Sequence record: SRR31156797_6845 | DNA: 64,000 nt | Direction: 5' to 3' (one strand) | Shown: one piece after another, positions 1-64,000 of the stretch | How the letters are laid out: every line of letters begins with the position of its first letter | Numbering within the stretch: position 1 is the stretch's first letter | Translations under genes and position numbers: made by a program | The notes under the pieces: generated by a model | The model's database searches: none | Told to the model about the DNA's origin: nothing | The model's input: the letters and a program-made list of their open reading frames with translations, nothing else

Positions 1-2
1 TT

Positions 3-1034
3 CATCATACCCAGAAAAAAGGATTTACCGCTTCTGTAGCTTGGACGAACAAGGAAAAGAAAGCACAACAGCACGTTTTTGCCATAGACATACTTTTTGA
101 CGAAATTGAACTCCTTTTAAAGACCATTAATAAAAAGAAATCTTCGTTACTTTTTCTTGCCAATTCCAAGAATAACTATTTTATCACCGAACAACCTGAG
201 ATAGCAGATCGTTACGATCCTGACCATCTTGCAGGGGCCAGAACAGTACTGCCTGAAGTCATTGAGATATGGAAAGGTGAGGGAGCACCTGTCTCAAGCC
301 CTCTGGAACTGCGCATTAATAACCAGCAGTGGATCGCCTCTTTTCAACCCCTTTTCCCTGAACAAGCGTTTTTGTGGATAGGGGTAATATCAAATGATAA
401 AGCCCTGCTAGGATCCCTGGAAAAATCGCTTTTCACAATCGACATCTTTGATGTCGGCATTGCTTTCACTGCTGCCTTGCTGCTCTTTTTTGTAATATGG
501 AAAACAGGTCTATTCCGTCTTGATCCGCCACATGTCCCAACATCAAAGGAAAGATTTAGTCAATATCTAGCTGCGGGTGAAGGTGCAGCAATCGAATTTA
601 AATCAACCATCCGGACAAACCTGAAAACTAATAAACAAGGGAAGGAGATTGAATTTGCCTGGCTCAAGGCATTAACAGCCTTTCTCAATTGCCAGGGGGG
701 AGCCTTACTTCTAGGAGTGAATGACAACGGTGAACTACTGGGTTTGGACGCAGATATTTTTGAAAATGATGATAAAATCCTGCTTCATATAAAGAATCTT
801 ATAAACCATCACATCGGTGCTGAATTTTCGTCATACATCTCATTTTCATTGCTGAATATGAACCAGGGAAAGGCAATGATGATTGAGACCCTTCCAGCAG
901 CCAACCCTGTCTTTTTAAAAATTGGTAAAAACGAAGAATTTTATATCAGATCAGGCCCTTCTTCTATAAAACTGACACCAAGCCAAACGGTTAGCTTTGT
1001 GCTCCAGCATCAGGAGCAGAAGCAGCCAAATTAA
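3..1034 (+). CDS. 5'-partial membrane protein: Cache/PDC-like extracytoplasmic segment, TM helix, C-terminal Schlafen/AlbA_2 domain
   Basis: Frame is open from base 3, so the true start is upstream of the window. TM segment VGIAFTAALLLFFVIW. AlbA_2 motifs GEGAAIEFKST, AFLNCQGGALLLGVNDNG, FYIRSGPSS. Confidence 0.8.
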   Translation, partial: HHTQKKGFTASVAWTNKEKKAQQHVFAIDILFDEIELLLKTINKKKSSLLFLANSKNNYFITEQPEIADRYDPDHLAGARTVLPEVIEIWKGEGAPVSSPLELRINNQQWIASFQPLFPEQAFLWIGVISNDKALLGSLEKSLFTIDIFDVGIAFTAALLLFFVIWKTGLFRLDPPHVPTSKERFSQYLAAGEGAAIEFKSTIRTNLKTNKQGKEIEFAWLKALTAFLNCQGGALLLGVNDNGELLGLDADIFENDDKILLHIKNLINHHIGAEFSSYISFSLLNMNQGKAMMIETLPAANPVFLKIGKNEEFYIRSGPSSIKLTPSQTVSFVLQHQEQKQPN

Positions 1035-1062
1035 CGTGTTTTTTCAGACTACTTAACGGGGC

Positions 1063-2874
1063 CTATGATAAGGAAGTATGCTTTTTCAAATCTAAATCAA
1101 CAAATTTTTTATAAACAGAATCTCCGGCCATCAGTTCTTTGTGGGTGCCTTGTGCAACAATAATTCCTTTATCGATAACGATAATACGATCTACCCTCCT
1201 GATGGTTGAAAGGCGATGAGCTATTATTAAAGAAGTACGCCCTTTAAACGATACCTCAACCGCATGTTCAAGCATCTTTTCCGATTCCACATCGATAGAC
1301 GATGTTGCCTCATCCAAGACCAGGATAGCTGGATCACGATACAGAGCACGCACAAAAGAAAGCAACTGTTTCTCCCCGACTGACAAATCCTTCACATCCT
1401 CACCGATAATCGTATTTAACCCTTTGGGCAATTTATCGATAAATGACTGGAGTCCTGTCTGGTTAAGGATGGTCGACAATTTATCTTGATCAAGGGGGCG
1501 GTCGAGGATGATATTGGCAAGAACCGTATCCGGAAAAATAAAAATATCCTGCATAATAATGCCAATATAGTTCCGTAACTCCTTTAACGAAAAATCGCGC
1601 AGATCGATTTGTTGAATTTTGATTAACCCTTGATCCGGGTCGTAAAACCTTGCCAGTAAATGAATCATGGTGGATTTTCCAGATCCAGTGGACCCAACCA
1701 GGGCAACGGATTCTCCGGTCTTGATTCTCAGGTCGATCCCCGTGAGAACCGGCACTTCTTTGTTGTAACCGAACCATATTCCATCAAAGCAAATATCACC
1801 TTGTGCCGGTGCTTTCCGAGGAACGATATTTGGGTCTCCATCCTTTAACCGTGGACAGGTATCAAGCAGTTGAAAAATTCGTTCGGCTGAAGCCATTGCA
1901 GACTGAACAATTGAATATTTCTGAGAGAGTTCACGCAATGGTTGAAAAAAAAGCCGCATATAAGAAAGAAAGGCAACAAGCTCACCAAGGGTCAACTGGC
2001 TGCGGATGATTTCACCGCCTCCATACCATAGAATCAAAGCCACTGCAGTTGAACTCATAAAGTCGGTCAGTGGCATAAATCCAGCAAACAAACGAACCTG
2101 CTTAATATTGCGTGTCAGATACTCGCTTGTCTGTTCGTCATATTTTTGCTGGCTTGTATGTTGACGGTTAAAAAGCTGTATAATATTTATCGATGTAAGC
2201 GATTCAGCAAGAAACCCATTCAACACTGCTACTTGAGTACGGATTTTACGAAATTTATCTCGAGCTATACGAGAAAAATAAAATGTTAACCAAAGGGCCA
2301 AAGGGATAAAAATAGTCATAAGCAGGGCAAGCCTGCCATTCATGTAATACAGAAGACAAAAGATACCAAACAACTTGAGGACATCATTAAACAGGGTGAC
2401 CATGACCGAGGTGAACATTTCATGCATATTCTGGACGTCATTGGTTAATCTGGTCACCAACTGCCCCACCCGCTGCTCATGAAAAAAATACATGTCAAGG
2501 GTAAGAATATGGGCAAAGAGTTTTTGTCGCACAGAATCCATTATTGACTGCCCGGCCCATTCAAGAAGAACTATTTGGGTAAATCCGCCACAGAAGACAA
2601 TGCCGACAAGCACACCGTAGCCAATAATGATATCGCGTAACCCTTCCAGCCGTTGCGGCATATCAAGCCCGGTTTGCGGAGCAATATAATTGTCGATGGC
2701 AAGCTGCATCAACTTTGGCAGCATAAGGCTGGCTATAGTGATAAGCAATGAAAGGAAAACCGCACTCCACAATGCTGCAGCATGCTGCCTACAATAGCTG
2801 AGAATACGACTCCAGAGATGCACATCTCTGACATTCCCCTGGTGCCCTTCTTCTGAATAACCGTAGTTACGCAT
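1063..2874 (-). CDS. ABC exporter permease/ATPase subunit (MdlB/YheH-like)
   Basis: N-terminal TMD; Walker A GSTGSGKS, degenerate signature LSVGEKQ, Walker B ILVLDEATSSID, H-loop IAHR. Confidence 0.92.
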   Translation of the reverse strand: MRNYGYSEEGHQGNVRDVHLWSRILSYCRQHAAALWSAVFLSLLITIASLMLPKLMQLAIDNYIAPQTGLDMPQRLEGLRDIIIGYGVLVGIVFCGGFTQIVLLEWAGQSIMDSVRQKLFAHILTLDMYFFHEQRVGQLVTRLTNDVQNMHEMFTSVMVTLFNDVLKLFGIFCLLYYMNGRLALLMTIFIPLALWLTFYFSRIARDKFRKIRTQVAVLNGFLAESLTSINIIQLFNRQHTSQQKYDEQTSEYLTRNIKQVRLFAGFMPLTDFMSSTAVALILWYGGGEIIRSQLTLGELVAFLSYMRLFFQPLRELSQKYSIVQSAMASAERIFQLLDTCPRLKDGDPNIVPRKAPAQGDICFDGIWFGYNKEVPVLTGIDLRIKTGESVALVGSTGSGKSTMIHLLARFYDPDQGLIKIQQIDLRDFSLKELRNYIGIIMQDIFIFPDTVLANIILDRPLDQDKLSTILNQTGLQSFIDKLPKGLNTIIGEDVKDLSVGEKQLLSFVRALYRDPAILVLDEATSSIDVESEKMLEHAVEVSFKGRTSLIIAHRLSTIRRVDRIIVIDKGIIVAQGTHKELMAGDSVYKKFVDLDLKKHTSLS

Positions 2875-4627
2875 CGGTTTGCTGTTTGTCTACCATTGCT
2901 CTATAAAAGGGATGTCCTAGTAATTGACTGTGATCACCCCGAGCGACCACCTCTCCCTTATCAAGAATAATTATATTATCAGCCAATTGAAGGACATTTA
3001 TTCGATGCGAAACAATGATAATTGACTGATAGCTTTGTGAAGAAAGTAAACTTTGCAATACCTGTTGCTCGGTCTCCACATCAATAGCATTCAAACCGTC
3101 ATCAATTACAAGTAAAGAACGATTGCACAGAAGGGCCCTGGCCAGGGCTAAACGTTGACGCTGCCCCCCGGAAAGTCGCACCCCCCGTTCACCGATAAGA
3201 GTAGCATAGCCTTCCGGGAGTTGTAGAATCTCCTCGTGGATGGCAGCCGCACGAGCTGCATCCTCTATTTCATCCTGACTCGCTCCAGGCCTCCCAAAGG
3301 CTATATTATACTTGATGGTTTCAGAAAAAAGTGTTGTTTCCTGCGGCAAATAAGCAATGTGTTTTCGTATTTCGTCCACAGCCAGGTCATTGACATCACT
3401 TTTGTTACAAAAAAGACACCCTCTCTTAACCGGGTACATTCGAAGCAGTAATTTGCACAGTGTTGATTTGCCAGATCCTGTCTTTCCTGTAATAGCAAAA
3501 TGTCCGGGTTCAATGTCCAAGCAGATGTCTGCGAGCACCTTTCTTTCTGTGTCGGGGTAGCAAAAGCTGAGGTGCCGACAGGTAAAATTCAAAGCAGATG
3601 CATTTGCCGAAATAGTACCCGTTCCGCTGATTACTATCGGCCTTTCATGGAGCAGGCGGTGAATTCTTCTTAAGGAAGTCATACCCCTTTGGACAACATT
3701 GGCAACCCAACCAACAGCCATCATTGGCCAAATCAACATATACATGTAGGTTATGAAAGCTACGAATTCACCAATGGTAATTACCTTAGTCATCACCAGA
3801 ATTCCGCCGTTATACAAGACAAGCAGCATGCCAATATTGCCGATTAAAGTAGATGCAGGAAAAAGAGCCCCCTGGATGACCGCGACATTGAGGTTGCTTT
3901 TGACATACTTTTTTCCCAATCGTGCGAACCGCTGCTGTTGCAGCCTTTCCAATGTGTAACCCTGGATTAGTTGGATTGATGTAAGTGTAGTGCGCGCAAA
4001 TTCAGTGATAAGGGCGAATTGCTCTTGGACAAGGTTGAAACGATTATGCAGCCGAGCGGATAAAATTCGAGTACAGATTGCCAAAAGCGGCATTGGCATG
4101 AGCGCATACAAGGTAAGTTTAGGACTTATTGCCACCATAAACCCAATGCCTACAGAAGTCAGCACCATGGCATCGACAGCTGCCACCAACCCCATACCGC
4201 AAGCCATCTGAATGGCATTTAAATCATTACTTGCATGGGCCATCAAATCACCAGTTTTCCAACGCTCAAAAAAAGGCTGATCCATCTTCAAAATATGGAC
4301 AAAAAGTTTGTCTCTTATATCTTTTTCCAGAATTCGTGAAAAACCAATGATAAGCAGGCGCCACCAAAATCGAAGAAACACAACACATGCTGCGGCACTG
4401 ATAATGGCAACACCCAACCATAAAAGAGAATCGGAGGTGGCACTCTTTTGGGCAAGCGAATCAACCCCTTGCCTAATAAACTTAGGGATGATTAATTGAA
4501 TAACATCCACACAAACCAGAGCAAAAAAACCTATCAAAAGACGTATTCTATACCTACGAAAAAGAGGAGCAATAATCTGCAAAACAGATTTCAGATTACT
4601 ATTTTTCCAAAACAAAAAGAAGCTCAT
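2867..4627 (-). CDS. ABC exporter permease/ATPase subunit (MdlA/YheI-like)
   Basis: TMD plus GKTGSGKS, LSGGQRQR and non-canonical Walker B LVIDDGLNAID; overlaps partner gene by 8 bp, typical of a heterodimeric exporter. Confidence 0.92.
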   Translation of the reverse strand: MSFFLFWKNSNLKSVLQIIAPLFRRYRIRLLIGFFALVCVDVIQLIIPKFIRQGVDSLAQKSATSDSLLWLGVAIISAAACVVFLRFWWRLLIIGFSRILEKDIRDKLFVHILKMDQPFFERWKTGDLMAHASNDLNAIQMACGMGLVAAVDAMVLTSVGIGFMVAISPKLTLYALMPMPLLAICTRILSARLHNRFNLVQEQFALITEFARTTLTSIQLIQGYTLERLQQQRFARLGKKYVKSNLNVAVIQGALFPASTLIGNIGMLLVLYNGGILVMTKVITIGEFVAFITYMYMLIWPMMAVGWVANVVQRGMTSLRRIHRLLHERPIVISGTGTISANASALNFTCRHLSFCYPDTERKVLADICLDIEPGHFAITGKTGSGKSTLCKLLLRMYPVKRGCLFCNKSDVNDLAVDEIRKHIAYLPQETTLFSETIKYNIAFGRPGASQDEIEDAARAAAIHEEILQLPEGYATLIGERGVRLSGGQRQRLALARALLCNRSLLVIDDGLNAIDVETEQQVLQSLLSSQSYQSIIIVSHRINVLQLADNIIILDKGEVVARGDHSQLLGHPFYRAMVDKQQTDA

Positions 4628-5628
4628 GGACGAGAGTGCAACAATTCGTTGTAGGCCGATGTTAACCTGACAAACTGATCATGATCACCGCCTTTGTCCG
4701 GATGCATGCTATGCGCCTTCTTACGATAGAGACGTGTTAATTGTTTTTTAGTCATAGCTGCTATCTGCTCATGGCTTACTTCAAAAACTGCTGCAGCTTC
4801 AGCCACAGACATTTTTTTTACCGAAGCAGGTGGCCGATAAGCTCTTCTCGCCCTTCTCTGTCGCTGTCCCATTGGGTTCCATGACAAATCCCCCTCATGA
4901 GCTAAATCAAAATACATAAACAAATATCGAAGCAAATACTTGGGAGTACCAGCACTTCTCTGATAACCTGCCCAAAATGCATGGTCTTGATCCAACTGAC
5001 AATACTCCTTAAGAAAATACTCATCTACTTTTTCCTGATCAAGAGTACTTGGGACTCTACGGGCATGTCGATCCATAAAAAAACGTTGCAGATCAAAAAT
5101 AGAAAACAGATAATTTCTATATTCCCGAGGCTGCAGATCCATTTCTCGAGATAGGATAAGCTGCTCAATTTCATCCCGCGACTTATTGAGCAAAACCTTA
5201 TAAAGAGGAGGAGATTTATCAAGAATTTGGGTGCTGCAATGACCGAACCGAAGGAAATGAATCCTTCTTTTATCAAGGACATGAGTTTCAGTAATGACTC
5301 GCACCCGCTCGCTCGCATCCATTGGCTGCCACTTACGATATTTGTGACGGTTGCGGAACGGCTCTAATTTATAACGTATATAGGGAGTAAGAAATGGGAA
5401 AAAGAGATCTTCCAGCTCATCTTCACTGGCACCCACTCCCTTTTTTTCCAATGCTTCGAGAATAACGTTATCGAGCTGATAATGGGAATCGTCTGAATAA
5501 ATGATGAATTTATCAGGGTGACGCCCAAGGTTAAACACACACCGAGACCTGTAAACACTACCCTCCCGAAATGATTGCCGTAAAACGTAGTGAACCCCAT
5601 GCCGAGTTGTTTTTTGCGCAAGATACAT
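4624..5628 (-). CDS. Protein with C-terminal J-domain (class C DnaJ-like)
   Basis: C-terminal YRKKAHSMHPDKGGD..F..L..AY with intact HPD. Confidence 0.85.
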   Translation of the reverse strand: MYLAQKTTRHGVHYVLRQSFREGSVYRSRCVFNLGRHPDKFIIYSDDSHYQLDNVILEALEKKGVGASEDELEDLFFPFLTPYIRYKLEPFRNRHKYRKWQPMDASERVRVITETHVLDKRRIHFLRFGHCSTQILDKSPPLYKVLLNKSRDEIEQLILSREMDLQPREYRNYLFSIFDLQRFFMDRHARRVPSTLDQEKVDEYFLKEYCQLDQDHAFWAGYQRSAGTPKYLLRYLFMYFDLAHEGDLSWNPMGQRQRRARRAYRPPASVKKMSVAEAAAVFEVSHEQIAAMTKKQLTRLYRKKAHSMHPDKGGDHDQFVRLTSAYNELLHSRP

Positions 5629-5689
5629 ACTATCTGTAAATTTCCAACGGTTAAAAAAGACGGCAATTCAGCTGCAGCATGCAGACATG

Positions 5690-7672
5690 TCAAGTGTTCA
5701 CCTGATGCAGAAAATGCTGCACAACATAATCCACCGTATCAATGGAAAAGGGTTTGGTAAGAGCGGCAACAAACCCATATTCTTTATAATTGAGAATAAC
5801 CTCATTGCCAGCATCCCCACTGATTAAAATAATCTTTGCCTCTGGGTTGCAATCAAGGATTTTTTCAGAAGTCTGTACCCCGCCCATACCTTCACTGACT
5901 CTTAAATCAAGCAAAATCAAGTCAAATCCTGCTCCCTCTTTTTCGCCTTTGAGAAAAAGAGACACCGCCTCTTCACCGCTTGCAGCGAGACTGACGTTAC
6001 AATTATAGTGCTGAAACATCTTTTTATTAATAATGCGCATCATTTCGTCGTCGTCCATGACCAGCACCCGTGGCTGTCGGGCAAGATGTTCTTCAAACAT
6101 TGCTTCGCTCGTTACAGATGGTTCAGCCAGAGGCAAATACATGTGGACGGCGCATCCCAAGCCAGGGGATGACTCAACCCAAACTATGCCTCGATGTTTT
6201 TTGATAGTGGAATGTACTATAGTCAAACCAAGCCCCATTCCTTTCTGGGCCCCCTTTTGCTTAGTTGAAAAGTAGGGATCAAATACATGGTCTAAAATTT
6301 CAGGGGCAATACCTGATCCGGTATCTTTAAAAATAATTCGGACCAGTTCACAGGAAGGCAGAGGTTGTCCAGTCTGCCCAGCTTCTATTTCACCATCTAC
6401 ACTCTCCATGGCTACATGAATAGTGCCGCTGTCATTCATAGCATCAACCGCATTACTGGTGAGATTGGTCAAAACCTGATGAATGAGTGAAGCATCTAAT
6501 TTTAACGATGCATCCCTGCTCTTGTCTTCTACCTGCAAAGAAATATTGGTACCTTCAAGTTCATCCTGAAGCGTCTTCGTCACCAGTTCGCTCAGGTTCA
6601 CCATTTTTATTTGCGGTAAATAATTATCAGAAAAAGTGGTGAATTTCCGGATTAGCTGAACGGTTAACTGCAGCGCCTTGGCAGCTTCATCAAGTAACTC
6701 ATCAACCGCTTTCTCCTTGCTCAAAAAACGAGACATTTCAAGGTTGCCGCTGATGATAGTCAACAAGTTATTGAAATCATGGGCAATACCTCCTGCCATC
6801 ACTGACATCGCATCAATTTTCTGAATCCGGTGCAGTTCCTTTTCAAGTTTTCGTTGTTTCTTTTCAAGAAGCTTGTGTGATGTAATATCCTTGAGAATGC
6901 CTATGATAAAAATTGTCTCATCTTCAGGTACAGGGACAAAATTCATAATAACCTGTTGCCCTGCCAAGCTAACAGGCTTGTCATAATCAAAAACCAGTGG
7001 TGTCAAATCATCAGGCGGCACAAGAGAGGCAATCCATTTTTTTACAACCTGCTGCTCTTTTCCTGGAATCATATTATAGATGCGATTGCTTAGGATCTGC
7101 GCCTCATCAATCCCAAAAAGCTGTATGGCCGCGCTGTTTGCCATCACGATTCTGCCTTCATGGTTCAGTTCAACTACACCTTCAGTCATGTTTGCTAATA
7201 TGACATCACGATGTCGTTTGCTGACCAGGAGTTCTTTTGTCACCTCCCTTGGGTAAAGGTCCTCCATCCCTTCTATGGTGCCATCGTTGCAAACTCCTGA
7301 CTTAAATTTTACCAAAGCTGCCTGGATATGGGTTCGCATGGTTGCCGCAGGCCCCTTGGCAATACAAACGTCAGCTCCTATCTTGGTTGTATGATAGTCA
7401 TCTTCCATAGCAACGCCTGAAAGGATAACCAAAAATATATGCTTCAACTCAGGAGTATTGCGGATGATAAAGGAAAGCTTCTCACCATCTATCTTTGGCA
7501 TAATCAGATCGGTAAAAATGATATCCGGTCTGCGGGAGGCTATAAAATCGAGGGCTTCCAGTCCATTTTCAGCAGTTTGGACATACCAGCCTTCTTTTTC
7601 GAGCACAGAACTGACTATTCGGCGTATCACCGGACTATTATCTACCACAAGGGCATATGGCTGATTATCCAT
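5690..7672 (-). CDS. Hybrid sensor histidine kinase REC-PAS-HisKA-HATPase-REC
   Basis: N-terminal REC (FTDLIMPKIDG), PAS, H-box AGGIAHDFNNLL, G-boxes DTGSG/GMGLGL, C-terminal REC; ATG at 7672 preferred over TTG at 7678. Confidence 0.9.
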   Translation of the reverse strand: MDNQPYALVVDNSPVIRRIVSSVLEKEGWYVQTAENGLEALDFIASRRPDIIFTDLIMPKIDGEKLSFIIRNTPELKHIFLVILSGVAMEDDYHTTKIGADVCIAKGPAATMRTHIQAALVKFKSGVCNDGTIEGMEDLYPREVTKELLVSKRHRDVILANMTEGVVELNHEGRIVMANSAAIQLFGIDEAQILSNRIYNMIPGKEQQVVKKWIASLVPPDDLTPLVFDYDKPVSLAGQQVIMNFVPVPEDETIFIIGILKDITSHKLLEKKQRKLEKELHRIQKIDAMSVMAGGIAHDFNNLLTIISGNLEMSRFLSKEKAVDELLDEAAKALQLTVQLIRKFTTFSDNYLPQIKMVNLSELVTKTLQDELEGTNISLQVEDKSRDASLKLDASLIHQVLTNLTSNAVDAMNDSGTIHVAMESVDGEIEAGQTGQPLPSCELVRIIFKDTGSGIAPEILDHVFDPYFSTKQKGAQKGMGLGLTIVHSTIKKHRGIVWVESSPGLGCAVHMYLPLAEPSVTSEAMFEEHLARQPRVLVMDDDEMMRIINKKMFQHYNCNVSLAASGEEAVSLFLKGEKEGAGFDLILLDLRVSEGMGGVQTSEKILDCNPEAKIILISGDAGNEVILNYKEYGFVAALTKPFSIDTVDYVVQHFLHQVNT

Positions 7673-8033
7673 TTTCAAGAAGCTCCTTTACTGTCTGCGC
7701 CAACTCTTTTACATCAAAGGGTTTACTGAACACTCTGTCTGCCCCTAGTTCCTTTGCAGCCGGGAGGTAGGCCTCAGGCCCAATACGTCCCCCTCCAGAG
7801 ATGGCAATAATACGAACAGTAGGATACATATTTTTAAGTTCGGTGATGGTCTCCAACCCTTCCTGTTCCGGCATTATTAAGTCAGTTATAACGAGGTCTG
7901 CCTGCAGTTTTTGCTGCATTTTCATGCCAGCCCGGCCATCCTCAGCCTCCACCACCTCATACCCGGCCCACTCCATCACCTGGCGAAGTAATTTCCGCAT
8001 TTGCTCATCATCGTCTATAACTAGTACTCTCAT
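7665..8033 (-). CDS. Single-domain response regulator
   Basis: VLVIDDD, ITDLIMP, KPF receiver motifs. Confidence 0.92.
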   Translation of the reverse strand: MRVLVIDDDEQMRKLLRQVMEWAGYEVVEAEDGRAGMKMQQKLQADLVITDLIMPEQEGLETITELKNMYPTVRIIAISGGGRIGPEAYLPAAKELGADRVFSKPFDVKELAQTVKELLENG

Positions 8034-9760
8034 ACTTCTTCCTTTGGCTTGCTAGGCAATAATTCCCGAATAGCGACAGCTAAGAGATGCATGTCCAGCG
8101 GCTTGGCAAGAAAACGACGTATGCCTGCATCCTTTGCCTCTTCAGGGGTAATGGGATCACTATAGCCGGAACAAAGAATTATCGGTAACTCTTTGTCATA
8201 TTCCAACGCGGCTTTTGCAAGCTGTAAACCGGTCATCCTCGGCATGGTATGATCAGTGATTAAAAGATCAACCCTGTTCTTTCCTTCAACAAAATACTGT
8301 AAAGCATCTTCAGGTTTGGTTGCAGGCAAGACTGTATACCCGAGAAACTCAAGCATCCTTGTCCGCATCTCAACAATTTCTTGTTCATCATCGACAAAAA
8401 GGATCGTTTCAGAACCACTCGGCAGGCTGGCTGCCACCTCCTCTTCAAGGATGCTTTCCTCAAGAATACGAGGAAAAAAAATCGTGAATGCAGTCCCTTT
8501 TCCTAGTTTTGATTTAACGTCAACAACCCCATCATGGCCTAAAATAATTCCATGAAGCACTGCCAGTCCCATACCCGTCCCATCTCCGACAGAGCGGGTG
8601 GTAAAAAACGGATCAAAGATTCGCTGCAAGTCATTTTCAGAAATGCCCCTCCCGTTATCCTGCACAGTAATTACCACATATCGGCCTGGCTCTAGGCTTG
8701 GGTAACGATTCTGCTCTGCATTTCCTGCCTCAACCTCACGAAGAGAGATTTCAATTGTACCAACACCGTTCTCGAAAGACTGGGCTGCATTATTCCCTAG
8801 GTGCATCAAAACCTGCTGTACTTGCCCAGGATCAGCCATAACAGGGCCAATATTACTCGCGATTGTAACTTTCAGCTCAATAGTGGCTGGCAATGATGAG
8901 CGCAGCAGTTTACAGGATTCTTTTATTAACGGGCTGATGTCGATACGTCTTCTTTTGACTTCAGATTGACGGCTGAAAGCAAGTATCTGAGTGACGAGTT
9001 CCTTGGCTCTTTCTCCAGCCCGCTTAATGGAATCAATATGCTCAACTATTTCCCCTGTGGTTATTTTTCCTTGTAAAACATCAGAATTATCAACTGCGCC
9101 TTCTTGCGGAAGTCGGTACAGTAAAAGGTCCGCATTACCAAGGATAGCACCTAGAATATTATTAAAATCGTGAGCTATGCCTCCAGCCAGGGTGGCAATT
9201 GCTTCCATTTTGTGTGCCTGAACCAATTGCTTTTCCAATTGACGCTGATGACTAATATCCTTCACTGCATATATATAACCATCTATCTCCCCCTGGTTAA
9301 GTATGGGCGTACAAGATACTGAATAAATCCTGTTTAAATATGCATGTTTCACTTCTTGACTACAGGGTTGTTTTTCCTTTCTTACATCTGGGATCTGGCA
9401 AAATTTACAGGGTTCCAGGGTACCGGTAAAAAGCTTATAACAATACTGACCGTTGAGATCTGACCCATCTATAGAGAGAAGTTCAATTGCGGCCTCATTG
9501 GCCCTCACCACTTTTAATTGTTTATCAAGGATCAACACAGGGTCCACAATAGCGTTAAATGGAAACTGCCAGTCAGCCAAAAAATAATCGAGTTCATGGC
9601 TTTGCTCACTATCGATCTTTTTGCCAGTATCTCTTATTCCATCACCAGCAAGCTCAGTTCTACTTTTTATATTACCAGGCCTGATTTTCACTACATAGTA
9701 TATAAGAGTAAAAATGAGGTATATGACTAGGATAAAGCTGAGCCAGATCCAAAAATTCAT
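8030..9760 (-). CDS. Membrane-anchored hybrid histidine kinase TM-PAS-HisKA-HATPase-REC
   Basis: N-terminal TM, PAS with CYKLF...CKFC, AGGIAHDFNNIL, FDPFFTT, GTGMGL, C-terminal REC. Confidence 0.9.
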   Translation of the reverse strand: MNFWIWLSFILVIYLIFTLIYYVVKIRPGNIKSRTELAGDGIRDTGKKIDSEQSHELDYFLADWQFPFNAIVDPVLILDKQLKVVRANEAAIELLSIDGSDLNGQYCYKLFTGTLEPCKFCQIPDVRKEKQPCSQEVKHAYLNRIYSVSCTPILNQGEIDGYIYAVKDISHQRQLEKQLVQAHKMEAIATLAGGIAHDFNNILGAILGNADLLLYRLPQEGAVDNSDVLQGKITTGEIVEHIDSIKRAGERAKELVTQILAFSRQSEVKRRRIDISPLIKESCKLLRSSLPATIELKVTIASNIGPVMADPGQVQQVLMHLGNNAAQSFENGVGTIEISLREVEAGNAEQNRYPSLEPGRYVVITVQDNGRGISENDLQRIFDPFFTTRSVGDGTGMGLAVLHGIILGHDGVVDVKSKLGKGTAFTIFFPRILEESILEEEVAASLPSGSETILFVDDEQEIVEMRTRMLEFLGYTVLPATKPEDALQYFVEGKNRVDLLITDHTMPRMTGLQLAKAALEYDKELPIILCSGYSDPITPEEAKDAGIRRFLAKPLDMHLLAVAIRELLPSKPKEEV

Positions 9761-12123
9761 AGTTTCCCCTTTTTCTGTGGATGAATAGAAAATGGAAGAT
9801 TATGTCTAAAAACCTGTTCTCTAAAAAAAGCAATCGTCGCTTCTCGGTTAAAAAGGATGCGAATTTGCTCTGGAATAAGATCGGAAATGTCATTTTTCAT
9901 AATTGACATCTTATATTCGATATGTGGTCCAAAACGATTGTCAAGATACCAAGCATAAAATAAACCAAAAAAAAGCCCTGGGGGCGTAAACCCTTCATCA
10001 AGGTTAAGCATTCTGGTAAAAATGTTTTCAGAATAAAGAGCATGTTGCATTTTACAAAACTGGAGATAGGCAGCAATCTGTTCAAACGTTAAAAAACTTT
10101 CCAACTGTTCTCTCTCACGCAGTTGCAGTTTATACATTTTCCCGACATCGTCGCCATGGTGAGTAACTGTCACCATCTCCTTTACCTGAGCATAATTACC
10201 CAAAAGAGATTGCCCCAGAGCAATAAGAAAAACCACCTCAAAACGATTAAGGTTCTCTGTCTGGTCTTGGCGAATTTTTATTTTCTGGTCAACCGGGTCA
10301 TAAAAAGAAAAGACATTGTCCCACTTCTGACTTCTTTTCCAACAGTCTTTAGCAATCAAAGTTATTCCACGAAAATACTTAAGATGATCAAACAATATAT
10401 CAGGATGCAACCAAGTGACTTCCACCAACCGATCAAGTAACCAGCGCCTTTGTGTCTCTTCCATTTTTTGAGGCAGAAATGAATGGCTTGTAATCGTTTC
10501 GGTGCTCAAAAAATTCATTAATGACTGTATTTTTGCGTACCTGAAACAGGGAATTTGCTTCACAGGGTACGAATCCGGAAAACTAAAATCTGCTTCTGGC
10601 AGGGCGGTTGACATTGGTATGTGTTCAAAAAAATCAGAATTTTTTAATGCCCACAGAGTTTTAATTGCTTCTGCTAAAGCAGCTGGATCATGTTGAATTA
10701 CCCCCCGGTTCTGCAATTGAAGTTCAGAATAAATCCGAGCAGCAACGGTTGTAAAGCCTAGAGCCTCAACGCCATTGCGATCAAAGTAAATAGGTTCTTT
10801 GTCTTCAAGGGCGTAACGCTGTAGAGTCGACCCTGGAACCTCCCGCATATTGAGTCCGATAACAGAGGTAAAAAGGTCTTGGACACCGCCAGGTATATTC
10901 CGGTGGTAGGCGCGAATAAGATCTGATACATAGAACTTTCTATCAGGTGAATCATGCGCTGTGTCTGTTTCACCTTTCTGCACCCAAATATTTGCGACTA
11001 ACAATTTTAACGCCGATTGATTATGCCGAATGGCGCCAGCTAGTCCAGGCACCTGTAAAATGGGGATAATGGAAGTGTACAGGCTGCCGGGTGCAAACAC
11101 TATAATATCAGCGGATGCGATAAGCTCCTCCACCTCTGGTTGGAGATAAGGATTTCTACTGAACTCCACCAAAACTCTGTCGACAGGAAACCCACGCCGG
11201 GCATGGCTTGACTTGTACTCACTGGTCATCAACACCCCATTGTCATACAGAATTTGTAGTTGCGAAGAGGTGGTCGAACAGGGGAAAACGCTATTTTTCC
11301 TGGTCCCAATAAAATGCTCTACTTGTGCCAATCCGCGTATGGTAGCAGTTCTTACTACCTGGTAAGAGGCGATGAGGTGGTCGGCTGTAAGCTTTGGGTC
11401 AAGGTTTTTATAAATGGCTGCAGCAAGGAGAAGATTCCCCAGACATTGGGGCCGATAAAGCGTAGGTTCCAGCCGCTCATCGTTGAAGAGCTGGCTGGTC
11501 AGATCATAAAAAAAATTTTTGAGTACTACAGGAAGGATATCAAGGTTAGCCCCGGTATCTGCAATAAGCTGTTCCGGGGAGTGTGGGCGAGATATAAATC
11601 GATAATTAAAAATTGCATGCAGTGCTTGAGCCACCTCAAGAGCCAAACGATCATCGAGTTGATAACGCTGAATTAAAGCATCTTTACGAACTGCCGAAAG
11701 GACAACATGGCGCAGGTCGCCAAGAGCAATAAGAGGGAGATCCTTAAGCAGTTCGCCTGTGGAGCCACCGTCATCGGTAACACACACCACAGAGTGAAGT
11801 TTAGGGAAGACTTCCTTCATTCCTGTAAAGGGAGCATCTTTCCACGACTGCTGTTTAGAATCACCACCGATAATATTTGATAGCCCTGTGCCCCCGCCTA
11901 AAGCAACAACCTTGAGACCGCTTACATCAATCGACGTTACCAAATCCTGAAAACCGTTATAGACAGCAGCCAATTCAGGATTTCGATGTTCAACAGTTCG
12001 CTCCAGCATCAACGCAGTTATTTTTTCCGCCAGATTAGATCCTGGTAAAAAATCCATGGCGGCAAAGCTTGTTCCTGTAAGATATTTCAACTGCCTTGAG
12101 ATTTCAGAGGGGTCAGACATCAC
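9757..12123 (-). CDS. YvcK/CofD-like (UPF0052) protein with a long C-terminal extension
   Basis: VVALGGGTGLS, VTDDGGSTG, GDLR, LGNLLL, APGSLYTSIIP, HDPAALA; 788 aa versus roughly 300-330 aa for typical YvcK. Confidence 0.88.
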   Translation of the reverse strand: MMSDPSEISRQLKYLTGTSFAAMDFLPGSNLAEKITALMLERTVEHRNPELAAVYNGFQDLVTSIDVSGLKVVALGGGTGLSNIIGGDSKQQSWKDAPFTGMKEVFPKLHSVVCVTDDGGSTGELLKDLPLIALGDLRHVVLSAVRKDALIQRYQLDDRLALEVAQALHAIFNYRFISRPHSPEQLIADTGANLDILPVVLKNFFYDLTSQLFNDERLEPTLYRPQCLGNLLLAAAIYKNLDPKLTADHLIASYQVVRTATIRGLAQVEHFIGTRKNSVFPCSTTSSQLQILYDNGVLMTSEYKSSHARRGFPVDRVLVEFSRNPYLQPEVEELIASADIIVFAPGSLYTSIIPILQVPGLAGAIRHNQSALKLLVANIWVQKGETDTAHDSPDRKFYVSDLIRAYHRNIPGGVQDLFTSVIGLNMREVPGSTLQRYALEDKEPIYFDRNGVEALGFTTVAARIYSELQLQNRGVIQHDPAALAEAIKTLWALKNSDFFEHIPMSTALPEADFSFPDSYPVKQIPCFRYAKIQSLMNFLSTETITSHSFLPQKMEETQRRWLLDRLVEVTWLHPDILFDHLKYFRGITLIAKDCWKRSQKWDNVFSFYDPVDQKIKIRQDQTENLNRFEVVFLIALGQSLLGNYAQVKEMVTVTHHGDDVGKMYKLQLREREQLESFLTFEQIAAYLQFCKMQHALYSENIFTRMLNLDEGFTPPGLFFGLFYAWYLDNRFGPHIEYKMSIMKNDISDLIPEQIRILFNREATIAFFREQVFRHNLPFSIHPQKKGKL

Positions 12124-12259
12124 GAAAATTTTTTCCCATATTAATTATTGGTTGAAGGATACGAAAATACATCTTTGCATAAACAGGCAGTGCTTAGCCA
12201 ATGCCTCGTTCACGCTACAACGAGACTTAATATTTCTCACTCCATCCAAGTAACATTTC

Positions 12260-13021
12260 TCAACTCAATGAACCCAACAGCTGCTCAACTCTTTTTATAT
12301 CTCCAGGAGTGTCTACCTCTACAGAGTCATGTTCAGTTAAGACAACCCTGATTGTGTAACCAAACTCCAATGCCCGCAGCTGTTCCAATTTTTCAAACTT
12401 TTCCCACTCACCTTCGGGGAGACCTACAAAGGTAACAAGAAACCCTTTGCGGTAGGCATAAATACCCAGATGTTTATAGTAGGTAGGCTGTTCCTTTTCC
12501 TCAGGATTTCTTTGAAATGGGATGGGGGAGCGAGAAAAATAAAGTGCATTTCGGTGACAGTCAAAAACTGTCTTCACGTGGTTGGGATCATCTATTTCTT
12601 CAGGCCGAACTATCTTATAAATAAGGGTCGACATTGGCAGTGCGGGATCTTCGAGGAGAGGAACTGCAACCTGTTCAATAATTTCTTCATGAAATAACGG
12701 CTGATCACCTTGGATATTTACAATAACATCCTGTTCATCTATATTCATAAGCTCAACAGCCTCGGCGAGCCGGTCGGTTCCGGTTACATGATCATCTCGT
12801 GTCAGCACATATTCTCCTCCAAAGCCGGCCACTGTCTCAGCAATACGATCATCATCAGTGGCCACAACAACACGACTAAGGAGACGTACTTTCCTTGCAC
12901 GCTCCACAACATGTTGAATCATTGGCTTACCGGCAATAAGTGCCAGCGGCTTACCTTTAAAACGATTTGAACGATACCGTGCTGGTATAACAGCGATAAC
13001 TTTTTGTTTTTTTTCACTCAT
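12260..13021 (-). CDS. kdsB: 3-deoxy-manno-octulosonate cytidylyltransferase (CMP-Kdo synthetase)
   Basis: IPARYRSNRFKGKPL, TGTDR, VNIQGD, ALYFSRSPIP, HLGIYAY, EKLEQLRAL, VDTP. Confidence 0.95.
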   Translation of the reverse strand: MSEKKQKVIAVIPARYRSNRFKGKPLALIAGKPMIQHVVERARKVRLLSRVVVATDDDRIAETVAGFGGEYVLTRDDHVTGTDRLAEAVELMNIDEQDVIVNIQGDQPLFHEEIIEQVAVPLLEDPALPMSTLIYKIVRPEEIDDPNHVKTVFDCHRNALYFSRSPIPFQRNPEEKEQPTYYKHLGIYAYRKGFLVTFVGLPEGEWEKFEKLEQLRALEFGYTIRVVLTEHDSVEVDTPGDIKRVEQLLGSLS

Positions 13022-13135
13022 GAAGCAACCTATCCCTCCAGGACCTCTTTCTTTTATAATTGTATGTTTTTATGTTACATTGAGCATAGTTAAAAGGCAA
13101 ACAACAACAACATTCTCATTCAACATCATCTAAAA

Positions 13136-13945
13136 ATGGCTTACAACTTTCCCGTTGCCCTCTTTGCAGATCCCAAAGTTGCTCCACACCTTGCACACCA
13201 GTTGGCTGATTTACTCAACATTCCACTTATCAGTGACCCTCAACAGTATCAGGTGTTTTTCAATCTAACCCCTGATCATTTAGAATTAATTGCCTTTGGA
13301 AAAGACAGTAAAAAGCCCTCTTCCCTTCGAGTAGATTTTACAACCTTCAAAAATCTCCATCGAGTTAAAAATCCGCACAAGGAATTATTGATACAGGCTA
13401 TCAAAATTAGAAAAAAATTACCGGCAACAGTGGTGGATGCGACAGGGGGACTAGGAAGAGATGCCTTCCTCCTTGCTGCAGCTGGATGCAGAGTCGATGT
13501 TTTTGAAAGAAATCGCTTTATTGGAGCGCTATTGGCAGACGGCCTAAAAAGAGCAGCCCTTCAACCACAAACAGCTATAGTTTGCAACCGTATCAGGTTG
13601 CATATACAAAATACGGTTAAACATATTGGGAAACTATCCACCCCTCCAGATGTCGTATACCTTGACCCCATGTTTCCAGAACGAGACAAAAGTGCCAAGG
13701 TTAAAAAAGACCTGCGAATTTTACGCTATATTGAAGGAGACCAAGGGGAGGAGCAGGAGTTATTTGCGGCAGTCTGGACTATCAAACCTAGGAAAATCGT
13801 GGTCAAGCGCCCCTTAAAGAGCGCTCCCTTATGTGAACTCGCCCCTTCATATACCCTTAAGGGGAAAGCCATCCGTTTTGATATCTATATCCCAGCTTCT
13901 TTTGCAGGTGACCCAACCCCTTGCCATAAAGCAGGTTATTGTTGA
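13136..13945 (+). CDS. rsmJ: 16S rRNA m2G1516 methyltransferase RsmJ-like
   Basis: VVDATGGLGRDAF, VVYLDPMFP, KSAKVKK, VVKRP, RFDIY. Confidence 0.88.
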   Translation: MAYNFPVALFADPKVAPHLAHQLADLLNIPLISDPQQYQVFFNLTPDHLELIAFGKDSKKPSSLRVDFTTFKNLHRVKNPHKELLIQAIKIRKKLPATVVDATGGLGRDAFLLAAAGCRVDVFERNRFIGALLADGLKRAALQPQTAIVCNRIRLHIQNTVKHIGKLSTPPDVVYLDPMFPERDKSAKVKKDLRILRYIEGDQGEEQELFAAVWTIKPRKIVVKRPLKSAPLCELAPSYTLKGKAIRFDIYIPASFAGDPTPCHKAGYC

Positions 13946-13988
13946 GTCAACCTGTTCTTCTATATCTCAGAAAGGCCGAAGTAGGTAC

Positions 13989-15188
13989 TTACAAACGTGA
14001 TGCTTTTTCCAAAGCGTTGACCAATCGCTCTTTGTCATTTTCTGCCATTTTCACAGGAATAGGATAACAGAGAGTCCTTGCCATCAATGCTGCTGAGGCA
14101 GGCAGCGCCTGGGGATCATAATGAAAACGGCGCTTACCGTTTGCCTTGAAGGGCCAACCATTTTCACACAGGGTTTTTCCCTCTAACAGATTTTCCCACT
14201 GAGGGTAAAAATGCCAGCAATTATCCGACCAATTGATTGCCCCGGCACCATGCTCTTTTAAACAGGCATTTACAGCACCTGCCTGCTCTGAGTTTTCCAA
14301 CATGAAAGTGAGAAAGGTTGAGGTATCTCCCTCTTCATCGAGTATTTCCCTAAAACTTATACCAGGGATACTTTTAGCACAGTTTTTAAGAATCGATTTG
14401 TTTGCCTTTTGGCTGGCAATCATATCATCAAGCTTTGCCAACTGAGCCAACCCAATTGCCCCTTGCAGTTCCATCATGCGAAAATTAAAACCGACAAAGG
14501 ACCGTCCTTCCCCCCCTCTTCCACCGGGGTTAGCGACATGGTCGTGCCCATGGTCATGATATTCAGACATAAAGCGCCAAGTTTGTTCGTCGTTTGTGAT
14601 GCACATCCCCCCTTCTCCAGTGGTCATGGTTTTGACAGAGTCAAACGAAAATGTACCACAAGCACCAAAAGTGCCGAGATGCCTGCCATGCAGTGTACCG
14701 CCAGCAGACTGGGCGGTATCTTCTATAACCGGTATATTGTGGGAATCGGCAATTGCTTTTATTTGCTCAATCCGGGCCTGTGCACCAAGCATATGGACCA
14801 CAATGATAGCTTTGGTTTCCGGAGTGATCTTTTGTTCCAGATCAATCGGGTCCATATTTAAAGTAGTATCAATTTCAGTAAATATCGGAACTGCGCCTAT
14901 ATCAAGAATCGCTTCCCAAGTGGCAACAAAAGTAAACCCCTGGGTAATAACATGATCCCCAGTCCCAATCCCCAATGCCGTTAAGGCGACTTTCAAGGCG
15001 GTTGTTCCAGATGTCACTGCCTGTGCGTACTGAGCACCGGTATACTTGGCGAAGGCCTTTTCAAATTCCAAAACCTTATAAATGCCATTACGCTGGGCAC
15101 CGAACTCATATCTAAACAGTACCCCGGTATCTAAAACATCCAAAACCTGTTTTTTTTCTTCTTCACCAAAAACTTCAAAGCCAGGCAT
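13989..15188 (-). CDS. kdnA: DegT/DnrJ/EryC1/StrS PLP aminotransferase, KdnA-like (8-amino-Kdo transaminase)
   Basis: SGTTAL, EDTAQ, FSFDSVKTMTTGEGG (PLP Lys). N-terminus MPGFEVFGEEEK and DHGHDH closely resemble Shewanella KdnA as recalled; near kdsB. Confidence 0.75.
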   Translation of the reverse strand: MPGFEVFGEEEKKQVLDVLDTGVLFRYEFGAQRNGIYKVLEFEKAFAKYTGAQYAQAVTSGTTALKVALTALGIGTGDHVITQGFTFVATWEAILDIGAVPIFTEIDTTLNMDPIDLEQKITPETKAIIVVHMLGAQARIEQIKAIADSHNIPVIEDTAQSAGGTLHGRHLGTFGACGTFSFDSVKTMTTGEGGMCITNDEQTWRFMSEYHDHGHDHVANPGGRGGEGRSFVGFNFRMMELQGAIGLAQLAKLDDMIASQKANKSILKNCAKSIPGISFREILDEEGDTSTFLTFMLENSEQAGAVNACLKEHGAGAINWSDNCWHFYPQWENLLEGKTLCENGWPFKANGKRRFHYDPQALPASAALMARTLCYPIPVKMAENDKERLVNALEKASRL

Positions 15189-15331
15189 ATGCCCTCCTTA
15201 TTTCTTTCACCGTAAAAACTATAGCAACGCCACCTGGAAAAATAGCCTCGATCTCAATAGACATTTTGCAAATGTGTATTTCAGGTGGCAGGGAAGCACT
15301 TACTTTTTATGAGCTGCTGGAATTCATTTTA

Positions 15332-16030
15332 TCAGCTGCCCTGCAGGGTCTTCAAACGAGCTTCTATCACATTTATTGCCGGGTCGCCCTGACCGTTGGC
15401 CTGGGACAATTTCTGCTGCTCAATATACTTTTTATACATGGCTGCAGCCTGTTCTTTGTTACCCATTGATTCCTGCACCCTGCCCATGGCCTGATATGCG
15501 TCAGCTTCGAAACCCTTCATCCCTGAAAGTACAGTATAGGCACCCAAGGCTTTTTCCATGGCTCCCTGTTCCTCATAAAGAGCTGCAAGTTTATACGCCA
15601 CCAGGGGCTTGACCAATGAGTCAAGAGACGAGTCTGCCTCTACTTCAACCAGTAAGGCAACGGCCTTGTCATACTGTTTTTCATCCTGATAAAGTTTAAC
15701 CAAGGCAATTTTAGCCCAGATTGCGGAAGGAGTAGAGCTGAACTCATCCACCACACCTTGCAAAAGTTTCTCTGAATTGTCAGCACTTTGAAGTGCAGTA
15801 TCAAGAGCAGAAGCGGCTTGATCCAATTTATGAGTCCTGTAAGAATCGTATAACGAAGCAGCCACAACCACCATAGCTATGCAGGAAATAACGATCCAGA
15901 TAACCTTACTATTATTACGTAAAAACTTAATGAAAGCGGGCGGCAAATTAAATTGTTCCAGCAGGCCTTCACTTTCAGGTACTGTATTCATTTCAATTTT
16001 CTGTCTATCAAAGGCGTTTTGCTCTGCCAT
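15332..16030 (-). CDS. Single-pass membrane TPR protein (YfgM-like)
   Basis: One TM near the N-terminus followed by TPR-like helical repeats. Confidence 0.75.
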   Translation of the reverse strand: MAEQNAFDRQKIEMNTVPESEGLLEQFNLPPAFIKFLRNNSKVIWIVISCIAMVVVAASLYDSYRTHKLDQAASALDTALQSADNSEKLLQGVVDEFSSTPSAIWAKIALVKLYQDEKQYDKAVALLVEVEADSSLDSLVKPLVAYKLAALYEEQGAMEKALGAYTVLSGMKGFEADAYQAMGRVQESMGNKEQAAAMYKKYIEQQKLSQANGQGDPAINVIEARLKTLQGS

Positions 16031-16366
16031 TTTTATTCTCTCAATTTAAGCTTAATACGTATTAGGCCATGAGGAAACGCTGCCTCAGCCAGTTCTAATC
16101 TTCAGTATCAGGTGGTCAGTAAGAATTTGATTATACTGTAGGATAAAAAAAATGCATTAACCAATCATCTTTAAGCAAGAAAAACAGAATCTTCTTTATA
16201 CCCTCACCAAAAAATGTTAGGCACGCGTTATCTGAAGACTAACAGGTGGGGCCTACAGCAAGTAACAACAGCCTAGACCATTACCTAAAATCAAATACAT
16301 AAAGTCCAGCTATAAAAACAAAATTACACATTCCCTCACTTTTCCTGAATACCTCGAGCCCTTTAC

Positions 16367-17707
16367 ATGGACAATTCTTCACATATTTACACTGTTTCGG
16401 AACTTAACCGACACATCCGGTCTCTACTTGAAGGACGATTTCCTTTTATCTGTGTATCCGGAGAAGTTTCTGATCTGCGTAAGCCATATTCCGGCCATCT
16501 CTATTTCACCCTAAAAGATGGTCAAGCGCAGGTAAAGGGTGTGCTTTTTAAAATGCAGCAACGATACCTTACCGAACCATTGGAAAATGGAAAGCAGGTA
16601 ATTTGTCGGGGGAGAATATCAGTTTATGAACCAAGAGGAGACTATCAGCTCATTATTGATACCGTTGATTTTCACGGAGCAGGTAATCTACAAGCTGCGT
16701 TTGAACAACTTAAGAAAAAACTGGCAGCAGAGGGTCTTTTTGATGAAAAAACAAAAAGAGAACTCCCTGAATTCCCAAGCCACATTACCTTAATTACCTC
16801 CCCTGACGGTGCTGCTGTACATGACTTCATAAAAATAGCAAGGAGACGTTACCCCCTTATCTCAATTACTATCGCACCTGTGGCAGTACAAGGTCAGCAA
16901 GCGGCAGGTGAAATGATAAAGGCAATCCAAACCATAAACAATCTCGCGTTAACAGATATTATTGTTGTGTGCCGTGGAGGAGGCTCCATCGAAGATTTGT
17001 GGTGCTTCAATGATGAACAACTTGCTCGGGCAATACGACAATCATCCATACCAGTGGTCAGTGCGGTCGGTCATGAAATTGATTTCACGATTGCAGACTT
17101 TGCAGCAGACTTGCGTGCCCCGACTCCCAGTGGAGCGGCAGAAATGCTTCTGCCCGACGCTAAGGAATTACAAAAAAACATAACGGCCGCAGAGAGCGCA
17201 TTATTCAAGGCTCTACAGAGAACTCTCATTGAATCTGAACATCGCTTCCGTTACAGTCAGCAAAGACTCAGTCATATGGCACACCCTGTGGACACATTAC
17301 TTCTAAAAGTGAGCCAGTTAGGCATAACTCTGGAAAAAAACTTTGCAGCGATGATCGAAGGGAAAACACAGGCGCTGGAAGGAAAAAGATCTCGCATAGA
17401 AAGACATAACCCGACGGCTGTAATATCTGCTCATAGGCAAAAAACCGCCTTATTGGAACAACGAATAACACATGCCGTATCTATGCTGCTCCAGGCAAAA
17501 GAACTGCAGTATAAAAATTCAGTGGGTATTCTGGATGCCGTCAGTCCGCTTGCTACCCTTGCCAGGGGCTATTCTATAGCACGTAAAAAAAATCGGACAA
17601 AAACTATTATTACTGATGCCGGCCAGGTGATTGAAGGAGAGAAAATAGAGATTCAGGTTCAACATGGCCGCATTCTTTGCCGTGTTGAACCTGAATCTGA
17701 GAATTGA
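16367..17707 (+). CDS. xseA: Exodeoxyribonuclease VII large subunit
   Basis: TVSELN, SGHLYFTLKD, RGGGSIEDLWCFN, SAVGHEIDFTIADFAADLRAPTPS, SPLATLARGYS. Confidence 0.96.
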   Translation: MDNSSHIYTVSELNRHIRSLLEGRFPFICVSGEVSDLRKPYSGHLYFTLKDGQAQVKGVLFKMQQRYLTEPLENGKQVICRGRISVYEPRGDYQLIIDTVDFHGAGNLQAAFEQLKKKLAAEGLFDEKTKRELPEFPSHITLITSPDGAAVHDFIKIARRRYPLISITIAPVAVQGQQAAGEMIKAIQTINNLALTDIIVVCRGGGSIEDLWCFNDEQLARAIRQSSIPVVSAVGHEIDFTIADFAADLRAPTPSGAAEMLLPDAKELQKNITAAESALFKALQRTLIESEHRFRYSQQRLSHMAHPVDTLLLKVSQLGITLEKNFAAMIEGKTQALEGKRSRIERHNPTAVISAHRQKTALLEQRITHAVSMLLQAKELQYKNSVGILDAVSPLATLARGYSIARKKNRTKTIITDAGQVIEGEKIEIQVQHGRILCRVEPESEN

Positions 17708-18178
17708 TTATTGCAATCCTGTTCTCTGCTGGTTGAGGGTATCCAGTTCATTTCTGATTGCAACGAGAATCGTCTCTAGATGATCAGGGTTTTCTTTAGC
17801 TGTATTTTTAAGCTGTTTCCCCCATGTTTTGAGCATGGCATTATCGACTTTACGAACATCGTTATCTTTACACCACTCTGTCCCGATTTTATTACCCAAT
17901 TCGGCAAGCAACATTTTCTGTTTACTTTTTTCGGGTCCAGGTGTTTGTTCCAAAATGCTAATACTAATGTCCTGCCAGCCGTCTACAAAGAAATTACCTT
18001 CCTGAAATTTTATAAACCACTCCCGTTCATCCTTTGTTAAACCAGCAGGAACCGTATACTGTTTTGAGTCAGGGATAGAATCCAGCAAAGATGCCTGAGC
18101 ATCCTGTGCATTACCACTGGAAATCCCGAAAGTTGTCTGCGATAAAAGAAAGAAAAGAGCTAAAAATATTTTTTCCAC
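17708..18178 (-). CDS. Hypothetical exported protein
   Basis: Probable GTG start at 18178 gives a signal-peptide-like N-terminus (EKIFLALFFLLS); conserved-looking core FQEGNFFVDGWQ, IGTEWCKDNDVRK. Confidence 0.65.
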   Translation of the reverse strand: MEKIFLALFFLLSQTTFGISSGNAQDAQASLLDSIPDSKQYTVPAGLTKDEREWFIKFQEGNFFVDGWQDISISILEQTPGPEKSKQKMLLAELGNKIGTEWCKDNDVRKVDNAMLKTWGKQLKNTAKENPDHLETILVAIRNELDTLNQQRTGLQ

Positions 18179-18299
18179 GTTGGCACCAATCAATGCGATT
18201 AAATGTGTAATGATACTTCTTATCAAAATAGCATCCTGATTCAAAAGAGTCAAGAATGACTTATATTGAAAAGTACAACTCTTTGTATTTCCTAGCTAT

Positions 18300-19379
18300 T
18301 TAATCCTTTTCACTCACCCCAGCTTCTGCAAAAGTGCTTACATCAGTAAGAATAGCTGTTGCCGCCTCTACCGCATTAAATGCAAATGCTGCGCCAGTCC
18401 CTTCACCTAACCTAAGATTTAGATCGAACAATGGCCTCAAGTGCATCTTTTGCTGCATAAATGCATGACCAGGTTCCACACTTTTATGAGCACAGATTAT
18501 ATAATCACGAACAAAAGGTTCAATTAAATAAGCTATTAATGCACCTGCGGTTGATATAAAGCCATCCACCACCACCGGCTTTTTCAAGGCAGCGGCTCCC
18601 AGAATCAAACCAGCAATGCCTCCGATTTCATACCCACCTAATTTTGCCAGCACATCGATACCGTCCTTGGCATCAGGTTTATTGACAGCAATTGCCTGTT
18701 TAATGACACTTACTTTATGCGCCAGCTGTTCGTCATCAATACCGGTCCCTTTTCCTGTGACTTCTTCGACAGTTTTTCCTGTTACCACGGCTGCAATAGC
18801 GCTGCTCGGAGTTGTGTTTCCAATCCCCATTTCTCCTGTACCAAAGACTTCAATATCTTCAGCCAGTACTCCAGCTATTTCGATCCCTGCCTCAACACTC
18901 ATAACCGCCTGGGTCCTTGTCATGGCAGGACCCACCATAATGTTTTGGGTGCCTTTAGCTATCTTCTTGCTTAAAAAACCAGGTGCATTCCTAATGGCTT
19001 CAAATGTATCTACCGCTCCCATATCAACAACCAGCACTTCAGCCCCTGCCTGGTTAGCCAGGGCATTGATACCAGCGCCTTTGTTCATAATGTTATGCAC
19101 CATCTGGGTAGTTACTTCTGCAGGATAACCTGACACACCCTCTGCAGTCACACCATGATCACCTGCCATGACCACAATCTTTTTCCTGCCAACAGGCGGC
19201 TCTATGCTTCTGGTTATCCCTGCAAGATCAACGGCCAGATCCATGAAATCCCCTAGTGCCCAGTGGGGCATTGTCAGTTGATCCAAACGAGCCTTTGCCT
19301 TATCCCTGAAGGTTGAATCCTGGGGATAAATGTTTCGACATGTAGACTCAATATATCCAATATTCTGCTTATCCTGCAT
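18300..19379 (-). CDS. cobT: Nicotinate-nucleotide:dimethylbenzimidazole phosphoribosyltransferase
   Basis: AGDHGV, GEMGIGNTT, DGFIS, LRLGEGTGA, TFAEAGV. Confidence 0.96.
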   Translation of the reverse strand: MQDKQNIGYIESTCRNIYPQDSTFRDKAKARLDQLTMPHWALGDFMDLAVDLAGITRSIEPPVGRKKIVVMAGDHGVTAEGVSGYPAEVTTQMVHNIMNKGAGINALANQAGAEVLVVDMGAVDTFEAIRNAPGFLSKKIAKGTQNIMVGPAMTRTQAVMSVEAGIEIAGVLAEDIEVFGTGEMGIGNTTPSSAIAAVVTGKTVEEVTGKGTGIDDEQLAHKVSVIKQAIAVNKPDAKDGIDVLAKLGGYEIGGIAGLILGAAALKKPVVVDGFISTAGALIAYLIEPFVRDYIICAHKSVEPGHAFMQQKMHLRPLFDLNLRLGEGTGAAFAFNAVEAATAILTDVSTFAEAGVSEKD

Positions 19380-19456
19380 TCGGCTGTCCTCCTGACAGAG
19401 TATAACTATCCATACTTATTTATTACCCAAAATGTTTCCACTGGGTTTAGTCTACT

Positions 19457-19619
19457 TACGGGCACTACAAAAATTAGGCTTTTCGATCAAAATCGAGGCG
19501 CACGGCGAATTTTACCACTGCCATAGGCAGTGATATCGGCGTCTCCGCTTACACCCAAGGATTTTCCTTTGATTCAGCTCCGAGATTGGAAGAAAAAGCA
19601 GTTTTTCAAGGCTGCCTTA
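19457..19619. repeat. Degenerate MITE/REP-like palindromic element
   Basis: About 160 bp, flanked by TA on both sides, imperfect terminal inverted repeats sharing GGCA..AAAAA..GCTTTT..CAA blocks, and a perfect internal hairpin CACTGCC-ATA-GGCAGTG (19516-19532). Single copy in this window. Confidence 0.45.
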
Positions 19620-19622
19620 TGA

Positions 19623-21371
19623 TTAAACACCTTCAACTAATGTTCTGTCATACAATTTCCCAACCCCATACTCACGGCGACGTTGAAATTTTTCAAGCGG
19701 TGGCCCGATAAGCTGCATTTCCGGATTTTGGTGAAGCATCTCAATGGCAATATCCATTTCCTTGGTACAACCGGTTGAATAAGTGGCATCTTTCCCACTC
19801 CATTCAGGGGGTACCATTTTATCCATAAGGGCAAAGGATTTTTCCACATCAGCCACACTTTGAAAACGCCATATATCTATAGTCCCTGACCGTTGATAAA
19901 TTTCCCACATATACATGATGTCATCAGCATCCATACCTTCTTCAAAATGTTCTGCCGGGTTGATTATCACGACATCATGAAGGGTTGAGCGAAGATGTTT
20001 GACGAATACATTTAAAATATCTTTTGCTGTCTGCAGCTGGCCAGGAATAGAACCGACTATAGCAGAATAAAACATCACCTTCTTCCCCTGTTCTTTTTCC
20101 TTCTTTACCATACTGACCATTTCTTCTGCTTTCCTGCGAAGAGCGGACTGGGGGAAGCGGATGGTCGCTGGATGGTGGGGTTTGAGCTGCATGTCAATAT
20201 GGCCATCATCCCCTGGAATAATTGAAATAATATCGCGTGTAAATTGAAAGCTGTTGTTAATCGTCTCTCGACAACCTGGACTGCGACTGATGACAAGATC
20301 AGCCTCTTTAAAGGACCGCGCAAAGGTAACTGACATTAAAAGAGGATTAAATGGCTCACGAGTCCCATCTGAAATAACAAGCAGCCTGTTATCGCTATCA
20401 AGATGCCTGAGCAACTGATTCTTTGAGATAGCCGAATCGTAAACGAAAATCGCATCGTCCATCAAAGCTTCGAGGGTCGTATCTTCAAGCAGGTCGATGA
20501 ACGAAACCCGGTGGTAATAAAAATCCTGCTTTACAGCCAAAATAACCCGGATGCCCAATTTCATGAGATTTTTAATAATTGCTAAATCAAACACTATCTC
20601 CCCGGACCTACCTGCGAGCCATAGTATACACGGGCGCCGCCTTCCTGAAAGTACATCCCGCAACCAGTGCTGTAGCCAATCCCATTGATTTCCCTGCAGG
20701 GCCTGATTCATTACCCGCTTCAAGGCCTGCTCATCGGGCGATGTATCATATTTCCAGATTGCACGCACAGAAGACAATAAGAGCAGGCGTTTTAAACGCA
20801 GCAAATGAAGCTGCAGGTCGATATCAAAAAGCGTGGTTTCCTTTTCAATTTCCAGCCCTTCCAGGGACCCAAATGCCTTCTTGAAAATTTCACACTCCAT
20901 AAATGCTGCCACCCGCTTATTTTCCAACTCCTTCGCTTCAGCTAACGGGCGATCAATCTCACTAATGGTTGTAAAAATACCCAGCAGCCTCTTTTCAAGC
21001 CTCCCAGGGAGGTGAACCTTATGGGACACCTCGTTGTTGTATTTTATCGAAAGAAGACTTAGCAAATACTGTTGCTTGTAGGGATCCACTACAACTTCAC
21101 GCACCAACCGTTCAAGCCTACTCCATATATTGGTATACGCTGAGGTCAGCAGTGACTCCGCACGTTTTTCAATAATTGCGCTATAAAGGGCATCAGAACA
21201 AGGATAATAAAACTGCTCGTACTCGAGGTGAACCATGAAATTCAATTGCTCAGGAGATGCGACCCTATCAGGAAAGGTTTCATATGCCAGATGATTTTCT
21301 GTATAGAAATTTGTCACCCAGGCGTCCCTATCCGCATTAACGCCCCTTTGGTAGGGAATCATTTCAGTCAT
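19623..21371 (-). CDS. ARMT1/DUF89-like domain protein with extra N- and C-terminal domains
   Basis: ILWLAGRSGEIVFDL...VILAVK and ISDGT...FKEADLVIS follow the DUF89 pattern DNxGEIVFD / ADLVIsKG, with substitutions. Confidence 0.65.
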   Translation of the reverse strand: MTEMIPYQRGVNADRDAWVTNFYTENHLAYETFPDRVASPEQLNFMVHLEYEQFYYPCSDALYSAIIEKRAESLLTSAYTNIWSRLERLVREVVVDPYKQQYLLSLLSIKYNNEVSHKVHLPGRLEKRLLGIFTTISEIDRPLAEAKELENKRVAAFMECEIFKKAFGSLEGLEIEKETTLFDIDLQLHLLRLKRLLLLSSVRAIWKYDTSPDEQALKRVMNQALQGNQWDWLQHWLRDVLSGRRRPCILWLAGRSGEIVFDLAIIKNLMKLGIRVILAVKQDFYYHRVSFIDLLEDTTLEALMDDAIFVYDSAISKNQLLRHLDSDNRLLVISDGTREPFNPLLMSVTFARSFKEADLVISRSPGCRETINNSFQFTRDIISIIPGDDGHIDMQLKPHHPATIRFPQSALRRKAEEMVSMVKKEKEQGKKVMFYSAIVGSIPGQLQTAKDILNVFVKHLRSTLHDVVIINPAEHFEEGMDADDIMYMWEIYQRSGTIDIWRFQSVADVEKSFALMDKMVPPEWSGKDATYSTGCTKEMDIAIEMLHQNPEMQLIGPPLEKFQRRREYGVGKLYDRTLVEGV

Positions 21372-21382
21372 ATCTGTCTCCT

Positions 21383-21892
21383 TTACAGTTTCAGCAGTGT
21401 CACAATATCACTGGAGACTTGAGCAACACTCCTCCCCTCTATATCAATAATGTGATCTGCCAGACTACTATATTGCGGCAACCTACTGTCAAACAATTCT
21501 TTTGCCTTTTCAATATCGCTTAGCAAGGGCCGTTTTTTTATTTTTTTCGCCGCATTGGGATGTGCCATAATGTTTTTAATAATGTATTCAACGCTTCCGT
21601 GAAGATAAACAATAATCCCAAGATCACGCAAATTTGAAACCTGGTAAAAGCCGCCACCAGTTGAAATAATGGTCCCAGTGACATGTTTATCCAGCCAACA
21701 GGCCGCCTTCTGTTCAAGCTTTCGAAATGCTGTTTCTCCTTGATCTGAAAAAATTTTACGTATTTTCTTTTTTTCCATGGATTCGATGAGATCATCTGTG
21801 TCGATGGCAAACGAACCTGTTTCCTGGGCAAGTGCACGTGCAGTCCGTCCTTTTCCGACTCCCATAAAACCGATGAGTATGATGTTATCCAT
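21383..21892 (-). CDS. aroK: Shikimate kinase
   Basis: LIGFMGVGK, DTD, IFSDQGETAFRKLE, STGGG, lid KRPLL. Confidence 0.9.
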   Translation of the reverse strand: MDNIILIGFMGVGKGRTARALAQETGSFAIDTDDLIESMEKKKIRKIFSDQGETAFRKLEQKAACWLDKHVTGTIISTGGGFYQVSNLRDLGIIVYLHGSVEYIIKNIMAHPNAAKKIKKRPLLSDIEKAKELFDSRLPQYSSLADHIIDIEGRSVAQVSSDIVTLLKL

Positions 21893-22298
21893 ATGCTGTC
21901 GCCTCCATTTATCCTGCGTAAACCGTGTATTAAAAATGGTACACGCACATCTCCAGGCAGCCTGAATTTACGGCACAATTTTTAAAAAAGTACAATTGAA
22001 AGGCATTATAAAAAACAATACCCTATAGCTGCCTTTCTTTAAACTATCGCCACAAAAAGTTAAAGAATTCCTTATTAAAAATGACAACTTACCATTGCCC
22101 TTGAATAAAAATAGATTATTGTTTTTTTTTAAAGCTGATATGTTATTGTTTTTATAGTTTCTCTTTAAATTCGTTATGGTTAACTATACTCACAGTATTT
22201 TTTATAAAGGAGACTGGCAGCAAAGACCGCCACATTTTTTCAGCAATCGCGCTTACCAGAAATAACAATCGCTCTTTCAACTTCAGCAGAGGTAGATA

Positions 22299-22724
22299 AT
22301 GACCACATTTATTTTTGGCCTTCTAGAACGCGTCGGGTTTACCCACCCTCTCCACCCTGCAGCCACCCATATTCCCATGGGCATGGTCATGGGTTGTTTT
22401 TTCTTTGGACTTATCGCCTGGTATTTCAACAAACAGGATTTGCGAAAAACTGCCCTTCACTGTTCCGTCCTTGCTCTGATATTTATTTTTCCTACAATCA
22501 TAGCTGGCATTCTTGACTGGCAATATTTTTACGGCGGCACGTATCAACCGCTTATCATTATCAAGATGGTTCTTGCAGCCGTACTCGTAATTCTGCTCGG
22601 TCTTTCTATCAAAATGAACAGGGGAGGTACTGATACTAAAACACTCTTTATTGTTTATGCCTTTTGCCTTGCCTGCGCAACGGGTCTCGGTTTTTCAGGC
22701 GGCGAACTAGTATATGGTGGCTAG
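22299..22724 (+). CDS. DUF2231-like four-TM membrane protein
   Basis: HPLHPAATHIPMG at the start and GFSGGELVY at the end; four hydrophobic segments; RBS GAGGT. Confidence 0.75.
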   Translation: MTTFIFGLLERVGFTHPLHPAATHIPMGMVMGCFFFGLIAWYFNKQDLRKTALHCSVLALIFIFPTIIAGILDWQYFYGGTYQPLIIIKMVLAAVLVILLGLSIKMNRGGTDTKTLFIVYAFCLACATGLGFSGGELVYGG

Positions 22725-22753
22725 CCCATTATCACGATAAAAGGAGATTTTTC

Positions 22754-23299
22754 ATGATCGTACCCAAATACATCTCAACCCTACTATCACTGTTCATTGC
22801 TATCTTACTCTTTACCGCACAGTCTTTCGCAGCCGATTACCAGCACTCTTTAACTGCTGACAAGATGGGTTTTGAATGGTCAATCAATGGTGACATCCTG
22901 GCAATTAAGCTCACGGCGCCCACCAAGGGTTGGGTTGGAATAGGGTTCAACCCCAGTAAAAAAATGAAGGATGCCAATTTTATTGTCGGCTATGTCAAAG
23001 GGGGAAAAGCTTCCATTTTTGACGAAGTTGGAACCCAAGCCACCAAGCACGGGAAAGACACCAAAAAAGGCGGTAAGAATGACGTGACCGTCGTCGGAGG
23101 AACCGAACAAGGCAAACAGACGACACTGGAGTTTACCATCCCTCTTAATTCGGGAGACCCCCTTGACTCTACCCTTGATCCTCAGGGAGATACAATTGTA
23201 CTCCTCGCCTACGGTCCAGACAGAGATTCAACCCGTATGAAACATACATTTCACAAAACCTTAACAGTGAACCTCAGTAATGGAAGCGTAAAAGAGTGA
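22754..23299 (+). CDS. Exported DOMON domain protein
   Basis: Signal peptide (AQSFA/A); GWVGIGFNP..KMKDANFIVG; terminal His in MKH; RBS AAGGAG before ATG 22754. Confidence 0.85.
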   Translation: MIVPKYISTLLSLFIAILLFTAQSFAADYQHSLTADKMGFEWSINGDILAIKLTAPTKGWVGIGFNPSKKMKDANFIVGYVKGGKASIFDEVGTQATKHGKDTKKGGKNDVTVVGGTEQGKQTTLEFTIPLNSGDPLDSTLDPQGDTIVLLAYGPDRDSTRMKHTFHKTLTVNLSNGSVKE

Positions 23300-23397
23300 C
23301 ACCTCCCACTTCTACGATTTGGTCACATAAAAGGACGCATCACCCTATAAGCCTGATGCGTTCTTTTGCCATCTTCAGCATCAAGCTGGAGCGCAGC

Positions 23398-24273
23398 ATG
23401 CCTCTTATCTTACCACTCTGCTTTTTTCTAGCACTGGCAATTGTAGTTCCCTTATCAGGGAAAGCTTTGGCTGAAGAAGGTCAGATGCACATGCAACACC
23501 AGATGCAGGCGGGCAGCGAATCGTCGGCTGGTCACAGTCAGCACGCCGCTCATGAGCAAAATGGTGTTCCGTTGGCACTACAGCAAACGGTAGCTCCAGA
23601 AGAGTGGGTAACTGAAAAAACCGGGGAATTTCTCCCTTTAGATGCAACCTTTAAGGATGCGGAAGGCACCGTCGTTACACTTGGCGAACTGATAGATCGA
23701 CCAACCCTGCTCCTTCCTGTCTATTATTTCTGTCCAAGGGCATGCTCATTTGACCAGGCAAACCTTGCAGATGCAATAACAAAGACAAACCATCCCAAAG
23801 ATTCATTTCGTGTTATTTCAATGAGTTTCAACGAAATGGAGCCACCAGAAGCTGCTGCCATTGCAAAACCAAATTATACAGAGCTGCTCGGTAAGGATTT
23901 CCCAAAGGACGGCTGGGTATTTCTCACCGGCGACAAAGAAAATATTCTCCGTGTCACCAATGCTATTGGCTATACCTTCAAAAAGCAGAGTGACCATTTA
24001 TTTATCCATCCTTCAGCGATGGTGGCGTTAAGCACCGAAGGGCAGATCATCAAATATATTTATGGGTCTTTCCTCTCCGGAGATGTTGACCTCGCCCTTG
24101 CTGAAGCTGACAAAGGAACACCGGCTACTTCCATTCGCCGTTTTCTCTCTTTTTGTTTCAATTACAGTCCCAAACAAAACCAGACCATTTTTACCATCCT
24201 TAAACTCTCAACAGTAACCCTGCTGGTTACAGGCTTTTTATATTTTGTTTTCTTTTTCCTGCGCAAAAAATAA
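23398..24273 (+). CDS. SCO1/SenC copper chaperone
   Basis: YFCPRAC (CxxxC), WVFLTG, FIHP; His/Met-rich N-terminal linker. Start 23398 has a GGAG RBS; the longer ORF begins at 23296. Confidence 0.88.
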   Translation: MPLILPLCFFLALAIVVPLSGKALAEEGQMHMQHQMQAGSESSAGHSQHAAHEQNGVPLALQQTVAPEEWVTEKTGEFLPLDATFKDAEGTVVTLGELIDRPTLLLPVYYFCPRACSFDQANLADAITKTNHPKDSFRVISMSFNEMEPPEAAAIAKPNYTELLGKDFPKDGWVFLTGDKENILRVTNAIGYTFKKQSDHLFIHPSAMVALSTEGQIIKYIYGSFLSGDVDLALAEADKGTPATSIRRFLSFCFNYSPKQNQTIFTILKLSTVTLLVTGFLYFVFFFLRKK

Positions 24274-24298
24274 ATAATCCGGATTTATAGGTATTTCC

Positions 24299-25924
24299 AT
24301 GCCAGCCACACACTCTTTTTTCGATACCCCCTCCCCTGCTGGACTCACCGGAGTCAAGGCATGGTTATTAACCCATGATCATAAACGTTTGGGTCTTATG
24401 TACCTGTGGGCTGTACTATTCTGGTTTACGGTTGCTCTAACCGTAGGTTTTCTCCTCCGTATCGAACTCATGACTATCGGAAAAACCATCATGACGGCAG
24501 AGGTCTACAATTCTGCATTCACCCTGCATGGCGTTATTATGATTTTTCTGTTCGTCATTCCTGGGATCCCTGCTATCTTTGGCAATTTTTTCCTTCCGAT
24601 TCAGCTGGGTACAGATGATGTTTTTTTTCCCCGGTTAAACCTTCTTTCCTGGTACCTGTATATGCTTGGTGGTCTCCTTGCGATTATCTCCCTTTTTACA
24701 GCAGGCGGCTTCCCTGACACAGGCTGGACCTTTTATGTCCCCTTCAGTGTCGGCACCAATAACAATGTACCGTTAACCGTTTTTGCTGCTTTTATTTTAG
24801 GGATGTCGTCCATGCTGACTGGACTCAACTTTATAACGACAGTCCATAGGATGCGGCATAAAAGCATGGGGTGGATGCAGATCCCCCTTTTCACCTGGTC
24901 TTTATATGCAACGGCCTGGGTTCAACTGCTGGCCACTCCTGTCATCTCCATCACCCTATTGCTGGTCATCTTTGAAAGAGCATTCAACATTGGCCTTTTT
25001 GATCCTGACAAGGGCGGAGACCCATTATTATATCAACACCTCTTCTGGATGTATTCCCACCCTGCTGTTTATGTAATGATCCTTCCAGGTATGGGGGTCA
25101 TTTCAGAAATTATTCCGACCTTTTCCAGAAAGGCGATCTTCGGCTATAAAGCCATTGTCGTCTCCTCACTTGGAATAGCAGTTGCCGGCTCCCTTGTCTG
25201 GGCACACCATATGTACACAAGCGGAATGAGTGACACGGCTGTTTTTGTATTTTCATTGCTCACCTTTCTCGTCGCTATTCCGACTGCCGTAAAAGTGTTT
25301 TCCTGGGTATCGACTCTGTATAAAGCGTCCATTGAGATGACCCCGCCCTTGCTGTATGCGCTTGTATTTATATATCTTTTTTCAGTTGGTGGGCTAACGG
25401 GACTGGTTCTGGGGGCTGCCGGTACTGATATCCATGTCCATGACACCCATTTCGTGGTGTCCCATTTCCATTTTACCATGTTCGGCGGCACCGGATTTGC
25501 TTTTTTTGCAGCCCTTCATTTCTGGTGGCCTAAGATGTTTGGCATCATGTATAATTTCAAGCGAGCTTATATAGCAGCTACCCTGGCTACAGTCGGATTC
25601 ATGTTCCATTATGTTCCAATGTTTATTGTTGGCATGCAAGGTATGCCGCGACGATACTACGACTATCTACCTCAGTTTGCACAAGGTAACGCAATGGCCG
25701 CTGTTGGTGGGTTCATTTTGTTTGCAGGTATCATGTTGATGTTGATCAACCTGGTTCTAAGTTTCAGAAAACGACAGATTTCTTTAGTTAATCCTTGGGG
25801 TGGATCTACTCTTGAGTGGACAGTACCTTCACCTCCACCGCTGCATAACTTTGTTGTTGAACCCAGCATAAAAGAATACCCCTATGATTATTCAGACATC
25901 CTTACTGCTGAAAAAAACAGATAA
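24299..25924 (+). CDS. ctaD: Heme-copper oxygen reductase subunit I, A2 type
   Basis: DHKRLG, FTLHG, GWTFY, LFWMYSHPAVY (YS = A2 signature), WAHHM, HDTHFVVSHFH, GMPRRY. Confidence 0.96.
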   Translation: MPATHSFFDTPSPAGLTGVKAWLLTHDHKRLGLMYLWAVLFWFTVALTVGFLLRIELMTIGKTIMTAEVYNSAFTLHGVIMIFLFVIPGIPAIFGNFFLPIQLGTDDVFFPRLNLLSWYLYMLGGLLAIISLFTAGGFPDTGWTFYVPFSVGTNNNVPLTVFAAFILGMSSMLTGLNFITTVHRMRHKSMGWMQIPLFTWSLYATAWVQLLATPVISITLLLVIFERAFNIGLFDPDKGGDPLLYQHLFWMYSHPAVYVMILPGMGVISEIIPTFSRKAIFGYKAIVVSSLGIAVAGSLVWAHHMYTSGMSDTAVFVFSLLTFLVAIPTAVKVFSWVSTLYKASIEMTPPLLYALVFIYLFSVGGLTGLVLGAAGTDIHVHDTHFVVSHFHFTMFGGTGFAFFAALHFWWPKMFGIMYNFKRAYIAATLATVGFMFHYVPMFIVGMQGMPRRYYDYLPQFAQGNAMAAVGGFILFAGIMLMLINLVLSFRKRQISLVNPWGGSTLEWTVPSPPPLHNFVVEPSIKEYPYDYSDILTAEKNR

Positions 25925-25985
25925 ATAGAGACGAGCTAATCCCTTAGCCCCTTATCAGCCATTAATTCGTTTACGAGAGATTTTT

Positions 25986-26582
25986 ATGGAAAACAGGAGT
26001 GACTTTACGGGCATAAGAATTGGCATGTGGCTTTTCCTGTACACGGAAATCATTCTGTTCGGAGGCCTGTTTGTTCTCTATGCGGTGTACTTTCACATGT
26101 ACCCCGATGATTTCGTATCCAGCGGCAAGCAGCTCGACAGAGTTATTGGTACCCTGAACACTATCATTTTACTTGTATCAAGCTTTACAGTTGCGGCCTC
26201 CATTACTGCAATCCGCAAAAACAGTAAAAAACTCTCCTTAGGGTTACTTGCTTTCTCCTTCTTGTGTGGTGTTGTCTTTCTGGTAAACAAATATTTTGAG
26301 TGGGGATATAAATTTCACCATGATATTTACCCCAACTCTGAGACCTTAACCAGCGGCCCACTGGGAGAGAACATTTTCTTTGGTCTCTACTATGTCATCA
26401 CCGGGCTCCACGGCCTCCATGTTGTTGTTGGCATGACTTTGCTTGCCATCAGTTTTTTATTTGTGGCTAAGGGCAAAATAGAGAGTGATCGTTTTGCGAT
26501 GCTTGAGAATTCCGGCCTGTACTGGCACTTGGTCGATCTTATCTGGATCTTCGTATTCCCTTTATTTTACTTGGTGTTATGA
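25986..26582 (+). CDS. ctaE: Cytochrome c oxidase subunit III
   Basis: GMWLFLYTE, TGLHGLHV, GLYWHLVDLIWIF. Confidence 0.94.
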   Translation: MENRSDFTGIRIGMWLFLYTEIILFGGLFVLYAVYFHMYPDDFVSSGKQLDRVIGTLNTIILLVSSFTVAASITAIRKNSKKLSLGLLAFSFLCGVVFLVNKYFEWGYKFHHDIYPNSETLTSGPLGENIFFGLYYVITGLHGLHVVVGMTLLAISFLFVAKGKIESDRFAMLENSGLYWHLVDLIWIFVFPLFYLVL

Positions 26583-26593
26583 GATTGTAAGGA

Positions 26594-26887
26594 GTGATTA
26601 TGCAAAATGATGCACCCCAGCACTTGATGGAGTACAAAACCCTGGCAATAGTCCTGGTCGTCCTGGTTATTCTTACAGGGGTAACCGTAGGAATGAGTTA
26701 TGTGGACCTCGGCATAATGAACGTTCCCATAGCACTTGGGATTGCATCAACCAAGGTTACCTTTGTTTTGTTATATTTTATGCACCTTAAATACGAAGGA
26801 AAGGCCATTAAGATATCATTTCTTTGCACCATTTTTTTTCTGGCAATAATGATAAGCTTTACATTCTGGGATGTGGCATTTCGATAG
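26594..26887 (+). CDS. Cytochrome c oxidase subunit IV
   Basis: Three TMs, IASTKVTFVLLYFMHLKYE; start could be 26594 or 26600. Confidence 0.88.
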   Translation: MIMQNDAPQHLMEYKTLAIVLVVLVILTGVTVGMSYVDLGIMNVPIALGIASTKVTFVLLYFMHLKYEGKAIKISFLCTIFFLAIMISFTFWDVAFR

Positions 26888-27027
26888 TTTGATTGAACCG
26901 TAACAAGCCTATCACACATTTAAGAATGACAAAGTTAAACACAGGTATACATTGAGCAGATCAAGTATCATGAAAATTAAAATGACACCGTGTACCGAAA
27001 TTTTCACAATGCCATCAAGGGTATAAT

Positions 27028-27624
27028 ATGGATCCTGTATTAGGGGTAGATCGCGCATTTTGGTATATATTCATCGTTTCAGCGATATTCCTTGCTGGCA
27101 TAACGGTTGTCATGATCTATTTTGTTTTTCGCTATAGCCGTACAAAACACCCTGAGCCAGCAGATATCCGAGACAACTGGAAACTGGAACTGCTGTGGAC
27201 AGTGATTCCCACCCTCATTGCTCTTTCTATGTTCTGGGTTGGCTGGCAGTCATATACAGGGTTACGCAATGTACCTGCCGGCGCAGTGCAGATAGAAGCC
27301 TTAGGACAAATGTTTTCCTGGATTTTTGTTTACGATAACGAGAAAGAAACGGAAAATGAATTGGTCGTTCCTGCCCATACTCCTGTAAAACTCAATATTG
27401 AGTCCCTGGATGTGCTACACAGCTTTTACATCCCTGCTTTTAGGGTTAAAGCAGATGCGGTAAAAAACTTCCCCACTTATGTGTGGTTCAGAACCAACGA
27501 TCCAGGAGAGTATGATATTTTGTGTGCTGAATACTGCGGGTTGGACCACTCTCAAATGGTTGCCAAACTGATTGTCCTTCCAGAGGATGAGTACCATCAA
27601 TGGCTCGACCAGGACGATGAGTAA
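27028..27624 (+). CDS. ctaC: Cytochrome c oxidase subunit II (CuA; no fused heme c)
   Basis: Two TMs with LELLWT; DVLHSF and CAEYCGLDHSQM; no CxxCH. Confidence 0.94.
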   Translation: MDPVLGVDRAFWYIFIVSAIFLAGITVVMIYFVFRYSRTKHPEPADIRDNWKLELLWTVIPTLIALSMFWVGWQSYTGLRNVPAGAVQIEALGQMFSWIFVYDNEKETENELVVPAHTPVKLNIESLDVLHSFYIPAFRVKADAVKNFPTYVWFRTNDPGEYDILCAEYCGLDHSQMVAKLIVLPEDEYHQWLDQDDE

Positions 27625-28534
27625 GGAGCTTAAAGCAACCTACCCTTTTATGGCCTCTATAGTTCCCTGGATGCAGTTGATTAAAGGGATTCTTTGCATT
27701 CCCATCGCGCTTTCCGCTGGCTTTGGCTATATTCTATATACCCGTGAGATAACCTGGGCGCTGTTCTTTCTTATCCTGGCAATGTTTCTACTGGCCTGTG
27801 GGGCTGCAGCACTCAACAGCCTCCAAGAAATCAAAACTGACAGGCTCTATAGAAGAACGAGTAACCGCCCACTTGTCACTGGTACCCTTTCCCCCTGTGT
27901 GGTCATACCCTGTATCATTGGTTTGTTCACCGTCTCCTTTTCATTACTTTTCACAGCTACCACCACGCCAAACGCCTTGTTGCTGGCAATACTTGGAATT
28001 CTCATTTACAATGGCCTATACACCCCCCTTAAACATCAAACCAGCTTTTCGCTGCTGGTCGGGGGCCTGGCAGGAGCACTTCCCCCGGTTATTGGTTGGT
28101 GTGCTGCTGGGGGATCAATAACCGATTACAGAATAGCTGCCGTAGCTACCTTTTTCTACCTCTGGCAGGTTCCGCACTTTTTCCTCGTATTATTGGTACA
28201 TAAAAAAGATTACATCCGTGCTGGCCACAGTAATCTTGCAGTTATCCTGTCTGAAAAAACATTGCGATTAATAACCTGGCTCTGGATTTTCGCCTATGCA
28301 TCTGTAGGCTTCACCATTTCCATCCTTCCTGGATTTCTTTCTTTATTTTCTAGGGGATGCAACGGAGCCACCACCCTGCTTACGATGGGATTACTGACTT
28401 TCTACTTAGTTATTCGCCCCACCCCCTCCAATTACAGCCGTCTCTTTCTGCTGCTTAATATCTCTTTTTTCTTTAATATTTCTTTGGTTGCAGCATCGGA
28501 GGTCTTTTCATTTGCCAATGCATTCAACCAATGA
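27617..28534 (+). CDS. ctaB: Protoheme IX farnesyltransferase (heme o synthase)
   Basis: NSLQEIKTD..RTSNRPL, YTPLK, GALPP.IGW, WQVPHF. Confidence 0.9.
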   Translation: MSKELKATYPFMASIVPWMQLIKGILCIPIALSAGFGYILYTREITWALFFLILAMFLLACGAAALNSLQEIKTDRLYRRTSNRPLVTGTLSPCVVIPCIIGLFTVSFSLLFTATTTPNALLLAILGILIYNGLYTPLKHQTSFSLLVGGLAGALPPVIGWCAAGGSITDYRIAAVATFFYLWQVPHFFLVLLVHKKDYIRAGHSNLAVILSEKTLRLITWLWIFAYASVGFTISILPGFLSLFSRGCNGATTLLTMGLLTFYLVIRPTPSNYSRLFLLLNISFFFNISLVAASEVFSFANAFNQ

Positions 28535-29610
28535 GCATACTGATCAGTCACATTTTCCCATGAGTGGGGGGTTGTCAAAGCCTTACTTTTTTGGGGAAGC
28601 AGCCGCTCATTGCAATCGATTAAATCACCTAATCTTTTCTTAAACTCGTCCTTTTTATACCGATACGATCCAGGAAAGAGTTCTTTGTAGGCCAATCGGT
28701 CAGGTACCAGAGGTACGCAGCCAGCGCGCACGGCTTCGAGTACAGCCAACCCAAAAAATTCATGGATGGCTGTAGAAACCACGATGGTTCCCTTATGCAA
28801 AAGCTCATAGTACTGGGCCCGTCCAGGAACATACCCAAAATGGAGCAAGTGCTTTTTAAGCCTGCTCTTTGCTTCATTAAATATTTCAGGGTAATTCTGA
28901 AAAGATTCCCCTAAAACCAGGAGCTGAAAATCAGCTCCTTGAGCAGAAAGTTCAAAAAGTGTCGTAAAAAATGAGCTCGGATTCTTATCATGCTCCCAGC
29001 GATGGTTCCAGACAATAACAGGACTGGTTGGCTTTTGAGTAGCCAGCCCAAACGCATCAATAAATGAAAAATCCATCCCTGGAGAAATCACAGTTGATTT
29101 TTCGAACAGTTCATCAACCAGATGACCAAGAGAAATATCAGCAGTTTTTTTGAGGTATCGCCCAATTCCGGCAAAAAAAGTTGATTGATTATACTGACTG
29201 TTAAAGGCCAAACTGTCAGCGCACAGAGCAGAGGTAAAATTAATGGCCGTAAACTGGTGACGTGCCTGATCCTGCGCTCTGAAAGGGTAAGCAAATTGAT
29301 TTTCATGAAAATAGATGGCCACAGGAAGCAGGATACCTTTACTAACCAGTAAGGATCGCAACACAGCGACATCTATAAAAGTCGAAGTGAGTATCCCATC
29401 AAAATGACCACCTTTTTGGATGAGTCCAATTATCTGTTCAGCCATCCATGGAGCAGCAAGCTGCATTCTCATTTTCCATTTTCTGGCAGGTAGAGTCAGC
29501 AGGGTAAATTGCTGCTCACAAAGATTCTTTTGCAATCCCTGGATAAATACTCTATGTGACCCTCCGTAGTAGGGTTCAATTACCAGATAATGTTTCTTGT
29601 ATATTTGCAT
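28432..29610 (-). CDS. GT-B glycosyltransferase with DUF3524 N-terminus (GTDC1/QTMAN-like)
   Basis: EPYYGGSH, LPARKWKMRM, YFHENQFAYP, WNHRWEHDKNP, STAIHEFFG, PDRLAYKE. Confidence 0.85.
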   Translation of the reverse strand: MQIYKKHYLVIEPYYGGSHRVFIQGLQKNLCEQQFTLLTLPARKWKMRMQLAAPWMAEQIIGLIQKGGHFDGILTSTFIDVAVLRSLLVSKGILLPVAIYFHENQFAYPFRAQDQARHQFTAINFTSALCADSLAFNSQYNQSTFFAGIGRYLKKTADISLGHLVDELFEKSTVISPGMDFSFIDAFGLATQKPTSPVIVWNHRWEHDKNPSSFFTTLFELSAQGADFQLLVLGESFQNYPEIFNEAKSRLKKHLLHFGYVPGRAQYYELLHKGTIVVSTAIHEFFGLAVLEAVRAGCVPLVPDRLAYKELFPGSYRYKKDEFKKRLGDLIDCNERLLPQKSKALTTPHSWENVTDQYAHWLNALANEKTSDAATKEILKKKEILSSRKRRL

Positions 29611-29801
29611 AGTTGAGACGCAACACCTTTTTTTAAAGTTAACTATCCGCAAGAGGCCTCTGTTCTCAAGACAACTTATAACGCACAGGTAGTATTATAC
29701 TTTTCAGTTTCACTTGAAAAAAGTATCTTTGAACCTGTACATCGTCACTTTTTTGCCGTATATTTGATCGATAGACAACCTTCTCTTTTGTGCAATGAGT
29801 C

Positions 29802-30554
29802 ATGAATACCGATCAGACATTGTCGCATTCTGCGCTTTTATCCTCTCAGAGTGCTGGCTTGAATTCCAAACAACTCCAATCGCAACCGATTCGGGAGATT
29901 CGTGTACCTGGATCAAGTGTAACGAACAAGACCAGTAAAAATACAGGGACAAATGAAACTGTTGATCGTGTAACTCTGTCACCGGCAGGCAGACAAGCTG
30001 CCGCCAGCTTACCGCAGAAAACAAATGATGCCCAAAAAGAAAAACAGGAACCAGCAGAAAGCCAACCAGGAAAAAATGCTCAACAGGCAACAAAGCTCGA
30101 CGTTGAGGAACAGCGTGCTGTAGAACAGCTTAAGCAACGGGATATGGAAGTTCGCAGCCATGAGCAAGCCCACTTGGCAAATGCTGGTCAGTATGCCGCA
30201 GGCGGTGCACAATACACCTACCAAAAAGGCCCTGACGGAAGGCGGTATGCCATTGGTGGTGAAGTCCCGATCGATATCAGTAAAGAAAGTACGCCAGAAG
30301 CCACCATTCAAAAAATGCAAACTGTTCGAGAAGCTGCACTGGCGCCGGCAAGTCCCTCTTCAGCTGACCGGCAAATAGCTGCTAGCGCCACCCAAAAAGA
30401 AGCCCAGGCAAGACAGGAAATGCAAAAAGTAAATACCGAGGAATCCACTGCTGAGCCCTCTAAAGAGCCTGCCTCTTTCACAGGAACACTGTCGCCTGAA
30501 AACAGAACAGGTCCCCCTTCATCACCTCGGCAAGTTTTTTCCGCCGTTGCGTAA
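29802..30554 (+). CDS. SprA-related family protein (HExxH)
   Basis: RDMEVRSHEQAH, YTYQKGPDGRRYAIGGEV, AALAPASPSSAD. Confidence 0.85.
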   Translation: MNTDQTLSHSALLSSQSAGLNSKQLQSQPIREIRVPGSSVTNKTSKNTGTNETVDRVTLSPAGRQAAASLPQKTNDAQKEKQEPAESQPGKNAQQATKLDVEEQRAVEQLKQRDMEVRSHEQAHLANAGQYAAGGAQYTYQKGPDGRRYAIGGEVPIDISKESTPEATIQKMQTVREAALAPASPSSADRQIAASATQKEAQARQEMQKVNTEESTAEPSKEPASFTGTLSPENRTGPPSSPRQVFSAVA

Positions 30555-30665
30555 CGATTACCTCATAGCTTAGTCTATAGATACTCCTTTTGAAATCGAT
30601 AAACATTAACCCTGTACTTTTCCGTCATTGGACAGGACAGTGTTTTTTGCACCAGGATAAAAATC

Positions 30666-31982
30666 ATGCAACCAACTGACTTTGTACAAGGCCTTTTAAA
30701 ATACACCCACAGCTCTCCCACCCCCTTTCACGCAGTAAAAAACAGCGAGGAAATCCTCTCTCTTAACGGCTTTCAACGACTAGATGAAACTGCATCCTGG
30801 CAGGGGCTGGAACCTGGAGCATATTATGTTACCCGGAATCGCTCAAGCCTGATTGCTTTCAATCTTACCCGCGCACCGCATCCCAATCATACCCTGCGAA
30901 TGGCAGGAGCCCACACCGACAGTCCCTGCTTAAAAGTCAAACCTCAACCACTCATTACCAGTCAATCCTGCATTCAGATTGGGGTTGAAGTATATGGCGG
31001 AGCGTTGCTAGCTCCATGGTTTGACAGAGATCTCTCATTGGCAGGTCGTTTAACCTGGAAACCTCAGCAAGGACCAATGCAGTCCGGTCTCATAGATTTC
31101 AAAAGACCAGTTGCATGTATTCCCAGCCTGGCCATTCACCTGGATCGTGAAGCAAACAACAAGCGTTCAATTAACAAACAAACTGACATCGTTCCGCTGG
31201 CGTTACTGGCTCACGATGATACTAAGCCTGATTTTCACTCGCTGCTCAAAGAACAACTCGATATTGAATATCCTGCAAATCAGGCAACTTCTATCCTCGA
31301 CTTTGACCTCTATCTTTATGATGCCCAACCACCTGCTCGAGTTGGTTTCAACAAAGAGTTTCTTACCGGTGCAAGGTTTGACAACCTCCTCTCCTGTTAC
31401 GCACTTATTCAAGCAGCGACGATGCCTGCAGCCCTTCAGGACTTCATGATTGTACTCAATGATAACGAAGAAACCGGCTCCGTCTCTACCACTGGTGCCC
31501 AAGGTTCGTTTCTGCAGTCTGTGCTTGAACGCATCTACCCAGATCCTTCTCACCGCTCACGGGTAACCAGCAAGTCACTCTTTATTTCTGTGGACAATGC
31601 CCATGCAGTCCACCCCAATTTTCCAACACAACACGAAGGCAATCATCTGCCAAAACTCAACAGGGGGCCGGTACTCAAAAAAAATGCTAATCAGCGGTAT
31701 GCATCTAACAGTATTACCAGTGGGCTTTTTAAACTGATTTGCGATAAAGCTGAAATTCCGGTACAGGAATTTGTTATGCGGAATGACATGGCATGTGGAT
31801 CTACCATAGGCCCGTTAACCGCAGCAGCCATTGGTGTTCCAACGGTTGATATAGGAGTCCCATCCCTGGCCATGCATTCGATAAGAGAGACAGTAGGTAA
31901 CCTGGATGGCTGGTATCTTTTTGAGGCGCTCTCCATTTTTTTTCAGGAAGAACTAGAGCAGCTTTGCTGCCAGGATATATAA
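30666..31982 (+). CDS. M18 family aminopeptidase
   Basis: SPTPFH, GAHTDSP, WFDRDL, DNEETGS, DNAHAVHPN, CGSTIGP, MHSIRE. Confidence 0.95.
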   Translation: MQPTDFVQGLLKYTHSSPTPFHAVKNSEEILSLNGFQRLDETASWQGLEPGAYYVTRNRSSLIAFNLTRAPHPNHTLRMAGAHTDSPCLKVKPQPLITSQSCIQIGVEVYGGALLAPWFDRDLSLAGRLTWKPQQGPMQSGLIDFKRPVACIPSLAIHLDREANNKRSINKQTDIVPLALLAHDDTKPDFHSLLKEQLDIEYPANQATSILDFDLYLYDAQPPARVGFNKEFLTGARFDNLLSCYALIQAATMPAALQDFMIVLNDNEETGSVSTTGAQGSFLQSVLERIYPDPSHRSRVTSKSLFISVDNAHAVHPNFPTQHEGNHLPKLNRGPVLKKNANQRYASNSITSGLFKLICDKAEIPVQEFVMRNDMACGSTIGPLTAAAIGVPTVDIGVPSLAMHSIRETVGNLDGWYLFEALSIFFQEELEQLCCQDI

Positions 31983-32605
31983 TGCAAAAACGTCTTTCCA
32001 GCTGGTTCAGCTACCTGATCATACTCTGCTTGCTATGCCTGGTACATACTTCGGCTGCGAATGCTGCATTGTCAAAGTATGTTAAAAAACACAAGGACAT
32101 AACTGTTACAAATCAGCAGGCCGCCAATGTAGCCCGTTTTAATCACCTCATTGAATATTTCAGCTCATTTTCTTATTTTAAACCTCGGCATAAGGTAAAT
32201 GCCAATTTCATACGGGCACTCATGCTTGCTGAGTCCAATGGTGATCCCAGAGCGACTTCCAGCAAAGATGCCAAGGGCCTCTGCCAGATAACCTTCCCTA
32301 CAGGTAAGCAGGCTGCCAGTGAATTAGCCAAAAAAAATATTAATTTTCGTTATGTCTCCAAACGCCGCCTGCTCAATCTCCGCCCTCAAGACCTGTACAG
32401 CCCATCCATAAATATCCTGCTGACGTGTTATCTCATCTCCAAATACAATTACAATTTCCAAGGCAAACTGGACTTGGTCGTTGCCGCCTGGAATGCAGGA
32501 GAATATTCAATCACCAACAATCGCCCCCCTCAGTATAAAGAAACCCTCAACCTCATTGGCAAGGTCAACGGCTATTTTATTTATTTCCTTAAAAACAAGC
32601 GCTGA
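31982..32605 (+). CDS. Exported lytic transglycosylase (SLT domain)
   Basis: Signal peptide; AESNG...S..AKGLCQ; AAWNAG. Confidence 0.88.
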   Translation: MQKRLSSWFSYLIILCLLCLVHTSAANAALSKYVKKHKDITVTNQQAANVARFNHLIEYFSSFSYFKPRHKVNANFIRALMLAESNGDPRATSSKDAKGLCQITFPTGKQAASELAKKNINFRYVSKRRLLNLRPQDLYSPSINILLTCYLISKYNYNFQGKLDLVVAAWNAGEYSITNNRPPQYKETLNLIGKVNGYFIYFLKNKR

Positions 32606-32672
32606 AGCAGAGTGGTCTCTCTTTAAAAATGAATATATCCCATCAACGACCAAACCCAAATATGCAAACACA

Positions 32673-33914
32673 TTACCTGCACACTGCCTTGCCTGCGACC
32701 CAACCAGTACTGAAGGCTGCCTGCAGATTGTACCCCCCGGTGTCTGCCTGTATATCCAGTAATTCACCAACAATATATAACCCCTTGCTCTTTTTCGACT
32801 CCATGGTGGATGGATCTATCTCTGCTGTCTTAACCCCCCCTGCTGTAACAATGGCCTCGTCAAGGGAACCGTAACCAGTTATCTCAAATCTAAAATTTTT
32901 GAGCCAATGTCGTATCTTTTTCCTAGCCTGAGCCGGCAGCATAACTGCTGTCATCTCGAGATCGACCTGAGCATAGTCAAGACAAGCTGGAATTAACTCC
33001 TGTGGCAAAAGTCCTCTCAAAAAACTGCCCATGGGATCATGGGGACGTTTTTTCAAATCCCTTTGCAGCCTGGCTTCAAGTTTAGCATCGTCTAGCGCTG
33101 GTTTAAGATCCAAGATAACCGCCACTTTTGCTCTAGAACGCAGTGCATCAACAACAAGGGAACTGAGTGTGAGTATAATCGGACCGGAAAGGCCATGCTT
33201 GGTAAAACTGAGTTCACCAAATGCCTGCGCCTTTCTCTTACCATTGATAAACAGACGAGCATTAATATTTTTTAATTGCAATCCGACCAAGCCGTTGGCA
33301 ACTTTTTCTGCAGTGCGCAGTGGAACCAGGGCAGGACGAGTAGCAACAATGCAATGACCAGCAGACTTTGCTAAACGATACCCGTCCCCGGTTGAACCGG
33401 TACGCGGATAACTGGCCCCGCCTGTTGCAAGGATAACAGCATCAGCATATAATTTTTTTTTGTTATTGCAGACCACTCCAGCAACCCGTTCATTTTGAAT
33501 CAGGAGGTCTACAACAGAGACATCTGTCCGTAATTCCACTCCCACATCTTTAACCCAATCGACCAATATACGAGCGACTAAAGGGGCATCCCCATCTGCT
33601 GGAAAAACGCGCCCGCCTCTTTCAAATCCGATTTTCAAGCCTTGTCCCTCTAAAAAGGTTATCAGTTCGGTTGAAAAAAACTGAGCAAAAGCTTGCCTGA
33701 GAAAACGACCCGATTTCCCAAAATGGGCAATAAAATCTACTAACGAAGCTGTATTTGTGATATTACAGCGCCCCTTGCCGGTTATCCGTACTTTCCTAGC
33801 CGGGGTTTTCATCTTTTCCAGTAAAATGACGCGCGCACCGCTGGATGCAGCCATACCTGCAGCCATCAGTCCAGATGCACCTCCGCCTATGACAATTATA
33901 TTTTTCTTGGCCAT
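32673..33914 (-). CDS. HI0933/YhiN/BaiN-family flavoprotein
   Basis: GGGASG, TGKGRCNITN, GRVFP, TGSTGDGY, VTAGGV, TGGYNLQAA. Confidence 0.92.
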   Translation of the reverse strand: MAKKNIIVIGGGASGLMAAGMAASSGARVILLEKMKTPARKVRITGKGRCNITNTASLVDFIAHFGKSGRFLRQAFAQFFSTELITFLEGQGLKIGFERGGRVFPADGDAPLVARILVDWVKDVGVELRTDVSVVDLLIQNERVAGVVCNNKKKLYADAVILATGGASYPRTGSTGDGYRLAKSAGHCIVATRPALVPLRTAEKVANGLVGLQLKNINARLFINGKRKAQAFGELSFTKHGLSGPIILTLSSLVVDALRSRAKVAVILDLKPALDDAKLEARLQRDLKKRPHDPMGSFLRGLLPQELIPACLDYAQVDLEMTAVMLPAQARKKIRHWLKNFRFEITGYGSLDEAIVTAGGVKTAEIDPSTMESKKSKGLYIVGELLDIQADTGGYNLQAAFSTGWVAGKAVCR

Positions 33915-34072
33915 TATAGAATGTATTGAGGAAATGAGAGAAAATTGAAAGAAATGATACTAACAAAAAAGGCGGCAGCAACTCTGACGAGTTGCACTGT
34001 TAATAAAAAGCTGTATCAGAGGAAAAGCTTCCTTCTTATCACATCCTCCTTCTTACTGTTACCACTTTTTGG

Positions 34073-36190
34073 TTACACCTCACTTTTTGTTGATAATAAA
34101 TGCCCTCTTTTCCCGGCTCCGTCGAGTACAGACCGCACCGAATGACCAAGATCTTCCATAAGGACAGGTTTAGCAAGATACCCATCAACTCCTATAGCGG
34201 ATGACTTATCAATGTCAAGCTGCTCACTGAAACCAGTAGTGATTATCACCGGAATTTCGTTATTAATCTTCCTCATCTTCGCAAGCAGCTGCAGTCCTGT
34301 TAAGTGCGGCATTGTTAGATCTGTTATCACCAGATCTATCTGGTCATGGATATTTCGAAATGCCTCAAATGCCTCAAGGCTACTAACCCGCATGGTCACA
34401 TTATACCCCAATCTTTCCAGCATATTTTTGGAAACTTCTGCAACGGATTTCTCATCATCAACCAAGAGAATATGTTCTTCGCCTCCCGGAATAGGCCCAA
34501 GCATTTTCTGATTGGTAGAACTGCTTTTTTTCACCTCGACAACAGGGAGGTATACAAAAAAGGTGGTGCCGCTACCCACCTCACTTGTCACCCGAATACC
34601 TCCACCATATCCACGCAAAATACCATGTACGACGGACAACCCTAGACCAGTCCCTTTATTCCTTGCCTTAGTGGTGAAATAAGGATCAAATATTTTGTCT
34701 ATGGTGGCAGTATTCATGCCGTGGCCAGTATCCTCCACAGTAAGACACAGGTAACGACCAGGCGAAAGTGTTTCATCATAACAATCTTCAACCCCCAGGA
34801 AAACTTCTTGTAGTTGAAGCTGCAGTGTGCCCTTTGTGTTTTCCATGGCATGGAAGCCATTGGTGACCAGATTCATAATTACTTGATGCAACTGAGTAGT
34901 ATCAGCCATAACTAAAGGTAAGTTAACCGGTATTTCCTGGGCAAGCTTAATCGTCGCTGGCAAAATCGGCCGAATAAGCTGGACCACTTCCTCCAGAACT
35001 TTATCCATAGAAACTGGTCTGATTTCCTGACCAACCTCCCTACTGAAAGTCAAAATTTGCCTGACAAGATCACGCGCTCTTTTAGAAGCATCCAGTATTC
35101 TTTGGCAATGTTCCCGCATCAGTGCATTGTTGCCGGCTTCCAGCAACATCAATTCTGCTCTACCCATAATGGGAGAAAGGATATTATTGAAATCGTGGGC
35201 AATTCCACCTGCAAGGCTTCCAATGGCTTCCAACTTCTGGGTTTGTTGAATTTGTTTTTCGTACTGTTTCTTTTCCTGCTTAAGCTGGGTTTGCTCTGTT
35301 ATATCAATGACCGACGCATACACTTTTTCCCAATTTTCCTCGCAGCCCTCTGCAATCACAGCTCGCAGTTCAATGGTCAAGTTTCGGCCGGACAATGTAC
35401 GGTTTGAAATGGTCACTTCAAAGGATCCTCGATCAAGAAAACCAATAATTTCTTCTTTGATAATCCACTCAGACCCTTGGGGTAGGATGTCTTTAATGCA
35501 CGATAGATCTTTTTTATCATCAAGCTCGTATAACTCAAGGGTACGTGCATTGACATCACTAACCTTAATCTTGTCAGCGCACACCTCCAAAGCTTCAGGG
35601 TGCATCTCAAAGTACGCGGCAAAGTCATGTGTGCCTTCTGCTCGAAGTCCATCAAGATAGCTTTTTACTTCTGACAAATCTTCTTCCCATAAGGAAATCG
35701 GAGATTGTTCAAAAAGACTGCGATACCGCGCCTCAGCCTTTTTCAATTCTTCCGTTGTTGCTATAATGACTTTCTTTTTTCGATAGTTAAGAATAATTAA
35801 CAGAACTAATAAAGCAATAATAACGATAAGCCCGCCATCGGTGGATACGGGTTTAGAGTAAAGACCAATATATCCATACAGGCTCCTTGGCAAAGAGTAA
35901 TCTCCAGCAGAGTTGGGCTCAATTGCTTGATGGTCTTTTTCCATTTCATCATAGGAAATGTTGACCACTTGGCTTTTGGCAGCCGCCCTGGCGCTGTTAT
36001 AGCTGTTTAAGATCCCTTTATCTTCCTGACTTGGGTATGAATGTCCCACTGGAGTAGCCGTAAGAGCCCAGCTAAAAAGGAGGAGCAGGGTAAGTATCAA
36101 ACAAGTCCTGCGAAAATGGAGCACTGTTAAATTTAAAAAGATAGTGTTCACAATAGTACGAACCGCAATAAAAATTAGAGGCATAGGCAC
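34073..36190 (-). CDS. Membrane hybrid histidine kinase (PAS-HisKA-HATPase-REC)
   Basis: Two hydrophobic segments, YRSLFEQSP PAS start, AGGIAHDFNNIL, GTGLGL, C-terminal REC; start uncertain. Confidence 0.88.
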   Translation of the reverse strand: MPMPLIFIAVRTIVNTIFLNLTVLHFRRTCLILTLLLLFSWALTATPVGHSYPSQEDKGILNSYNSARAAAKSQVVNISYDEMEKDHQAIEPNSAGDYSLPRSLYGYIGLYSKPVSTDGGLIVIIALLVLLIILNYRKKKVIIATTEELKKAEARYRSLFEQSPISLWEEDLSEVKSYLDGLRAEGTHDFAAYFEMHPEALEVCADKIKVSDVNARTLELYELDDKKDLSCIKDILPQGSEWIIKEEIIGFLDRGSFEVTISNRTLSGRNLTIELRAVIAEGCEENWEKVYASVIDITEQTQLKQEKKQYEKQIQQTQKLEAIGSLAGGIAHDFNNILSPIMGRAELMLLEAGNNALMREHCQRILDASKRARDLVRQILTFSREVGQEIRPVSMDKVLEEVVQLIRPILPATIKLAQEIPVNLPLVMADTTQLHQVIMNLVTNGFHAMENTKGTLQLQLQEVFLGVEDCYDETLSPGRYLCLTVEDTGHGMNTATIDKIFDPYFTTKARNKGTGLGLSVVHGILRGYGGGIRVTSEVGSGTTFFVYLPVVEVKKSSSTNQKMLGPIPGGEEHILLVDDEKSVAEVSKNMLERLGYNVTMRVSSLEAFEAFRNIHDQIDLVITDLTMPHLTGLQLLAKMRKINNEIPVIITTGFSEQLDIDKSSAIGVDGYLAKPVLMEDLGHSVRSVLDGAGKRGHLLSTKSEV

Positions 36191-36614
36191 AATTACTACT
36201 TACTATCCTAGGACGGAAAAGCCTTTTTTGTCAAAAGTTTAAAAAATGAAATTTGTTAATTAATAAGGATTTTTTCAACATATTACAGGAGGAAGCTCCA
36301 GGTAAAGCCTGACACCAAAAGCAAGGTAATCACCTTCCTTGCATATGGGAAAAGAATTACCTTCCCAGCACCATAAATAACGACTGCAGCACCCAATACT
36401 TTTTACTCCAACCTCACTACTCACATTACATTTTCATTTCCTTCTTGAAATCCACAGTCCTTACATCTTTGCGGTTACAGCCTAAGGCCCTCAATCAAAT
36501 TTTTCTTTTTGTTTTTTTCCTGTTATATTGTAGACAAAGAGTTCATAGTCATATTCTTTCATGTCAAGGATACCATTATATATATGTTCCTCAAGTTGTA
36601 AGGAGACACAATTC

Positions 36615-37769
36615 ATGGCAATATTTAAATACCAGGCAAAAGACCTTTTCCAATGGCTTACTGAAAAACAGGATATCGTTGTCCTCGATGTTCGTAACGA
36701 TAAAGACTTCAACAGGTTTCAGGTTGAAAGCCCTTATTCTTTTAAAATGCTCAATGTCTCTTATTATGATTTCATGGAAATAGAAGAGGAATCTGTCAAC
36801 CGGGTACCAAAGAATAAAGATATCAAAATTGTGTGTGCCAAGGAAGGATCAGCCAAATATGTTGCTGAAATTTTAGAGAAAAACGGCTTCACAGACGTCG
36901 GGTATCTAGCAGGAGGTATTAAGTCATGGGGCAATCTACTGGTCCCTAAAAAGATCGAACAAAATGACGAATACGAACTCTACCAGTTTATTCGTCCTGG
37001 AAAAGCTTCATGCAGTTATGGGTTGATCAGCGGCAAGGAAATAATGTTTTTTGACCCCTCACGAGCTATTGATTTTTATCTGGATTTTGCAAAACAAAAG
37101 GAATGTGAAGTTGTCAGGACATTTGAGACCCATCTTCAGGCAGATTATATTGCCGGTAGCCGTGATATAGCAAATACAACAGGCGCTGTATTTCATGCCA
37201 ATGAAAATGACTTCCAAGGATCAAAAAACCCTTATAAGCAATTGGTGGATGGTGAAAATTTCACATTTAGCAATGGTGGGCCGCAGGTGCGAGTTTTGTT
37301 CACTCCTGGACACACTCCGGGATCAACCTGTTTTATCATTGATGATAAGTACCTCATTTCCGGTGATATGATTTTCATCAATTCTGTCGGACGCCCTGAC
37401 CTTGGGGGAAAAGCCGAGGATTGGGCACATCTGCTTTATGATTCTATTCAACTCATTAAACAACTTGACCCGACTCTTAATGTTCTTCCCGGTCACTATA
37501 TTGACTGGTCTGAAGCCAATGATGATCTCTTATTCATGCTGCCTCTGCAACAGACCTTAGATCGCAACAAAAACATTTACGATATCAGCGAATTAGCAGT
37601 TTTTATTCAGTTCATCAAAGATAATATGCGGCCCCAGCCTGATGAGTATGCCACAATCCGCCTGGTCAATGCCAATCTTGAACAGTTTGAAGACGACAAA
37701 CAAGAAGAACTCGACCTCGGAAAGAATGAATGTGCAGCCTCTGCGTATGCAAAAACGCAGGCACAATGA
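36615..37769 (+). CDS. Rhodanese / MBL-fold fusion (persulfide dioxygenase-like)
   Basis: N-terminal rhodanese (LDVR, VCAKEGS, LAGG); MBL THLQADY, PGHTPGS, GRPDL, PGH; RBS AGGAG. Confidence 0.88.
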   Translation: MAIFKYQAKDLFQWLTEKQDIVVLDVRNDKDFNRFQVESPYSFKMLNVSYYDFMEIEEESVNRVPKNKDIKIVCAKEGSAKYVAEILEKNGFTDVGYLAGGIKSWGNLLVPKKIEQNDEYELYQFIRPGKASCSYGLISGKEIMFFDPSRAIDFYLDFAKQKECEVVRTFETHLQADYIAGSRDIANTTGAVFHANENDFQGSKNPYKQLVDGENFTFSNGGPQVRVLFTPGHTPGSTCFIIDDKYLISGDMIFINSVGRPDLGGKAEDWAHLLYDSIQLIKQLDPTLNVLPGHYIDWSEANDDLLFMLPLQQTLDRNKNIYDISELAVFIQFIKDNMRPQPDEYATIRLVNANLEQFEDDKQEELDLGKNECAASAYAKTQAQ

Positions 37770-37788
37770 TACGTGTAATATCTCAATA

Positions 37789-38069
37789 TTAAGGGCTCTT
37801 TTAAAGTGTACTCCTGCACAGACCTTGTTTTTGGTGACAGGCACACATTGAGCCTTTAAGCTTGGTATGTTTTACCAACAAAGGCCATTATTTCTGTACC
37901 AGTCAACGCAGCCCTCTGGTGACAGAACCTTGTAGCCCAGGAGACAAAATTATTTTCTCAGCATAAAGAGAGGTGACTGATTTTATTAATTTTTCTTGAA
38001 TACCAAAGAGCATAGACGTTGGTCTGTCTCCCGGCTTTAAGAGAGCAATAAAATCAGTCGCCTGGCTGC
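37789..38069 (+). ncRNA. Candidate structured non-coding RNA or palindromic element (unassigned)
   Basis: Two long rod hairpins (37789-37859, 37971-38063) whose mismatches are G-U pairs on the + strand; GNRA-capped hairpin at 37915-37926. Confidence 0.35.
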
Positions 38070-38125
38070 CCCGGTAAACAATTAGCAAAGTTTTTTACGT
38101 CATTCTAAAAAAATAGAACATCCTG

Positions 38126-38848
38126 ATGCCTTGTCGTCCGATCTTTTATTTATGTCTGCTTGTCCTGGCAGCACTACCCCGCCCCGGCAGCAGTTCATCC
38201 CTGCCTATTCAAACTGGCGACAAGGCTCAACAACTCTTCACAACCATCAAAGATCCGTTGAGCCAAAAACTCTCAGCCAAGGGACTTTCCCTTGGCAGTC
38301 AGGTGTTCATTCGAATTCTTAAACTACCAGGAACCCTTGAGTTGTGGGTTAAAAAAGGCACAACTTTTAAACTCTTTTTTTCCTATCCCATCTGCTCCTA
38401 TTCCGGGTATCCTGGTCCCAAAATGAAAGAAGGCGACTGGCAAAGTCCGGAAGGTTTTTACCAGGTGCAACTTAATCAACTTAATCCTATATCTAATTAT
38501 CACCTTGCCTTTGACATTGGCTATCCTAACCTTTACGATAGCAAAAACAATCGAGATGGAAGTAATATTATGGTTCATGGCGGTTGCTCCTCAACAGGTT
38601 GCTTTGCCATGGGGGACAAGTGGATAGAGGAAATTTATTTTACTGTGCAGGAGGCATTACTCAATGGCCAACAAAGTGTACAGGTCCACATATTTCCGTT
38701 TGCACTGACCAAGCCAAACCTACAACGCTTCTCCCATTCACCTTGGTTCAACTTCTGGAATTCGATTGCTCCCATATACAATTTTTTTGAAACAAAAAAA
38801 CAACTACCGGCAATAACCATCGTAAATAACAACTACTCTCTCAACTAA
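38126..38848 (+). CDS. L,D-transpeptidase-like protein (YafK/DpaA type)
   Basis: GPKMKEGDWQSPEGFY, YHLAFDIGYPN, IMVHGGCSSTGCFAM. Confidence 0.9.
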   Translation: MPCRPIFYLCLLVLAALPRPGSSSSLPIQTGDKAQQLFTTIKDPLSQKLSAKGLSLGSQVFIRILKLPGTLELWVKKGTTFKLFFSYPICSYSGYPGPKMKEGDWQSPEGFYQVQLNQLNPISNYHLAFDIGYPNLYDSKNNRDGSNIMVHGGCSSTGCFAMGDKWIEEIYFTVQEALLNGQQSVQVHIFPFALTKPNLQRFSHSPWFNFWNSIAPIYNFFETKKQLPAITIVNNNYSLN

Positions 38849-39230
38849 GCATCTGCCCGCAAATGCATTGGGTAATATCGCGTTCATATTTGGCCTGAAT
38901 TTCGCATGAATTCAGGTCGCTCCAGGTTCAGTCTTTGATAGTAAACAGGTAAACGTAGACTCCGAGGGTAGACTTTTTTTACCCCTATAATACTGAAGAA
39001 GGCAGTGCCGCATTGACTGACCTTTGGTGAGCATTTTGTCTGTTTTTTATCTAGTTGAATTAAACCACAGACGAAGTTGTGCTACGTTGCTGACTTTTTG
39101 ATTGAAGATCAACCAAAGATGGCCTAAATAATATAATGCGAGGGATTCAAGTTATTTCCGGGCAACCCCTAAGAAATACATTAGAATATTTATCAAGTTT
39201 CCTTTCACTCACTAACCAGGCATCTAACCT

Positions 39231-39566
39231 ATGAATAACGAACGCCGAAAAGCGCAACGCATACATTTTACCTCCACAGCACGGGTTCATTTAAACTCTG
39301 GGCAAACACTCTCGGCCGCTGTCGAAACTGACAACATAAGCCTTAATGGGATTTTTCTCATAACCAAAGATAAGATTTCCCTCCAAACCGACTGTTCGAT
39401 TGATATTACACTGGAAGGAGCAAGCAGCGCCATGCAATTTACTGTTGATGGTACTGTTTGCCGGCACGAGCCTGAAGGTTTTGCAGTGGCTTTTTCTAAG
39501 CTTGGCCCTGACAGTTTCGCTCACATCACTAACTTAGTCAACCTGCGCGACCAATCTAAAAAATAA
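39231..39566 (+). CDS. Stand-alone PilZ domain protein
   Basis: c-di-GMP switch motifs RRKAQR (RxxxR) and NISLNG. Confidence 0.9.
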   Translation: MNNERRKAQRIHFTSTARVHLNSGQTLSAAVETDNISLNGIFLITKDKISLQTDCSIDITLEGASSAMQFTVDGTVCRHEPEGFAVAFSKLGPDSFAHITNLVNLRDQSKK

Positions 39567-39693
39567 GCACTACAGCGTGTTGTAATTTAGAAAAAATCTA
39601 CCATCAGCTCTTTCTCTGCATTAGTTACGGGTTAGAACCTTTTCTTAGCAGATAACATAGCCTTTATATCCTTCGACAACACATGTCAGAGAA

Positions 39694-41310
39694 ATGACCG
39701 AAGCACACACACCACTTTATCGCCCCAGCATTAAACTCTTTTTTATCCTTTTCCTCATAACGGGTTCGTTCCTCAGCGGCCTGCTCACTCTTTTCTATCA
39801 AAAAGAAACAGAGGAGTTCTTGTACCTCATTAAAAACCAGGAAGCATACAGTCTAGAGTTACAAAAACAAAGAATCGGCCATATTTTCACTGATATCAAG
39901 GCTGATATCTTCTTTCTTCGAGACCAAAACGAGCTCCAGCAATACCTTAAAACACCCACAAATGACATCCTCCTCTTGATGGGACAGGAGTATGTTTCTT
40001 TGGCAAAACGTACACGTTTGTATGACCAAATCAGGTATCTCGATGAACGGGGAATGGAAGTATTACGTGTCAACTACAATCAGGGAAAACCACTAATTGT
40101 CCCTGAAAGTCAGCTACAGTCCAAAGCAGAGAGATATTATTTTAAGGAATGTGTTTCACTTAAAGAAGACGAGTTTTTTGTATCTCCTTTCGACCTTAAC
40201 GTGGAACACGGCATTGTTGAGAGACCCTTGAAACCAATGATTCGAGTGTGTACCCCTGTATTTGACAACCATGCAGTAAAACGTGGTGTCCTCCTCTTAA
40301 ATTTTCTGGGTCAAGACATTATCTCAAACCTGCTTTCCTTGGAACAGTTATCAATTGGAAAAACTATGCTACTCAACGACCAGGGGTATTGGCTCAGGCA
40401 CCCTGATTCTGAACTTGAGTGGGGTTTTATGTTTAAGGAAAAAGCAAATGTTTCGTTCGCTGTCCAGTCTCAAGACATCTGGAACCAGATACACTCATCT
40501 GCCAAGGGGCAATTACATAGCCCAAAAGGTATTTATTCTTTTAGCATCGTATACCCGATGATGGATAAAAATGTCTCAAGTCATGGCATGGTGGGAACAG
40601 CAGGCACCAATGACCAGTATAAATGGTATCTATTATCGTTTCTTGCCCAAAAAGAAATCGAACAGAAATCCCAACTCATTCTTATGCATTTTTTCATGCT
40701 CGGTGCTGTCATTTTTATCCTGGCAGCCATCGCCTCATGGTTTATTGCGTATGCTATTACCAAAAGAAAAATTGCTCAAAATAGACTAAAAACATTGGCC
40801 TACTTTGACACATTGACTAACTTACCCAACAGGTGCCATTTCTTTAATCGCCTCGAGGAAGCGATTTCTTTTGGAAAGCGTTATAATAGTATGCTTGCAA
40901 TAATGTATATTGATCTGGACGGCTTTAAAAGTATCAATGATAGTCTGGGCCATGATGCTGGCGACATTCTGCTCCAGCACGTGGCTGACTGCTTGCAAAA
41001 GACATGCAGAAAATCTGATACAGTATCAAGACTCGGTGGTGATGAATTTGCCATTCTTATCCCGAAAGTCACTGACCAGAATGACATTGCGACTATTGCC
41101 GAAAAAATTACAGATATCCTCTCTCAGCCAGTCATCATTAATAAAGAACAGGCTCAGGTGGGAGCAAGTATAGGGATAGCTCTTTTTCCAACAAACGGTG
41201 ACAAGGTAGATCAATTAATCAAAAATGCTGATTCAGCCATGTATCTCGCAAAAAGCCTGGGAAAAAACCGGTATCTATTCTTCGGCCATACTCAGCCAAT
41301 AAAGAGCTAA
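39694..41310 (+). CDS. Cache-sensor diguanylate cyclase
   Basis: TM-Cache-TM; DTLTNLPNR, DLDGFK.IND..GH, RLGGDEF, RKSD upstream (I-site). Confidence 0.92.
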   Translation: MTEAHTPLYRPSIKLFFILFLITGSFLSGLLTLFYQKETEEFLYLIKNQEAYSLELQKQRIGHIFTDIKADIFFLRDQNELQQYLKTPTNDILLLMGQEYVSLAKRTRLYDQIRYLDERGMEVLRVNYNQGKPLIVPESQLQSKAERYYFKECVSLKEDEFFVSPFDLNVEHGIVERPLKPMIRVCTPVFDNHAVKRGVLLLNFLGQDIISNLLSLEQLSIGKTMLLNDQGYWLRHPDSELEWGFMFKEKANVSFAVQSQDIWNQIHSSAKGQLHSPKGIYSFSIVYPMMDKNVSSHGMVGTAGTNDQYKWYLLSFLAQKEIEQKSQLILMHFFMLGAVIFILAAIASWFIAYAITKRKIAQNRLKTLAYFDTLTNLPNRCHFFNRLEEAISFGKRYNSMLAIMYIDLDGFKSINDSLGHDAGDILLQHVADCLQKTCRKSDTVSRLGGDEFAILIPKVTDQNDIATIAEKITDILSQPVIINKEQAQVGASIGIALFPTNGDKVDQLIKNADSAMYLAKSLGKNRYLFFGHTQPIKS

Positions 41311-41371
41311 TCAGAATTAACTGGCCATCGAGGATTATTCTTTAAAATCTCCCGTGGCCTGTTACCATCAT

Positions 41372-42034
41372 TCACCTTTTACGGAGACGCTCCAAGTCAA
41401 GTAGGTGGATGGTCTTTCCTGTAACCTGAATTAACCCTTCATCTGTCATTTTAGCAAAAATTCGAGATAAGGTTTCCGGAGTTGTTCCCAAGAGGCTTGC
41501 CAACTGACCTTTTGGAACATCGAGAACCACCAAGTCGTCCCTGCTTTGCTCTTCTATAAGATAGAGAAGATAAGAGGCAAGACGACCCGGAACTTCTTTT
41601 AGAGTCAGATTTTCAACTTGGGTTGTAAATCTTCGCAACCGCATAGACAAGACTGCTAACATGCTTAAAGCCAGCGATGGGTTAGCTGTCAGTAAATCAA
41701 CGAATTCCAATCTTGGGAAAAAAAAGAGCTCTGAAGCTGCCAAAGTAGAGGCTGACGCTGGAAATGGGCTGCCATGAAACACAGGCACCTCACCAAAAGG
41801 CTCGCCAACTCCAAATATATGCAGAATCTGCTCTTTGCCATCCATGGATAATTTGAAAACTTTCACCTTCCCACTAGCTACCATATAAAAACCGTTTCCA
41901 GGCTCGCCGTCATGAAAAATAGTCTGCCCACGTTGATATTTTTTGGCAACGGAGATGCTGCAAAGAGCATCGAGTTGTTCGTCAGATAGGCCATTAAAAA
42001 GCAGGCTTTTTTTAAGAATTTCTTTTTTTTTCAC
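41372..42034 (-). CDS. hcpR: Crp/Fnr-family regulator, HcpR-like
   Basis: cNMP-binding fold (GEPFGE) and HTH LGTTPETLSR; divergent from hcp. Confidence 0.82.
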   Translation of the reverse strand: MKKKEILKKSLLFNGLSDEQLDALCSISVAKKYQRGQTIFHDGEPGNGFYMVASGKVKVFKLSMDGKEQILHIFGVGEPFGEVPVFHGSPFPASASTLAASELFFFPRLEFVDLLTANPSLALSMLAVLSMRLRRFTTQVENLTLKEVPGRLASYLLYLIEEQSRDDLVVLDVPKGQLASLLGTTPETLSRIFAKMTDEGLIQVTGKTIHLLDLERLRKR

Positions 42035-42057
42035 TTTTTTTTATAAAAAATTGTTTT

Positions 42058-42071
42058 TTGACCTAGATCAA
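42058..42071. promoter_or_regulatory. Crp/Fnr-type (HcpR) operator
   Basis: TTGA-CCTAGA-TCAA, 21 nt before a -10 TATGAT (42093-42098), the class II activation position. Confidence 0.78.
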
Positions 42072-42153
42072 TGGAAGAAACACCCTTAGGTGTATGATGT
42101 GTATATCAAGGACAGCACGCAACCTACAATAACTCACTTGAGGAAAAACTACC

Positions 42154-43785
42154 ATGTTCTGTAATCAATGCGAACAAACGGCAAAAGGAACTGGCTGTAA
42201 TATCGCTGGTGTATGCGGAAAAAATGAAGAAGTAGCAGATCTTCAAGATCTGCTTATCCACGCTTTACAGGGATTGTCTCTTTATGCAAACGAAGCGCGG
42301 CAGAACGGTATCATTGATGAGCCAACTGACCTGTTTACCTATGAGGCCATCTTCTCCACCCTTACTAATGTTGATTTTGATCCAGATCGTTTTTTTAAAC
42401 TGATTAATAAAACCATTGAATATCGAGAATCCATGAAGGCCAAAGTTGCAGCAGCTGGCGGAAAAACTGATTTTTCCGAAGCACCCGCAACGTTCCTACC
42501 TGCTGATACTGTAGCGGCGATGGCTGATCAGGGGAAAGCATTAAACTTGATAGAAGACCTTGATAGTGATGAAAACATTCGTTCTTTGAAACAAACTCTG
42601 CTTTACGGCTTAAAAGGTATCGCCGCTTATGCAGACCATGCTGCTATTTTGGGTCAGAAGGATCCTGCTGTTGCTGGATTTTGTTACGAAGCTTTATGTG
42701 CACTTCTGGCTGAAGGGCTGACAGTGGAGCAATGTGTACCGGTTGCAATGAAGGCTGGAGAAATTAACCTTCGGGCAATGGAACTTCTTGATGCTGCCAA
42801 CACAGGGAATTACGGACATCCTGAACCCACCCAGGTACCACTTGGCCATCGCAAAAATAAATGCATTCTCATTACCGGTCACGACCTCCATGATCTTGAA
42901 CTTTTGCTCAAGCAGACCGAAGGTAAGGGTATTGATATCTACACCCATGGTGAAATGCTTCCCTGCCACGGTTATCCTGAACTGAAAAAGTACGACCATT
43001 TTTATGGCCATTTTGGAACTGCCTGGCAGAACCAACACAAAGAATTCCCGAATTTCCCAGGACCAATTCTTTTTACCACTAACTGTATTCAAAAGCCCAA
43101 GGATGACTACAAAGACCGCATCTTCACCAACGGTCTTGTAGGCTGGCCAGGAGTCAAGCACATTGAAGACAAGGATTACAGCGCGGTAATTGAGATGGCC
43201 CAAAACATGGACGGCTTTACCGAGGACGCAGAGCAAGGCTCTGTCATGGTTGGTTTTGCACGCAATGCAGTGCTTGGCGTTGCTGATACGGTTATCGAAG
43301 CTGTTAAATCAAAGGCTATCAGGCATTTCTTTCTTGTCGGCGGCTGCGACGGGGCAAAACCTGGCCGGGATTATTTCACCAAATTTGTAGAACAGGTACC
43401 AGACGACTGCATGGTTCTTACTTTGGCATGCGGAAAGTTCCGTTTCTTTGATAAAGATCTGGGAGCCATAGGAGGAATTCCTCGATTATTGGATGTTGGC
43501 CAGTGCAATGATGCTTATTCAGCCATTCAGATTGCAGTTGCCCTCGCAGGTGCTTTTGAATGCGAAGTCAATGACCTACCTCTGTCCATGGTTATCTCCT
43601 GGTATGAACAAAAGGCTGTGGCGATTCTGCTCACCTTACTCTACCTTGGGATCAAAGATATCCGTCTTGGACCATCCCTTCCTGCTTTTATTTCTCCAGC
43701 TGTATTGCAATTTCTGGTTGATACATTTGACATCAAACCAGTTGCAGAAACACCGGAAGAAGATCTAAAGGCTATACTCGGCTAG
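42154..43785 (+). CDS. hcp: Hybrid cluster protein
   Basis: MFCNQCEQT..GC...GVCGK, TGHDL, THGEMLP, TTNC, GGCDG, LACGK, GQCND, SWYEQKA. Confidence 0.98.
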   Translation: MFCNQCEQTAKGTGCNIAGVCGKNEEVADLQDLLIHALQGLSLYANEARQNGIIDEPTDLFTYEAIFSTLTNVDFDPDRFFKLINKTIEYRESMKAKVAAAGGKTDFSEAPATFLPADTVAAMADQGKALNLIEDLDSDENIRSLKQTLLYGLKGIAAYADHAAILGQKDPAVAGFCYEALCALLAEGLTVEQCVPVAMKAGEINLRAMELLDAANTGNYGHPEPTQVPLGHRKNKCILITGHDLHDLELLLKQTEGKGIDIYTHGEMLPCHGYPELKKYDHFYGHFGTAWQNQHKEFPNFPGPILFTTNCIQKPKDDYKDRIFTNGLVGWPGVKHIEDKDYSAVIEMAQNMDGFTEDAEQGSVMVGFARNAVLGVADTVIEAVKSKAIRHFFLVGGCDGAKPGRDYFTKFVEQVPDDCMVLTLACGKFRFFDKDLGAIGGIPRLLDVGQCNDAYSAIQIAVALAGAFECEVNDLPLSMVISWYEQKAVAILLTLLYLGIKDIRLGPSLPAFISPAVLQFLVDTFDIKPVAETPEEDLKAILG

Positions 43786-43810
43786 CAGTTTTTTTTTAAG
43801 TAACAAGATA

Positions 43811-43841
43811 CCTTCCTGTCGGATTTTCCACGACAGGAAGG
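43811..43841. other. Perfect 11-bp intra-operon hairpin without U-tract
   Basis: CCTTCCTGTCG-N9-CGACAGGAAGG immediately after hcp. Confidence 0.6.
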
Positions 43842-43855
43842 CCCCCCAAACGAAC

Positions 43856-44491
43856 ATGACAACACAAAACCATAAGACTTATATTGTTATGCCCAATATT
43901 GACGCAGGCATGCTTTCCCAACAAGATCTTGAAAAAATAACCGAACTGGTCAGCAGGTATAATATACCCAGGGTAAAAATTACGGGCGCTCAACGGGTAG
44001 CCTTTCTCGGGATGGAACCAGACCAGGTTGAAAGCCTGCAAAGAGAACTGCACATACCGGAAGAACCGCCCCACAAGAACGGACGTCTCCATTATATCCA
44101 AGCCTGCCCTGGAAATGCATGGTGCAAATATGGGGTCGCAGACACCCTTGGCATGCACAACAGATTAAAAGACATCGAACTTAAAACGTCTCTACCCAGC
44201 AAAGTAAAGGTTGGTATTTCTGGATGCAGAATGTGCTGCTGTGAATCCTGGATCCGAGATGTTGGTTTAGTTGCAGAAAAGAACGGCTGGCGATTCATCT
44301 TTGGCGGTAATGGAGGAGGTAGGCCAAGAATAGGTGACATTGTTGCTGACCGACTTTCAGACGATGAGGCCATAACTCTTATTGAAAAAACAGTACACTA
44401 CTACAGTACGACCGCAAAATTTAAAACACGCAGCGCCCGGTTTATGGAACGAATTGGAATAGACGCTTTGCAAAAGGCCGTCCTTTCCTAA
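43856..44491 (+). CDS. Small siroheme/[4Fe-4S] nitrite/sulfite reductase (alSiR-like)
   Basis: KITGAQR, ACPGNAWC and KVGISGCRMCC (Cx5C...Cx3C ligands), GGNGG.RPRIG. Confidence 0.85.
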   Translation: MTTQNHKTYIVMPNIDAGMLSQQDLEKITELVSRYNIPRVKITGAQRVAFLGMEPDQVESLQRELHIPEEPPHKNGRLHYIQACPGNAWCKYGVADTLGMHNRLKDIELKTSLPSKVKVGISGCRMCCCESWIRDVGLVAEKNGWRFIFGGNGGGRPRIGDIVADRLSDDEAITLIEKTVHYYSTTAKFKTRSARFMERIGIDALQKAVLS

Positions 44492-44544
44492 CTTTATACG
44501 TACACCCCTTAGCCGATAAAAAATCACGATTGAGAATAAATAAC

Positions 44545-45288
44545 ATGAAAAATATGCGAAAAATTATAGAAATTGATGAAGAATTGTGTGACGGCTGTGG
44601 ACAATGTGTTCCTGACTGTGCAGAAGGTTCTTTGCAGATCATAGACGGAAAGGCCCGCCTGGTTGCCGATAAACTCTGCGATGGCCTTGGCGCGTGCCTT
44701 GGCTCCTGCCCCACCGGTGCTCTTCGCATTATAGAAAGGGAAGCCGACGAGTTTGATGAAGAAGCTGTGGAAGAATACCTGGCCAGTATGAAAAAGGGGA
44801 ATTCAAAACAACCTCAGCAAGCTCCAAGTGGGTGTCCATCTGCACAACTACAAAACCTGCAGCCTGCTTCTCCTTGTCAAAGCGCAAATACACCAAGTAC
44901 TCAAACCGGATCAGCACTTTCCCACTGGCCAGTACAAATTCGTCTTATTCCAGCGACTGCTCCCTTTCTGCAAAACAGTGATCTGCTGGTTGCAGCAGAC
45001 TGCACAGCGGTTTCCTATCCCAATATCCAGCAGGATTATATAGCAGGAAAAGTGGTCATGATGGGCTGTCCGAAATTCGATGACCAGCAGCTCTATATAC
45101 AGCGGTTCACCGAAATATTTGAGACTGCTCATCTGAAATCGCTGACAATTCTCATCATGGAAGTACCTTGCTGCGGTTCCATGACACAGATCATTAAAAA
45201 GGCTTATGATACTGTTAAACCTGATCTCCCTGTAAAACAGGTCGTGATTTCTACACGCGGAACAGTATTAGAAGAATGTGATTGGTAA
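44545..45288 (+). CDS. 2x[4Fe-4S] ferredoxin-domain protein (FrdX-like)
   Basis: CDGCGQCVPDC, CDGLGACLGSCP, HWPVQ, GCPKFD, MEVPCC. Confidence 0.85.
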   Translation: MKNMRKIIEIDEELCDGCGQCVPDCAEGSLQIIDGKARLVADKLCDGLGACLGSCPTGALRIIEREADEFDEEAVEEYLASMKKGNSKQPQQAPSGCPSAQLQNLQPASPCQSANTPSTQTGSALSHWPVQIRLIPATAPFLQNSDLLVAADCTAVSYPNIQQDYIAGKVVMMGCPKFDDQQLYIQRFTEIFETAHLKSLTILIMEVPCCGSMTQIIKKAYDTVKPDLPVKQVVISTRGTVLEECDW

Positions 45289-45296
45289 TTACTCGT

Positions 45297-45331
45297 ATGC
45301 TCCAAATGTTTGAAATCTTTGGAGCATTTTT
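45297..45331 (+). terminator. Intrinsic terminator of the hcp operon
   Basis: ATGCTCCAAA-N11-TTTGGAGCAT followed by TTTT. Confidence 0.7.
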
Positions 45332-45483
45332 GACTAAATCCAAGGTATTCATCTAACTACACAAACTCTTTTGCACATCAATGACCGAAGTGACAGCACT
45401 TGCTTGATACCTGGTAATCCGTTATCATCAGTGGTGAAATCTAGTTTTACTATTCATTTATTTTTTGGACAAAGTACACACCC

Positions 45484-45990
45484 ATGAAAACGAACCTAAC
45501 CTTAATAGGGATGCCAGGAGCCGGCAAAAGTACCGTAGGCATAATCCTTGCCAAGAACCTTTCCATGGGATTTATTGACACCGATGTTCTCATCCAAATC
45601 AATCAACAGAGGTCCCTGCAGGAAATCATCGATGCCAGCGACTACTTGAACCTTCGACGCATTGAAGAAAATGAAATATGCAAACTTAATGTCAGCAACC
45701 ACGTGATTGCCACCGGAGGCAGTGCCGCCTACAGTGAAAAAGCAATGCGCCACCTGCAGACCATATCTACCCTAGTTTTTCTCCATGTGGATTATGAAGA
45801 AATAACACGGCGTATTAAAAACTTCGAAACACGTGGCATTGCAAAGGCAGACAATCAGAGCTTTCGCGAACTTTTCGCCGAACGTCAAATTCTATACCGC
45901 AAATATGCTGACACTATCATCACCTGTTCCTCCCTGGACCAAGAAGAAGTCTCAGAACAAATTGCTGCAACCTTTCGCAGCCAGCACTAA
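45484..45990 (+). CDS. Shikimate-kinase-fold kinase (possible homoserine kinase)
   Basis: LIGMPGAGKST and DTD are present, but TGGSAAY and RGIA replace TGGG and RPLL. Confidence 0.8.
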   Translation: MKTNLTLIGMPGAGKSTVGIILAKNLSMGFIDTDVLIQINQQRSLQEIIDASDYLNLRRIEENEICKLNVSNHVIATGGSAAYSEKAMRHLQTISTLVFLHVDYEEITRRIKNFETRGIAKADNQSFRELFAERQILYRKYADTIITCSSLDQEEVSEQIAATFRSQH

Positions 45991-46198
45991 AGGTTGCAGC
46001 TTTTATAGGTATCACTGTTGTTAAGCACCAAATAACAAGCTACCGCATACCATAGCCTTTCAAATCTCCCTTAAATATATAAAGCGACTACAACTCAACC
46101 TTATTATAATATGCCGTTTATATTGACGTGCTGACTTGCTGAATATTCAGTTTTTTTATGCACGTTTTTCTTAATACTCCCTTGCAGAGACAATACAG

Positions 46199-47587
46199 AT
46201 GATCAGCGAGCAGGTGCACACAGCACTGCAAAATATAGTCGGTAAAGGCAATGTTCACATCGAAACTGTGGATTTAATCACCCATAGTTACGACGCCACT
46301 CAAAAAGAGTATCGCCCCGATGCTGTTGTGTATGCAATGACAACCATAGAGGTCAGTGAAGTTGTCAAACTCGCTAACCAACACTCCATTCCCATAATCC
46401 CGCGGGGTGCTGGCAGCGGCTTTACAGGTGGCACACTTGCCATTCAGGGCGGTATAGTCTTAGTCTTGACCAAAATGGACCGCATCCTGACCATTGATGA
46501 AGAAAATCTCACCGCCACAGTTGAACCAGGGGTTGTGACCGCCCATCTGCAAAAGGAAGTAGAACAACTCGGCCTCTTTTACCCACCAGATCCTGCATCA
46601 AAGGAATTTTGTACCCTTGGCGGTAATGTGGCAGAATGCGCTGGTGGCCCGAGGTGCGTAAAATACGGAGTTACTAAAGACTATATCTTAGGTCTGGAAG
46701 TTGTTACCCCCACCGGCGATATTATTCATACTGGTGGGGCAACGATGAAGAATGTGGTTGGTTATGATCTCACCAGGCTCTTTGTCGGCTCAGAGGGGAC
46801 ACTGGGAATCATAACCAAAATTATCATACGGCTCTTACCCAAACCTGCTGCAAAAAAGACCATGCTTGTCCAATTTGCATCCATAGAAGGTGCAGCGCAG
46901 GCTGTTTCTGCAGTAATCCGCGGCAAGATCATCCCAACCACCCTGGAATTCCTTGATGCAACGACCCTGGCCTGCATCCGTCATAACAGTGCACTCAATA
47001 TACCTGAAAAGTGTAGAGCCCTGTTAATTATTGAAGTGGATGGAGATCCGGATATCCTTGAGCGACAAGCTGCAACCATCATCAAACTGGTCAATGGCCT
47101 TGATGTACTCCACACTGAAATTGCAGAAACAGAAGAGCAATCTGAGGCCATCTGGAGCGTTCGCCGTAGTGTCAGTCCTAACATGCGAAAAATAAACCCT
47201 GACAAATTCAATGAGGATATAGTCGTTCCACGTTCCAAAGTACCAGACATGATACGTGCCCTTGAAAAACTCTCAAACAAATATAATGTCCCGATTGTCA
47301 ATTTCGGTCATGCAGGTGACGGAAATATTCATGTTAATGTGATGGTTGATCTCAAACAGCCGGATATGGCAGAGACTGTGCAACAGGTACTGCAGGAGAT
47401 TTTCCAGACAACCGTTGACATGAACGGTTCCATCAGCGGCGAACATGGAATCGGAACCGCAAAAGCAGCCTATTTGCCCCTGGAAATAGACAGCGCTACC
47501 AGAAAATACATGCAGACCATAAAAAAATCGCTGGATCCACTTAATATTCTTAATCCAGGTAAGATTTTCCTTGAACCCGCATCATGA
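46199..47587 (+). CDS. glcD: FAD-linked 2-hydroxyacid dehydrogenase, GlcD-like
   Basis: PRGAGSG, YPPDPAS, GSEGTLG, FGHAGDGNIH, SGEHGIG, LNPGK. Confidence 0.9.
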   Translation: MISEQVHTALQNIVGKGNVHIETVDLITHSYDATQKEYRPDAVVYAMTTIEVSEVVKLANQHSIPIIPRGAGSGFTGGTLAIQGGIVLVLTKMDRILTIDEENLTATVEPGVVTAHLQKEVEQLGLFYPPDPASKEFCTLGGNVAECAGGPRCVKYGVTKDYILGLEVVTPTGDIIHTGGATMKNVVGYDLTRLFVGSEGTLGIITKIIIRLLPKPAAKKTMLVQFASIEGAAQAVSAVIRGKIIPTTLEFLDATTLACIRHNSALNIPEKCRALLIIEVDGDPDILERQAATIIKLVNGLDVLHTEIAETEEQSEAIWSVRRSVSPNMRKINPDKFNEDIVVPRSKVPDMIRALEKLSNKYNVPIVNFGHAGDGNIHVNVMVDLKQPDMAETVQQVLQEIFQTTVDMNGSISGEHGIGTAKAAYLPLEIDSATRKYMQTIKKSLDPLNILNPGKIFLEPAS

Positions 47588-47615
47588 TAACACTCACGAC
47601 CTCACTGATCACGGT

Positions 47616-48887
47616 ATGACTGATTATAATCAACTTACCCCTTATAAGGATGCCATCAATCAATGTGTTCGCTGCGGTGCGTGTCAGGCACATTGTCCTG
47701 TTTACGATCAGGCACGTCATGAAGGGAGTGTTGCCAGGGGTAAACTCGCCCTGGCAAAAGCGCTGCTTGAAGGTGACGTAACCATTGATTCGCGCCTGGA
47801 AGAGGATGCCAGCCTTTGCCTTATGTGCGGTTCATGTGTAGTCAAGTGTCCTAACAAAGTCCCGACCGACAAAATCGTCGGTGCCATGCGGCGTGAAATA
47901 ACCAACAGAAAAGGATTATCATTCACCGGTAAAACAGTAGCCGCACTGACCGGACACCCCCCGTTGTTAAGGACATTGGTGAAAACGGTAGATGTTTTGT
48001 CCCCGGCACTTTTTAAAAAAGTTCCTCAAACAAGCGGGCTGCGGCTCAGGTTTCCGGTAAGCGGCCACAAGCAGCGTACTGTTCCTGCAGTCGCTCCAAG
48101 CAATCTTTTTGCAGAACTTCCAGAATTTATAAAAGGTCGCTCCGACAAACCCATTATTGGTCTTTTTGCAGGATGTGCCATAACCTACATTTATCCCCAA
48201 ATTGGGGTCGCAATGGCATCTCTGCTCAACCATTTAGGGTACTCAGTATTTATACCACGTAAGCAGGGCTGCTGTGGAATTCCAGCCCGCTCAACCGGGG
48301 ACACGAAACTGATAGAGCAATTGACCCATACCAATCAGGAAGCCTTTGCTGCCCATGAAGTAGCCTATATTATAACCGGATGCGCCTCCTGTCACTCTGG
48401 TATTAGCGAAAGAGAACCCAACAGTAGTGAAGATGCAGCTGATTTTGCAGGTAAGGTCATGGATATTCATCAATTTCTTTACCAGGAAGGCCTTACCGAT
48501 ACTTTAGAAGCATTGCCAAAAACAAATGAACGTGTTCGCGTAACCTATCACGACCCATGTCACCTCAAGACTAAAGGCATTGTTAAAGAGCCCCGTGCCC
48601 TTCTCAAGTCACTTCCCAATGTAACCTTTGTGGAGATGGAAAACAGTGATCTCTGCTGCGGCCTTGGCGGAAGCTTTTCAGCACACCATTACGAATACAG
48701 CAAGGCTATCGGCCAACGGAAAGTCGCCGGTATCAAGGAAAGCAAGGCAGAGTTTTTGACAACCTCCTGCCCAGGCTGCATGCTGCAGTTGCAGGATACC
48801 ATTAATCACGCCATGCTCAATGTACAGACCGTCCATATCCTTGAACTCATTAACAGCGCAATGGCAGTGGACCAGAAAAATAAATAA
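47616..48887 (+). CDS. glcF: Fe-S/CCG subunit, GlcF-like
   Basis: CVRCGACQAHCP, CLMCGSC..KCP, CCG, YHDPCHL, CCGLGG, CPGC. Confidence 0.88.
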   Translation: MTDYNQLTPYKDAINQCVRCGACQAHCPVYDQARHEGSVARGKLALAKALLEGDVTIDSRLEEDASLCLMCGSCVVKCPNKVPTDKIVGAMRREITNRKGLSFTGKTVAALTGHPPLLRTLVKTVDVLSPALFKKVPQTSGLRLRFPVSGHKQRTVPAVAPSNLFAELPEFIKGRSDKPIIGLFAGCAITYIYPQIGVAMASLLNHLGYSVFIPRKQGCCGIPARSTGDTKLIEQLTHTNQEAFAAHEVAYIITGCASCHSGISEREPNSSEDAADFAGKVMDIHQFLYQEGLTDTLEALPKTNERVRVTYHDPCHLKTKGIVKEPRALLKSLPNVTFVEMENSDLCCGLGGSFSAHHYEYSKAIGQRKVAGIKESKAEFLTTSCPGCMLQLQDTINHAMLNVQTVHILELINSAMAVDQKNK

Positions 48888-49139
48888 CATGAAGAAAAAA
48901 CGAAAACGTAATCACATGGCCATAGGGCAACTTTACGGTAAAAGCCTGTCTCGTTGACTTTGATGTTCTCCTACCTGCTGCCTATTGTGCTCAAACAAAT
49001 AATTGCGATTTTTACCTGGATCAACTAAACAACATGCTCCGTTGTGGAAAATGATATTTTTTATTATTTCCACAACTGATCGTGCAAGACCATGTATACC
49101 TCTTAAGTGTGCATGATATGCTTCCCTTGAAAATGGAAA

Positions 49140-50510
49140 ATGCATTCAATGACAAAATCTACTAAAAACCCGATACTGGCTTTTTTCTCTTCGGTGCAAT
49201 TAGCCCTGTTCTTGCTGTTTGTTCTAGCTGGAACCTCCATAATTGGCACAATTATTCCCCAGAATTCAGCGGCATCCTTTTACGCCAAGCAGTATGGCCC
49301 TCAAATGGCCAGGTTCCTTGAGCTAATGAAACTCACCGATATGTACAATTCCTGGTGGTTTCTCCTACTGTTACTGCTCTTTGCCATAAACCTTATTGTC
49401 TGCAGTTTGGACCGCATACCCCAAGTTATCAGAATTATAAAAAAAGATAACCTGGCAACACCCCCCGAGCGTTTACAGAAGATGTCACTGAGTTCTTCAT
49501 TCACGTGGCCGGGAAAGATGGAGGCAAGTACTGAAAAAATCCGCAGTATACTGAGTAACGCTAAATGGAGCTCAAGCCAGAGGGATAACGAACAAGGCAC
49601 TCTCTTTTTTGCAGAAAAGGGTCCATGGACACGATTTGGGGTCTACATTGTCCATATTTCTATTCTTATTATTCTCATTGGTGCAGTTATTGGCTCCTCA
49701 ATGATCGCCAAAAAAATCCTGCACAAGCCTTCATTCGCGTTTAAAGGATCTATCATGATCCCAGAAACCAGGCAAACTGATGTCATTTACAGTTTCAAAG
49801 GCGGGCAACCCATTGATCTTGGATTTACCATACGCTGCAACTTTTTCGACATAGAATATTATAGCAACGGGATGCCCAAGACCTACCTTTCCAAGGTAAC
49901 TGTGCTGGAAAACGATCAGGAAGTTTTATCAACAGATATAGAGGTAAACACCCCACTGACTTACAAAGGGATTACATTCTACCAATCAAGCTATCAGCCC
50001 TACCAGGATTTTGTCATTTCGCTGCAAAAAATAGGTACGGACAAACAGATAAAGAGAGTTGTCGCTCCTGCAAAACAACTAGAATGGCAGGAAGGTGGAA
50101 TATTGTTTGGTATTATCAACCAGGAATCCCGGGGAAAGGTTGCCCAAAGGGTAAAGGTCTGGCTGACTGACAATCAAGGCGAGCCTTCAACCTTCTGGGT
50201 TAATATAGGCCAGGAAGCACGGGTGGAGCGCCCTTCCGGCTCCTATACATTTAGTGCCAAACAACTCTATGCCACTGGGCTGCAGGTCACCAAGGATCCT
50301 GGTGTATGGCTGGTATACGGTGGCTGCATCTTAATGCTGGTAGGTCTGTACATTGCGTTTTTCATGTCTCATCGAAAACTCTTTGTTTTTATACAGCAAA
50401 AAGGTGAAAACACAGAAATCATTTTTGCTGGTAATACCAATAAAAACAAAATAGGGTTTGAAAAAACCTTCAAAAGCTTGGCAACCCATTTTGCTGAGAA
50501 GAATGATTAG
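49140..50510 (+). CDS. resB: System II cytochrome c biogenesis protein ResB/Ccs1
   Basis: SIIGTIIPQ, YNSWWF, VHISIL, IEVNTPL...FYQSS, TGLQVTKDPG. Confidence 0.92.
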   Translation: MHSMTKSTKNPILAFFSSVQLALFLLFVLAGTSIIGTIIPQNSAASFYAKQYGPQMARFLELMKLTDMYNSWWFLLLLLLFAINLIVCSLDRIPQVIRIIKKDNLATPPERLQKMSLSSSFTWPGKMEASTEKIRSILSNAKWSSSQRDNEQGTLFFAEKGPWTRFGVYIVHISILIILIGAVIGSSMIAKKILHKPSFAFKGSIMIPETRQTDVIYSFKGGQPIDLGFTIRCNFFDIEYYSNGMPKTYLSKVTVLENDQEVLSTDIEVNTPLTYKGITFYQSSYQPYQDFVISLQKIGTDKQIKRVVAPAKQLEWQEGGILFGIINQESRGKVAQRVKVWLTDNQGEPSTFWVNIGQEARVERPSGSYTFSAKQLYATGLQVTKDPGVWLVYGGCILMLVGLYIAFFMSHRKLFVFIQQKGENTEIIFAGNTNKNKIGFEKTFKSLATHFAEKND

Positions 50511-50625
50511 CTTTTGGTCCACTCTTATTACTCGGCCTATTACAGACAATCCAGGTAAGCAGCAGAACTTTTCCTGACCATACAAGAGTGGTTTAAACGT
50601 AACTCTATCAGCCTACGGAATTTTC

Positions 50626-51477
50626 ATGAACAGTTCACAACTTTTCGGCATCACAATGATAGCCTACCTGCTATCAACAGCTTTTTATCTCGCGCTTCTC
50701 CTTTTTAAAAGTAAGAAAGTCGGTTTCATAGGTATGCTCCTTGCCGCCAGCGGCTTAATAGTTCAAACCATTGGTATCGGCATGCGCTGGTACGAGTCCT
50801 ACCAAATTGGTATTGGCCATGCGCCTCTGACCAACATGTACGAATCACTTATTTTCTTTTCATGGTGTACCGCCTTGTTCTACCTCTTCATGGAAATAAA
50901 ATATAAAACCAGAATCATTGGCGCATTTGTTATGCCTTTTGCATTCGTTTCCATTGCCTACGCCTCATTTTCAGACAGGATCAATGACCAGATAAGCCCC
51001 CTTATCCCTGCTCTGCAATCAAACTGGCTTATTGCCCATGTTGTTACCTGCTTTATTGGCTATGGTGCTTTTGCTGTTGCCGGTTCGCTAGGGTTTATGT
51101 ACTTGTTGAAGGCAGGTGCTGATCAAAAAGGAAGTGCAGCTCCTTCCTTATTTTCCTCTTTACCCGAATTAAAAATTATTGATGACCTGACCCACAAAAC
51201 CATTGTGTTTGGTTTTATGTGGTTGTCGGCTGGTATTATTACCGGTGCCATTTGGGCTAATGAAGCTTGGGGAACATACTGGAGCTGGGACCCTAAGGAA
51301 ACCTGGTCCATCATCACCTGGTTTGTGTACGCCATTACTCTTCATGCCCGTTTCACCAGAGGCTGGGGAGGAAAACGCATTGCCTGGCTTGCCATCATCG
51401 GCTTTATTGCTGTATTTTTCACCTATTTCGGTGTTAACTTTCTTCTTTCAGGGCTTCACAGCTACGGTTCAAGTTAA
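50626..51477 (+). CDS. ccsA: System II cytochrome c synthase CcsA/ResC
   Basis: PLTNMYES, PALQSNWL.AH, WWD motif WANEAWGTYWSWDPKETW, GLHSY. Confidence 0.95.
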   Translation: MNSSQLFGITMIAYLLSTAFYLALLLFKSKKVGFIGMLLAASGLIVQTIGIGMRWYESYQIGIGHAPLTNMYESLIFFSWCTALFYLFMEIKYKTRIIGAFVMPFAFVSIAYASFSDRINDQISPLIPALQSNWLIAHVVTCFIGYGAFAVAGSLGFMYLLKAGADQKGSAAPSLFSSLPELKIIDDLTHKTIVFGFMWLSAGIITGAIWANEAWGTYWSWDPKETWSIITWFVYAITLHARFTRGWGGKRIAWLAIIGFIAVFFTYFGVNFLLSGLHSYGSS

Positions 51478-51553
51478 TGCGCTGACAAACAGATTTCTGT
51501 CAGAATGTAACTATATTCGAGGAGGTTACACACCTTCTTTACCTGGACATCTG

Positions 51554-51582
51554 TTGACAAGGTAGGGTTAACGAGCTATACA
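51554..51582 (+). promoter_or_regulatory. Sigma70-type promoter for cytochrome c3
   Basis: TTGACA-N17-TATACA. Confidence 0.65.
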
Positions 51583-51640
51583 ACTAACGTTCATTAGTTG
51601 CTTTATGTTCATATACCAATAATATCAAAGGAGGATTGAT

Positions 51641-52039
51641 ATGAAAAAAATTTTAGCATGCTGTGCAGCTTTAGCACTCATGGGTATGGTAAGTTTTGGA
51701 GTCGCAACTGCCAGCGACAAGGGACCTGCCGACATGACACTGGAATCAACGATTGACAAAGCCAAAAAGGCTAAGCCATCCATCTTTCCCCATGCTGACC
51801 ATCAGGGTCGACTGGAATGCGGAGTATGCCATCACGCAAAAGATGATGCCGGTAAACAGGTCGCCTATGTGGACGGGCAAAAAATTGAAAAATGTGAATC
51901 CTGCCATAATAAAGGCGAAACCATGCCTAAAAAACTGGCTACCTTCAAAGGCGCTGCCCACGCCCAATGCAAGGCCTGCCACGCTAAGACCTCAAAAGAT
52001 CTTGCAAAATGTGGAGTGTGTCATCCCAAAAAAGGATGA
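51641..52039 (+). CDS. Periplasmic tetraheme cytochrome c3
   Basis: Signal peptide; FPHADH, CGVCHH, CESCH, HAQCKACH, CGVCH; RBS AAGGAGG. Confidence 0.93.
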   Translation: MKKILACCAALALMGMVSFGVATASDKGPADMTLESTIDKAKKAKPSIFPHADHQGRLECGVCHHAKDDAGKQVAYVDGQKIEKCESCHNKGETMPKKLATFKGAAHAQCKACHAKTSKDLAKCGVCHPKKG

Positions 52040-52054
52040 TCACCTTTTCTCATA

Positions 52055-52101
52055 ACGCATAAAAAAAGGCTGCTCAACTTGAGCAGCCTTTTTTTATGCG
52101 T
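52055..52101. terminator. Bidirectional intrinsic terminator
   Basis: Perfect 23-bp inverted repeat with A7/T7 tracts between convergent c3 and glyS. Confidence 0.9.
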
Positions 52102-52117
52102 GAAAAATAATAAATTA

Positions 52118-54193
52118 CTACTCTACATGCATCTTTGAAATATCACCGACTTCCAGAACCAACTCACCCAGTGCTGTCAGCAGGTTCAACCTATTCTGCC
52201 TGATCTCTGCATCCTCTGCCATGACCATCACATCATCAAAAAAACGGTCAACGGGAGATTTCATTTCAAGCATCTCTAGCAAGGCTTTATCATATTGCTT
52301 TTGTTCAAGTAATGGTAAGGCTTTAGCACGAACGGTTTCAAGGGTGGCATAAAGATCCTTCTCTGCAGCATCACTTAACAGGTTCGGATCGACCTCGGTT
52401 GTAGTATTATCTTTGATAATGTTCCTGATACGTTTAAATGCACTGGCAAGAACCGCAAAGCCTTCCTGATTACGAATCCCATTCAAGGCTTGAATACGCT
52501 CAAGGCAATCAATTGGATTATCAAACCCTGTACCTGTAGCAGCATCAACCACTTCCTGCAGCAATCCAGAGGCTACCTGTTCATTTTCAAAACGTAACCG
52601 TATATATGCCACAATCTCATCAGCTGTTTGATCCTCAACATTAATCTGGTCTTCGTAGGCAGCCAAAGCCGCTTTAACGAATGTAGGAAGTGAGATGTTA
52701 AGATTCAGCCCTTTTAAGATATTGAGCACACCAATAGCCTGCCGGCGAAGGCCAAAAGCATCTTTATTACCAGTCGGTCTTTCACCTATGGCAAAACAGC
52801 CAGCAAGAGTATCAAGACGATCGGCTAACCCAACAAATGCACCGGGTAAGGAAGCAGGGAGCTCCCCTGCAGCCCGAACAGGCATATAATGCTCATGAAT
52901 GGCCAGCGCAACAGCTTTTTCTTCACCATCATTGAGCGCGTATTCACTGCCAATTATTCCCTGCAAAGAAGGAAATTCGCCGACCATTTCGGTAAGCAAA
53001 TCTGCTTTTGCAAGCCTGGCTGCTCGCATTGTGACATCTTTTAAAGCAGGTTGTATCTCATCAGCAAGCATGCCGGCAATTTTTTCCATTCTCTTGCTTT
53101 TGGCAAGCATGGTCCCAAGCTGATGTTGAAAAATAATCCCCTCCAGCTGATCTAATCTGTCACTGAGTTTTCGTTTTTTATCTTCATTAAAAAAGAACAA
53201 CCCATCCTCAAGGCGAGCTCGCAAGACTCTTTCATGGCCGCTGGCTGCAAGATCTATATCTTCAATATCTGTATTATTTACGGCCACAAAACGGGGGAGG
53301 AGTTTTCCCTCTGTATCAGCAACAGGAAAATACTTCTGATGTTCACGCATGGAGGTTATCAACGCTTCATCAGGCAGGGTAAGGAATTTTTCATCAAAAC
53401 TTCCACAGACACCATAGGGCTTTTCAACCAAGTTGCTTACCGTATCTATCAAACCTTCATGGAGTACAGGTTGAGCATTTTCTATCCCGGAACGCTCACG
53501 TACCGCACGCTCTACCTCACTGATTACGAGTTTTCGTCGTTTATCGTTTTCAACCACCACATATTTGCTAGCCAAAGTGGAGATATACTGATTGGACCCA
53601 GTAACTTCCACTACATCAGGAGACATAAAACGATGCCCACGGGTGGTCGTGCCGGCGGTAACGCCTTCAAAGGTCAGAGCGACTAACTGCCCACCATAAA
53701 GAGTGACTAACCACTGAATGGGTCGAACAAATCCTGTGGTGGTCTCAGCCCATCGCATCGACTTTGGGAAACCCAACTCTCGAATAAGCGATTCAAGTAC
53801 ACCGGGAAGCAACGAGATGGTTTCTTGCCCTTGCACATCTTCAACAGCCATTAAATATTCACCTTTGGCTGTCTTGGTAACCTGAAGATCCCCAGGTTCC
53901 ATACCTTTGGAACGCGCAAAACCAATGGCCGCCTTAGTTGGATTGCCATCAGCATCATAGCCGGCGCTGGTTGAGGGCCCGACATGTTCCAAGCTTCTAT
54001 CAGCTTGGCGCTCTTCGATATAATCAACGACCAGAGTCAGCCTCCTCGGGGTGGCAAAAGTCTTAAAACCACTACAGTTGAGGCCAAGTCCTTTCAGTTT
54101 CTTTTCTGCCTCTGATTGTAAAAAATCAAGTGCCGGCTGAATATATCCAGCAGGTATTTCCTCGGTCCCAATTTCAAATAGTAGCTCGCTCAT
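52118..54193 (-). CDS. glyS: Glycine-tRNA ligase beta subunit
   Basis: LLFEIGTEEIP, TPRRL, FPKSMRW, HQKYF, RARLED, KADL.TEMVGEFP.LQG, FFDDVMV...NRL. Confidence 0.97.
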   Translation of the reverse strand: MSELLFEIGTEEIPAGYIQPALDFLQSEAEKKLKGLGLNCSGFKTFATPRRLTLVVDYIEERQADRSLEHVGPSTSAGYDADGNPTKAAIGFARSKGMEPGDLQVTKTAKGEYLMAVEDVQGQETISLLPGVLESLIRELGFPKSMRWAETTTGFVRPIQWLVTLYGGQLVALTFEGVTAGTTTRGHRFMSPDVVEVTGSNQYISTLASKYVVVENDKRRKLVISEVERAVRERSGIENAQPVLHEGLIDTVSNLVEKPYGVCGSFDEKFLTLPDEALITSMREHQKYFPVADTEGKLLPRFVAVNNTDIEDIDLAASGHERVLRARLEDGLFFFNEDKKRKLSDRLDQLEGIIFQHQLGTMLAKSKRMEKIAGMLADEIQPALKDVTMRAARLAKADLLTEMVGEFPSLQGIIGSEYALNDGEEKAVALAIHEHYMPVRAAGELPASLPGAFVGLADRLDTLAGCFAIGERPTGNKDAFGLRRQAIGVLNILKGLNLNISLPTFVKAALAAYEDQINVEDQTADEIVAYIRLRFENEQVASGLLQEVVDAATGTGFDNPIDCLERIQALNGIRNQEGFAVLASAFKRIRNIIKDNTTTEVDPNLLSDAAEKDLYATLETVRAKALPLLEQKQYDKALLEMLEMKSPVDRFFDDVMVMAEDAEIRQNRLNLLTALGELVLEVGDISKMHVE

Positions 54194-54441
54194 TGCTGTC
54201 CGTAGATGTAATTAGCTCAAATGGTAAATAATAGGTGCTGCATGATTTTTCTTATCCCATTGCAACACAATTTTTATAGTCTCTTTTCACAGGCTTTTCA
54301 AGAAAACAAGACCTGAAACGGTCTGATAGGATACAACCTTACTCTAATGAGAAAATGCCAGCAATAACAGATACCTTCCGGCAAGAAAACGATAACCTGA
54401 AAAGTGATGCGCCAAACGGTACGTCCAGGAGGTATAAAAGG

Positions 54442-55170
54442 TCAAATATTTCCGCCACCGGCCATTGGCCCTTCAACCGAAGCAGATGTTGTATACCCAC
54501 TGGTAACATTTTCAACAACCACCTTATACCACGAGAAAGCGGAGTGTCCAACCAAAGCAGAACCAAGTCTTCGACAAATGGTTTCAGCGCTGCTTCCGAT
54601 ACCGGCAGGCTGTGCAGCATTATTTTCAATGAGTTCAATCAAGTCCTCAAGCCATAGAAAATGGCTTAACTTAACTGAAACAATGACTGTCCCCCAGAAG
54701 CCGGCCCCACCATCACCCGCGCCTAGATCGGATCCTTTGCCTTTCAACAAAGGTACAGGAACCTCTACTTCAACCACCAGATCGAGCTCTTCTTCAAGAG
54801 AACCAATCATCCTGCAATCATATCGTTGTGATTTGAACAAAGTATGTAAATTTGCAGAGGTAAAGAAATAGGGAAATGCGATTTCAATGTGTGATGCCTC
54901 AGCTTGAAGACGAGTTTTCATCTCTTGAAGAATGAGGTGCAGGGTTTCAAGATTAAATCGCCCATGGAAGCGATTAAGAATCTCAATGAACCTACTCATA
55001 TGAGTCCCTTTAAATCGATGGGGCAGGTTCACGTACATATTAACAACTGCAACAGTTTCCTGCGTTTTTCTCGCTTTATCCAAGACGGTAACGGGGTAGG
55101 AGATATTTTTCACACCTACCTTACGTATATCAATCCGTCTCGTATCCTCCAGGCTCTGAATGTCTTTCAT
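54442..55170 (-). CDS. FolE2 (GTP cyclohydrolase IB)-like protein with degenerate C-terminal half
   Basis: MKDIQ..D.R.I.I.KVGV, KGTHMSRF and FPYF are FolE2-like; the CPCS, AHNQR and ESIH motifs are missing. Confidence 0.75.
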   Translation of the reverse strand: MKDIQSLEDTRRIDIRKVGVKNISYPVTVLDKARKTQETVAVVNMYVNLPHRFKGTHMSRFIEILNRFHGRFNLETLHLILQEMKTRLQAEASHIEIAFPYFFTSANLHTLFKSQRYDCRMIGSLEEELDLVVEVEVPVPLLKGKGSDLGAGDGGAGFWGTVIVSVKLSHFLWLEDLIELIENNAAQPAGIGSSAETICRRLGSALVGHSAFSWYKVVVENVTSGYTTSASVEGPMAGGGNI

Positions 55171-55262
55171 TATATATTTAAAGCTGAATCATCAGGGCGT
55201 TGAAGAGTTTAAAAACAGAAACACCTGCAGAATTCATTTTGCTCGGCAAAAGCCCACAACCA

Positions 55263-55619
55263 TCAAGAAAGGTATTTTTTTACAGCGGCCTTCAACTCAT
55301 CGATGTTGGCTGATTTGACAATATAGGCCTCAGAAGCCCAGGTCCCAAAGTCCTGTTTGAATTCTGGGTAGGCAGAGCAGAGAATAACCGGTAATCTGGA
55401 TTTTTTTTCCTTCATCTGCCGAAGTACCTCTATACCGTTCATACCAGGCATGTTTATATCAAGTATCACTAAATCCGGGTTTTCCTCACTGAATTTTTGC
55501 AGTGCCTCCTCACCATTATAGGCAGAAATCACCTCGTAGCCATCATCTTCGAACTCACCACGGTAGAGCAACTGAATACCCTGTTCGTCATCAACAAGCA
55601 AAATACGTTTTGGTTCCAT
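55263..55619 (-). CDS. Single-domain response regulator
   Basis: LLVDDE, LDINMPGMNG, YIVK. Confidence 0.92.
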   Translation of the reverse strand: MEPKRILLVDDEQGIQLLYRGEFEDDGYEVISAYNGEEALQKFSEENPDLVILDINMPGMNGIEVLRQMKEKKSRLPVILCSAYPEFKQDFGTWASEAYIVKSANIDELKAAVKKYLS

Positions 55620-55626
55620 TTTTCAC

Positions 55627-56625
55627 CTACAGTTCAACTTCCTTGAGGTATTTACAGGTCTCTTCTGGCGGCATTGGATTAATGTAAAACCCGGTTCCCC
55701 ACTCAAAGCCTGCAATGGAGGTTAATTTGGGGACAATTTCAAAGTGCCAGTGATAGTGATCCAGCTGCGGTGAACGAAGCGGCTGGGTATGCAATACAAA
55801 GTTATACGGCGCGTTGGGTATACAGGCATCAAGCCTTCTCAGACTTTGTGAGAAAATGTCAGTCAGTGCCTGCAAGGACGCTTCATCTTGTGCGGCATAA
55901 TTGGAATGATGATAACGCGGTATAATCCACATCTCAAAGGGCGACCGAGGTGCATAAGGGGTGATAGTTATAAAATAGTCATTTTCGCATACCCTTCGTA
56001 TATCCTGCTGTCTCTCCTGCCTAATTATATCGCAGAATATGCATCTATCCTTGTATTTATAATACGAAAGGCTGCCCTCAAGTTCCGAGGAAACCCTCCT
56101 CGGTACAATGGGTAGAGCAACCAGTTGGGAGTGCGAATGTTCAAGGGAAGCCCCGGCTGCCTTGCCAAAATTTTTAAAGACCATTACATATCGAAACCTT
56201 TCATCCTTTGCAAGATCTCGAATGCGGTCACGAAAGGCTCTGAAGGTGAAAATCATCTCTTCTGGCGGCAGCGCGGAAAATGTTTTTTCATGGGAAGGGT
56301 TTTCAATAATTACTTCATGGGCACCGATACCATTCATTCGGTCATAAAGTCCTTCACCCTGCTTTTCCAACTCACCTTCAATGACAAGTGCCGGATACTT
56401 GTTGGGTACTACGCGTGTTTGCCACCCCGAAGAATTCGCCAGACCGCCATCCCGTCCGTAAACAAGAACTTCATCAGGCGTTGTTTTTTCATGACCGGGA
56501 CAAAGAGGGCAAAATCCTCCTTTCACCTCGTATTCGTCAACCATAAAATCGGTTGGCCGCTTCCCTCTTTCCTGGGCAATAATAATCCATCGCCCCAAAA
56601 TGGGGTCTTTTCTTAATTCAGGCAT
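55627..56625 (-). CDS. galT: GalT-family hexose-1-phosphate nucleotidyltransferase
   Basis: ELRKDP, RGKRP, CPLCPG, NKYPAL, GASLEHSHSQ, CIFC, GFEWGTG. Confidence 0.88.
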   Translation of the reverse strand: MPELRKDPILGRWIIIAQERGKRPTDFMVDEYEVKGGFCPLCPGHEKTTPDEVLVYGRDGGLANSSGWQTRVVPNKYPALVIEGELEKQGEGLYDRMNGIGAHEVIIENPSHEKTFSALPPEEMIFTFRAFRDRIRDLAKDERFRYVMVFKNFGKAAGASLEHSHSQLVALPIVPRRVSSELEGSLSYYKYKDRCIFCDIIRQERQQDIRRVCENDYFITITPYAPRSPFEMWIIPRYHHSNYAAQDEASLQALTDIFSQSLRRLDACIPNAPYNFVLHTQPLRSPQLDHYHWHFEIVPKLTSIAGFEWGTGFYINPMPPEETCKYLKEVEL

Positions 56626-56632
56626 AACCCCT

Positions 56633-56995
56633 CTAGCGCCCCTGCGCCTTTTCCCGCTGTTCCAGCATGGTTTTACAATCAATACAATAAGTAGCTACAG
56701 GTCTGGCCTTAAGCCGTTTGACAGAAATATCCTCGCCGCAGCCTTCACAAATACCGTAAATACCTTCATCAATCCGATTGAGAGCCTCGTCCACCTTATC
56801 CATAAGTTTACGCTCTCTTCCACGAATACGAAGTTCAAAACTCCTGTCAGACTCTACACTTGCTCGATCATTGGGATCAGGAATATTACCTTCTTGATGC
56901 GCTATCTCTGTTAACGTCTGTTCAACGTCAGAAGAAATATCATTTTTAATCGCCTCAAGTTGTTCTTTTAATTGCGCCAAATCCTTTTCATCCAT
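56633..56995 (-). CDS. dksA: RNA polymerase-binding protein DksA
   Basis: PDPNDRA coiled-coil tip; C4 zinc finger CEGC...RLKARP...CIDC. Confidence 0.93.
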   Translation of the reverse strand: MDEKDLAQLKEQLEAIKNDISSDVEQTLTEIAHQEGNIPDPNDRASVESDRSFELRIRGRERKLMDKVDEALNRIDEGIYGICEGCGEDISVKRLKARPVATYCIDCKTMLEQREKAQGR

Positions 56996-57042
56996 ATCAG
57001 CAGACTCCAACAAACTGGTTTAATAATATTTTGGGTAGTATA

Positions 57043-57537
57043 TCATTCTGTTACTGATCTTTCAAACAAACCACTTTTACCGCCACTTTTTTTCAACAGC
57101 CTAATGTCAGAAATCTCCATGCTTTTATCAACCGCCTTGCACATATCATAGATGGTCAAAGCGGCAACAGAAACAGCAGTAAGCGCCTCCATCTCAACAC
57201 CGGTTTTTCCGGTAATTGATACAGTAGCTATTATATGGATTGCTTTTTGCTCCTCATTAAGGGAGAAATCAATATCAACACCGGTAATTGCAAGAGGATG
57301 ACAAAGGGGAATGAGCTGATCCACCTTTTTGACTGCCATTACCCCGGCAATTCGAGCTACCCCAAGCACATCACCCTTTTCAACATTTCCTTGGCGTACT
57401 AAAGCGAACGCCTGGTCGGACATGGAGATAGTTCCCTCAGCGGTAGCCTTGCGGCGTGTGTCATTTTTTCCACCCACATCCACCATACGGGCATTACCGG
57501 CTTCATCAAAATGGGACAGAGGATTTTCTTCAACCAT
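57043..57537 (-). CDS. moaC: Cyclic pyranopterin monophosphate synthase
   Basis: [42 protein letters not shown]. Confidence 0.96.
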
Positions 57538-58681
57538 TGGCAACCTTATCTGTTTTATCCGCTTTCTTTTTCTGTTTACTTATATGGGTATGGAAAAGAC
57601 GGGCAAAAAAGCCTTCTTCTTCACGTTCTTTGCACATTCCATCGAACTCTTTAAGTAATTCTTTTTGCTGTTTTGTTAACTTGACAGGTGTCTTAACCTG
57701 TGCCTCAACAATCATGTCCCCCTTACCTCCTCCACGAAGGCTTGGCACGCCTTCCTTACGAAGGGTGAAACGATCACCTGATTGGGTTCCCGCAGCAATC
57801 TTAAGTTTTGTAGTCCCATGGATTGTGGGCACATCAACCTCACACCCTAGAGCAGCCTGTACCATCGGTACGGGTAGGCTAAGATAAATAAGCTGACCAT
57901 CACGTTGGAAATGCTCATGCTCTTCAACATGAATAATCACATACAGGTCACCTGATTGACCACCACGGCGACCACCTTCCCCTTCTCCAGTAAGACGCAT
58001 TCTTGATCCGGTATCGACACCAGCGGGAATGCGAATATTGACTTTCTTGCTCTTACTGAGCAGTCCGTCACCATGGCAATCATTACAAGGTTCAGTAATG
58101 ACCTGCCCCGCACCATGACATTGAGGGCAGGTGGTGCTTACCTGAAAAAATCCCTGAGAACGAATAACCTGTCCTCGACCGTGACAACTGGGGCATGTTT
58201 CCGCCCGATACCCAGGCCGGGAACCGGTGCCATCACAAGTAAGACAGGTCTCCTTCTTAGTTATTTCAACCTCACGGTTCACACCGTGTACAGCGTCCAT
58301 AAAGGATATCTGGATATCATAGCGGAGATCATCACCCTGAACAGGTGCGTTGGGATCACGTTGACGAGTGCGTCCTCCAAACCCGAAGATATCTCCAAAC
58401 ATATCGTTAATGTGAGAAAAAATATCGTCATTGTTTCCGGGACCGCTATATCCACTACTTCGCAGACCTTCTTTACCGTAGGTGTCGTAAATCTGCCGTT
58501 TTTGAGCATCACTGAGGACTTCATACGCCTCAGCAGCTTCCTTAAACTTTGACTCCGCATCCTTATCATCCGGATTACGATCAGGATGATATTTCATTGC
58601 TAATTTACGATATGCCTTTTTTATACTCTCAGCAGATGCATCTCTTGATACGCCGAGGAGTTCATAATAGCTCTCACTCAT
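57530..58681 (-). CDS. dnaJ: Chaperone DnaJ (class A)
   Basis: J-domain HPD, G/F region, four CxxCxGxG repeats, C-terminal domain. Confidence 0.96.
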
Positions 58682-58693
58682 AACTAAACGCTT

Positions 58694-58957
58694 CTATTCG
58701 TTATTGTCACTAGTTTCGGTTTCAGATTCAGTGACTTGGGATCTGCGCTGACGGGGAAGGTCGTGGATATTGTCAAAGGTAACCTCTCCGGAAGCGATCT
58801 CACGAAGTGTCATAACCACTTCCTTATTTTTCCCTGCAGAAAGAAAAGGTTCTCCATTGCGATGCTGGCGAATCCTCTCAACAGCAAGGTGAATCAGGGA
58901 AAATCGATTATCATCCCCGACCTTTTCAAGACAGTCTTCAACAGTAATTCGAGCCAT
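58694..58957 (-). CDS. rpoZ: RNA polymerase omega subunit
   Basis: MARITVEDC...NRF.L...NK.VV.LREIA; RBS GGAGG. Confidence 0.93.
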   Translation of the reverse strand: MARITVEDCLEKVGDDNRFSLIHLAVERIRQHRNGEPFLSAGKNKEVVMTLREIASGEVTFDNIHDLPRQRRSQVTESETETSDNNE

Positions 58958-59084
58958 CTTGTAGCCTCCATAATAAGAAATTCCAGAATGAAATATTCGG
59001 AATATAGAATGTAAAATTTTGGATTCCAGATAAAAAATTTTCGAATGAAACGAGAATCCAGCAATGAATTTTGTAAGCATTCTG

Positions 59085-59121
59085 AAAAAAATGGCAAGGG
59101 GAGCAATATGCTCCCCTGTCA
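59085..59121 (-). terminator. Intrinsic terminator after purA
   Basis: GGGGAGCA/TGCTCCCC stem followed by T7 on the minus strand. Confidence 0.78.
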
Positions 59122-59125
59122 CCAA

Positions 59126-60559
<1,434 letters not shown>

Positions 60560-60796
60560 TTATGGCCACCCCTTCATGCAACTTCAGGAAGTTATGCTGT
60601 TTATTTTAATTTCCCCAAAAAAAAGTTTCAAGAGGGTAATAAGTACCCATGTTATCGGCGCAGTAATCCCTTACCCCCCCCTTTCTTCAAATTGCAGTAT
60701 GTTATCGAGACAAAAGGATACAATTTAACAGAAACGATACTTCCTCGGTTGTTGAGCTCACATTTATATTATATTTGGTTAAACAATTCCCTCTCT

Positions 60797-60810
60797 TTGA
60801 TTTACATCAA
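60797..60810. promoter_or_regulatory. Crp/Fnr-type (HcpR/FNR-box) operator upstream of the ygbA-like gene
   Basis: TTGAT-TTAC-ATCAA, 21 nt before TATAAA (60832-60837), the same geometry as at hcp. Confidence 0.72.
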
Positions 60811-60904
60811 GGAAAAACTAAATATCTTCTCTATAAAATATATTTTAAAGAATGGCCCAACAGGCAACGCCACAGATACAGCACAATCAGATGGAAAAAG
60901 GATT

Positions 60905-61240
60905 ATGAAAACCATATCCAAGCGGCTACAACGTGAAGCCGATTGCATGACCCTCATGATCATCCGTTATTGCAAGGATCATCATCATGGCACACGCTCG
61001 CCTCTCTGCTCCGAGTGCGAAGAACTTTTGCGTTATGCCCTACAGAGGCTAGAGCATTGCCCTTTTGCAGAACAGAAATCTACCTGCGGTAAATGCAGCG
61101 TCCACTGTTACAAACCCGATATGCAAAAAAAAATTCGAGAAATCATGCGGTATGTAGGACCACGCATGATGTTTACAAATCCGATTATGGCCCTGCACCA
61201 CCTCTTCGATGGTCTTAGAAAACCACCTAAACGGGGATAG
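60905..61240 (+). CDS. YgbA family ('nitrous oxide-stimulated promoter') Cys-rich protein
   Basis: RE...MI..YC..HH....LC.EC..L..YA..RL..CP...K..C..C..HCY...IMRY.GPRM..P...H. Confidence 0.88.
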   Translation: MKTISKRLQREADCMTLMIIRYCKDHHHGTRSPLCSECEELLRYALQRLEHCPFAEQKSTCGKCSVHCYKPDMQKKIREIMRYVGPRMMFTNPIMALHHLFDGLRKPPKRG

Positions 61241-61248
61241 CAGACCGC

Positions 61249-61277
61249 TTGACACGCCTTTTTAAATCCCGTAAGGT
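61249..61277 (+). promoter_or_regulatory. Sigma70-type promoter for tatBC
   Basis: TTGACA-N17-TAAGGT. Confidence 0.6.
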
Positions 61278-61406
61278 TGGACCGTTTTAAGGGAAGCTGA
61301 AGTGTAACTATTCAGCGATTAACAAATCCCCTTGCTTTAACCTCGACCTGTAACTGCTCCACCGTTGCCCTAAAGTCATAAAAATTCACCTGTTGAGCCT
61401 GCTCTT

Positions 61407-61862
61407 ATGTTTGGAATTGGTCTTCCTGAAATGATAGTCATCTTCGCTGTCGCCCTGATCGTGGTAGGGCCAGACAAACTTCCGGATCTTGCCAGATCAC
61501 TTGCCAAAGGGTTGATGGAGATGAAAAAAACAGTCAACCAGCTAAAAGAAAACCTGTCCGAAGAGGATGACACACTCAATGAAGTACAGCGGGAACTGAA
61601 ACAAACAGCCGCTGAACTCAAAGAACGAGTACTTGATAACGATACACAAACTTGGTCGCAAACACCCCTTGAGAAGCCTGTTGAGGAGATAAAAGCTGCC
61701 GAAGAAACAGTAGAACACTCTCAGGATAATCCACGCCCCTGGGAGAGAGACGCTGAGAAGGCCCCAAAGGAAGACAAAATAGATTCTTCCGCGGCAGACA
61801 ACGCAATAGAAGAATTACCTGTCAATGAAGCTGACAAAGCAAAAGACGCCGCCACAAAATGA
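61407..61862 (+). CDS. tatB: Twin-arginine translocase TatB (TatA/B family)
   Basis: MFGIG..E...[11 protein letters not shown] followed by an amphipathic helix; overlaps tatC. Confidence 0.85.
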
Positions 61863-62593
61863 TAACCGCATTTGATCACTTCCGTCCCCACCATGAAGAA
61901 CTGAGGAAGCGGCTTATCCGCAGCATTGCTGCAGTATTTCTTTGTACCGCGGTTGCGTATCTGGGCAAAGATTATATTGCTGCATTCTGCATGCAGCCAT
62001 TGTTCAGCGCGGCCCCTGAGCTTGAAAAACTTGTGTACACCAAGCTGACCGAGGCATTTGTCAGCTACATCAAACTCTCACTCCTGGCTGGCATCCTGAT
62101 CAGCTTTCCCTATATACTTTATCAACTATGGATGTTTATTTCACCCGGCCTTCTTGCCAATGAAAAAAGGACAGCCCTGCTGGTTGTCTCCTGGGCCACT
62201 TTTTTATTTCTTGGCGGTGCCTGTTTTTCTTTTTTTATTGCCCTTCCGAAAATTCTTTCTTTTTTCATGAGCTACGCTGGGCCAAACCTTACCCCTATGC
62301 CTAAGTTTGGCCTGTACCTGACTTTTGTCGGACGAATGATACTTGCCTTTGCCTTGGCGTTTGAAATTCCGTTTCTTATGGTAATGGCAAGCCGTACCGG
62401 CCTTGTGGCCCCGGACTATTTTTCTCGAAAACGTACCTGGTTTTATGTAGCTATAGTGGTGCTCTCCTTTTTGCTTGCCACAGGTGAACTCACAGCTACG
62501 GTCCTCCTTTGTCTCCCCCTGTTTCTACTGTATGAAGCAGGCATCCTTGCCGGGCGTGTATTTAAGGGGAAGCAGCGGGCACCAACGGAGTAA
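61859..62593 (+). CDS. tatC: Twin-arginine translocase TatC
   Basis: [28 protein letters not shown]. Confidence 0.92.
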
Positions 62594-62732
62594 GCTGCAG
62601 CCCCCCTACAGCTCCGTCTCCCTTCCGGCCACTTATTACAACATGATATCTCTTTCCCACCATATCCAAGTAAAGCCCTTGTCTTAGTATTACTTTTTAA
62701 AGATCTCTTTAACACTTTCTTAACATTCCGAC

Positions 62733-62761
62733 TTGACTTGCTCATTTCATCCCCCGATAAT
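62733..62761 (+). promoter_or_regulatory. Putative promoter for the chemoreceptor gene
   Basis: TTGACT-N17-GATAAT; overlaps a sigma28-like -10 CCCGATAA. Confidence 0.5.
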
Positions 62762-62848
62762 GATAGTAATTAATTACTAGCTCCTCCATTTCAGGAAAAC
62801 TGAATTGGCTATGGGCGAACATACAATTCATGAATACAAGAGGTATAA

Positions 62849-64000
62849 ATGAAAAATCTTAACATCGGAGTAAAACTGGTTGGAGGTTTTATCCTTACTG
62901 CGATAATTGTACTGGTTGTTGGCTTATTGGCAATGCAGCAGCAGAATAAACTTCATGAGGAGAGCGAAGCGCTGACAGAAGACGCCTTGCCCGCAGTACA
63001 AAACATGTTGATCATCAAAAGTGAAGCCAACTATATTGCCGCCCTCATGCGAACATTGCTCACTCCTTATGCCACCAAGGAACAGAGAAAATCAGTTCAC
63101 CAGGGGCTCCTTGATTCAAGAAAAATTTATGGTGCTGCCAAAAATAAATTTATGGAGTTGGCTTTTTTTCCAACTGTAGAAACTGACTGGAAAAATTTTG
63201 GCGACCATATAGGCAAATGGGTTGCTGCCAATAACCAGGCAGTCAAATACTCTGAAGAACTTATTGAAAGGGACTTAACCAATCCCTCCCTGTTGAATAA
63301 GCACATGCAACAATTCGAGATTGCTCACCTGACTCTGCTGGAAGATATCAGCAAACTCATTAACCAGAACGCTTCCTTTGCAGGTGGCACGGATGAGAAT
63401 GCCTGTACACTCGGTAAATGGCTCAATAACATGGACACCACCAACCCGGAACTGGTTGCCCTTGCCTCAAAACTCAAACCGGTTCACGCCAAGCTTCACC
63501 AGGCTACCACCAAAATCAAGCAGTTTGTAGCCAATGGGCAGATCCTGCAGGCCCAAGAAACGTTGAACGATGTTTTATACCCTGCATCAGAAGAGGTTTT
63601 TTCCATTGTCCATGAAATGAGCGCTATTGTAGAAACGGCCTATGAAGCTTTCTCTGAAATGAACAATCTGCTGCTTGTAGAGGCTGCCACCCACCAACAA
63701 AACACCTTTGACGCTATTGATACCATTGTCAATAAAGCTGTGGAAAGCTCCCATGCGGTTGCAGAGGAAGCTGAATCTGTTGCCAAAACTGCACGGACTA
63801 TCAATCTTCTTGGCATAGCCATTGGTATTACCCTTGCTCTGGCTCTTGGATTTTACCTTACCATTATTATCACCAAACCACTGTCTAAAGGGGTTGAACT
63901 TTCCAAGGCCATGGCTGATGGTGATATGACGAAAACCATGGACGTGGACCAGAAAGATGAGATTGGTGTTCTGGCAAAATCCTTAAATAACATGGCATCC
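62849..64000 (+). CDS. 3'-partial methyl-accepting chemotaxis protein (TM, four-helix sensor with CZB insert, TM, HAMP)
   Basis: Absent from the ORF track because it has no stop. Manual translation gives MKNLNIGVKLVGGF..TM, ACTLGKW, VHAKLH, TM2, and HAMP ITKPL..MADGDMT...KDEIG.LA.SLN.M. Confidence 0.85.
   Translation, partial: MKNLNIGVKLVGGFILTAIIVLVVGLLAMQQQNKLHEESEALTEDALPAVQNMLIIKSEANYIAALMRTLLTPYATKEQRKSVHQGLLDSRKIYGAAKNKFMELAFFPTVETDWKNFGDHIGKWVAANNQAVKYSEELIERDLTNPSLLNKHMQQFEIAHLTLLEDISKLINQNASFAGGTDENACTLGKWLNNMDTTNPELVALASKLKPVHAKLHQATTKIKQFVANGQILQAQETLNDVLYPASEEVFSIVHEMSAIVETAYEAFSEMNNLLLVEAATHQQNTFDAIDTIVNKAVESSHAVAEEAESVAKTARTINLLGIAIGITLALALGFYLTIIITKPLSKGVELSKAMADGDMTKTMDVDQKDEIGVLAKSLNNMAS

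What the first reader, a model, noticed from the sequence alone, without database searches (positions are those of the whole stretch)
3..1034. Membrane sensor architecture wired to a Schlafen/AlbA_2 nuclease-like output
Seen: the frame is open from the window edge. It encodes a segment resembling the membrane-proximal part of a Cache sensor (QWIASFQPL...LWIGVIS), one TM helix, then a cytoplasmic AlbA_2 domain with ExxxxEFK (EGAAIEFK) and GVxD intact. Known: these residues form the RNase site of Schlafen proteins, and prokaryotic Schlafen domains fused to sensors have been linked to tRNA cleavage and antiphage defence. Inference: a one-component transmembrane receptor with an RNase or nucleic-acid-binding output instead of a kinase, cyclase or MCP domain. 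Only the 3' part is visible.
Basis: partly seen in the sequence, partly recalled or inferred. Interest (0 to 1): 0.75.

Follow-up and report, generated by a model that had tools for sequence, protein, structure and literature searches.

The report
Membrane amino-acid sensor with Schlafen nuclease
The window starts inside a gene for a two-pass membrane receptor whose outer half looks like an amino-acid sensor and whose only inner part is a Schlafen-type RNA-cutting domain with an intact active site, so an outside chemical signal may be coupled directly to RNA cleavage.

Summary
Window 3..1034 (+) is the 3' 343 codons of a gene cut by the window edge. It encodes the end of a double-Cache sensor, one transmembrane helix and a C-terminal SLFN_AlbA_2 domain (Pfam E 3e-16).

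Full-length relatives are about 520 aa, the closest 80% identical. They add an N-terminal transmembrane helix and the rest of the sensor.

The family is large and single-copy. It is encoded in 249 species genomes, mostly Desulfobulbia with some Gammaproteobacteria.

The nuclease residues E/E/K/D are present in 76 of 76 members and align with SLFN14 E206/E211/K213/D249. The amino-acid-binding motif of dCache_1AA is complete in 63 of 76.

No conserved operon or coherent defence neighbourhood was found.

Best reading: a ligand-gated, probably amino-acid-gated, receptor whose output is a Schlafen RNase, likely acting on tRNA. Activity, ligand and role are inferred, not shown.

The domain combination was absent from the main texts I could search. 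This scan had noted the same architecture on another genome.

The parts
3..1034 (+). 3' 343 codons plus stop of the receptor gene; the 5' part (about 180 codons by comparison with P0005 and P0006) lies outside the window
   Evidence: Open frame. Relatives are 526 aa and 522 aa at 80% and 76% identity.
3..95 (+). End of the membrane-distal PDC module of the dCache sensor. It includes Asp29 (nt 87-89), the counterpart of PctA D173, the last residue of the amino-acid-binding motif.
   Evidence: Model of P0005, strands to residue 210. Profile alignment to PctA and Mlp24. This column is D in 67 of 71 rows.
96..431 (+). Connecting helix, membrane-proximal PDC module and C-terminal sensor helix (aa 32-143).
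   Evidence: P0005 elements H211-222, E228-310 and H311-322. dCache_1 ligand-binding domains are the best PDB fold matches.
444..506 (+). Second transmembrane helix (aa 148-168)
   Evidence: Kyte-Doolittle 19-residue mean 2.34. Helix 327-347 in the P0005 model. Lys and Arg follow on the C-terminal side.
507..575 (+). Short variable Pro-containing linker (aa 169-180) and a helix (aa 181-191) that runs straight into the first catalytic Glu. No HAMP or coiled coil.
   Evidence: Low-confidence stretch at 348-359, then helix 360-370 in P0005. Helix 5-15 in the domain model. Linker region (P0005 348-370) 35% mean pairwise identity.
576..1031 (+). Cytoplasmic SLFN_AlbA_2 (Schlafen C-lobe-like) domain with its C-terminal helix
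   Evidence: Pfam PF04326, aa 193-324, E 3e-16. AF2 model pLDDT 94.9. Fold matches to SAMD9 tRNase/DBD, DIP2311 and SLFN14/11/12/5/13. 70% mean pairwise identity in the family against 38% for the sensor.
579..602 (+). Ex4ExK active-site motif: Glu193 (579-581), Glu198 (594-596), Lys200 (600-602)
   Evidence: Invariant in 66 of 66 rows, 71 of 71 and 76 of 76. Aligned to SLFN14 E206/E211/K213.
723..725 (+). Asp241 of the GVxD motif, the third acidic active-site residue
   Evidence: Invariant. Aligned to SLFN14 D249.

Best explanation
The gene encodes a two-pass inner-membrane receptor. Its parts in order are TM1, a periplasmic double-Cache sensor, TM2, a short linker and one Schlafen/AlbA_2 nuclease domain.

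The sensor most likely binds an amino acid or a close analogue in its membrane-distal pocket. The receptor probably acts as a dimer or higher oligomer, as Cache receptors do.

Ligand binding would move TM2 and the short helix that leads straight into the first catalytic Glu. That would change how two or more single-lobe Schlafen domains sit against each other and switch a metal-dependent endoribonuclease on or off. The most likely substrate is tRNA.

The likely role is direct coupling of an external chemical cue to translation or growth control. It looks like a chromosomal signalling device rather than a defence-island gene.

Shown here: architecture, fold, intact active site, intact ligand motif, family size, single copy, and the lack of a conserved partner.

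Inferred: the ligand, RNase activity, tRNA as substrate, control by oligomer geometry, the sign of regulation, and the physiological role.
For: Architecture:
- The Pfam AlbA_2 hit is the only cytoplasmic domain.
- The P0005 model (pLDDT 87.1) shows TM1, dCache, TM2 and AlbA_2.
- dCache_1 amino-acid ligand-binding domains (Mlp24, PscC, Tlp3, CtaA, PctA) are the best PDB fold matches, E about 1e-9 and TMt 0.65-0.72.
- The same proteins are the best PDB profile matches, E 2.6e-7 to 1e-5.

Ligand:
- The AA_motif Y121/R126/W128/Y144/D173 of PctA is taken from PMC8915833 (passages read).
- It aligns to P0005 Y154/R159/W161/Y177/D208.
- It is complete in 56 of 70 full-length rows of A1.
- It is complete in 63 of 76 locus proteins: 39 of 52 in the Desulfobulbia-rich clade and 24 of 24 in the Gammaproteobacteria-rich clade.

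Nuclease:
- E/E/K/D is present in 76 of 76 members.
- The profile alignment places these residues on SLFN14 E206/E211/K213/D249.
- The domain model (pLDDT 94.9) matches the rat SAMD9 tRNase domain, human SAMD9 DBD, and SLFN14/11/12/5/13.
- The cytoplasmic domain is 70% identical on average against 38% for the sensor. Many Lys and Arg are invariant.

Precedents, from passages read:
- Single-lobe bacterial Schlafen domains with Ex4(E/D)xK cleave tRNA when their fused sensor is triggered. Examples are RorSlfn5 (PMC13056530) and CbCash with E17/D22/K24 plus Mg2+ (PMC13462974).
- In RzAgo, pairing of AlbA_2 domains rebuilds the two-lobed Schlafen architecture (preprint 10.64898/2026.05.29.728809).

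Signalling rather than defence:
- One copy per genome in 4 of 4 genomes and in each of the 58 matching genomes among 300 of the order.
- The gene tree clusters by taxon: 17 label changes against a shuffled mean of 35.4, as low in 0 of 200 shuffles.
- Synteny is shared with Desulfogranum marinum and D. mediterraneum.
- The protein has no PADLOC hit.
- Neighbours give only generic or single PADLOC hits.
- GC is 41% against 39-47% nearby.
- The same AlbA_2 subtype also sits in a REC-AlbA_2-REC-HD-GYP response regulator, P0253.
Against: - No activity, ligand or oligomer state was measured.
- The dCache_1 Pfam model stays below its gathering score in all 7 relatives scanned (best 31.6 bits against 45). 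MCP-like_PDC_1 passes in only 1 of 7.
- 13 of 76 members lack a complete AA_motif, so amino acids cannot be the ligand for the whole family.
- The TM2-to-domain linker is short, variable and not helical. It gives no obvious rigid path for signal transmission.
- The closest relatives of this AlbA_2 subtype outside the family sit in defence-type proteins: BrxL, GmrSD_N, and a helicase-restriction endonuclease.
- Published prokaryotic Schlafens act in phage defence.
- The gene is found in only 58 of 300 genomes of the order, which is also compatible with an accessory gene.
- The best structural match, 7ksp, is a DNA-bound SAMD9 domain, so DNA binding is not excluded.
- The N-terminal third of this very gene was not seen.
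Confidence: 0.5

Rival explanations
1. It is an antiphage or abortive-infection effector like the published pSlfn systems. The periplasmic dCache domain would sense an envelope event or a phage component, and the Schlafen domain would then cleave tRNA to stop phage production.
For: - Published bacterial Schlafens are sensor-fused defence nucleases. 69.6% of 5,930 lie within 10 kb of a defence gene (PMC13056530, passages read).
- The nearest AlbA_2 domains outside the family are in BrxL-, GmrSD_N- and helicase/REase-fused proteins, 45% identity over 159 aa to P0001.
- The distribution in the order is patchy, 58 of 300 genomes.
Against: - The protein has no PADLOC match.
- Among 138 neighbour proteins from 23 loci, the only repeated PADLOC hits were mad2, mad3 and mad8 (7, 6 and 6 members). 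mad3 and mad8 are given by the ordinary ABC-transporter ATPases next to the gene.
- No restriction-modification, integrase or other mobile-element family appeared among the 20 neighbour-cluster representatives scanned against Pfam, and none among the 12 PADLOC families hit by the 138 neighbours.
- Synteny is stable and the gene is single-copy.
- The gene tree follows taxonomy.
- The sensor keeps a small-molecule amino-acid pocket in 63 of 76 members.
- The same paper notes that 30.4% of pSlfn genes are not near defence genes and may be non-immune.
Confidence: 0.17
2. It is a membrane-tethered nucleic-acid-binding regulator without cleavage, a ToxR/CadC-like one-component system. The AlbA_2 domain would bind DNA or RNA and ligand binding would change gene expression.
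For: - The best structural match is the DNA-bound SAMD9 AlbA_2 domain 7ksp.
- Source names for family members are 'AlbA family DNA-binding domain-containing protein' and 'RNA-binding domain-containing protein'.
- Many basic residues are invariant.
- Several mammalian Schlafens lack catalysis (stated in PMC13462974).
Against: - All four active-site residues are kept in 76 of 76 members across two distant clades. Binding alone would not need them.
- No HTH or other DNA-reading domain is present.
- No conserved adjacent target gene or operon was found.
- The SAMD9 domain itself is deposited as a tRNase in 9o0d.
Confidence: 0.13
3. It is a ligand-gated nuclease with a different substrate, such as rRNA, membrane-proximal mRNA or DNA. 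Alternatively the receptor reads its signal indirectly, through the family-3 solute-binding protein encoded just upstream in part of the family.
For: - Mammalian Schlafens also cut rRNA (stated in preprint 10.64898/2026.09.30.754977).
- An SBP_bac_3 gene lies directly upstream on the same strand in 14 of 74 loci, with gaps of -37 to 133 nt. This includes the two closest relatives, L001 and L002.
Against: - All bacterial Schlafens characterised in the papers read cut tRNA.
- The SBP neighbour is absent from 60 of 74 loci and is limited to one subclade. It may be plain synteny.
- The direct-binding AA_motif is intact.
Confidence: 0.15

Closest known systems
Sensor-fused prokaryotic Schlafen nucleases (pSlfn, e.g. 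RorSlfn5; PMC13056530)
   Same: - A single Schlafen C-lobe-like domain with the Ex4(E/D)xK motif fused to a sensor in one polypeptide.
- The expected chemistry is tRNA cleavage on sensor activation.
- The DUF262/GmrSD_N fusion they list also carries this AlbA_2 subtype.
   Different: - The described sensors are cytoplasmic: Ig-like, histidine-kinase-like ATPase, HTH and DUF262.
- The words membrane, transmembrane and Cache occur 0 times in the main text.
- Here the nuclease is C-terminal rather than N-terminal, and sits behind two TM helices and an extracytoplasmic small-molecule sensor.
- No defence neighbourhood was found.
- Their Supplementary Table 2, with 55 architectures, could not be seen and may list it.
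Cash / CbCash (Schlafen + Csx15, type III CRISPR; PMC13462974)
   Same: - A small-ligand-binding sensor domain controls a single-lobe Schlafen tRNase through changes in oligomer geometry.
- The catalytic triad E17/D22/K24 with Mg2+ corresponds to E193/E198/K200 here.
   Different: - The ligand there is intracellular cA4 made by Cas10, and the sensor is a Rossmann-like Csx15.
- CbCash is a soluble dodecamer that turns into a filament.
- No Csx15 domain was found here.
- No CRISPR-type match appeared among 138 neighbour proteins scanned against PADLOC.
dCache_1AA receptors (PctA, Mlp24, Tlp3, CtaA; PMC8915833)
   Same: - Same topology and fold.
- Same Y-R-W-Y-D ligand motif.
   Different: - The outputs listed in that paper are MCPsignal, HATPase_c, GGDEF, EAL, Guanylate_cyc, HD, Pkinase and SpoIIE. 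None is a nuclease.
- There is no HAMP or signalling helix between TM2 and the output.
- The sequences are too diverged to pass the Pfam dCache_1 cut-off.
Mammalian Schlafens (SLFN11/13/14) and the SAMD9 AlbA_2 tRNase
   Same: - Same fold and the same E/E/K/D active site.
   Different: - Mammalian SLFNs have two lobes plus a linker and helicase. Here there is one lobe only, so a second protomer would have to supply the RNA-binding face, as in RzAgo.
- Sequence relatedness is distant: profile E 3.3e-6, and 12-23% identity in the Foldseek structural alignments.

Membership tests
Pfam PF04326 SLFN_AlbA_2 | Score above the curated gathering cut-off (25.3 bits) | tested here: met
   60.5 bits, E 3e-16, aa 193-324, covering profile positions 1-117 of 118. 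Scores of 57.6-73.1 bits in 7 of 7 relatives.
Schlafen-type nuclease | Catalytic Ex4(E/D)xK motif plus the downstream Asp of GVxD | tested here: met
   E193, E198, K200 and D241 are present. They are invariant in 76 of 76 members and aligned to SLFN14 E206/E211/K213/D249. The motif definition comes from PMC13056530.
Schlafen-type nuclease | AlbA_2 / Schlafen C-lobe fold | tested here: met
   The AF2 model (pLDDT 94.9) matches SAMD9 (TMq 0.64), DIP2311, and SLFN14/11/12/5/13 at E 4e-6 to 1e-3.
Schlafen-type nuclease | Metal-dependent cleavage of tRNA or rRNA | not testable with these tools
   Needs biochemistry. Inferred from the intact site and from CbCash, RorSlfn5 and RzAgo.
Mammalian-type Schlafen core | Two lobes (N-lobe plus C-lobe) in one chain | tested here: not met
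   Only one AlbA_2 domain follows TM2. This is the prokaryotic single-lobe form.
Pfam PF02743 dCache_1 | Score above the gathering cut-off (45 bits) | tested here: not met
   0 of 7 relatives pass: 5 score 13.1-31.6 bits and 2 have no hit. The window fragment has no hit. MCP-like_PDC_1 (PF22673) passes in 1 of 7, at 31.2 bits against 27.
dCache fold (double PDC sensor between two TM helices) | Long N-terminal helix, two PDC modules, and flanking TM helices | tested here: met
   Model of P0005. dCache_1 ligand-binding domains are the top PDB matches, TMt 0.65-0.72. Profile hits to Mlp24 and PctA at E 2.6e-7 and 4.3e-7. Two hydrophobic segments in P0005, P0006 and P0010. For the window's own protein only TM2 and the C-terminal half of the sensor are visible.
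dCache_1AA (amino-acid sensor) | AA_motif Y121, R126, W128, Y144, D173 (PctA numbering) | tested here: met
   Complete in P0005 and P0006, in 56 of 70 rows and in 63 of 76 rows. Spacing W to Y is 16 residues, as in PctA. In the window only the last Asp (D29) can be seen. Ligand binding itself was not tested.
Known antiphage defence systems (PADLOC) | Match to a defence-protein model, or residence among defence genes | tested here: not met
   0 PADLOC families for the fragment, P0005 and P0006. Neighbours give generic ABC-ATPase matches (mad3, mad8) and single hits only. Only 23 of 42 eligible loci, at 3 genes on each side, were scanned.
Cash (CRISPR-associated Schlafen) | Csx15 sensor domain and type III CRISPR neighbourhood | tested here: not met
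   No domain other than the dCache and AlbA_2 domains was found. No CRISPR-type PADLOC hit among 138 neighbours.

The most novel reading that the evidence does not exclude
This would be a so far undescribed class of transmembrane signal transducer whose output is RNA cleavage. An extracellular amino acid, read by a dCache_1AA sensor, would directly gate a Schlafen tRNase. A marine sulfate reducer could then tune translation or enter growth arrest in response to outside nutrients, with no second messenger, phosphorelay or transcription factor. It would also be the first non-immune job for a prokaryotic Schlafen.
Probability: 0.35. Interest if true: 0.85.

Novelty: new variant of a known kind. 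Interest (0 to 1): 0.66.

Why it matters
Bacterial transmembrane receptors are known to signal through kinases, chemotaxis arrays, cyclases, phosphodiesterases or phosphatases. A receptor that ends in a nuclease would add a direct path from an outside chemical to RNA cleavage.

Schlafen nucleases are currently viewed as immune effectors from bacteria to humans. A large, single-copy, chromosomally stable family with an amino-acid-sensor front end would be a test case for a non-immune, regulatory use of tRNA cleavage.

Both halves have well-worked assays: ITC of dCache domains and tRNA cleavage by Schlafens. Cultured hosts exist, namely Desulfogranum marinum DSM 2058, D. mediterraneum, Desulfopila aestuarii and Desulfosarcina widdelii. 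The idea is therefore directly testable.

A ligand-switchable RNase on a membrane scaffold could also be of use as a tool.

Tried and rejected
- **Own genome.** None is held for this window, so the missing 5' part could not be fetched. I used relatives instead.
- **Longer relatives.** The 'longer' homologue search gave only 4 hits, all through the AlbA_2 domain alone. No longer fused form of the receptor was found.
- **Homodimer prediction.** The job on the cytoplasmic domain (2 copies) returned 'no answer', score 0.11 against a mark of 0.32. The tool did not use my alignment. It says nothing either way.
- **Conserved partner gene.** The commonest neighbour cluster is in 17 of 80 loci, so I rejected an operon-level system.
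  - A pair of unnamed genes (138 aa and about 620 aa) flanks the gene in 7 loci. It has no Pfam hit, and only a 'putative lipoprotein' NCBIfam hit for the small one. I did not pursue it.
- **NCBIfam on the fragment.** One chance-level hit, E 0.029.
- **Terminator scan of 900-1300.** None found.
- **Composition.** No foreign signature.
- **Literature.**
  - 'dCache' + 'Schlafen': 0 papers.
  - 'AlbA_2' + 'Cache': 0 papers.
  - 'Schlafen' + 'signal transduction' + 'output domain' + 'bacteria': 0 papers.
  - 'Cache' + 'Schlafen' + 'transmembrane' + 'prokaryotic': 1 paper, in which 'cache' is a computing term.
- **Not attempted.** Expression data from sequencing runs.
Full report
**1. What is in the window**

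Frame 3 of the + strand is open from the first bases to a stop at 1032-1034, giving 343 residues with no start in view.

There is a single strongly hydrophobic stretch at aa 148-166, with a 19-residue Kyte-Doolittle mean of 2.34. Lys and Arg follow it.

Pfam gives one family, SLFN_AlbA_2, at aa 193-324 (E 3e-16, 60.5 bits, cut-off 25.3). NCBIfam and PADLOC give nothing meaningful.

The gene ends 28 nt from a convergent pair of ABC-transporter genes. No terminator-like site was found. GC is 41% against 39-47% in the next 11 kb. No whole genome is held, so the 5' part had to be inferred from relatives.

**2. The full-length protein**

A word-seeded search in the near-length band returned 293 proteins at E <= 0.001.
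- Nearly all of the best 120 are about 510-535 aa.
- All 120 carry a precomputed PF04326 hit.
- By my count, 61 of the 120 also carry a Cache-type hit, PF02743 and/or PF22673.
- The best are P0005 (526 aa, 80% identity over 99% of the fragment) and P0006 from Desulfogranum marinum (522 aa, 76%).
- Window residue N equals P0005 residue N+179.

My own Pfam scan of 7 relatives showed that the Cache models stay under their cut-offs. dCache_1 scored at most 31.6 bits against 45, and MCP-like_PDC_1 passed in 1 of 7. I therefore tested the fold.

An AlphaFold2 model of P0005 built on a 71-row alignment has mean pLDDT 87.1. It shows, in order:
- a TM helix continuing into a long helix, residues 2-71;
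- a membrane-distal PDC module, 97-210;
- a membrane-proximal PDC module, 228-310;
- TM2, 327-347;
- a low-confidence stretch, 348-359;
- a compact, very confident C-terminal domain.

Foldseek against the PDB puts dCache_1 ligand-binding domains of amino-acid chemoreceptors on top: Mlp24, PscC, Tlp3, CtaA and PctA, at E about 1e-9 and TM-score on the target of 0.65-0.72. A profile of the family finds the same proteins by sequence, Mlp24 at 2.6e-7 and PctA at 4.3e-7. Kyte-Doolittle windows give two hydrophobic segments in P0005, P0006 and P0010.

The family passes that test.

**3. The ligand pocket**

Gumerov et al. (PMC8915833; passages read) define the amino-acid-binding AA_motif of dCache_1 as Y121, R126, W128, Y144 and D173 of PctA. 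The HMMER alignment to PctA places these on P0005 Y154, R159, W161, Y177 and D208, with the same 16-residue W-to-Y spacing.

All five residues are present in:
- 56 of 70 full-length rows of alignment A1;
- 63 of 76 proteins called in the genome loci, which is 39 of 52 in the Desulfobulbia-rich clade and 24 of 24 in the Gammaproteobacteria-rich clade.

Three of the 79 called proteins were left out as shorter than 480 aa. L072 gave no call with my ORF finder.

The two closest relatives have the full motif. In the window only the last Asp (D29, nt 87-89) is visible. An amino acid or a close analogue is therefore the best guess for the ligand. It is a guess from a motif, and 13 of 76 members have a changed pocket.

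**4. The output domain**

The cytoplasmic part is one AlbA_2 domain and nothing else. In a 66-row alignment of this part from the window and 65 genome loci, 29 columns are invariant. They include E17, E22, F23, K24 and D65, which are window E193, E198, F199, K200 and D241.

The four active-site residues are present in 71 of 71 rows and 76 of 76 rows. Mean pairwise identity is 70% in this domain against 38% in the sensor and 35% in the linker.

A model of the window's own domain has pLDDT 94.9. Its best PDB matches are the human SAMD9 DNA-binding domain (7ksp), the rat SAMD9 tRNase domain (9o0d), the bacterial AlbA_2 protein DIP2311 (3lmm), and SLFN14, 11, 12, 5 and 13.

The family profile hits SLFN14 at E 3.3e-6. 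The printed alignment sets E17/E22/K24/D65 on SLFN14 E206/E211/K213/D249. One of the SLFN14 entries is deposited as an E211A mutant.

The motif is the Ex4(E/D)xK that Perez Taboada et al. report for 5,930 prokaryotic Schlafens, and whose mutation abolishes defence by RorSlfn5 (PMC13056530). It is also the E17/D22/K24 triad that holds Mg2+ at the scissile phosphate in CbCash (PMC13462974).

**5. How it probably works**

In all three bacterial cases I read, the Schlafen domain is a single lobe that cuts tRNA only when its sensor rearranges an oligomer.
- CbCash goes from a closed dodecamer to a cA4-induced filament.
- In RzAgo, pairing of AlbA_2 domains rebuilds the two-lobed mammalian architecture. 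One protomer supplies the active site and the other a basic face.
- RorSlfn5 is switched by a phage protein bound to its Ig-like domain.

Here the sensor is a Cache receptor, a class that signals as dimers through movement of the helix leading into TM2 (general statement in PMC8915833). TM2 is followed by about 12 variable residues and an 11-residue helix that ends two residues before the first catalytic Glu.

I therefore propose that ligand binding changes the mutual arrangement of the membrane-held AlbA_2 domains, or the position of that helix. This would open or close a tRNA-cleaving site. None of this was shown here. A homodimer prediction gave no verdict.

**6. Defence or signalling?**

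Points for defence:
- Published bacterial Schlafens act in phage defence.
- The nearest AlbA_2 domains outside the family sit at the C-terminus of a BrxL-like ATPase (P0001, 45% identity over 159 aa), a GmrSD_N protein and a 1,988-aa helicase/restriction-endonuclease protein.
- Only 58 of 300 genomes of the order have the gene.

Points against defence:
- The protein and its two best relatives hit no PADLOC model.
- The gene is single-copy in 4 of 4 genomes checked and in each of the 58 matching genomes.
- In a FastTree of 77 rows the window groups with D. marinum (support 99) and then D. mediterraneum. Taxon labels need 17 changes against a shuffled mean of 35.4, as low in 0 of 200 shuffles.
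- The window shares gene order with D. marinum, D. mediterraneum and L012: ABC pair, J-domain protein, hybrid kinase.
- No neighbour is conserved across the family. The commonest cluster is in 17 of 80 loci.
- The 20 neighbour clusters I scanned are transport, lipid-trafficking, methyltransferase, molybdenum-cofactor and similar genes.
- A PADLOC scan of 138 neighbour proteins gave repeated hits only to mad2, mad3 and mad8, plus seven single-member families: PDC-S08, C3a214, three ZorB/MotB models that need not be separate proteins, PDC-S07, PD-T4-6 and PDC-M71B. The scan covered 3 genes each side in 23 of the 42 loci that had them, and 19 loci were left out for the size limit. The window's ordinary ABC transporters give mad3 and mad8 by themselves.

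The same AlbA_2 subtype also occurs inside a REC-AlbA_2-REC-HD-GYP protein and behind a lone TM helix. The module is thus used in signalling proteins too.

Perez Taboada et al. note that 30.4% of pSlfn genes are not near defence genes and may be non-immune. I put signalling ahead of defence, but not by a wide margin.

**7. Size and spread of the family**

- A scan of one genome per species found 249 stretches that encode a relative. 80 were kept.
- An exhaustive search with the cytoplasmic domain found 315 representatives (50% clusters) at E <= 1e-30, out of 5,003 at E <= 0.001.
- Most of the best 150 are 490-560 aa, with the domain at the C-terminus from about residue 350-400. That is the same architecture.

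**8. Novelty**

Both halves are known kinds, and sensor-fused Schlafen nucleases are now an established idea. What is new is the combination: an extracytoplasmic small-molecule sensor, two TM helices and a nuclease as the only output.
- The output list for dCache_1AA in PMC8915833 has no nuclease.
- The main text of PMC13056530 does not contain 'membrane', 'transmembrane' or 'Cache'.
- The architecture section of the SLFN-pAgo preprint does not mention it.
- Full-text searches for dCache + Schlafen and for AlbA_2 + Cache returned 0 papers.

They may list it.

This scan had already noted the same architecture on another genome, with the same reading (e1-5249859). I reached and tested the reading independently on this window.

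**9. Verdict**

I class the finding as a new variant of a known kind. The function is well motivated but wholly untested.

Noticed in passing
L001 7044-7928 (+), L002 7111-7950 (+) and 12 further loci; would lie upstream of the window edge: A family-3 solute-binding protein gene (SBP_bac_3, E 3e-30) sits directly upstream on the same strand in 14 of 74 loci, with gaps of -37 to 133 nt. No amino-acid ABC permease lies beside it. It could be a co-sensor that docks on the dCache domain, or it could be plain synteny.
   Followed up: partly
P0001/P0002, P0003, P0004, P0253, P0260, P0232 (proteins from other records): The same AlbA_2 subtype (45% identity to P0001) is a C-terminal module in several other architectures:
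- BrxL_N plus BrxL_ATPase, where it takes the place of the Lon protease domain;
- a GmrSD_N protein;
- a 1,988-aa DUF4011-helicase-MTES_1575 nuclease.

It also occurs in a REC-AlbA_2-REC-HD-GYP regulator, in a HATPase_c_2-GNAT protein, and behind a single TM helix.
   Followed up: partly
window 1063-2874 (-) and 2867-4627 (-): Two overlapping ABC-transporter genes (603 aa and 586 aa) converge on the receptor gene. The arrangement is kept in L001, L002, L003, L012 and L040. Their ATPase parts hit the PADLOC models mad3 and mad8, which shows that those hits are generic.
   Followed up: yes
window 4624-5628 (-): A 334-aa protein with no NCBIfam hit and no PADLOC match. Its counterpart in L001 has only a weak C-terminal J-domain (DnaJ) match, E 9.4e-5, below the cut-off. 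It is conserved next to the ABC pair in 8 loci.
   Followed up: partly
window 5690-7678 (-): A 662-aa ORF whose product I did not scan against Pfam. From reading its translation and from recall, it looks like a hybrid sensor kinase with receiver domains at both ends. It belongs to a cluster (c3) found in 13 loci.
   Followed up: no
L058, L064, L065, L077 (Gammaproteobacteria loci), e.g. L064 9505-10707 (-): A gene with PolyA_pol head and RNA-binding domains lies one or two genes downstream on the opposite strand in 4 loci. It is a CCA-adding enzyme or poly(A) polymerase type. That is suggestive next to a putative tRNase, but the four genomes are related.
   Followed up: no
L010 5608-7885 (+); also L014, L018, L023, L033, L041, L043: A pair of genes (about 140 aa and about 620 aa) flanks the receptor gene in 7 loci, upstream or downstream. 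Neither has a Pfam family. The small one hits an NCBIfam 'putative lipoprotein' model.
   Followed up: partly
L052 and L072: One relative is in a bin labelled 'archaeon' and one in a bin labelled Verrucomicrobiota. In the tree the 'archaeon' copy groups with deltaproteobacterial MAGs, so mis-binning or transfer is possible. L072 gave no gene call with my ORF finder.
   Followed up: no
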